Notes under the pieces: model-generated
Databases searched by the model: none
What the model was told of the DNA's origin: nothing
The model's input: the letters and a program-made list of their open reading frames with translations, nothing else
NCBI GenBank assembly: GCA_030668875.1
Contig: DAOVER010000033.1
Span: forward strand, 1-30,828
Source: Candidatus Heimdallarchaeota archaeon
Lineage (GTDB): Archaea; Asgardarchaeota; Heimdallarchaeia; Heimdallarchaeales; Heimdallarchaeaceae
Length of the DNA: 30,828 nt
Direction: 5' to 3'
Shown: piece after piece, positions 1 through 30,828 of the stretch
Layout: every line of letters starts with the position of its first letter
Numbering within the stretch: position 1 is the stretch's first letter
Translations under genes and position numbers: made by a program

Positions 1-1141
1 AATAAAGTCGAATTCCAATATAATTTTCTGAGCAAGTGTTGTTAATAAACTGGGAATTTCCCGATTTTGTTATACCTATTCCATAGAATGCATTTTGATT
101 ACAGGTATTGTTAATCATTCTAGCTCCTGGACAAGATTCAAGATATATTCCATTATAAGTATTTGATAGTATTTGATTTTCAATAGACAGATTCTGGCAT
201 CTATAAAAAAATAGTTGTCCATAAACTGGTTGATTTATTTTCAAATTGTTTTGATCAGAGAAGACACCAAGATTTTTTCCATTTACAGTATTGTTGATAA
301 AAACTTCAGGTTCAGAGGAAAGAGATATCCCATCATGAATAAACGTGTTATTTATTATTACTTCATCACTGTTTTCATATAAATCTAATCCAATCGAGTT
401 ATTGGTAAATCTATTATTAATAATATTAGGATTTACAGAATTTTCTAAATGTAATCCTCTATTATTTTCTAGAAAAAAGTTTGATATTATGTTATTATTT
501 TTAGCTGCTACGATATACATGCCAAATACACAATTAATAAAGGAGTTATTAGAGATTGAAATGTTGTCTGAAGATCCATAAATACCAAAACCAGCATACC
601 CTTTTTCCCAGTTATATTCTAAGCTGTTATGCAAGGTATTATTTGAAATGATAGTCTCTTCTGATAAAGCAATTCCAATACCGTTAGAAAACTGAGTGAA
701 GGAATTATTTGTTATGAGAGTGTTTTTTGCATACATTAAACTAATTCCTGTTTTACCCCAGAATTCATTCGAATGTATCTTGGCTGTTCCAGCTTGAATT
801 TTAGAGATCTCTATCCCACTAGAACTATCAAAGAAGCAGTTTCGAATAACAAAATGTTTGGTAGTATTTTTAATTAAAACACCACAAGAAAAATCTCTAA
901 TCATAGTGAGATTTTCAATAACATACGGATTCGAATAAGAGCCATTACCTGCTAAATTGTAATAAGCAAAATCATCATCAGAATCAATACAAATGAAAGC
1001 AGAAGAACATACAGTAGGTATAAAAACACTATCATCTTTTATGATTGTAAAATAAACAGGAAGAAAAACTGATAGACAAATTAAAACAACACCAAGTATG
1101 AATAGTATAGTCTTCTTTGTGACTAATGTGGTTTCTGGCAC
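1..1141 (-). CDS. Right-handed parallel beta-helix (NosD/CASH-like) membrane-anchored protein, partial; 3' end runs off the left edge
   Basis: Absent from the ORF track. Manual translation from GTG at 1141 (GGAGGT motif at 1148-1153, in-frame TGA upstream) is open to base 2: MPETTLVTKKTILFILGVVLICLSVFLPVYF (TM)...GNGSYSNPYVIENL...TTKHFVIRNC...NTVNGKNLG...VYGQL...INNTCNQNAFYGI. Confidence 0.85.
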   Translation of the reverse strand, partial: MPETTLVTKKTILFILGVVLICLSVFLPVYFTIIKDDSVFIPTVCSSAFICIDSDDDFAYYNLAGNGSYSNPYVIENLTMIRDFSCGVLIKNTTKHFVIRNCFFDSSSGIEISKIQAGTAKIHSNEFWGKTGISLMYAKNTLITNNSFTQFSNGIGIALSEETIISNNTLHNSLEYNWEKGYAGFGIYGSSDNISISNNSFINCVFGMYIVAAKNNNIISNFFLENNRGLHLENSVNPNIINNRFTNNSIGLDLYENSDEVIINNTFIHDGISLSSEPEVFINNTVNGKNLGVFSDQNNLKINQPVYGQLFFYRCQNLSIENQILSNTYNGIYLESCPGARMINNTCNQNAFYGIGITKSGNSQFINNTCSENYIGIRLY

Positions 1142-1514
1142 CTCTTTACCTCCTCTTACCGTTTCTTGTATTCAGGTACAATTATTTTAGCTTTAGAATA
1201 TTAAATTATATAAGACATGCCTTTAGCGTGAAAAAGCTTGAAAAACCACTATTTGTTTTTCTATCATAATTTCATGGTTTGATACAATTTTCAGAACTTA
1301 TTTATAATAGCATAACTGAGTTACTATTTGCCTATCTTGTTTTATCAACAATCTAGAGGATATTGGCCTATCAACCAATTCTTGTTAATAAATTTAAAGA
1401 ACTTTGTTCTTCCTATTTTTTGATTTTGTGAGAATTAAGATAATTAGTCCGCGAAATATTATTGACACAATCATACTTATTGAGTAAAGTGAATATATTT
1501 TAGGAATTAAAATT

Positions 1515-1890
1515 ACGAAACCACCAGTTGAACCTTTTAAGATTAAAGTTGTTGAACCAGTCACCATTCCATCCTCACCTTGAACGAGAACTATGAATTG
1601 CTCAGACTTTAGCCAGTGCAATATGCGAGAGTTCAGCAGTCAGATCTATGGAAAGAGGTGCTGTTTCAAAAGGTAGAGATAAAGAAACAGGAGAGAATAT
1701 TTTCCCACCCTTAGAGCTTGTAAGACTTACAATACCAAGGAGAGTCTATACAAACACACATATGGAATATACTGCTAATTCAATAATCAATCTGTATGAA
1801 AAAAGAGATGCCATACCCGGATTAAAAATGGTCTATGAACCTCAGTATCTACTATTCTTTCAATCAAAATTTGAGCAAGTACCACTTTAA
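1515..1890 (+). pseudogene. tnaA: Tryptophanase / tyrosine phenol-lyase remnant with large internal deletion
   Basis: 1521-1571 reads PPVEPFKIKVVEPVTIP (family N-terminus EPFxIKxVEP), preceded by ACG-AAA (probable decayed ATG). A different frame from about 1567 reads FHPHLEREL*IAQTLASAICESSAVRSMERG...LELVRLTIPRRVYTNTHM...GLKMVYEPQYLLFFQSKF (family C-terminus). tnaA versus tpl cannot be resolved. Confidence 0.88.
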
Positions 1891-2083
1891 GATACTTTTC
1901 TCGATTTTTGTTTTTTCATGTTTTAGAGAACATATTATTTTTCTTGCTTTTCTCAAGACTTTCCTTATTACTATTACTGTTGATGTTGTTATTATTCTTA
2001 TTAAAAAATCTTTTTTCCTACAGAAAAGTTAAATTTACCAAAACATGTAATTAGATATAACTATCATCTATTTAGGTGAAATC

Positions 2084-4204
2084 ATGAAGATGCAATCAAT
2101 ACAATTTAAGTTTTTAATTAGAAGAATCTTATGTGTTTCAATTTTAATTATTGGAATAAGTACATTCTCTAGTATGAGAACAAATGCCACAACTGTTTCT
2201 TACGATCCGCTATCTAACTCTTCATTCACCACACATGATCCAATATCAATTACTTCTGATAGTGAGCTTGAGGTTTTTCCTGGATCCGGAACGGAAGAAG
2301 ATCCTTATGTTATTGATGGTTACAATATCACAACAAGTAATGATAGTGGTATCTATATTAGTGGTACAACGAAATATTTTGCTGTTCGTAACTGTTATGT
2401 TGACGCAGAAATCTATGGCATTTATATCGATGATGCAGCTGATGGAACAGTAACTGTTACCAACAACACTTGCAACACAGTCAACTATGGCATCTATCTT
2501 TACTCTTCTAGGAGTTCGACGGTGACAAACAACACGTGCAGATATAATAGCAACAGAGGCATCTATCTTCGATATTCTGATTATTCTACCATTGTCAATA
2601 ACACTTGTAGCAATAACAACTGGGGCATCTATTTTTCCTCTTCTAGTAGTTCTACAGTTACCAATAACACGTGCAGCACCAGCGACTACGGCATCTATCT
2701 TCGATATTCTGATTATTCTACCATTGTCAATAACACTTGCAACAATAACAACAGGGGCATCTATCTTTCCTCTTCTGGTAATTCTACAGTTACCAATAAT
2801 ACATGCAACAATAACAACTGGGACGGTATCGTACTCTACTCTTCTGGTAGTTCTACAATGACAAACAACACTTTTACTAATTGTGGTTTAAAGATAAGTG
2901 AAGATTCTATTGATGCTTACCTGTCAGATACTGTCGAGAGTAATTGGGTGAATGGGAAAAAACTAGGTTTTTACACTAACCTTGAATCTACGATAATTTC
3001 AGAACCAATTTATGGACAATTAATATTAGTCAATTGCACTAATGTAACGGTACGCGACCAAATAATAAATAATGCTACAACTGGTCTATATCTCTACTCC
3101 TGTACATATTCAATTATTGCCAACAACACGTGTAGTAATAATAACTGGGTCGGCATTTCTCTTTCCTCTTCTGGTAATTCAACTATTGCCAACAACACGT
3201 GCAGTGACAACTCTATGGATGGCATCTCTCTTTACTATTCTGGTAGTTCGATGGTGATAAACAACACGTGCATCAGCAATGGCGATGATGGCATTTCTCT
3301 CTCCTCTTCTAATAATTATACAATTACCAATAATATGTGTATAAACAGCGATTGCGGTATTTCTCTTTCCTCTTCTGATTATTCTACTATTTTCAATAAC
3401 ACATGCAACAATAATAACTGGTGCATCTATCTTTCCCATTCTGATAATTCAACTGTTGCTAAAAATACATGCAACAACAACATGGACGGCATCGAGCTTT
3501 ACTATTCTGATTTTTGTGTCGTTACTTACAATCTTCTACAAGAAAATGAAGATTATGGAGTCTACTCCCCGTCTAGTTCTAATAACAATCTTATTCACCA
3601 TAATAATTTTGTAAACAACAATATAGGTGGTACTTCACAAGCGTGTGATTATGGAACAAATAATACTTGGTATGATCTTACATACTTAGAAGGCAATTAC
3701 TGGTCAAACTGGCTTGGAACAGGCAATTACGCCATTGACGGTTCTGCTAGTGCTTTTGATTTCTATCCTCTAAATGAACATGCTGTATATGTTGTTCGTC
3801 CTGATATCTCAAACATTATTCATTCTCCCTCCTCTCCAACTGAACTCGATACTGTCAGTATCAATGCTACCGTTACTAGCTCTTATGGTGTACAATCTGT
3901 TACGCTTCATTACAGGGTTAATGGTGGAGCATGGACAGAAGTTAATATGACTCTTATAAGTGGTAATCTTTACAGCGTAATTATAGGTTCTTTTGCAGGT
4001 GGTGACATAATTGAGTACTATATTAGTGCTGTGGATAATTCTGTTAACCACAATATAGCAATCAATGACAATTCTGGTTTATATTACTCATTTACTGTTT
4101 TTGAGGTTATATCAGAGTTTCAAATGTTCTCTCTTCTCCTCCCCACGTTAACTTTTCTATTTTTGGTCTTTAGTTTAGTAGTGCAACAACGAAGAAAGAA
4201 ATAG
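2084..4204 (+). CDS. Secreted/surface right-handed beta-helix (NosD/CASH) repeat protein with C-terminal Ig-like domain and membrane anchor
   Basis: Signal peptide; about 22-aa repeats (GIYLxxSxxSTVxNNTCxxN); Ig-like region NIIHSPSSP...VTLHYRVNGG...IEYYISAVD; C-terminal SEF + hydrophobic helix + RRKK; AGGTGA at 2074-2079. Confidence 0.9.
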   Translation: MKMQSIQFKFLIRRILCVSILIIGISTFSSMRTNATTVSYDPLSNSSFTTHDPISITSDSELEVFPGSGTEEDPYVIDGYNITTSNDSGIYISGTTKYFAVRNCYVDAEIYGIYIDDAADGTVTVTNNTCNTVNYGIYLYSSRSSTVTNNTCRYNSNRGIYLRYSDYSTIVNNTCSNNNWGIYFSSSSSSTVTNNTCSTSDYGIYLRYSDYSTIVNNTCNNNNRGIYLSSSGNSTVTNNTCNNNNWDGIVLYSSGSSTMTNNTFTNCGLKISEDSIDAYLSDTVESNWVNGKKLGFYTNLESTIISEPIYGQLILVNCTNVTVRDQIINNATTGLYLYSCTYSIIANNTCSNNNWVGISLSSSGNSTIANNTCSDNSMDGISLYYSGSSMVINNTCISNGDDGISLSSSNNYTITNNMCINSDCGISLSSSDYSTIFNNTCNNNNWCIYLSHSDNSTVAKNTCNNNMDGIELYYSDFCVVTYNLLQENEDYGVYSPSSSNNNLIHHNNFVNNNIGGTSQACDYGTNNTWYDLTYLEGNYWSNWLGTGNYAIDGSASAFDFYPLNEHAVYVVRPDISNIIHSPSSPTELDTVSINATVTSSYGVQSVTLHYRVNGGAWTEVNMTLISGNLYSVIIGSFAGGDIIEYYISAVDNSVNHNIAINDNSGLYYSFTVFEVISEFQMFSLLLPTLTFLFLVFSLVVQQRRKK
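2558..2821 (+). repeat. Near-identical 132-bp tandem duplication (two 44-aa units) within the beta-helix gene
   Basis: ggcatctatcttcgatattctgattattctaccattgtcaataacacttg starts at 2558 and again at 2690; underlying 66-bp period. Confidence 0.9.
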
Positions 4205-4226
4205 TTTTTTATGAAAACAAATTTTC

Positions 4227-5183
4227 TTATTTATTAATCTTTTTTGATTTTTTATGAGCAATTATTGATATGAACTCGTAAACAATATTTGATGCTAAGA
4301 GAGCAGTTATTTCTGCTGGATCAAAGGATGGTAAAACCTCGACAACATCAAATCCAACATAATTTAGGTCTTTTAATTCCCTTATTAAATTCAATGCCTC
4401 CCCACTAGTAAATCCTCCTACTTCTGGAGTTCCTGTTCCTGGTGCATATGCTGGGTCAACAAAATCTATATCAAATGTAAAGAAAACTTTTGCATCTCCT
4501 ACTCTATTTTTTATTCTTTTTACTAACTCTACTAGACCTATTTTTCTTATTTCATCAGCTGTTATTACTTCATAGCCTAAATCCTTTGGAATTTTCAAAT
4601 GGTCCTTAGAATAGATAGAGCCTCTTAATCCAACTTGTATTGAATTGTTAACAAGTAACAGATTTTCTTCAACAGCTCTTTTAAATGGCGTTCCATGATT
4701 ATATGGTTTACCAAAATATTCGTCAATTGTGTCACTATGTGCATCAAAATGAACTAGTGCTACGGGCCCATGTTTTTTCTTTATTGCTCTTAGCTCTGGT
4801 AATGTTATTGCATGGTCTCCTCCAAGTAAAATTGGAATAACATCAGTTTCAACTATTGGTGAAAGCTCTTCCTCTATTCTCTTGTAAGTGTCTTCTATGT
4901 AACCTGGAACAACAGGTAAGTCCCCGTAATCAATACCTGAAACATAATCAAATGGACTTATGTTTAAGATAGGATTGTGGCCTCTCAATAGAGCAGATAC
5001 TTTTCTTATAGCCGCTGGACCTTCTCTTTGTCCTGTTCTAAATGACGCTCCTGCATCTGAAGGTACACCAATAATTACAAAATCGACTTCTTCAGTTGTT
5101 TTTAAGTGCGGTAAACGCATGAATGTTTTAATTCCTGAGAATCTTGGAGATTTAATTGGATCTGTTGGTTTATGATTATTCAT
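4227..5183 (-). CDS. speB: Agmatinase-family ureohydrolase (agmatinase/guanidinobutyrase-like)
   Basis: Motifs PRFSGIKTFMRLP, GGDHAIT, DAHSD, HGTPF, FDIDFVDPAYAPGTGTP. Substrate not certain. Confidence 0.85.
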   Translation of the reverse strand: MNNHKPTDPIKSPRFSGIKTFMRLPHLKTTEEVDFVIIGVPSDAGASFRTGQREGPAAIRKVSALLRGHNPILNISPFDYVSGIDYGDLPVVPGYIEDTYKRIEEELSPIVETDVIPILLGGDHAITLPELRAIKKKHGPVALVHFDAHSDTIDEYFGKPYNHGTPFKRAVEENLLLVNNSIQVGLRGSIYSKDHLKIPKDLGYEVITADEIRKIGLVELVKRIKNRVGDAKVFFTFDIDFVDPAYAPGTGTPEVGGFTSGEALNLIRELKDLNYVGFDVVEVLPSFDPAEITALLASNIVYEFISIIAHKKSKKINK

Positions 5184-5198
5184 TCTTATTTCACTGTA

Positions 5199-6560
5199 TT
5201 AGTATTTATAATTGAATCTTTTGCTTTTTCCACCATGGCTGTCAATGAATATTTTCTCGCCATCGGGTCCATCAACAAAATCTATTTTCTGTCCTGGAGA
5301 ACCAAATGGATATTCTTTTGAGAGTGTGAATTTTTTTCCTTCTTCATGTTTGTATATTTCAAAGATTTCAACTGGATCATCTGCAGCAGGGCTTATAGCA
5401 ACGAATTTATGCCCAATTTGACTGAATAGTGTTACTCCCCACTCTCCTGCAAAGAAACCTATTATGTCTTTGAAATCTGGAACCACTTCATTGGGCTTTG
5501 CTTTTAGTTCTTTCTTCTTTTTCTCTAGTTGACCTAAAATGTTCTTTATTCCATTGAATAAAGTTAACGCTGGACCATCAATAGCATTTGTAAGTACAAC
5601 TATGATTATTTTTTGCTCTTGAATCAACCCAGTTCTAGTTATAAATCCAGGATAACCTCCACCATGTCCAACAATCTTTACATCTGGTAAAGCAGTAATG
5701 CTAAATCCTAAACCCCAATCTGCTGTTTTAGCCTTGAATTGTATTCTCTGCATTTCTCGCTTAATATAATCAGGAAACAAGATATTATTCCCTAATATGT
5801 GAGCTCTATAGAATTTAATAAGGTCTTCAACTGTACTGCTCAATCCTGTTGCAGCATGCATTATTTTTGCAGGGACGTGCTCAATAATCTCCCTCTCTTC
5901 TTTGGGGAGTTTTCTTTTGTGACCAGTAGCGTGTTTAGCAAGATTTGTTTCATCAACGTCTAAAACAGTATTTTTCATTTCTAAGGGATCAAGAATTTCT
6001 TTCTGAATGTATTCTGAGTAACTTAGTCCTGATACAGCTTCTATAATTTGTCCTAAGAGTGTATAACCGAAGTTAGAGTATTTCAAAATCTCACTTGTCT
6101 CAAAGAAACTAATTCCCTCTTTTATTTGTGCTTTAATCTCTTCAATTCCAGGAAACTTGTGATTATACCAATGTGCTGTATTACCATCTCTTGACATGCC
6201 ACTTGAGTGAGTAAGTAAATGACGGATACGAACTTGTTCCATATTCCTATCCTTTTCTGAGGTAAACCAAGGGAGGTGTTTTGAAACTTTGTCATCGATT
6301 GATAATTTTTCTTCATGATAAAGTTTCATGATAGCTGTTGCTGTAAACAATTTAGAGTGAGAAGCAATTCTGAATAAATGTTGATCAGTTAATTTTGTTT
6401 TATCCTTTAGGTTATCATAACCATATTCTTTTTTGAAAATAATCTCATCTTCAACGAAAATACCAACCGCAACTCCAGGGATTTCTTTTATGTAAGTTTG
6501 ATAATCAAGCCAGTTATCAATTAAATGAAGGGCTTGTTTAAGCACGATTTTCTTTGGCAT
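5199..6560 (-). CDS. Beta-lactamase class C / D-aminopeptidase-like serine hydrolase, cytoplasmic
   Basis: FRIASHSKLF (SxxK), LLTHSSG, YSN, HGGG; no signal peptide. Confidence 0.88.
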   Translation of the reverse strand: MPKKIVLKQALHLIDNWLDYQTYIKEIPGVAVGIFVEDEIIFKKEYGYDNLKDKTKLTDQHLFRIASHSKLFTATAIMKLYHEEKLSIDDKVSKHLPWFTSEKDRNMEQVRIRHLLTHSSGMSRDGNTAHWYNHKFPGIEEIKAQIKEGISFFETSEILKYSNFGYTLLGQIIEAVSGLSYSEYIQKEILDPLEMKNTVLDVDETNLAKHATGHKRKLPKEEREIIEHVPAKIMHAATGLSSTVEDLIKFYRAHILGNNILFPDYIKREMQRIQFKAKTADWGLGFSITALPDVKIVGHGGGYPGFITRTGLIQEQKIIIVVLTNAIDGPALTLFNGIKNILGQLEKKKKELKAKPNEVVPDFKDIIGFFAGEWGVTLFSQIGHKFVAISPAADDPVEIFEIYKHEEGKKFTLSKEYPFGSPGQKIDFVDGPDGEKIFIDSHGGKSKRFNYKY

Positions 6561-6699
6561 ACATAAAAAATGCGCTGTGAATTAAAAACAATTACGATTC
6601 ATCAGAACAAAATTTACTCAAATTGTGAAAGAATTTCAAATAAATAAGTTTGGGATTTCAAGATACAAAAAATAGAATAAAAGAGTTTTCGCTCCTATT

Positions 6700-8079
6700 T
6701 CATCTCTTTCTTAGTAATCTTCTAGCTACCATTTCTAATGCTTGAGTAACCGGGTAGATTGCCTCATTAATTGCTGGTGCATAGCAAAGATCAGCTTCTA
6801 AGAGTTGCTTATATGTCATGTCTGCTTGAATAGCTATCGATATTATATTCAAATTATCTGTAACAAGCTTATAACCTATACCTTGAGCACCAATTATTTT
6901 TCCTGTTTCTTTAACAACTAAAACTTTGAAATAAATTTCCCTTGCGCTTGGCATAAAGTGGGGTAAATCAGTTGTTTTAATTTTAACTGCTAACACATTC
7001 CCTTCACCATATTTTTCTTCAGCTGTGACAATATTGTATCCAACAGATCCCACATGATAATCTGAGAAAGGTACAATGAAATTATTTAGTGTTCCAGGAA
7101 ACTCTAATTCTCCCGGTTTTGCTATTGTGTATGCTGCTATTCTTCCCATATGAACGGCGCATGTAGCCAACATTGATGAAAGTGGGTCCCCTCTGACTAG
7201 ATCAACTGTCTCAGTACAATCCCCTATACCTATAATGTCTGGATCCGAAGTTTGTAGATACTTATCAACTTTTAAACCACCAGTTACACCGATTTCCAAT
7301 CCTGCGTCCTTAGCTAATGTTGTTTCTGCTTTTACTCCGGCTGCAGCAAATACAAAATCTGTTTCCAGTTCCTCATCATTTGTTGTAATCACTTTGTATG
7401 CCATTCCGTTTTCATCTAGAACAACCTCTTTAACATTTTCACCAACTTTTATTGTTAAATGCTCTGGGAGTTTAGCAGATAAAAGATCAACAATGAGTTT
7501 ACTATAATCTGGATCGAAAGATTGTCTTAGAACTCTGGATCTTACAAATATTGTGACATCTAATCCTCTTTCAGCTAGCTCACATCCAACTTCAAGAGCA
7601 ATAGCTGATGCTCCTATAACAACAGCTTTCTTTGCTTTCTCAGCAGCTAAACGTATTTCTTCTGCTTCCTCTAACCATTTGAGTGCAAAGACGTTTTTGC
7701 CTTCTTTTACTCCTGGAATTGGAGGACTGGTATTATATGAACCTGTTGCAAGGATGATCTTATCATATTCTAATTCAAATCTTTCATCAGTATCTAGATT
7801 TCTAACTTGCACCTTTTTTGCTGTGCGGTCTATCTTTTCTACTAGATGTCTATGTAGATGTTTGATTTTCATTTTTTCGTATGGAATATGCTCTTTTATT
7901 GCTTCACTGTTACCTAAATCTTGGAACTTTCCTCCAATTACGTATGGGGTTGCACATGGATGATATAAATCAAAATCCTTTGTGTCTATATTGGTGATTT
8001 CTGCATTTCTGTCCCAAATTCGAAGAGTACCAGAAGCAGTCATACCACCGGGACCATGACCTATGATTATAACTTTCAT
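6700..8079 (-). CDS. FAD-dependent pyridine nucleotide-disulfide oxidoreductase (CoA-disulfide reductase / NADH oxidase family)
   Basis: GHGPGG FAD fold, single redox Cys in YHPCATPY, ILATGS, TSDPDIIGIGD, C-terminal YAPAIN. Confidence 0.9.
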   Translation of the reverse strand: MKVIIIGHGPGGMTASGTLRIWDRNAEITNIDTKDFDLYHPCATPYVIGGKFQDLGNSEAIKEHIPYEKMKIKHLHRHLVEKIDRTAKKVQVRNLDTDERFELEYDKIILATGSYNTSPPIPGVKEGKNVFALKWLEEAEEIRLAAEKAKKAVVIGASAIALEVGCELAERGLDVTIFVRSRVLRQSFDPDYSKLIVDLLSAKLPEHLTIKVGENVKEVVLDENGMAYKVITTNDEELETDFVFAAAGVKAETTLAKDAGLEIGVTGGLKVDKYLQTSDPDIIGIGDCTETVDLVRGDPLSSMLATCAVHMGRIAAYTIAKPGELEFPGTLNNFIVPFSDYHVGSVGYNIVTAEEKYGEGNVLAVKIKTTDLPHFMPSAREIYFKVLVVKETGKIIGAQGIGYKLVTDNLNIISIAIQADMTYKQLLEADLCYAPAINEAIYPVTQALEMVARRLLRKR

Positions 8080-8311
8080 GGACGAAGAAAAAGATTATCG
8101 ATTTATTAAAGTTACTAAAGTAATAGAAGAAAGATTCTTGCGATTTAACTTCCCTTTAAGAGTAAAACGCCTTGATTTTTTTCTTGTTTTGGATGATTAT
8201 TATTCAAAAATCAAAAAATAGTTCCTTTTTTCTATTTCGATAGGGTATTTCTTATATATACTTTGATTTAATAACTAAATAAGAATATAATATCCTTTAG
8301 TGTGATAACTT

Positions 8312-9700
8312 ATGAAAAGAAAATTAATAATTATACTTAGTGGAGCTGCATTAATTGTTCTTGCAACTACAATCCCTCTTGTAATAATATTTACTGGAGA
8401 AACTGACCCACCAACTATGACTAATCTAACACCCATTCAGTATGAAATAGTTTCAGGAGTAACTGAAATTTCCTTTGAGGCGACAGATACTGGTGAAAAT
8501 CCCTCGGGCATGGGTTCATATAAAATCTACATTAATGACGTTCTCGTCTCAAAAGAAAACACCTATGATTGGGATACTACTCAATACGAAGATGGTTCAG
8601 TTCATATCATCAGCTTTAAAGCTTACGATAAAAAAAGAAATGTAGCAGAAAGAGAAATTACTGTTACAGTAGATAACACAATTGACCCTGCTCCAACAGA
8701 TGTTTTCAAGGTTTTGAACTATAATATCTGGGAAAGTGGTAAAATGAGCGAATATCTGGATGTTATTATTGAAGAAAATCCTGATATAGCTGTTCTAGTG
8801 GAAACTGGGGGTCTAGATGATGCTAATAACAGTCGACTAATACAAATTTGTAACAGAGTTGGTGGTTACTACTATAAACAAGCACCTTTTGAAGGCAGAG
8901 CAGATCAACTTGGCGATACAAGTCATTCTGTAACTAATGGTGAAGCAATCATAAGTCGGTATCCAATCTTAGATTTCTTACAGATAGATACGTGGAGAAC
9001 AGATGCTGGTCCCAATGTAACACTTTATCGTGATTTCTTTGACGCTGTTATAGATATCAATGGTGTGGTAACTCATGTCATTGGTTATCATGGAAAATGT
9101 TGCTCGCCAACACCTTCTACTAATACTACAGAGATGAGAGAGACTGAAGCAGAACTAATGATTAATTATGTAGACGATTTAGGCGATGTTCCAGTTATTG
9201 TTTTAGGTGATTTTAACTCTCACTCTCCTGATGATGTGGGAGATTTAGCACCTATGGGGTGGCTTGGAGATGGACCGTTAAGGATGTGGCTTCGCCCAGA
9301 AGATCCAAGTTATGGACATCTTTCCTCTAAAGTACACAATTTTACAGATGTTTATAGAGAATTATATCCTACAGACCAAGGATTTACTTTTGGTTATTGG
9401 GAGCCACAATACTGGGGGAGAATAGATTTCATTTTAGTTAATGAGTTTTGGGCTGATCGGATGATTAATGCAACTGTTGGAGATACTCCTTCTGCAAATC
9501 TTGGTTCTGATCACTATTCAGTTGATGTCTTTCTCTCTTTAGATGAAGAATATTCTTACTTTAACGGCTCAACCATCCCTGTAACAAAGAACACCGTTCG
9601 AATTTTGAGAAAAAATACAGTTGATTGGGAAATCAACGAACTAGTAGAAAGTATAATTACCTTCAATGAAGAAATGATTGCTTTGTGTGAAAAATACTAA
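8312..9700 (+). CDS. Membrane-anchored endonuclease/exonuclease/phosphatase (EEP) family protein with Ig-like spacer
   Basis: N-terminal TM, Ig-like domain, then VLNYNIWE, VLVET, GDFNS, RIDFILV, SDHYSV motifs. Confidence 0.85.
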   Translation: MKRKLIIILSGAALIVLATTIPLVIIFTGETDPPTMTNLTPIQYEIVSGVTEISFEATDTGENPSGMGSYKIYINDVLVSKENTYDWDTTQYEDGSVHIISFKAYDKKRNVAEREITVTVDNTIDPAPTDVFKVLNYNIWESGKMSEYLDVIIEENPDIAVLVETGGLDDANNSRLIQICNRVGGYYYKQAPFEGRADQLGDTSHSVTNGEAIISRYPILDFLQIDTWRTDAGPNVTLYRDFFDAVIDINGVVTHVIGYHGKCCSPTPSTNTTEMRETEAELMINYVDDLGDVPVIVLGDFNSHSPDDVGDLAPMGWLGDGPLRMWLRPEDPSYGHLSSKVHNFTDVYRELYPTDQGFTFGYWEPQYWGRIDFILVNEFWADRMINATVGDTPSANLGSDHYSVDVFLSLDEEYSYFNGSTIPVTKNTVRILRKNTVDWEINELVESIITFNEEMIALCEKY

Positions 9701-9800
9701 ACTCGTTTTTTCTTTCCTTTTTATTTTTCAATCTGTCAAAGAGTAAAACTTTTGATTTAGGTATTTTTGTTCTTGATAAGTAATACAACGAGGTTATTTT

Positions 9801-11690
9801 ATGAAGTTCAGGAATAAAATGGAAGAAATAATGGCTGGAAAACATCGATTGTCAGAAGGAGACAGGCTAAAATTAGAAGATAAACCCGACGAAATTCCCC
9901 CTCTTCCAAAAGGAAGTGATGCTCTTACACCAAGTACTAAAGCTGGGTGGGAGACAGAGGCGATAATTCGTGCAATGATTTCAAACCTCCATAATGGAAG
10001 GGATTGGGAATCATTGTACATCTACGGAGGTTCTGGAAAGGTAGCTAGAGATTGGGAATCTTTTTTTGAAACAATTGCTTTGTTGAAAAACTTAGAACCA
10101 AATGAAACATTGTTTTTGCAGTCAGGGACTCCATATGGGAAAATGCAAACCACTCGCTGGGCACCTAGATGTGTCATAACAAATAGTGTAATTGTTCCTC
10201 ATTGGACACCAAATTTTGAGGAATTTGTTGGTGCAGGGTTGACAGTTTATGGACAGATGACAGCTGGGTCATTCATTTTTATAGGCCTACAAGGAATTAT
10301 CCAAGGAACGTATGAAACAATAGCTGCTGCAATTAAAACTGCAGAGAAAAAACCAAAATATCAGCAGCTTTCAGAATTTGAGAAAAAACTAACAGTAAGT
10401 GCCGGATTAGGTTTAATGAGTGGAGCTCAACCTCTTTCATTTAAAATGTGCGGGAAAATATCTATCATTGCGGAAGTTAACCCAAATCTTATTGATAGAA
10501 TGTATAATACAGGGAGAGAACAAGGAGTACCTTATTTAGACTACAAAACTGAATCCATTGGGGAAGCAATTGCAATTGCTAAAGAGGCAGCTGAAAAAGA
10601 TGAAACAGTGTCAATAGGCGTTCTCTGTAATGCTACAGAGCTGTTACAATATCTGATCGATAATGATATTACACCTCTAATACTGACAGATCAAACATCT
10701 GCTCATGATTTGCTTAATGGATATTATCCAGCTGGAATCACATATGATGAAGCCGATATATTAAGGGTGGAAAGTCCAGAAGAATATTTGGAGCGATCAC
10801 GAAGAACAGTTGTCAAACATGTAAATTTAATGATTGAACTTCATAGGAATGGATCGGAAACTTTTGATTATGGTAACAATATTCGGCAACAAGCGTACGA
10901 ACTTGGAGTTAAGGACGCTTTTGATTATGGAGGATTTGTTCTGGAATATGTCAGGCCTCTTTTCTGTGAAGGAAAAGGTCCATTCCGTTGGATGGCTTTG
11001 AGTAATGACCCTGAAGATATTCGAATAACAGATAAGTATGCTAAGAAGCTCTTCTATGATGATCCACAATTAATAAATTGGCTTGATTTAGCAGATAAAT
11101 ACATACCTTTTGAGAAAGGTTTACCTGCTAGAGTGTTCTGGGCTGGTTTTATTGGTCGAGCTGCTTTTGGAATGTTAATGAACAAGCTTGTTGCAGATGG
11201 GATACTGAAGGCACCAGTTGTAATCGGAAGAGATCATCTAGATGGGGGAAGCGTCGCATCACCTAATCGCGAAACTGAAGGAATGAGAGATGGTAGTGAT
11301 GCAATTGGTGATTATTCCGTAATTAATCTCCTAGGGAATGCTTTGAGTGGTGCAACATGGGTTTCTTATCATGGCGGAGGTGGAGTGGGTGTTGGTTATT
11401 CACTTCATTCAGGACAAGTAATACTTGCAGATGGAACTCAACTTTCTCAAGAAAGACTCTTCCGTGTTCTTACATGGGATCCTTTAAGTGCAATTCTACG
11501 ACATGCTGCTGCTGGGTATGAGAAAGCAATTGAAATGGGTGAGAAACACAATCTTGTTATTCCTGGAAAGAATAGTACTAAAGAATTTGATTACAGAAAA
11601 CTGTATGGACACATAATCGCTCTTGTGAAGGAAAGAACAGATATAGATCTATATGAACCACTTGAAAAATTGGAATTGGAACTGAATTAA
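9801..11690 (+). CDS. hutU: Urocanate hydratase
   Basis: IYGG, GQMTAGS, QGIIQGTYET, DQTSAHD, FDYGNNIR, GPFRW, GRDHLDGGSVASPNRETEGMRDGSDA, HGGGGVG; GAGG motif upstream. Confidence 0.95.
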   Translation: MKFRNKMEEIMAGKHRLSEGDRLKLEDKPDEIPPLPKGSDALTPSTKAGWETEAIIRAMISNLHNGRDWESLYIYGGSGKVARDWESFFETIALLKNLEPNETLFLQSGTPYGKMQTTRWAPRCVITNSVIVPHWTPNFEEFVGAGLTVYGQMTAGSFIFIGLQGIIQGTYETIAAAIKTAEKKPKYQQLSEFEKKLTVSAGLGLMSGAQPLSFKMCGKISIIAEVNPNLIDRMYNTGREQGVPYLDYKTESIGEAIAIAKEAAEKDETVSIGVLCNATELLQYLIDNDITPLILTDQTSAHDLLNGYYPAGITYDEADILRVESPEEYLERSRRTVVKHVNLMIELHRNGSETFDYGNNIRQQAYELGVKDAFDYGGFVLEYVRPLFCEGKGPFRWMALSNDPEDIRITDKYAKKLFYDDPQLINWLDLADKYIPFEKGLPARVFWAGFIGRAAFGMLMNKLVADGILKAPVVIGRDHLDGGSVASPNRETEGMRDGSDAIGDYSVINLLGNALSGATWVSYHGGGGVGVGYSLHSGQVILADGTQLSQERLFRVLTWDPLSAILRHAAAGYEKAIEMGEKHNLVIPGKNSTKEFDYRKLYGHIIALVKERTDIDLYEPLEKLELELN

Positions 11691-11799
11691 ATTCTTATTC
11701 CTTTTTCTTTTATATTTTCAGTATTGTTCTACCTCCAAACAAATATTAAAAAGCAGAAATCGTCTTTTTTATTCATAATAGAACTAAGAGGTTCTCTAA

Positions 11800-13665
11800 A
11801 TGAAAATAAAAACACTAAATTATAGAAGTACTATTTTTTTTGTTTCTCTATGTTTATCTTTACTTATTTATGTTCCAATTTCAACACAGGCAATAGATGT
11901 TTCCGGTAGTGAGATATTGCTTCCTGCAGATGATACTCTTGCACTTCAAGAAATATCTATAACAGTTTGGGCAAATGGAACATCAGGAAACGTAAATGGT
12001 GCTTCAGTAAATATTTCCTGTACCAGTGGATATTTCTCGGCAACTGCAGATCTCTGGGATGTAGACACTACAGATTCAAATGGGTTAGTTTCTTTTGATT
12101 GGTATGCACCCGATACGCCAACAGAAGTATCTCCCATTAATGTCACTTTTAGCGCAGATATAACTTCAGATACAGATAACTTTGTTGTTGAGAAGAATAT
12201 TACTATACATCCTATTGATTTCTCAACAAGTTTCATGTATGCAAATCCTTCTGAACTTTATGAATTGCATAATGCCTCTGTAACAATTTACGCTAATTCT
12301 TCCATCTTTCCTAATCGTATTGAAGATGTTACTGTTGATTTGATATGTGATGAGGGAATTTTCCTGGATTCAGGAACTGCAACAACTTCAGTAACAACTA
12401 ACTATTGGGGTTGGGTGAATGTTATTTGGCAATCAAACCTGAGTATAATAATCTCCAATCCTCTAACTGTTAACCTAACCGCTGATCTCAGTTATACGGG
12501 AAAAATAGTGTCCACTAGCTTAAATGAAGAAATTGTTGTCAATCCTATGGATATAAATTCATCAACACTTGAAGTCTCAGATACAACTGTTGGTGGTGGA
12601 TATCCTGTAACAGTGACTGCAAGGGCTGTTGGAGATTATGGACCAGTGAGTTCCGTCGAAGTGTTTCTTGATGCTCTTGATGGAGAATTTACAAATGGTG
12701 AAACTAACATAACTGCTTTAACAGACTCCAATGGTTACTTTGTGACAACATGGACTTCTCCCGAAGTAGGATCTCCTTTAGAGATTGTAATAACTTCTAT
12801 ATTCAGTTTTCCAACAACTATATTACTCAAGGAGCTTAATGTTACAATAGACGTTTTAGCATTTTCACATAATTTTACCAACATTCTCTTAAATGCAAAT
12901 GCAACAACTGCCACAGTTGGCGAACATATTTTATTAAGTATGGAAACATTCAATGAAATAGGTCAACCTGTAGCCTATGCAAATGCTACATTTACTGCTC
13001 CAGCAGGTACTTTCATTGGATCTGGTACTGATACAATTGAATTAATAACTGATGCAGCAGGTTCAGTTTCAGTGGTATGGGATACTTCTGATATTAGTGC
13101 TCCTATTGGTGGTTTTGATTATCATATTGATTTATCACTAATCAAAGAATATTACAATACAAATACTTCAGTAATAACTGTCCATGTTAATCCTGATGTA
13201 CTGACACTAGAAACAGCTAGTAGTGCTGACCCTCTTTCTATAATAAAAGGAGCTAATGTTACCATAACTGTCCATGTTACAGCTAACGGATTAGATATTG
13301 AAGGTGCAACAGTCCAAATACTTGCTCAAGCTGGTGTTTTTGAATACTCTTCAACAGAAATTGCTTCTAAAAACACCGATGCTTCTGGTATTGTTACCTT
13401 TACTTGGATTACAAGTAGCATGACTGTAACTGTAGAAAGGGATTTTGAATTCTCTATCCAAGCTAGTTTACCTGGTTATACTGATTCAGATGTGGAATAT
13501 ATCTCCATTACAGTTGAACCTGATGAGACACAAACTACAGATCCTCCTGATGGAGATGGTTTAACCACAGGCGAAAAATTAGGGATTTTACTAGGGGCAG
13601 TTGGAGGAGTTCTACTTATAGGTACTATCGTTTACATGGTACTGAAAAAGAAAGCAGTAAATTAA
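11800..13665 (+). CDS. Surface glycoprotein with about five tandem Ig-like (Big_1/invasin-like) domains and C-terminal TM anchor
   Basis: Signal peptide; recurring TDxxGxVxxxW motifs (TDSNGLVSFDW, TNYWGWVNVIW, TDSNGYFVTTW, TDAAGSVSVVW, TDASGIVTFTW); many NxS/T sequons; TM + KKK tail. Fold assignment is by motif only. Confidence 0.7.
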   Translation: MKIKTLNYRSTIFFVSLCLSLLIYVPISTQAIDVSGSEILLPADDTLALQEISITVWANGTSGNVNGASVNISCTSGYFSATADLWDVDTTDSNGLVSFDWYAPDTPTEVSPINVTFSADITSDTDNFVVEKNITIHPIDFSTSFMYANPSELYELHNASVTIYANSSIFPNRIEDVTVDLICDEGIFLDSGTATTSVTTNYWGWVNVIWQSNLSIIISNPLTVNLTADLSYTGKIVSTSLNEEIVVNPMDINSSTLEVSDTTVGGGYPVTVTARAVGDYGPVSSVEVFLDALDGEFTNGETNITALTDSNGYFVTTWTSPEVGSPLEIVITSIFSFPTTILLKELNVTIDVLAFSHNFTNILLNANATTATVGEHILLSMETFNEIGQPVAYANATFTAPAGTFIGSGTDTIELITDAAGSVSVVWDTSDISAPIGGFDYHIDLSLIKEYYNTNTSVITVHVNPDVLTLETASSADPLSIIKGANVTITVHVTANGLDIEGATVQILAQAGVFEYSSTEIASKNTDASGIVTFTWITSSMTVTVERDFEFSIQASLPGYTDSDVEYISITVEPDETQTTDPPDGDGLTTGEKLGILLGAVGGVLLIGTIVYMVLKKKAVN

Positions 13666-13706
13666 TCTCTTTTTTTGTTTTTTCTTTTTTTGTTTTTTCT
13701 TCTTCC
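13666..13706 (+). terminator. Oligo-T archaeal terminator
   Basis: Several T-tracts directly after the stop codon. Similar tracts follow the genes ending at 4204, 9700, 11690, 16513 and 20961. Confidence 0.6.
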
Positions 13707-13759
13707 TTTATAGATAATTTAAAATAAAAAAACCCCCTTCTTAGTTATAGTGGAAATCT

Positions 13760-16513
13760 ATGATCAAATTCAAAAAGAAAAATCGGGCTGTATCACCTGT
13801 AATAGCAACTATTATACTTGTCTCTCTTGTGCTATCTGCCACAGCAATTGTTTTCCTCGTTGTAATGCCAATGATAAACACTGGACCAGAACCGAATCTC
13901 GTTCTACTTCATGAAAATAATTTCAAAGATTATGATAATGATGGTCTATGTGACTATATGTCTCTTCAAATAAAAAGTGTGATTGGAGGTGCGGATGCAA
14001 ATATTTCTGGCGTTTCAGTCATTTGGGCAGATGATGGTGAACCTAAAGATGTTGAATGGGAACCATTGAATGAAGCAGATAGCTTCATAACTGAGGGCAA
14101 CACACAAATAGTCGAATTTATCGCATCTTTTGACGATCTTTCTGAAATAGCAAATGGTGCGACGATTGCTGTTTCAATAATTAGTGGTGAGTCAAGTTAT
14201 ATTCTATTGAAAATTACTGATCCTATTTTTGTGGAAACTGGTGAGAAAGTAATAGTGACTTTTGAAGATGGCTCTGAAATACCTATTGCTGATGCAAGTA
14301 TTGATTTTTACAAATCAACTGGTGAGTATGCTTATTCAGGTGAAGCAACTAACTTAGTTGGAAGATCAGAGTCTTATTTGTTCCCCGGTCATTACAAAGC
14401 TAGAGCTTCAAAGGATTTTGCTTTCCATTATTCAGATGAATTTACTCATCCAGATAACATTGGTCCAATCAAAATAAAAGTTGAAGGAGGAACTCTGACT
14501 GTTAAAGTGAAATCTGGAGATACTCCTATTGAGGGAGCAATTACTTATGTTTACGATACTTTCGGGCATTATCTCAGTAAAAATTCTATAACAAATTCCG
14601 GTGGCATTTGTACTTTTTCATTAGAGAATGGAAATTACAAGTTTCGTGCTGATGTTTCAGGTATTACTTATTATAGTGAAGATGTTTCTTTCCCGGATCA
14701 AACCTATGTAGAAATTGATACTGGTGGTGGAGATATCTATTGCCGAGTTATTGATGGTGGAGATAATCCAATACCTAATGTAAGAGTATATTTATTTAGA
14801 GCTACTGGAACATACTTTGGAAGATACGCTAATACAAATGAAACTGGTATGGCATTTTTTGCTGCTATCCCTGGAGGAACTCTCTTTAAGTTTAGAGTTG
14901 ATTACTTAGCTTATCGACTGTGGAGTCAAGAATTTGGTGCATCATCAGGTTCAGTAATCGATGTTAATGTCGGTGGTGGAACCATTTATGTAAATGTCAC
15001 TGATGGTTCTGGTTTCCCAATTCAAAATACAAGAACTTACTTATTTACAGAATCAGGCAGCTATAGCGGAATATGGTCAAATACTAATGATACCGGAATA
15101 GCCACATATGAAAGAGTTGCAGCAGGGTGGTTCAAAATAAGAATTGATTATCTTGCACAACGTTTCTGGTCTCCTGTATTCAACGCAACAGATGGCTATG
15201 TTCTCCAATCTTCAGTTGGTGGTGGTACTCTATATGGCAATATCACCGCTGGTGGTAATCCAATTGTTAATGTCAGAGTTTATCTATTTACTGAATTTGG
15301 ATCATACACAGGTAAATATGGCAACACAAATGCAAGTGGAATCGTTGAGCTTCAAGGTGTGGGGACTTCAAATTATAAAATGCGCGTTGATTATCAAGCA
15401 AAACGTTTCTGGTCTCCTACATTTTACTTCGATCAAACTGAAGTGGTACCTTATGATATCGGTGGTGGTACCGTATATGCAAATATTACATCTGGTGGCA
15501 CTCCAATTGTAGGAGTACGCGTTTATGCATTTACACCGAGTGGTAGCTATACTGGGACTTATGCGAATACCAATGCATCAGGAATTGCAGAGTTTGCCAC
15601 TCTAGGTGGTGGAGACTATAAATTCCGTGTTGATTACTTAGCACATAGATTTTGGAGTGATGTCTTTACAACTGCAGATGGACTAATAGTTAATGTTGAT
15701 TTAGGCGGTGGTACAGTTAATGTGCATCTGTTTAATGAGAACAATGTCAACATAACAGATGTTCGCATTTATCTCTTCACAGACACAGGTTCTTACACAG
15801 GCAAATACGCAAATACAGATGGAGATGGTGTAGCTGTTTTCACCGGTGTTGGTGAAGCTGACTTCAAATTCCGTGCTGATTACCTAGCGAAACGATATTG
15901 GTCTGTAGTTTTTACTGCATCGCCTGATTTGAATTTTGATTTCAATATCGGTGGTGGGATTGTTTATCTTCATGTCTTTGATGGAAATGGAACAGATATT
16001 GATGGACCACGAGCCTATCTGTTTACATCAACAGGAAGTTATTCTGGTTACTATGCTGATCTGAGTTCAGGTTATCTATCGTGTTCAAGAATAGGTGATG
16101 GAACTTTCAAATGGAGGGTTGATTACCTTGCACAACGTTTCTGGTCCCCAGAATTTGATGCAATTAACGGTACAACTCTAGAATTTAACATCGGAGGAGG
16201 AACAATTCAAGTGCATCTAACTGTTGATGGAGTAGACGTAAATAATGGAAGAGTGTATCTATTTACATCAACTGGTAGTTATACCGGTATTTCTGTACTT
16301 ACTGATGCAAATGGCTTGGCTACGTTTGAAGGTATAGGCGCTGGAGATTATAGATTTAGATATAGTTACAGTGGATCATATTACTGGCAAAATTTCACCG
16401 CTTCAGCTGGTCTAAACGTTGAATTTGCGATTATCACGGTGTTTATGTTTAATATGGTCGCTTCTGATACTACCTCTAATCGCAAATCCTCTATCCCTTC
16501 TTCTCTTTATTAA
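13760..16513 (+). CDS. Giant type IV pilin/archaellin-like protein with nine approximately 82-aa beta-sandwich (carboxypeptidase-regulatory-like) repeats
   Basis: Class III signal KKKNRA|VSPVIATIILVSLVL. Repeat consensus VRVYLFTxxGSYxGxYANTxxxGxAxF...YKFRVDYLAxRFWSxxF...GGG. Confidence 0.8.
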   Translation: MIKFKKKNRAVSPVIATIILVSLVLSATAIVFLVVMPMINTGPEPNLVLLHENNFKDYDNDGLCDYMSLQIKSVIGGADANISGVSVIWADDGEPKDVEWEPLNEADSFITEGNTQIVEFIASFDDLSEIANGATIAVSIISGESSYILLKITDPIFVETGEKVIVTFEDGSEIPIADASIDFYKSTGEYAYSGEATNLVGRSESYLFPGHYKARASKDFAFHYSDEFTHPDNIGPIKIKVEGGTLTVKVKSGDTPIEGAITYVYDTFGHYLSKNSITNSGGICTFSLENGNYKFRADVSGITYYSEDVSFPDQTYVEIDTGGGDIYCRVIDGGDNPIPNVRVYLFRATGTYFGRYANTNETGMAFFAAIPGGTLFKFRVDYLAYRLWSQEFGASSGSVIDVNVGGGTIYVNVTDGSGFPIQNTRTYLFTESGSYSGIWSNTNDTGIATYERVAAGWFKIRIDYLAQRFWSPVFNATDGYVLQSSVGGGTLYGNITAGGNPIVNVRVYLFTEFGSYTGKYGNTNASGIVELQGVGTSNYKMRVDYQAKRFWSPTFYFDQTEVVPYDIGGGTVYANITSGGTPIVGVRVYAFTPSGSYTGTYANTNASGIAEFATLGGGDYKFRVDYLAHRFWSDVFTTADGLIVNVDLGGGTVNVHLFNENNVNITDVRIYLFTDTGSYTGKYANTDGDGVAVFTGVGEADFKFRADYLAKRYWSVVFTASPDLNFDFNIGGGIVYLHVFDGNGTDIDGPRAYLFTSTGSYSGYYADLSSGYLSCSRIGDGTFKWRVDYLAQRFWSPEFDAINGTTLEFNIGGGTIQVHLTVDGVDVNNGRVYLFTSTGSYTGISVLTDANGLATFEGIGAGDYRFRYSYSGSYYWQNFTASAGLNVEFAIITVFMFNMVASDTTSNRKSSIPSSLY

Positions 16514-16611
16514 CTTCCTTTTCTTTTTCTATTGACTTTCAGAAGATTTTAATTTAAGTATAAACTGATAAATTCATCTAATGAATGAATAGACGTATTG
16601 GAGTTATACCG

Positions 16612-17319
16612 CAAATGAGTAGCATTGAATCAATTTTGGATGAAGCAAAACATCAAGAGAGAACCGTCCTTACATATGAAGAATCAAGAAAAGTGATGAA
16701 ACTTGCTGGAATCCCTTTGAATAAAATGAAAGTTGCTAATAATTTAGAAGAAAGTATTCTAAAAGCAAAGGAAGTAGGTTATCCTGTTGCACTTAAAATT
16801 ATTTCAGAAGATGTTATTCATAAATCTGATTCAGGTGGAGTTAGAGTAGGAATAAAATCTGATGATGAATTATCTAAATCCTATGAAGAGATGTTGACAA
16901 GCGTTCTTTCTTTTTATCCTGATGCTAAAATTGAAGGAGTAAGTGTAGAAGAAATGGTAAGTGGAGTAGAACTTCTAATTGGAACCAGCACTGATGAGCA
17001 ATTTGGTAAAATGATTGCCTTTGGGATTGGAGGTGTGTTTGTAGAAGTATACAAAGATGTTTCATTTAGATTAATCCCTGTAACTTCAAAAGATATTCAA
17101 AATATGATCGATGAAATTAAAGGAAAAACAATGTTCGGGGGTTTTAGGGGGATGCCTAAAGTAAATTTAGATGAATTAACTTCAATGATTCTGACAATTT
17201 CTAAATTAATCGAGAAATATCCAATTATCCGTGAAATGGATCTGAACCCAGTAGTTGCTACAGAAAGTGGGCTGAGAGTGATTGATGCTAGAATCATTCT
17301 AGAACAAAAAGAAGATTGA
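16612..17319 (+). CDS. acdB: Acetate/acyl-CoA ligase (ADP-forming) beta subunit, ATP-grasp
   Basis: GYPVALKIIS, HKSDSGGV, FGKMIAFGIGGVFVEVYKDVSFRL, EMDLNP. Start likely ATG at 16612 (MSSIES); the track starts at 16585. Confidence 0.9.
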   Translation, partial: QMSSIESILDEAKHQERTVLTYEESRKVMKLAGIPLNKMKVANNLEESILKAKEVGYPVALKIISEDVIHKSDSGGVRVGIKSDDELSKSYEEMLTSVLSFYPDAKIEGVSVEEMVSGVELLIGTSTDEQFGKMIAFGIGGVFVEVYKDVSFRLIPVTSKDIQNMIDEIKGKTMFGGFRGMPKVNLDELTSMILTISKLIEKYPIIREMDLNPVVATESGLRVIDARIILEQKED

Positions 17320-17372
17320 TTACTAATCCAATACTTTTTTAATATCTTGAAGAAAGGAAAATTGGTGTTAAT

Positions 17373-17645
17373 ATGTCAAAAATAAAAGCAAGCCATATTC
17401 TCGTTAAGAAAAGATCAGAGGCAGATAAATTACTAAAGGAAATCCAAACCGGTACAGATTTTGCAGAACTGGCAAGAATGCACTCACTTTGTTCATCGGG
17501 CAAAAAAGGCGGAAGTTTAGGATTCTTTACACGTGGTAAAATGGTTAAAGAATTTGAGAAAGCAGCATTTTCACTCGCAAAAGGAGAATTATCAGATGTT
17601 GTTAAAACTGAATTCGGTTATCATATAATCAAAAGAACTGGATAA
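17373..17645 (+). CDS. ppiC: Single-domain parvulin peptidyl-prolyl isomerase
   Basis: [39 protein letters not shown]. Confidence 0.93.
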
Positions 17646-17721
17646 AATACAACCATTCATCATCTTTTTTTCAAATTCGTCCAAGCAAAAGGTTTAAAAG
17701 AAAAAGGGGGGCAGTTAATAC

Positions 17722-17742
17722 GTGTGCGTAAATTACACACAC
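17722..17742. promoter_or_regulatory. Imperfect palindrome between putative TATA box and pdo start
   Basis: GTGTG-C-GTA-AAT-TAC-A-CACAC; TTTAAAAG at 17693-17700; GGTGA motif just downstream. Confidence 0.4.
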
Positions 17743-17755
17743 CGGTGATAAAACA

Positions 17756-18415
17756 ATGTCCGTAGAAGTGGATGACAACATCAAAAGACAAGTGAAAGAG
17801 ATTTTCCAGCATATGGAAAATAAAGTAATTGCAAAATTATTTGTTGATAAAGATCGCTGTTTGACATGTGCTCAAACAAAAGAAATTCTAGAGCTTTTAG
17901 CTGAATTAGCCCCTGAAAACATGCTTGTTATAGAAGAGTACATTAGGGAAAATAATCCCCCAGAAGCTAAGAAGTACAATATTGAAAGATATCCAACTGT
18001 TATTCTTCATGGTGATAAAGAACACAATGTGATTTTTAGTGGAATTCCAAGTGGTTATGAATTTGGTACAATAGTTGAAGACATTCTGGATATATCGGCA
18101 CGTAAAGTTTCTCTCAAACAAGAAAACATAGAGAAAATAGCTAAAATCGATAAACCAATGAAAATTCAAGTTTTTGTGACTCCAACTTGCCCCTACTGCC
18201 CCGCTGCAGTCAGAATGGCTCATAAACTAGCAATGGCTAATCCAAATATCACTGGTGAAATGATTGAAGCTACTGAGTTTCCAGAGTTAGCTCAAAAGTT
18301 CTATGTAATGGGTGTTCCAAAAACAGTAATTGACGAAGGTGCAATTCAATTCGAGGGAGCATTTCCAGAAGACAATTTTATAGAAAAAGTATTAGAAGCA
18401 TATAAAAAAGCATAA
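17756..18415 (+). CDS. pdo: Protein disulfide oxidoreductase (two thioredoxin folds)
   Basis: CLTC and CPYC motifs, GIPSGYEFGT, VMGVPKTVI, FEGAFPE. Confidence 0.92.
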   Translation: MSVEVDDNIKRQVKEIFQHMENKVIAKLFVDKDRCLTCAQTKEILELLAELAPENMLVIEEYIRENNPPEAKKYNIERYPTVILHGDKEHNVIFSGIPSGYEFGTIVEDILDISARKVSLKQENIEKIAKIDKPMKIQVFVTPTCPYCPAAVRMAHKLAMANPNITGEMIEATEFPELAQKFYVMGVPKTVIDEGAIQFEGAFPEDNFIEKVLEAYKKA

Positions 18416-18421
18416 AGAAAA

Positions 18422-19516
18422 CTATTCTTCGTTTTCTTCGTTTTCTTCATTTTTTTCGTCTTTTTCCTCTGGAGATTTAGGTAATTCTTTCTTTTCTTCT
18501 GGAGGTTCAGGTAATTCTTTCTTTTCCTCTGGAAGTTCAGGTAATTCTTTCTTTTCCTCTGGAAGTTCAGGTAATTCTTTCTTTTCCTCTGGAAGTTCAG
18601 GTGATTTTTTCTTTTTCTTCTTAGACTCACCCTTGATGTATTCCTCTTGTTGGTCATCTTTTTCGAAAATACCCTTTTCCTTCTTTAGCTTCTTAGCTTT
18701 CTGTCCAATGATGTCAATGACTGTTACTTTTTGCATGTCAATTTCTTTAATTTTGTTGCTGATTTCATTCTCTTTAAGATAAGATTTATTCTCTTTAGTT
18801 TCATCTATACCAAGTGACACAATATAATCTTTCATCATGGTTAATCGCATATTGACTGTTTTGTATGTTTCGTGATCATTTATTGAACTTATTGTGGGAT
18901 CAAAAGCCTGTAATTCTAACAAGTATTGTTGCAATTGTACCATGCTATTGTCCAATACTTTCATTATTTCAGAAATTTTCTGACTGTGCTCTTCTTCTTC
19001 CTTAGCTTCAAACTCTGCTTGAACTTCAGCTTTCATTTCCTTTGACCCTCTATATATCAAAAGATGTATTTTTCCATAGAGGAACAATAGAAAAGGTGTA
19101 GCTATAATCATGATAAAGACAGGAATGAAGTTTATAAGTGGAATAGCTAAAATTGGATCTAATCCTTGGATTGTACCAAACAATGGTTCAAGTGCTATGT
19201 TTAAGCTTGAAATGGTATTATGAAGAATCAAAATTATAGCACTGTAAAATATTACAATAGGTATTGAGATTAGTAAAGATTTAAACAATGATTTAAGCAT
19301 ATTGAACGTTGTTTGGATTGAAACTTCATCTTTATACGAATAGACACATTCTGTTACTACATATAATTCAACTAGAATTGCTAGTGGTATTTCGAAAATA
19401 GCTAGAATTAGCGCATGAGTGCTAAATAGAGCAACTATGAGCCAACTAAAGATAGTTCCAATTAAAATAGCAAAAATACTTTGATTAAGATTACGGGCCA
19501 TTCTCTCATGTGGCAT
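18422..19516 (-). CDS. Hypothetical membrane protein: about 4 TM helices, helical domain, Lys run and P/E/K repeat tail
   Basis: 364-aa ORF with hydrophobic N-terminal half and (ELPEEKKELP)n tail; no family recognised. Confidence 0.75.
   Translation of the reverse strand: MPHERMARNLNQSIFAILIGTIFSWLIVALFSTHALILAIFEIPLAILVELYVVTECVYSYKDEVSIQTTFNMLKSLFKSLLISIPIVIFYSAIILILHNTISSLNIALEPLFGTIQGLDPILAIPLINFIPVFIMIIATPFLLFLYGKIHLLIYRGSKEMKAEVQAEFEAKEEEEHSQKISEIMKVLDNSMVQLQQYLLELQAFDPTISSINDHETYKTVNMRLTMMKDYIVSLGIDETKENKSYLKENEISNKIKEIDMQKVTVIDIIGQKAKKLKKEKGIFEKDDQQEEYIKGESKKKKKKSPELPEEKKELPELPEEKKELPELPEEKKELPEPPEEKKELPKSPEEKDEKNEENEENEE
18461..18602 (-). repeat. 30-bp tandem repeat, about 4.7 copies (10-aa unit)
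   Basis: gtaattctttcttttcctctggaagttcag repeats with period 30 from 18481 to 18600, with a degenerate partial copy at 18461. Confidence 0.95.
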
Positions 19517-19629
19517 AATTATGTTTATGCTTCGGTCTCAAAAAAAGGTTTTGCATCTAGGAAATCAATAACACTTTACTTTCTCTAAATTCAGCAATAT
19601 TTTTCAACAAAGACTTCTTTATATTATAT

Positions 19630-20961
19630 ATGGAATCAAAATCTATCATTACTGCAATATTTTGTGTTTTATTCATATCTTCCGCAATGTCATTCAATGG
19701 ATACTCCACTGAAGTGGTTGCTGAAGCTCAAAATCAAACCCCCCTGATTGAGTTAGAAGAACGCTATAACGCAACTTCCTCAGAGGAATTCTTTAATGAA
19801 ACCTCATTTCCACGTTATCATTTAGCTGCCCGACCCTTTGGAATGATACAATATCCAAACAAGGCCAATCCAAAAATTGCTCTCTTTGGAGAACAAATTA
19901 ATGTTATTGTAAACGCCTCAGCGGATGCAAATGGTTGGAACTTTACTTTAGTGAATGGTAGTACAGAAATTTCTTTGGATATAATAAATCTAGAATATGT
20001 CAATGAAACATGGCTATTCAAGACTTTACCCTCTAGTCAAATAGAGGGATTGTATGACCTTCAATTAAACTGCAGTATGGGTGATGATTATCAAACACAT
20101 TCTGTAAAACTTGTTGAAAGTAAGCAATATCCATTCAATTTTATTCATATATCTGATCTCCATTTCCCTGCACTATTAAGTGATACTAACACGACTGATA
20201 TCAATCTTGAAGAAATGGAAAAAGTAAGGAAATTGAATCCTGATTTTATTATATGTACCGGTGATTTAATTCAGGGTCCAACAACAGTTTTTGTAGATCC
20301 TGAAACTGGGAAACCTCTAAGATCTGAAATACAATTAAAACTCGGTTTATGGGCTCTTGACACACTTAATTCACCAGTTTATCTTATTCATGGAAATCAT
20401 GAATTTTCTCCATCTAACCTTGTTCCCGATAATTTAGTAGAAAACTGGTATAATTATCTTGGACCACTTAGGTATCAAAACTTCTCTTATCTAGATTGGA
20501 ATTTTGTTGGATTTGGTTCTTCCTTTGAGGGACTGAATTCAGTTGAATTACAGCAGTTAAGAGTTATTTTGAGTGAAAATAGTGGAACTGCAAATGTACT
20601 TTATTATCATTTCGACTTTAATAATAATGCTGGAGATCTTATCAAATCATTCCCAATAGAATTTGCAGCATTTGGACATATACATTCGTATGACTTTTCT
20701 AGGACAGGTTACACCGTCTATCACAGACAAGCCCCACTCTTTTACAGAAGTTTTTCTACAATGACTATTACTAACGCAACATGTATATCAGTACATTCAG
20801 AAGCCTCAAATGTAACGGTGCATTCAGAAACATATAATTTCGATTTAACTTATAGACCAGTTACAAATACAGACAAAACAGATGCATACACCTTCTTGAT
20901 TGTAGTCCCTACGTTGCTTATCATAGTTATAATAATAAGGAAAAAGAAGGTATTTTCCTAA
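19630..20961 (+). CDS. Membrane-anchored calcineurin-like metallophosphoesterase
   Basis: Signal peptide; HISDLH, TGDLI, HGNHE, FGHIH; C-terminal TM + RKKK. Confidence 0.85.
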   Translation: MESKSIITAIFCVLFISSAMSFNGYSTEVVAEAQNQTPLIELEERYNATSSEEFFNETSFPRYHLAARPFGMIQYPNKANPKIALFGEQINVIVNASADANGWNFTLVNGSTEISLDIINLEYVNETWLFKTLPSSQIEGLYDLQLNCSMGDDYQTHSVKLVESKQYPFNFIHISDLHFPALLSDTNTTDINLEEMEKVRKLNPDFIICTGDLIQGPTTVFVDPETGKPLRSEIQLKLGLWALDTLNSPVYLIHGNHEFSPSNLVPDNLVENWYNYLGPLRYQNFSYLDWNFVGFGSSFEGLNSVELQQLRVILSENSGTANVLYYHFDFNNNAGDLIKSFPIEFAAFGHIHSYDFSRTGYTVYHRQAPLFYRSFSTMTITNATCISVHSEASNVTVHSETYNFDLTYRPVTNTDKTDAYTFLIVVPTLLIIVIIIRKKKVFS

Positions 20962-21045
20962 GTTTTCCTATTCTTTTTTTTGTTTCTATTGGTCAAACTT
21001 ATATTGATATGCTCTATTTGTAGTTTGTTTGAATGAGGGTTCAAT

Positions 21046-22338
21046 ATGTTCGAAATAAGTAGATATGAAACATCAATGAAGAATGTGTTTTCAGAACAAA
21101 AGAAGTTTGAACTTCAACTCCTTGTTGAGAAAGAATTGGCATATGCAAATCATAAAACTGGTAAAATACCAGAAATCGCTTTTAAAGTAATCAAAGAGAA
21201 ATGTTCACCTAACACTGTAAAACTTGAAAGAGTTAAAGAAATAGAAAAAGAAATTCATCATGATTTAATGAGTGTAGTACTTGCAATATCAGAGCAATGT
21301 GGTGATGCAGGTGGATATGTTCATTTAGGTGCTACTTCGTATGATATTCAAGATACAGTCAGAGGTTTACAACTACTTGAAGCAAAGAAGTTGATTCTTG
21401 AATCAATTACAGAAACGATGAAAACTACAACTGAGTTGGCTTTGAAACACAAAGATTTAGCTTGTATAGGGCGAACACACGGTATTCATGCTGTTCCTAC
21501 TACTTACGGAATGAAATTTACAAACTTCTTAAACGAATTAAGCTTGGCAAAAAAAACATTGGAGAATGCTGATATAAGCTTTGGAAAGATGTCAGGAGCC
21601 GTTGGTACTTACGCTTCATTCCGAACTACGGAAATTGAAAGAATAGTTTTAGGACGATTGGGATTAAACCGTCTACCTATCACTACACAAGTTATTACTA
21701 GAGTTGTATACTCAAACTATATTTACGCACTAGGACTTATCGCGACCGTTCTAGACCATTTTGCCCGAGAAATTAGAAATTTACAAAGAACTGAAATTGA
21801 TGAGATTAGAGAATCTTTCATTAAAACTCAGGTGGGATCTTCAACAATGCCACAAAAGAGAAATCCTGAAAAAAGCGAAAGGATTTGTGGATTAGCACGC
21901 GTTATACGGGGTAATATTCAAACAGGACTTGATAATATTTGTTTAGAGCATGAAAGAGATCTAACTAACTCTAGTTCAGAAAGAGTTATTTTGGCAGAAA
22001 CATCCATCTTAACTCACTATATTCTTCTTCAAATGAATAGTGTTCTGAAGTCTTTACATCTAAATTCAGATAAAATAAAGGCAAATCTCTATCTCCGTAA
22101 AGGAGCTCAATGTGCAGAGAACCTAATGATAGAATTAGCTAGTAAATTAGGAAGACAACAAGCTCATCAACTGTTGAAACAACTATCAAATGAAGAGGAC
22201 TTTGTTGAAGCTGTAAAAAATAATGCAGTTATAATGGAATTTTTCAGAGAAGAAGAAATAGATAGAATTCTTGATCCAATAAATTATGTTGGTTTATCTT
22301 CTCAGATCATTGAAGAGGCTCTTGAAAGATTGAAATAA
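21046..22338 (+). CDS. purB: Adenylosuccinate lyase
   Basis: HHDLMS, HLGATSYD, GRTHGIHAVPTT, GSSTMPQKRNP, LEHERDL. Confidence 0.95.
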   Translation: MFEISRYETSMKNVFSEQKKFELQLLVEKELAYANHKTGKIPEIAFKVIKEKCSPNTVKLERVKEIEKEIHHDLMSVVLAISEQCGDAGGYVHLGATSYDIQDTVRGLQLLEAKKLILESITETMKTTTELALKHKDLACIGRTHGIHAVPTTYGMKFTNFLNELSLAKKTLENADISFGKMSGAVGTYASFRTTEIERIVLGRLGLNRLPITTQVITRVVYSNYIYALGLIATVLDHFAREIRNLQRTEIDEIRESFIKTQVGSSTMPQKRNPEKSERICGLARVIRGNIQTGLDNICLEHERDLTNSSSERVILAETSILTHYILLQMNSVLKSLHLNSDKIKANLYLRKGAQCAENLMIELASKLGRQQAHQLLKQLSNEEDFVEAVKNNAVIMEFFREEEIDRILDPINYVGLSSQIIEEALERLK

Positions 22339-22347
22339 ACAAATATT

Positions 22348-24879
22348 TTATTTTGAAGATTCTTCTTTCAGAATACTTTCCAAAAGGATTTTTTCTGTTT
22401 TTAGTAGTTTTTCAATTAACATTGCTCTTGTGGAATCTTCTAAGAATTCTAGAAATGCTTCTTCTTTAGAGGTATATTTTTTAGTTATTCCAAGTATCTC
22501 TTTTAATCTTAAATCCTCTTGATTTTCCCATAATCCAATGTTGTATTGTAGTATCAGAAGGTTACTTCCAAATTTTTCAATACCGGTACTTGCATAGTAT
22601 TCAGAAGCTTGCACCAATATCTCATTATAACTTTTATCTCCATCTTCTATAACTCTCCACAATAATTCAACAAGGAAGCCTAAACCTTTCAAATAGAAAT
22701 AATTGAATTCTTGTGTTATGCTACTGATGAATCCAAAGTAGTTGTTTATTTCTTCAACAACAAAAGATTCTGTTATATTTTCAGCGTTTAGCTTGACTAT
22801 CACAAAAATCAAATTGAACAATATGCTTATGGTCATTAGTTGATCGTTTTGAAAAGTTTTCTTTAATACTTCCATTAAGTATGAGTATGCTTCGTTGAAT
22901 TGTTTCATCTGAATATACTTCAAAGCAGTGAGGAACTTTTCTGTTAATTCAGCTTCATCCTTATCTTCAAATTGCTCTTTAATCTGTTTGAGTGTCTCTT
23001 CAAATAATTCAAAGTCACCACTATAAATATAGAGTAAGCTTTTCTCAACAAGAACCTCATTGAGAACTTTTTTAATATTTTGTTCAATTAAGAAGCTTTC
23101 AGCAACTTTGTATGATTCCAAAGCTTCTGCGAATTTTTCTTCAAATAAGTAAATCCTAGCTTTATTTAAGTTGATGATTACTTTTTCGATAAGGTTCTCA
23201 GTCTCTCCTATCATCCCTTCAACTTTTTTATATCTGCTGATGCTCTCTCGGAAGTCTCCTTTAATTGCTAGAATGTCTGCAACTTTTCTTAAACATCTGA
23301 CCCTTCTATTTCTATCAAATATATCAGAATAATGACTGTAAGCGGATCGGAGCTTAACAAGAGCCTCATCAAATCTACCTTCTTCTAAATCAAAAGAGGA
23401 TTGTAGTTCTTTAATTTCTGCAATTTTCAAACTTTCTGATATTTTGAGATAGAAATTCTTTGCATTTTCTAAATGTGTAGCAGCTTCATTAATATTACCC
23501 AATCGAGTACTTGCTTCTGCTATTAAGATGTCACAATTTGCATTGCTTTCCTCGTCACCAACTTCCAGATACAGAATTTGACAGGCTTTAAGAATGAAAA
23601 TTTGCTTCTTGATATCTTCATTTAAGCTTATAGCAATTTGAGCTCTTAATCTAAGAGCATCTGTTTTACCCTTTTGATACAGAATTTCTTCAGAAAGTGT
23701 TTCAATCTGGTTAACTCTTGTTATTGCACTTTGAATGTTTCCTTGTCGAAAGTCTCCAACAGCAATTTGTACTAATGCCTTAGCGAACTGTCTTTTATTA
23801 GCAATATTGACAATTTGATTGTAAGCTTTATCGTATAATTCTTGAGCTTTTTCTCTTTCGTTTATTGAAATATAATTATCAGCGGTTGCAATTAGAGAAA
23901 GAAAAGCTCTGTTATAATCTCGATATTGTTTTGCTAAAGAATAAGATTTATCAAAATTATTTCTAGCCATTTGGTGGTGACCTAATTTTGCTAAGATTCT
24001 ACCTTTAACAAAATAAGCTTTTCCAAGATAGTATTGTGACATACCCTGTAATCTATCAATAGTTTGTGAAGATAAGATATTCCCGGTTTTGAGTTCTCCT
24101 TTAAGATAATGAACATGGGTTAAACCTACTTCAGCTGCACTAGCAAGAGAAATATTAGAAAGATTATTTCCAAGTATTTTTGATCTTGAATAGATTTTTT
24201 CAGAGGAAATATAATCAGACGAATCTAACGTTTGTTCTCCAAGAGTAAGAAGGGCCAATAATTGCCAATACTGATCAGATACTGCTTCTCTTGAATCCAG
24301 AAAGTCTTCAATGCTCTTCAAACCTGAAATGTTGTTGGCAGATTGCAATTCAATAATCCCTTCAGTAAAATCTTTAATTTGATGAAGATGTTGAGGTAAG
24401 AGTCTAATATTCCTTTCAGTAAAAATCTCATTCAACCTATTTTTGTAAGATTCTAGGTTTTCTGTTTCTCCTATTAAATATTTGAGGTATACTATCCAAA
24501 AAATCGCTTCTATCAAAGGTAAGAAGTCAGTACTCTCATTTTCAATCACATCTTGTAAATTACTAAATGCTTGATCTATCTCACCGATTTCAAAAAGTGC
24601 AACGCTGCCCCATACCTTAGTACCAACTAAGGAATCAGTTATACACTTTATAGCCAGATCATATTGACCGACAATCACTCCAATCTTGCAAGCAAGATAT
24701 CTTAATTCCTCATCCCCCTCATAAACAGGGTCGTCAACTATGTGCCATAGTATCCTACCTAGTTGTACAGATGCTTCTGTGGTAAAAGTTCCTTGTAGAG
24801 TTTCGATGAAAAATTCAAGTATTTCTGGGCTGATTCTGTTTTGGTGAGCCAAGATTTCTGCAGGTAGCGTGTTTGGCAT
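22348..24879 (-). CDS. Large tetratricopeptide/alpha-solenoid repeat protein
   Basis: 843 aa, all-helical, with TPR-like units (GELKTGNIL, GRILAKLGHHQMARNNFDKS, GNINEAATHLENA, GRFDEALVKL, GDFRESISRY); no catalytic domain recognised. Confidence 0.75.
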   Translation of the reverse strand: MPNTLPAEILAHQNRISPEILEFFIETLQGTFTTEASVQLGRILWHIVDDPVYEGDEELRYLACKIGVIVGQYDLAIKCITDSLVGTKVWGSVALFEIGEIDQAFSNLQDVIENESTDFLPLIEAIFWIVYLKYLIGETENLESYKNRLNEIFTERNIRLLPQHLHQIKDFTEGIIELQSANNISGLKSIEDFLDSREAVSDQYWQLLALLTLGEQTLDSSDYISSEKIYSRSKILGNNLSNISLASAAEVGLTHVHYLKGELKTGNILSSQTIDRLQGMSQYYLGKAYFVKGRILAKLGHHQMARNNFDKSYSLAKQYRDYNRAFLSLIATADNYISINEREKAQELYDKAYNQIVNIANKRQFAKALVQIAVGDFRQGNIQSAITRVNQIETLSEEILYQKGKTDALRLRAQIAISLNEDIKKQIFILKACQILYLEVGDEESNANCDILIAEASTRLGNINEAATHLENAKNFYLKISESLKIAEIKELQSSFDLEEGRFDEALVKLRSAYSHYSDIFDRNRRVRCLRKVADILAIKGDFRESISRYKKVEGMIGETENLIEKVIINLNKARIYLFEEKFAEALESYKVAESFLIEQNIKKVLNEVLVEKSLLYIYSGDFELFEETLKQIKEQFEDKDEAELTEKFLTALKYIQMKQFNEAYSYLMEVLKKTFQNDQLMTISILFNLIFVIVKLNAENITESFVVEEINNYFGFISSITQEFNYFYLKGLGFLVELLWRVIEDGDKSYNEILVQASEYYASTGIEKFGSNLLILQYNIGLWENQEDLRLKEILGITKKYTSKEEAFLEFLEDSTRAMLIEKLLKTEKILLESILKEESSK

Positions 24880-24963
24880 TTACATTGTCCTCTGATGATA
24901 ACAATAAAAGTATCAATAATTGAATAAAAAAACTTTATGTAAGTCTTATTAGGTTTGCATCGA

Positions 24964-25194
24964 TTATAAGTTGACATTTAAAACTTCTTTGACACCGGGA
25001 ACACGTTCTTTTAGAACTTTTTCGACATAACCTGTAAGTGTTAGTTGACTATAGGGACAACCTCTACATGCACCTTGAAGTTCAACACGAACTGTACCTG
25101 TTTCCTCATCAACTTCTTTAAGCTCAATATCTCCACCATCTTGCTGGAGGGCCACTCGGATTTCGTTTAGAGTTGCTTGTACTTTATCTTTCAT
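24964..25194 (-). CDS. nifU: NifU/NfuA C-terminal-domain Fe-S carrier
   Basis: LQQDGGDIEL, VELQGACRGCP, VEKVLKERVPGV. Start likely ATG at 25194; the track starts at 25206. Confidence 0.92.
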   Translation of the reverse strand: MKDKVQATLNEIRVALQQDGGDIELKEVDEETGTVRVELQGACRGCPYSQLTLTGYVEKVLKERVPGVKEVLNVNL

Positions 25195-25278
25195 GATATC
25201 ACGCATCTATATTTGTTTGAGTATCTCATATAACATTTATAAAATGTGCTTTTTATACAAAGTTTTATTTTTCTCAAT

Positions 25279-25491
25279 TTATCTATTCGTTGACATTTCA
25301 ATCCTTCTAAAAGTTTCATTTACAAATGGAACCAAAGCTAGTATAATGTCTCGTTTAAAGACATCTTTTCTCATAATTCTATTATCAGTAAATATAGCTG
25401 TACTTCCACCCTTCTGCTTTATATTTTCCTCTCCAATTAGTTTATCCATTATTTACCCAAGCTCTCGTTCTGGATTGTTGATGAGAGTATC
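25279..25491 (-). pseudogene. yjjX: 3' half of interrupted inosine/xanthosine triphosphatase gene
   Basis: Manual translation DTLINNPERELG*IMDKLIGEENIKQKGGSTAIFTDNRIMRKDVFKRDIILALVPFVNETF matches the YjjX C-terminus (ELGxVMD...KxGxxGxxT...R...ALxPF); internal TAA at 25453-25455. Confidence 0.85.
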
Positions 25492-25640
25492 ATGATGGGT
25501 TATTGTCATGTTGTCATATTAAGACAACCATAGTTGAGCTAGTTTCTTAGAGATCATCATATACAACTATAATAGTTCTATACTCACTCTGAGTGGATAC
25601 ATCACGTATCCTCCTACCCCGTTCACATTGCGTTTAGGCA
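25472..25640 (-). ncRNA. Predicted TnpB omega-RNA (reRNA), copy 1; scaffold overlaps the tnpB 3' end and the guide comes from the yjjX flank
   Basis: Hairpins GGATAC-gtgat-GTATCC (25595-25611) and TATA-G-AACTA-tta-TAGTT-G-TATA (25560-25582). The 5' boundary is a guess. Confidence 0.7.
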
Positions 25641-26925
25641 AGGTTTTCGGATCGCTTTTAACTAATATATTGTATGCAGCATTAACATCAGCATTTATTA
25701 AGTAACCTTTAGAAGAACGGAACAGCCCTCGTTTGATTCTTTTCCCTTTGAACTTCTTTCGATGTTTGGGGAATTCGTTGTCTAGGAAACTGCTCTTGGA
25801 GGTGTATTGTTCAGGGATGGTTTCCACCTTTATTCCTCGCTCTGCTCCTTTATACTTCAAGATATTGATGATTCGCAGGAAAGGGATGGTGACAAACATC
25901 TGGGTGACTTTCTTCCAGAAATGTAATCCTTGTTTCCACAGAGGATTATAGCCTATAATTACTTCATGGAGATCGCGTTCGACCCACAAGTCAACCAAAT
26001 AACTAGTTAACTTATGAATTCCATCTTTCAGTTTCCTCCTCCACTTCTCCTTAAGCTTGTAGTAAGCTTGTCCATAAATCAATCTGTTCTTTCCTTTCAG
26101 CTGTTTCCTTTGCTGTTGACTATATTGTATCTGTAACTCTTTCTGTTTCTTCAAATAGTACTGCGTAATTGATTTAATACCTTTCCCTGCATCTTTGATA
26201 ACAATCGGTTGACCTCCGAGGTTATCTACAAAAGCTGCAAGATTATCCATCCCTAAATCGACTCCACCTTTCCTTATTCTCTTTTTACGGAGCTTTGGTA
26301 AACTTTTCCTATATACTATCTCTAGTGTATATCCTTGTCTGCGAGGAACGATCCTTACTTCTCTTAATTCAGTTTGGGAAGCCATTCTTGTTTTGTAACA
26401 GTATCCCACTTTCTTAGGTAAGATTAACCATCCGTTGACTATCTGTGCCTGTTGATTTGTGAAGATGGTTACTACTTCCCCATCTTTACGTTTATAGTTT
26501 GGTGGGTGGGGCATAGCGAAGAACAGCGAAGGATCCTTTTTCCACTCCTTTAGTGAGTTGAAATATCCCTTCCAATTTCTACCAAGGAGTTTGAGCGTGT
26601 GTTGTGACGTGTGGGCAGGAAGGGTGCGATAACACTCCTCGTGCTTAAGAAGCTTATCTAAATCATTATAGAACAGAAGCCTATTCTTATTCTTCAATGA
26701 ACCTTTTATCAGAAAATTTGCTCGATTGTAGAGATTTTTTACTTGATGACAAAGCTTGCTTAAGTTTGGATGATAGTCTACTTCTATACACTCCACACGC
26801 AGAACCTTAGTCATCGCTTCTTTCACTCTATTTTCTTATAAAAACCCCGGTAATATTCGTCTAAAAGTATCCATATAAACTGACTATTTGTATAACTTAA
26901 TATGACAAGGGGACAAAAATGTTTT
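25492..26925 (-). mobile_element. Non-autonomous tnpB-only insertion sequence (IS200/IS605 or IS607 superfamily; end geometry favours IS607-like), 1434 bp
   Basis: Removal restores in-frame yjjX (ATT TAT|GAT ACT CTC). The right-end motif GACAA-N3-GACAA-N5-CATCAT is shared with the second copy. Inverted end repeats include a perfect 13-mer (25511-25523 / 26896-26908). No tnpA inside. Confidence 0.88.
25567..26826 (-). CDS. tnpB: RNA-guided endonuclease TnpB with rearranged RuvC-II and no Zn finger
   Basis: LYNRAN, GVDLG (D190), VIIGYN (G292), IPEQYTSK (E339), INADVNAAYNI (D380). Start may be ATG at 26814. Confidence 0.95.
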   Translation of the reverse strand: MKEAMTKVLRVECIEVDYHPNLSKLCHQVKNLYNRANFLIKGSLKNKNRLLFYNDLDKLLKHEECYRTLPAHTSQHTLKLLGRNWKGYFNSLKEWKKDPSLFFAMPHPPNYKRKDGEVVTIFTNQQAQIVNGWLILPKKVGYCYKTRMASQTELREVRIVPRRQGYTLEIVYRKSLPKLRKKRIRKGGVDLGMDNLAAFVDNLGGQPIVIKDAGKGIKSITQYYLKKQKELQIQYSQQQRKQLKGKNRLIYGQAYYKLKEKWRRKLKDGIHKLTSYLVDLWVERDLHEVIIGYNPLWKQGLHFWKKVTQMFVTIPFLRIINILKYKGAERGIKVETIPEQYTSKSSFLDNEFPKHRKKFKGKRIKRGLFRSSKGYLINADVNAAYNILVKSDPKTLPKRNVNGVGGYVMYPLRVSIELL

Positions 26926-27270
26926 ATAAATAATTGATGGTGTGGCCATCCTACCTCCTCCTGTAATAGATTCCTCCCCTTTTTTATTGCTTACACCAAT
27001 GTACCATGTAAGAAAGGATCCATAAGCATCTCTGTTTAATCCTCCCTCAAGGCTCACATAATAATCTGCTTTTTCTAACCTTCTTGCAATTTTCAGTCTA
27101 CTTAATGCTGATTTTAGTGTTTCTTCTGATGTCATTGGTTGGCTTGTAACACCCTCATATAAACTCAAATCCAAAGTTTTGTACTCAATTTCTGTGAAAT
27201 AAGATGCAAAAGCTTCTTTAACAGCTTGAATTTTCACTGGATTTTTTGAACAAATTGTTATTTTTAGCAT
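26926..27270 (-). pseudogene. yjjX: 5' part (115 codons) of interrupted inosine/xanthosine triphosphatase gene
   Basis: SKNPVKIQAV, GVTSQPM, VSLEGG, GGGRM motifs. The last 13 aa of the track ORF (26884-26925) are IS read-through. Confidence 0.88.
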
Positions 27271-27340
27271 AATTATATATCTTCAAAAGATTATCTTTTT
27301 TAAGGATAACTTCTTTTCTATCTTAAGAAAGGTGAATTGT

Positions 27341-28168
27341 ATGGTAGAATGTCATTACTGTAGAAACCCCGTTCAGTCTCAATGGAATTTTTGTAGAAAA
27401 TGTGGTGCAAGATTGCTTCACAAAGAAGATCCAGAGGAATTTATTGTAAAGGATGAGGTTGTAGAAATAGCCACTGAAGACCCTGAATCGCCAACTGGAA
27501 TGATTTATGAGCCTTTAGAAGTTGAAGAAGTCAAAGTTGAAGAGGAAGACGAGAAGAAAGAATTAACAGATGACGAGCTAGTAGAACGTATTGCTGATGT
27601 CATTGTTAAAAGAGAAGATTATAATGCTCTTCTTAAAAAGAAAGTCGATTTAAATGATGAAATCAACAAACTACTTGATCGCGTTAAAAACAAACTCATT
27701 CCTAGAAATGAAGCCTTACCCAGAATAAAAGGATTGAAAGAAGAGGTTGAAAGTACTTCTGCTCTAGAAGATAATTTTGAGAACTTTTCAGCTATTTTAC
27801 CAATAGAAGAAATAATAGAAGACAGAAATAATGAAAAGAAGAAACTCAAAAAACTAAGTGGTCTTAAGGGAGATAAAGCAGTAAGTAGAGCAACGCTAGA
27901 GGAAATGGAAACTAAATTTAAGAAAAACATCAAAAATCTAGAACTTAAGCTTAATGTTGAATTAGCAAAGATGAGAAAGACCTTTGACGCTTTGGAGAAA
28001 AAAATGAAAACTTTGCAGAGGGATCTAGAAATTCTTTATGTCAACTCACAAACAGGTGAGATTTCGGAAAAAGAATACGAGAAAAATAAGCAAGAGAAGT
28101 CTGTAGAAATTGACAGAATGAAGAAAGTAAGTAAAACAGTTGCCAATATCCTTGCGGAAGCAAGATAA
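27341..28168 (+). CDS. Zinc-ribbon plus long coiled-coil protein (CdvA-like coiled-coil motif)
   Basis: CHYC...FCRKCG, acidic linker, heptad-rich helices ending LEILYVNSQTGEISEKEY. AGGTGA at 27330-27335 favours ATG 27341 over GTG 27332. The CdvA-like label is tentative. Confidence 0.7.
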   Translation: MVECHYCRNPVQSQWNFCRKCGARLLHKEDPEEFIVKDEVVEIATEDPESPTGMIYEPLEVEEVKVEEEDEKKELTDDELVERIADVIVKREDYNALLKKKVDLNDEINKLLDRVKNKLIPRNEALPRIKGLKEEVESTSALEDNFENFSAILPIEEIIEDRNNEKKKLKKLSGLKGDKAVSRATLEEMETKFKKNIKNLELKLNVELAKMRKTFDALEKKMKTLQRDLEILYVNSQTGEISEKEYEKNKQEKSVEIDRMKKVSKTVANILAEAR

Positions 28169-28180
28169 AAGGTGTTTATA

Positions 28181-29164
28181 ATGATAAGAGACCCTATACA
28201 TGATATCAATGAAAGATTGACAGTAGTTGAAGGACCATCGGGAGATGGTGGAGAGAAAAACAGAGGGCATATTGTTGGAAAGGATTCTTTTGCAATTGTA
28301 AATACTGGAAAGCGTGGAACAATTGAAACTGTTTTCCGAGACGCTATCTTTAACAAAGGTAAGGATGTAAAAGATGTTAAGTACATCTTTTTGACACATG
28401 CATATCCAGATATTATGGGTGGTGTTTACAAACTAAAGAAACTTTTTCCAAGTGCTCAAGTTGCTATACATGAAAAACTGAAAGGCGTAATGGAAGACCC
28501 TAAGGGTGAATTACGCGCAATTAATTTTAAGTTTTCAAGAAAGGAACGTCTTTACTTTGCAGTGAAAAAAGATCCTTTTGATGATTTGGATAAATTTAAA
28601 CCTGACATTTATTTCAAGGATGGAGATAAATTCGATATTGGAGATACTAAAATCATGGTTGTGAATTTTGATGGGACAAGTTCTGGACATAGCATGTTCT
28701 TCTCTACAGCTGAACGTACTATGTTTACTGGGGATGCTTTGAATATTTATCCAGCCCTTCCAAGTAGTTACATCATAGATTACACTGGAAGTTATAAAAA
28801 ATGGTTCAAGAATATCGAATTCCTTGAAAAGGCGAAGATTTCCGTTTTATGTCCAGCTCATGATGGTTATCAAGAAGCTAGACATGTTTCTCCATACATT
28901 CGCGATGTTAAAGAAGCATTCATGCAATTTGAGAGTCAGCTCTTAATGGCTATGACCGAGCAAAAGTTTCTTACTCGAGACGAGTTAATTGAAAGAGTAC
29001 ATGCTTCACAAGGAATAGTTTGGTATCATCCCTATATGATGATAGCTCCAAAAGTGAATATGGAAGCACACCTCAATAAACTAATTGATGAGAAGAAGGT
29101 TCAGAAAAACGAGAAATCAGATCCGGTTACTTATACATATATTGGACCGAAAGACGAATTCTAG
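28181..29164 (+). CDS. Metallo-beta-lactamase-fold protein with degenerate metal site and a C-terminal helical (possibly winged-helix) domain
   Basis: VNTG, IFLTHAYPDIMGG, DGTSSGHS, FTGDAL, CPAHD. Start likely ATG 28181 behind GGTG. Confidence 0.85.
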   Translation: MIRDPIHDINERLTVVEGPSGDGGEKNRGHIVGKDSFAIVNTGKRGTIETVFRDAIFNKGKDVKDVKYIFLTHAYPDIMGGVYKLKKLFPSAQVAIHEKLKGVMEDPKGELRAINFKFSRKERLYFAVKKDPFDDLDKFKPDIYFKDGDKFDIGDTKIMVVNFDGTSSGHSMFFSTAERTMFTGDALNIYPALPSSYIIDYTGSYKKWFKNIEFLEKAKISVLCPAHDGYQEARHVSPYIRDVKEAFMQFESQLLMAMTEQKFLTRDELIERVHASQGIVWYHPYMMIAPKVNMEAHLNKLIDEKKVQKNEKSDPVTYTYIGPKDEF

Positions 29165-30351
29165 TAATTAGACAATGTCAAAACCTCTTTAACTAACTCA
29201 AGAGGATCTTCAATATTTTTTACATTAACCTGTGCAAATCCCTTATTTCCTCCTCCCTTTGAACCTGTCTTCTCAATTATTATGTCATTGATTTCTTTTG
29301 CGCTTAGCTCCTCATTTGTTGATATGAAGTAGAGAATAGCATTTCTGCCTAGAACTACTATAAGAAATCCTTTTTCCAATTCTCTTGCTGCTGATTGTAG
29401 AGCTTGTCTATCGATCTCAGGTAAGTTCAGGAAGACTATCTTTTTACCATTTATTTCTTGACTCCTAGAAGCTATCTCACTAAAAATCATTTTCAGGAGC
29501 CGAAGATTTCCTTCCTGCGTGATTTTGCCTTCATTTAATTTATTTATTAACATCTCAACAAGTTTTCCTCCACTTTTTGCTGTAACCTTTTCGAGATTTA
29601 TCATTAGAATTCTTTGTTTATTCACTCTATCGATTCCGTGTTTATCTATGAAGAATTTTAGTGAAATATCTTTGAAAGTATCAAGGAATATTCCTTTAAT
29701 TTCTGAAAGATTATTAACATGAACTCCTCCACAACAAGTTAAATCATAACCTTCTCCTTCTCCAAGTTGTATTAATCTCACAATATTTTCATTTGAGATT
29801 TTTCCTCTAGCAATGTCTCTATATTTTCTTTTGTATTCATCTTCATCCACAATGATAGAGATAACCTCAGCCCCCTCGCTTATTGATTTATTAGACTCTT
29901 GTAATACTTCTAATATCTCTGTTTCAGATAAGCTTCTTGAAATTTCAATGTCTATTTTTTCATCGTCAAAATTAGCTTTTAGTGTTTCAATATCAAATAA
30001 TCGTTTCAAGACATGTGAAATAAGGTGCTGAGAAGAATGAGATTTCATAAATGAATATCTTCTATCCCAATCTAGCTTAAGTAAAACTTCTACTCCTTCT
30101 TCTAAAACAGAATTTCCAACAGGATCAATCTGAAGCCAATTTCCATCCTCTCTTTTCTCTATACCTACAACTTTAACCTCTTGCTGTCGATATGCAATTA
30201 TTCCAAGATCTGATAATTGCCCTCCACCACCTGGATAAAACAGCATTTTATCTACCTTAACTTCGTTTTTATTTATTCTAATAATTTTTGCTACCACTTC
30301 TCTTTGATAAGGTGCACTCCAGTAAATGGGAGAAAAGTTCTTCATATTCAT
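29161..30351 (-). CDS. alaX: Alanyl-tRNA editing protein AlaX, long form with C-Ala/DHHA1 domain
   Basis: FYPGGGGQLSDLG, HSSQH (HxxxH), CCGGVH, KGGGNKGFAQ. Start likely ATG 30351 or 30345, not 30405. Overlaps the convergent MBL gene by 4 bp. Confidence 0.9.
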   Translation of the reverse strand: MNMKNFSPIYWSAPYQREVVAKIIRINKNEVKVDKMLFYPGGGGQLSDLGIIAYRQQEVKVVGIEKREDGNWLQIDPVGNSVLEEGVEVLLKLDWDRRYSFMKSHSSQHLISHVLKRLFDIETLKANFDDEKIDIEISRSLSETEILEVLQESNKSISEGAEVISIIVDEDEYKRKYRDIARGKISNENIVRLIQLGEGEGYDLTCCGGVHVNNLSEIKGIFLDTFKDISLKFFIDKHGIDRVNKQRILMINLEKVTAKSGGKLVEMLINKLNEGKITQEGNLRLLKMIFSEIASRSQEINGKKIVFLNLPEIDRQALQSAARELEKGFLIVVLGRNAILYFISTNEELSAKEINDIIIEKTGSKGGGNKGFAQVNVKNIEDPLELVKEVLTLSNY

Positions 30352-30387
30352 GAGTTGAATTAAAGAAAGAACGATAAAAAAATTATG

Positions 30388-30550
30388 CTTTAAACATTTT
30401 AACATTTATGATGTTCATTTGTCTTCTTGTCTTCTTGGACAAAGCTAGGTACATGTCGTGCTTAGAGCTCATGATATAGAGCGAAGACACTCTATACTCA
30501 CTCTTAGTGGATACATCACGTATCCTCCTACCCCGTTCACCTTGCGTTTA
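30388..30550 (-). ncRNA. Predicted TnpB omega-RNA, copy 2
   Basis: Same GGATAC/GTATCC hairpin (30509-30525) and an alternative-sequence hairpin TATAGAG-tgtcttcg-CTCTATA (30475-30496). Boundaries approximate. Confidence 0.7.
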
Positions 30551-30828
30551 GGCAAGGCTTTCGGATCGCTTTTTATCAATATATTATATGCGGCATTAAC
30601 GTCAGCATTGATCAAGTGGCCTTGAGCAGAACGAAACAACCCTCGGTGGATCCTTTTTCCCTTGTACTTTTTCCGTTCTTTAGGGAATTCATTATCCAGG
30701 AAACTGCTCTTGGAAGTGTATTGTTCAGGAATAGTCTCCACCTTTATCCCTTGCTCAGCTCCTTTGTACTTTAGGATATCGATGATTTTCAGGAAGGGGA
30801 TGGTGACGAACATCTGGGTGGTCTTTTT
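30408..30828 (-). mobile_element. Right end of a second related tnpB element (partial; runs off the window)
   Basis: Same terminal motif GACAA-gaa-GACAA-atgaa-CATCAT, ending at 30408; homology to copy 1 stops there. Confidence 0.88.
30469..30828 (-). CDS. tnpB: TnpB C-terminal part, copy 2 (partial)
   Basis: Frame open to the window edge (KKTTQMFVTIPF...). 97 of 110 residues identical to copy 1 by manual count; PEQYTS and NADVN intact. Confidence 0.93.
   Translation of the reverse strand, partial: KKTTQMFVTIPFLKIIDILKYKGAEQGIKVETIPEQYTSKSSFLDNEFPKERKKYKGKRIHRGLFRSAQGHLINADVNAAYNILIKSDPKALPKRKVNGVGGYVMYPLRVSIECLRSIS

Follow-up and report, generated by a model that had tools for sequence, protein, structure and literature searches.

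Cas12 and the eukaryotic Fanzors both descend from TnpB. The textbook vehicles of TnpB are IS605, which moves as a single strand with hairpin ends, and IS607, which uses a serine recombinase, a GG core and asymmetric ends. How the guide RNA of TnpB is defined depends on the way in which TnpB travels. In Candidatus Heimdallarchaeota archaeon (assembly GCA_030668875.1, contig DAOVER010000033.1, positions 1 to 30,828; this whole stretch of 30,828 nucleotides is called the window), a tnpB-only element with inverted ends and an AT at both junctions interrupts a DUF84 gene. The locus raises the question of what kind of enzyme moves such an element. A sequence-only reading of the window had proposed a non-autonomous IS607-type family with an AT core that is mobilised in trans, and had named a 2-bp target duplication and an IS605-type TTAT/TCAT cleavage pair as alternatives.

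Anatomy of the element and its ends

The genome (G000, 92% complete) harbours approximately 30 diverged copies or fragments of the tnpB-only element, and homology between the copy studied here and approximately 30 others begins and ends exactly at 25492 and 26927. The sense strand of tnpB is the minus strand of the window. The following features define the element, its left (LE) and right (RE) ends, the host gene and a second copy:

25492 to 26927, minus strand: whole element with both ATs counted, 1436 bp, based on the homology edges of the approximately 30 genomic copies and on empty sites
26896 to 26927, minus strand: LE inverted-repeat arm, with AT (26927-26926), nine variable nucleotides, TTGTC (26916-26912), CCC, TTGTC (26908-26904) and ATATTAAG
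25492 to 25523, plus strand: RE inverted-repeat arm read inward, with AT (25492-25493), GATGGGTTA, TTGTC (25503-25507), ATG, TTGTC (25511-25515) and ATATTAAG
25510 to 25528, minus strand: hairpin present in the RE only, GTTGTC / 7-nt loop / GACAAC, based on folding and compensatory changes
26928 to 27270, minus strand: N-terminal part of the interrupted DUF84 (YjjX-type NTPase) gene, based on Pfam NTPase_I-T (profile positions 1-109 of 162) and orthologue comparison
25279 to 25491, minus strand: C-terminal part of the DUF84 gene, based on orthologue comparison
30408 to 30828, minus strand: copy 2, truncated at the contig end, with the RE and the final approximately 115 codons of another family member

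Read inward from 26927 on the minus strand, the LE consists of AT, AAAACATTT, TTGTC, CCC and TTGTC followed by ATATTAAG, while copy 2 reads AT-GATGTTCAT-TTGTC-TTC-TTGTC-TTC-TTGGAC inward from 30408. Every detail of the end sequences quoted in the sequence-only reading, including those of copy 2, is present in the DNA. On the tnpB strand the 3' terminus of the element is ...CCCATCAT, and CATCAT was the terminus of 38/38 right ends. The layout of AT, nine nucleotides, TTGTC, three nucleotides and TTGTC was found at both ends of all 13 copies in which both ends could be parsed, with motif 1 at positions 12-16 and motif 2 at 20-24, so that the 8-bp period first noticed in the window extends to the other copies. 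The inverted repeats of the ends span 24-32 nt. A repeat search paired 25500-25523 with 26896-26919 (24 nt, 83% complementary), but taken by itself this arm pair does not exceed chance, as further inverted repeats of 21-26 nt at 73-83% occur within the same 6.3 kb. The significance of the inverted ends lies in their recurrence across copies: besides the 13/13 motif spacing, the pattern ATRA-N7-TTGTC-N3-TWGTC occurred 39 times in this genome compared to 0 times for the reversed control. A looser end pattern was discarded, as it gave mostly noise. Furthermore, LE and RE of the same copy shared 114 identities versus 99.6 +/- 4.4 in shuffles (p ~0.001), and the left-end motifs were as conserved as the right-end motifs and co-varied with them. 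Since the ends resemble each other more within a copy than between copies, one protein probably reads both.

Only the RE forms a hairpin, a subterminal one of 6 bp at a distance of 18 nt from the tip. The inner TTGTC motif supplies its 3' arm, and a third copy of the motif, in inverted orientation, its 5' arm. Compensatory changes replace TTGTC/GACAA by TAGTC/GACTA, and the outer pair occurs as G:C, C:G and T:G. The LE was hairpin-free, with a DNA fold z of +0.9 on both strands in this copy and of +0.1 to +0.9 on either strand in the four copies tested.

Between these ends lie a nuclease gene and its predicted regulatory and RNA parts:

25567 to 26814, minus strand: tnpB, 415 aa from ATG 26814 (start given by the ORF tool: GTG 26826), based on Pfam, NCBIfam and alignments
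26835 to 26850, minus strand: archaeal promoter-like box CCGGGGTTTTTATAAG, approximately 21 nt upstream of the ATG, based on the left-end alignment and present in all copies
25494 to 25660, minus strand: predicted omegaRNA (reRNA) scaffold, comprising the last approximately 95 nt of tnpB and the RE, based on conservation and covariation
25476 to 25491, minus strand: predicted omegaRNA guide, the flank immediately 3' of the RE, based on the IS605/IS607 TnpB model

The protein matched OrfB_IS605 and Cas12f1-like_TNB in Pfam and guided_TnpB in NCBIfam (140 bits, cut-off 100). RuvC-I is represented by D186 (GVDLG) and RuvC-III by D376 (NADVNAA), whereas the canonical RuvC-II glutamate position is occupied by G288 (VIIGYN) and an invariant E335 (PEQYTSK) is found instead. 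In the alignment to solved Cas12f, which required a profile search as a single-protein sequence search of the PDB reached only an AI-designed nuclease, IQMEDL stands opposite vviGyn. D186, E335 and D376 are invariant among the family columns, and the RuvC triad is complete with the alternative glutamate position. Zinc-finger cysteines are lacking. The CCGGGGTTTTTATAAG box is a putative tnpB promoter. The scaffold region shows nucleotide-level conservation and covarying pairs (C:G / A:T / T:G; T:A / C:G / G:C; G:C / A:T), two of its conserved stems lie within the tnpB coding region, and it probably acts as an RNA that overlaps the right end; no Rfam family matched the element. According to the guide model of IS605/IS607 TnpBs (PMC10711439; bioRxiv 10.1101/2023.11.20.567912), the rejoined empty site would be matched by the predicted guide in combination with the TTAT to the left of the LE, which resembles a TAM.

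Junctions, empty sites and target preference

When both junctions of the genomic copies were aligned, as the sequence-only reading had suggested, the TTGTC spacing was kept and AT was present at every junction of all ends collected; part of the end set used for the target preference was chosen by a pattern that contains AT, and the other end collections provide the unbiased evidence for this dinucleotide. The single AT of the empty site was confirmed at two sites. The DUF84/YjjX orthologue is uninterrupted in the sister genomes G010 and G002 and reads ...ATTT-AT-GATAC..., and the site of the copy at G000:C18:27362 is empty in G016 and G010 (...AATT-AT-GAATC...). At neither of these two sites was there further duplication beyond the AT. 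Moreover, the assembled contigs of four runs included a marine-sediment contig of an approximately 89%-identical strain, in which 25491 is joined to 26926 with 1434 bases skipped and 2 shared letters. An RE-LE circle joint was absent from these contigs, which do not reveal rare forms and therefore carry no information on circles. The empty site does not separate a crossover core, a 2-bp duplication and TTAT/TCAT cleavage, because all three predict one AT.

In the DUF84 gene the final bases of the N-terminal part, ...ATTATTT, directly precede the AT of the LE. Across copies, position -1 was T in 31/31 and position -2 was T in 27/31 cases, so that TTAT preceded the LE in 27/31; to the right of the AT, +1 was a purine and +2 an A in 29/38 cases each. 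The target can thus be written as TTAT|RA, nearly the palindrome TTATAA with the AT at its centre. That the preference extends to either side of the AT and is almost palindromic suggests that a symmetric enzyme recognises the DNA as a duplex.

These data bear on a movement of the IS200/IS605 type (IS1341 group), in which a Y1/HUH TnpA acting in trans would insert single-stranded DNA 3' of TTAT and cleave the RE after TCAT, with the identical ATs as a by-product of two similar cleavage tetranucleotides. The T-AT found in every case and the frequent TTAT before the left end would fit this model, as would the TCAT that always closes the right end, the lack of duplication beyond what it predicts and the subterminal RE hairpin. 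Highly diverged tnpB-only copies are also typical of archaeal IS1341-type elements (PMC3119063). Like these elements and PATEs, the family is tnpB-only, about 1.4 kb long and present in many diverged copies per genome; as in them, there is no target duplication of the classical kind, the LE is preceded on its 5' side by a short T-rich motif, and a predicted guide RNA overlaps the RE. However, IS1341-type elements have same-strand hairpins at both ends, lack TIRs and need a Y1 TnpA, whereas here the left end is hairpin-free, the ends are inverted rather than direct repeats and no Y1 gene was found in the genus: Y1_Tnp (PF01797) was absent from this genome and from 23 other genus genomes (24/24). 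It occurred in only 3/40 relatives, all from other families without the element, and in 0/80 metagenomic TnpB loci. The preference 3' of the insertion point is likewise not predicted by a rule based on a 5' tetranucleotide. We therefore agree with the sequence-only reading that the element is unlike IS200/IS605, and consider single-strand transposition highly improbable.

TnpB ancestry and the search for a mobilising enzyme

In a tree of 104 TnpBs the family formed one clade (SH-aLRT 100). Among 73 relatives at 37-47% identity, 17 carry a tnpA with MerR/HTH_17 and Resolvase domains directly upstream of tnpB and abutting it, and a further five carry remnants of a serine tnpA. This total of 22/73 stands against 0/73 loci with Y1, which again speaks against a Y1 transposase. 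The serine tnpA genes or remnants are scattered over all clades that neighbour the family. Tree and gene neighbourhoods together support a descent of this TnpB lineage from IS607-type (serine-transposase) elements. The ends are a different matter: the tips of the autonomous IS607 relatives are similar as direct repeats (LE ATATAG(C/T)C, RE TCATAGCCT), and neither TTGTC repeats nor TIRs were found in the ends of these relatives or of the sister lineage L110/L120. The terminus of L110 is also CATCAT, and the TCAT inside the TCATAGCCT termini of the autonomous relatives may share its origin with the CATCAT terminus of the family.

The TIR pattern was searched first in 40 relatives and afterwards across the 82 genomes of the class, and no autonomous copy with these ends emerged, be it with a serine recombinase or with Y1, the partner that the sequence-only reading had proposed to look for. 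All inverted end pairs in the 82 genomes lay 1.41-1.44 kb apart and none further, a shorter end pattern gave only pairs of the same spacing in 5 genomes, and the distance between the left end and the start of tnpB is approximately 105 nt in each copy. The non-autonomous nature of the element, as proposed before, was thereby upheld. No tnpA was detected by tblastn near family TnpBs at 31 genome and 80 metagenome loci (approximately 110 fetched), and tnpA was absent from every locus with a TnpB at at least 59% identity.

Serine recombinases as such are available. Resolvase-domain genes were present in 21/23 genus genomes, and the genome encodes IS607 transposases (NCBIfam transpos_IS607, 163.8 bits, cut-off 110). 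The three resident IS607-type tnpA genes belong to an element with a 638-aa TnpB and unrelated ends (ACCGTAGTCAAC... / ...AACGTGCGT), which counts against them as mobilisers. At 30 loci with serine-recombinase genes of relatives no TTGTC pairs were found beside the gene, except for a chance neighbour at C18; the C18 recombinase is a syntenic chromosomal gene, and the adjoining insertion is specific to this genome. In seven element-bearing genus genomes no IS607-type tnpA was seen, e.g. G009 with 13 ends and G011 with 9 ends, in assemblies that are 81-90% complete. The co-occurrence of element and IS607-type tnpA across the genus was inconsistent and was treated as uninformative because the assemblies are incomplete.

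Inverted ends also direct attention to cut-and-paste transposition. A DDE-type TIR transposon could have captured an IS607-derived tnpB/omegaRNA module, with a DDE enzyme acting in trans that makes 2-bp staggered cuts at the AT in TTATRA; the flanking ATs would then be a target-site duplication, and the family a prokaryotic counterpart of Fanzor capture by eukaryotic TIR transposons. The true, co-varying TIRs of about 30 bp and the near-palindromic target fit this scenario, and an invariant dinucleotide that flanks both sides and occurs once in the empty site is exactly what TA is for IS630/mariner. In the literature, inverted terminal repeats are the mark of all DDE-associated TnpB groups, while IS607 and other serine-associated ends are asymmetric (PMC10691335). 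IS607-derived Fanzor2 was captured by TIR/TSD transposons, in which TIR and TSD joined the guide-RNA scaffold (PMC10711439). The element resembles the DDE TnpBs (DDE-1 to DDE-6, e.g. IS630-linked; Altae-Tran et al. 2023) together with Fanzor2*/Fanzor1 of eukaryotic TIR transposons (Yoon et al. 2023) in its symmetric TIRs around a tnpB-type gene, a fixed junction dinucleotide, a TIR that doubles as the 3' part of the guide-RNA scaffold and a nuclease ancestry in IS607-type elements. It differs from them in having no DDE gene in cis or recognisable in trans, in AT instead of TA and in its archaeal host, and RuvC-I is DLG here compared to DPG in Fanzor. The DDE elements that do reside in the genome have other ends: an IS481-like element was excluded as mobiliser by its TGTTAAC... 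ends and 16-bp duplications, and two DDE_Tnp_1 (IS5/IS4-like) elements by other duplications and by their unrelated ends AAGCATGTCCC... and TAGTACTTCC... A search with selected Pfam families found no IS630 (DDE_3), IS256 (Transposase_mut) or IS110 genes and no Cas1/casposase in the genome. Besides, an autonomous partner occurred in 0 of 82 class genomes, and the variable tips after the AT at the left end (AA, GA, then anything) are unusual for DDE termini. Movement by a DDE enzyme is thus a possibility to be kept in view, albeit a doubtful one.

The family might also consist of immobile relics whose transposition ended with the loss of the transposase and whose ends are conserved through shared descent and the guide-RNA role of the RE. 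A transposase with matching ends was found nowhere in the searches, some copies are frameshifted (C31, C92) or reduced to solo-end remnants (C3, C56), and the closest copy pair in the genome is only 95.5% identical, so that recent movement is not demonstrated by these copies. However, near-identical repeats may be hidden, because metagenome assemblies break at them, and many copies do sit at contig ends. The insertions are species-specific, as the two sites are empty in sister genomes whose flanks are 85-88% identical. Most full-length copies encode an intact TnpB of 415-419 aa, and the left-end motifs, which have no RNA role, are nevertheless as well conserved as those of the RE. The C-terminal part of the DUF84 gene contains an extra in-frame TAA (25455-25453) at a codon that is GAA or GAT in the orthologues, indicating decay of the interrupted gene after the insertion. 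Since this gene still aligns over its full length with one in-frame stop, the insertion is probably not ancient. A purely relic family is therefore rather improbable in our view.

Proposed movement in trans and its meaning

We favour the explanation that the family is a non-autonomous insertion sequence with an IS607-derived TnpB/omegaRNA, most likely moved in trans by a duplex-DNA recombinase that is probably of the serine type, and we rate this account as a whole at just under an even chance. The element would carry only an RNA-guided nuclease module, i.e. tnpB with its own promoter and an omegaRNA scaffold overlapping the right end, after the family had lost tnpA and gained symmetric inverted-repeat ends of approximately 30 bp. 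At each end, the two TTGTC units at positions 12-24, spaced by 8 bp, would be the binding site of a recombinase encoded elsewhere, and strand exchange would take place at the AT that both ends share with the target TTAT|RA. On excision, a circle with the near-palindromic crossover joint ...CCCATC-AT-RA... would form and the donor would be resealed with one AT. Candidates for the serine recombinase are an IS607-type TnpA, such as those of G000:C48 and C15, or one of two small serine recombinases that are conserved in the genus (G000:C18:25768-26484 and C29:40648-41397). As for IS605/IS607, TnpB and omegaRNA would then cut the resealed site (TAM approximately TTAT, guide from the right flank) and restore the element. 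Anatomy, junctions, empty sites, target preference, TnpB ancestry, the lack of Y1 and the RNA-type covariation are observed here, while the scheme infers which recombinase acts, as well as the circle, the TAM and an active element.

At the level of the ends, a right-end footprint with two motifs between bp 10 and 28 is reported for IS1535 TnpA (PMC6188088). The family has its pair of conserved motifs at bp 12-24 and a variable tip, which matches this geometry and counts for a serine recombinase. In CboIStron, short inverted motifs were described within 40-60 bp of the ends (10.1101/2023.11.20.567912). With the IS607 family (IS607, IS1535, ISC1926, CboIStron) the element shares a dinucleotide that occurs at both ends and once in the target without duplication, as well as short repeated motifs 10-30 bp inside the ends (here two TTGTC and a third in the RE). 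A target motif that has the core within it and is also the presumed TAM (TGGG in IS607, TTAT here), a TnpB of the relocated-glutamate type and a TnpB lineage whose nearest tnpA-bearing relatives are IS607-type are common to both. In contrast to IS607, where a MerR-HTH and serine-recombinase TnpA is encoded upstream of tnpB, no copy here has tnpA; the base after the RE is merely preferred (purine) and not fixed, and the co-resident IS607 element has unrelated ends. Two differences count against a serine recombinase: the AT core, unlike the usual GG, is self-complementary and provides no polarity, and the ends are true 30-bp inverted repeats, whereas IS607 ends are asymmetric in the literature and in the relatives we fetched. 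The earlier assignment to an IS607 type with an AT core thus stands for the shared AT and the TnpB lineage, but finds no counterpart in the asymmetric ends of IS607 or in those of the resident tnpA element. The small serine recombinases of Tn3/gamma-delta cut res site I, whose centre is TTATAA, at its central AT. Both the preferred target and the circle joint predicted here are likewise near-palindromes centred on AT, with the putative protein-binding motif about one helical turn from the centre. Orientation and sequence of the motif differ from res, and accessory sites are not evident here.

The family may further represent a separate Heimdall class of TnpB/omegaRNA-only elements with symmetric ends and recombination at AT, in which the mobiliser is chromosomal and not borne by an insertion sequence. 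The mobiliser may be a small serine recombinase of canonical order, such as those found in synteny across nearly all genus genomes, or an unrecognised transposase. We regard such a class as unlikely. If true, it would be a third transport route of TnpB besides IS605 (Y1) and IS607 (TnpA-Ser), and a prokaryotic parallel to the capture of Fanzors by TIR transposons in the closest archaeal relatives of eukaryotes.

New in this study are the TTAT|RA target, the hairpin-free LE, the co-varying ends and the overlap of the RE with a covarying guide-RNA scaffold. The family places an IS607-derived, relocated-glutamate TnpB between true inverted repeats, without a transposase of its own and in dozens of copies in Asgard archaea. 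With well-defined ends, target and empty sites, the element is ready for excision and TAM assays. Movement by a serine recombinase would mean that the IS607 mechanism can cope with a palindromic core as well as symmetric ends and can work entirely in trans. With a DDE enzyme as mover, the capture of TnpB by TIR transposons, the supposed route of the eukaryotic Fanzors, would also be archaeal. In both cases the transposase and the guide RNA must share the repeat of the right end, a compact dual constraint that lends itself to direct testing.

Ends, target and empty sites

The element interrupts a DUF84/YjjX-type NTPase gene in the genome of the window (G000; 3.23 Mb, 33.8% G+C, 99 contigs). It belongs to about 30 tnpB-only copies or fragments in this genome, the TTGTC family, whose ends read AT, nine nucleotides, TTGTC, three nucleotides, TTGTC.

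Features of the window
25492-26927, minus strand: tnpB-only element, 1436 bp, single gene
25567-26814, minus strand: tnpB; Pfam OrfB_IS605 and Cas12f1-like TNB; NCBIfam guided_TnpB, 140 bits
26928-27270 and 25279-25491: DUF84/YjjX-type NTPase gene, split by the element
From 30408: second copy of the TTGTC family, stopping at the contig end

The listed ORF at 25193-25495 (plus strand) was rejected as spurious. In the 3' half of the interrupted gene there is an in-frame TAA at 25455-25453, where orthologues in sister genomes have GAA or GAT; the gene has been decaying since the element inserted. A conserved GGGGTTTTTATAAG box about 21 nt upstream of the tnpB ATG is a putative promoter of tnpB.

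The inverted repeat at 25500-25523 and 26896-26919 (24 nt, 83%) is by itself unremarkable in AT-rich DNA because similar chance pairs occur. It marks the exact homology limits against the other copies and fragments in G000, which are 66-95% identical. The sequence-only reading had described symmetric inverted ends with TTGTC at positions 12-16 and 20-24; all end strings that it quoted are present where it placed them, and the spacing recurs at each end in all 13 copies (13/13) whose two ends could be parsed. Left ends on the tnpB strand always start with AT-(A/G)-A and the right terminus is ...CATCAT in 38/38; AT stands at every junction collected. The pattern ATRA-N7-TTGTC-N3-TWGTC gave 39 matches in G000 versus none for the reversed control, and a scan of 82 genomes of the class found it restricted to one family. 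At the left end the nine bases between AT and the first motif vary, and both TTGTC units are conserved. The two ends of the same copy co-vary in the variable spacer and neighbouring bases (114 identities versus 99.6 +/- 4.4 with shuffled partners). We also observed a solo end remnant of about 30 bp at G000:C3:14616-14639 and, at G000:C56:19147-19267, a back-to-back pair of truncated ends that come from different subfamilies and are separated by 73 bp.

A single AT in the empty site had been proposed as well. The NTPase orthologue is uninterrupted in the sister genomes G010 and G002 (...ATTT-AT-GATAC...), the insertion at G000:C18:27362 is absent from G016 and G010 (...AATT-AT-GAATC...), and in a marine-sediment run a contig of an approximately 89%-identical strain connects 25491 directly with 26926, two letters at the joint being compatible with either side. 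Therefore, the empty site holds one AT and there is no other duplication. Across junctions that differ in their flanks, 31 left and 38 right, the target reads T(-2, 27/31) T(-1, 31/31) [AT] R(+1, 29/38) A(+2, 29/38). This TTAT|RA is one step off the palindrome TTATAA, with its centre on AT. The empty site does not reveal the transposase, since each of three models leads to one AT: crossover at a 2-bp core, duplication of 2 bp of target, or cleavage at a TTAT/TCAT pair. Therefore, we compared enzymes and ancestry.

TnpB, predicted guide RNA and ancestry

In the TnpB, column G288 (VIIGYN) aligns to the catalytic Glu of solved Cas12f (IQMEDL), and two residues ahead of the YTSK motif there is an invariant Glu, E335 (PEQYTSK). 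D186 and D376 do not vary either, S341/S342 are also among the marked residues, and all zinc-finger cysteines are missing. The TnpB has the relocated-glutamate arrangement which Yoon et al. described for Fanzors and some TnpBs (PMC10711439), although RuvC-I has DLG here and DPG in Fanzors. IS607-type outgroups also carry the relocated Glu; it is therefore a feature of the clade and not peculiar to the TIR (terminal inverted repeat) family.

Nucleotide-level conservation covers the last ~95 nt of tnpB and the right end, with stems showing compensatory substitutions within the coding sequence. This is the pattern expected of an omegaRNA scaffold, which we predict here; no Rfam family matches it. 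Only the right end has a third, inverted motif copy, which pairs with the inner unit as a hairpin maintained by compensatory changes (TTGTC/GACAA to TAGTC/GACTA). When the left ends of four copies were folded, neither strand formed a hairpin.

We searched 1.8 billion cluster representatives and scanned metagenomes, which yielded relatives with as little as 37% identity. The six nearest outgroup clusters were looked up: in two, tnpB directly adjoins a ~196-aa HTH_17/MerR + Resolvase gene, and a third retains a 67-aa HTH remnant. By tblastn, an IS607-type tnpA lies directly upstream, intact or frameshifted, in 17/73 outgroup TnpB rows of the tree; 5/73 have remnants and none has a Y1. In the tree of 104 TnpBs the TTGTC family forms one clade (SH-aLRT 100). 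Two solo elements, one also ending in CATCAT, pair as its sister, and TnpBs with a serine tnpA are scattered over every other clade, to either side of the midpoint root. Therefore, the TTGTC family descends from IS607-type elements.

The autonomous IS607 relatives lack TIRs. Their tips are directly similar, with ATATAG(C/T)C on the left and TCATAGCCT on the right; among the metagenome loci L096, L154, L122, L126, L128 and L130 the right terminus is TCATAGCCT (or GATAACCT), and their crossover dinucleotide is not GG. In the sister lineage, locus L110 (1-205 and 1370-1470) holds a solo TnpB 41-44% identical to the TTGTC family. Its right end finishes in CATCAT, but it has neither TTGTC repeats nor a TIR. 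It follows immediately on the 3' end of a tRNA-like sequence (...GGTTCAAATCCGC...CCACCA-TTAT), and the 12-nt string AACTCCCTTACG occurs upstream of it and again just past its right end.

Candidate mobilising enzymes

Movement of the IS200/IS605 type by a Y1 enzyme, with a TTAT/TCAT cleavage pair, would also leave one AT. Against it stand the near-palindromic, two-sided, duplex-type target, two conserved motifs set roughly one helical turn in from the junction, behind a variable tip, the co-evolving ends, the left end without a hairpin and the IS607 ancestry of the TnpB. Moreover, Y1/HUH (PF01797) is absent from G000 and 23 other genomes of the genus; it occurs in 3/40 relatives, every one in families without the TTGTC element. 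We regard Y1 movement as very improbable.

Five Resolvase-domain genes were found in G000. Three are IS607-type (MerR HTH and catalytic domain, 196 aa; NCBIfam transpos_IS607, 163.8 bits).

Other elements and recombinases in G000 (L, fetched loci; C, contigs)
L002:1208-3387 (G000:C48:36104-38849), also L001 and L005: separate IS607-type element, 196-aa MerR+Resolvase tnpA, then 638-aa ORF
L003:1489-2205 (G000:C18:25768-26484): small serine recombinase, 238 aa
L004:1489-2238 (G000:C29:40648-41397): small serine recombinase, 249 aa
G000:C22:9517-10520 and at least five further copies: IS481-like (rve-type DDE) element, 1004 bp, TGTTAACTC... inverted ends

The three resident IS607-type tnpA genes sit in another element, which encodes a 638-aa TnpB and whose ends (ACCGTAGTCAAC... 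and ...CATAACGTGCGT) are unrelated to those of the TTGTC family. The first 480 aa of the 638-aa ORF have no Pfam match. The C15 copy is a deletion derivative, its tnpA fused straight to the right end. This 86-bp right end (...CCCCTCAACGCACGTGAGGGG...GTTTCATAACGTGCGT; L001:1913-1998, G000:C15:31398-31483) has about 30 copies in G000 at 89-99% identity, far above the number of tnpA copies and many at contig starts; these may represent guide-RNA modules standing alone or the right ends of elements that were not assembled.

The C18 and C29 recombinases are encoded by single-copy genes. In both proteins the catalytic domain comes first, and no DNA-binding domain was recognised; one or two such genes occur in almost all genomes of the genus. 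At C18, synteny across the genus extends over 3.1 kb at 70-88% identity, and this recombinase is therefore a chromosomal gene, not an insertion-sequence gene. These small enzymes are candidate trans-acting recombinases. G000 also encodes an archaeal Hjc resolvase.

The sequence-only reading held the family to be IS607-type, non-autonomous and mobilised in trans. The tnpB-only content, the lack of Y1 and the IS607 ancestry agree with this, whereas no serine recombinase with matching ends was identified in G000 or relatives. The autonomous copy sought, with a serine-recombinase or Y1 tnpA, was not found in 82 genomes of the class, where every inverted end pair is 1.41-1.44 kb apart; all fetched members lack an upstream gene, and a check of 30 serine-recombinase loci of relatives showed no TTGTC pair nearby. 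That the copies are immobile relics seems improbable to us.

A DDE transposase with a 2-bp AT duplication must also be considered. TIRs are found in all DDE-associated TnpB groups (PMC10691335), and IS607-derived Fanzor2 genes have been captured by TIR/TSD transposons (PMC10711439). Moreover, described IS607 ends are asymmetric and mostly GG-terminated (PMC6188088, PMC10691335), which also speaks against a simple IS607 label. However, the IS481-like and two DDE_Tnp_1 elements of G000 have unrelated ends, and IS630, IS256, IS110 and Cas1 were not found there. We consider a DDE transposase unlikely, though a serious alternative. The IS481-like element has unusually long target duplications of 16 bp.

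The target, motif pair, co-evolving ends, hairpin-free left end, lack of Y1 and IS607 ancestry favour a double-strand-DNA recombinase acting at AT. The motif geometry resembles the IS1535 TnpA footprint, two motifs within bp 10-28 of the right end (PMC6188088), and CboIStron, which has short inverted motifs and a target/TAM (TGGG) containing the core (bioRxiv 10.1101/2023.11.20.567912). That a serine recombinase moves the TTGTC element in trans we put, tentatively, at close to even. The results thus confirm and extend the described ends and partly support the IS607-like interpretation. The element is non-autonomous and derived from IS607-type elements, carries TnpB with a predicted omegaRNA between true TIRs, and has AT at its junctions, a variant differing from described IS607 elements.
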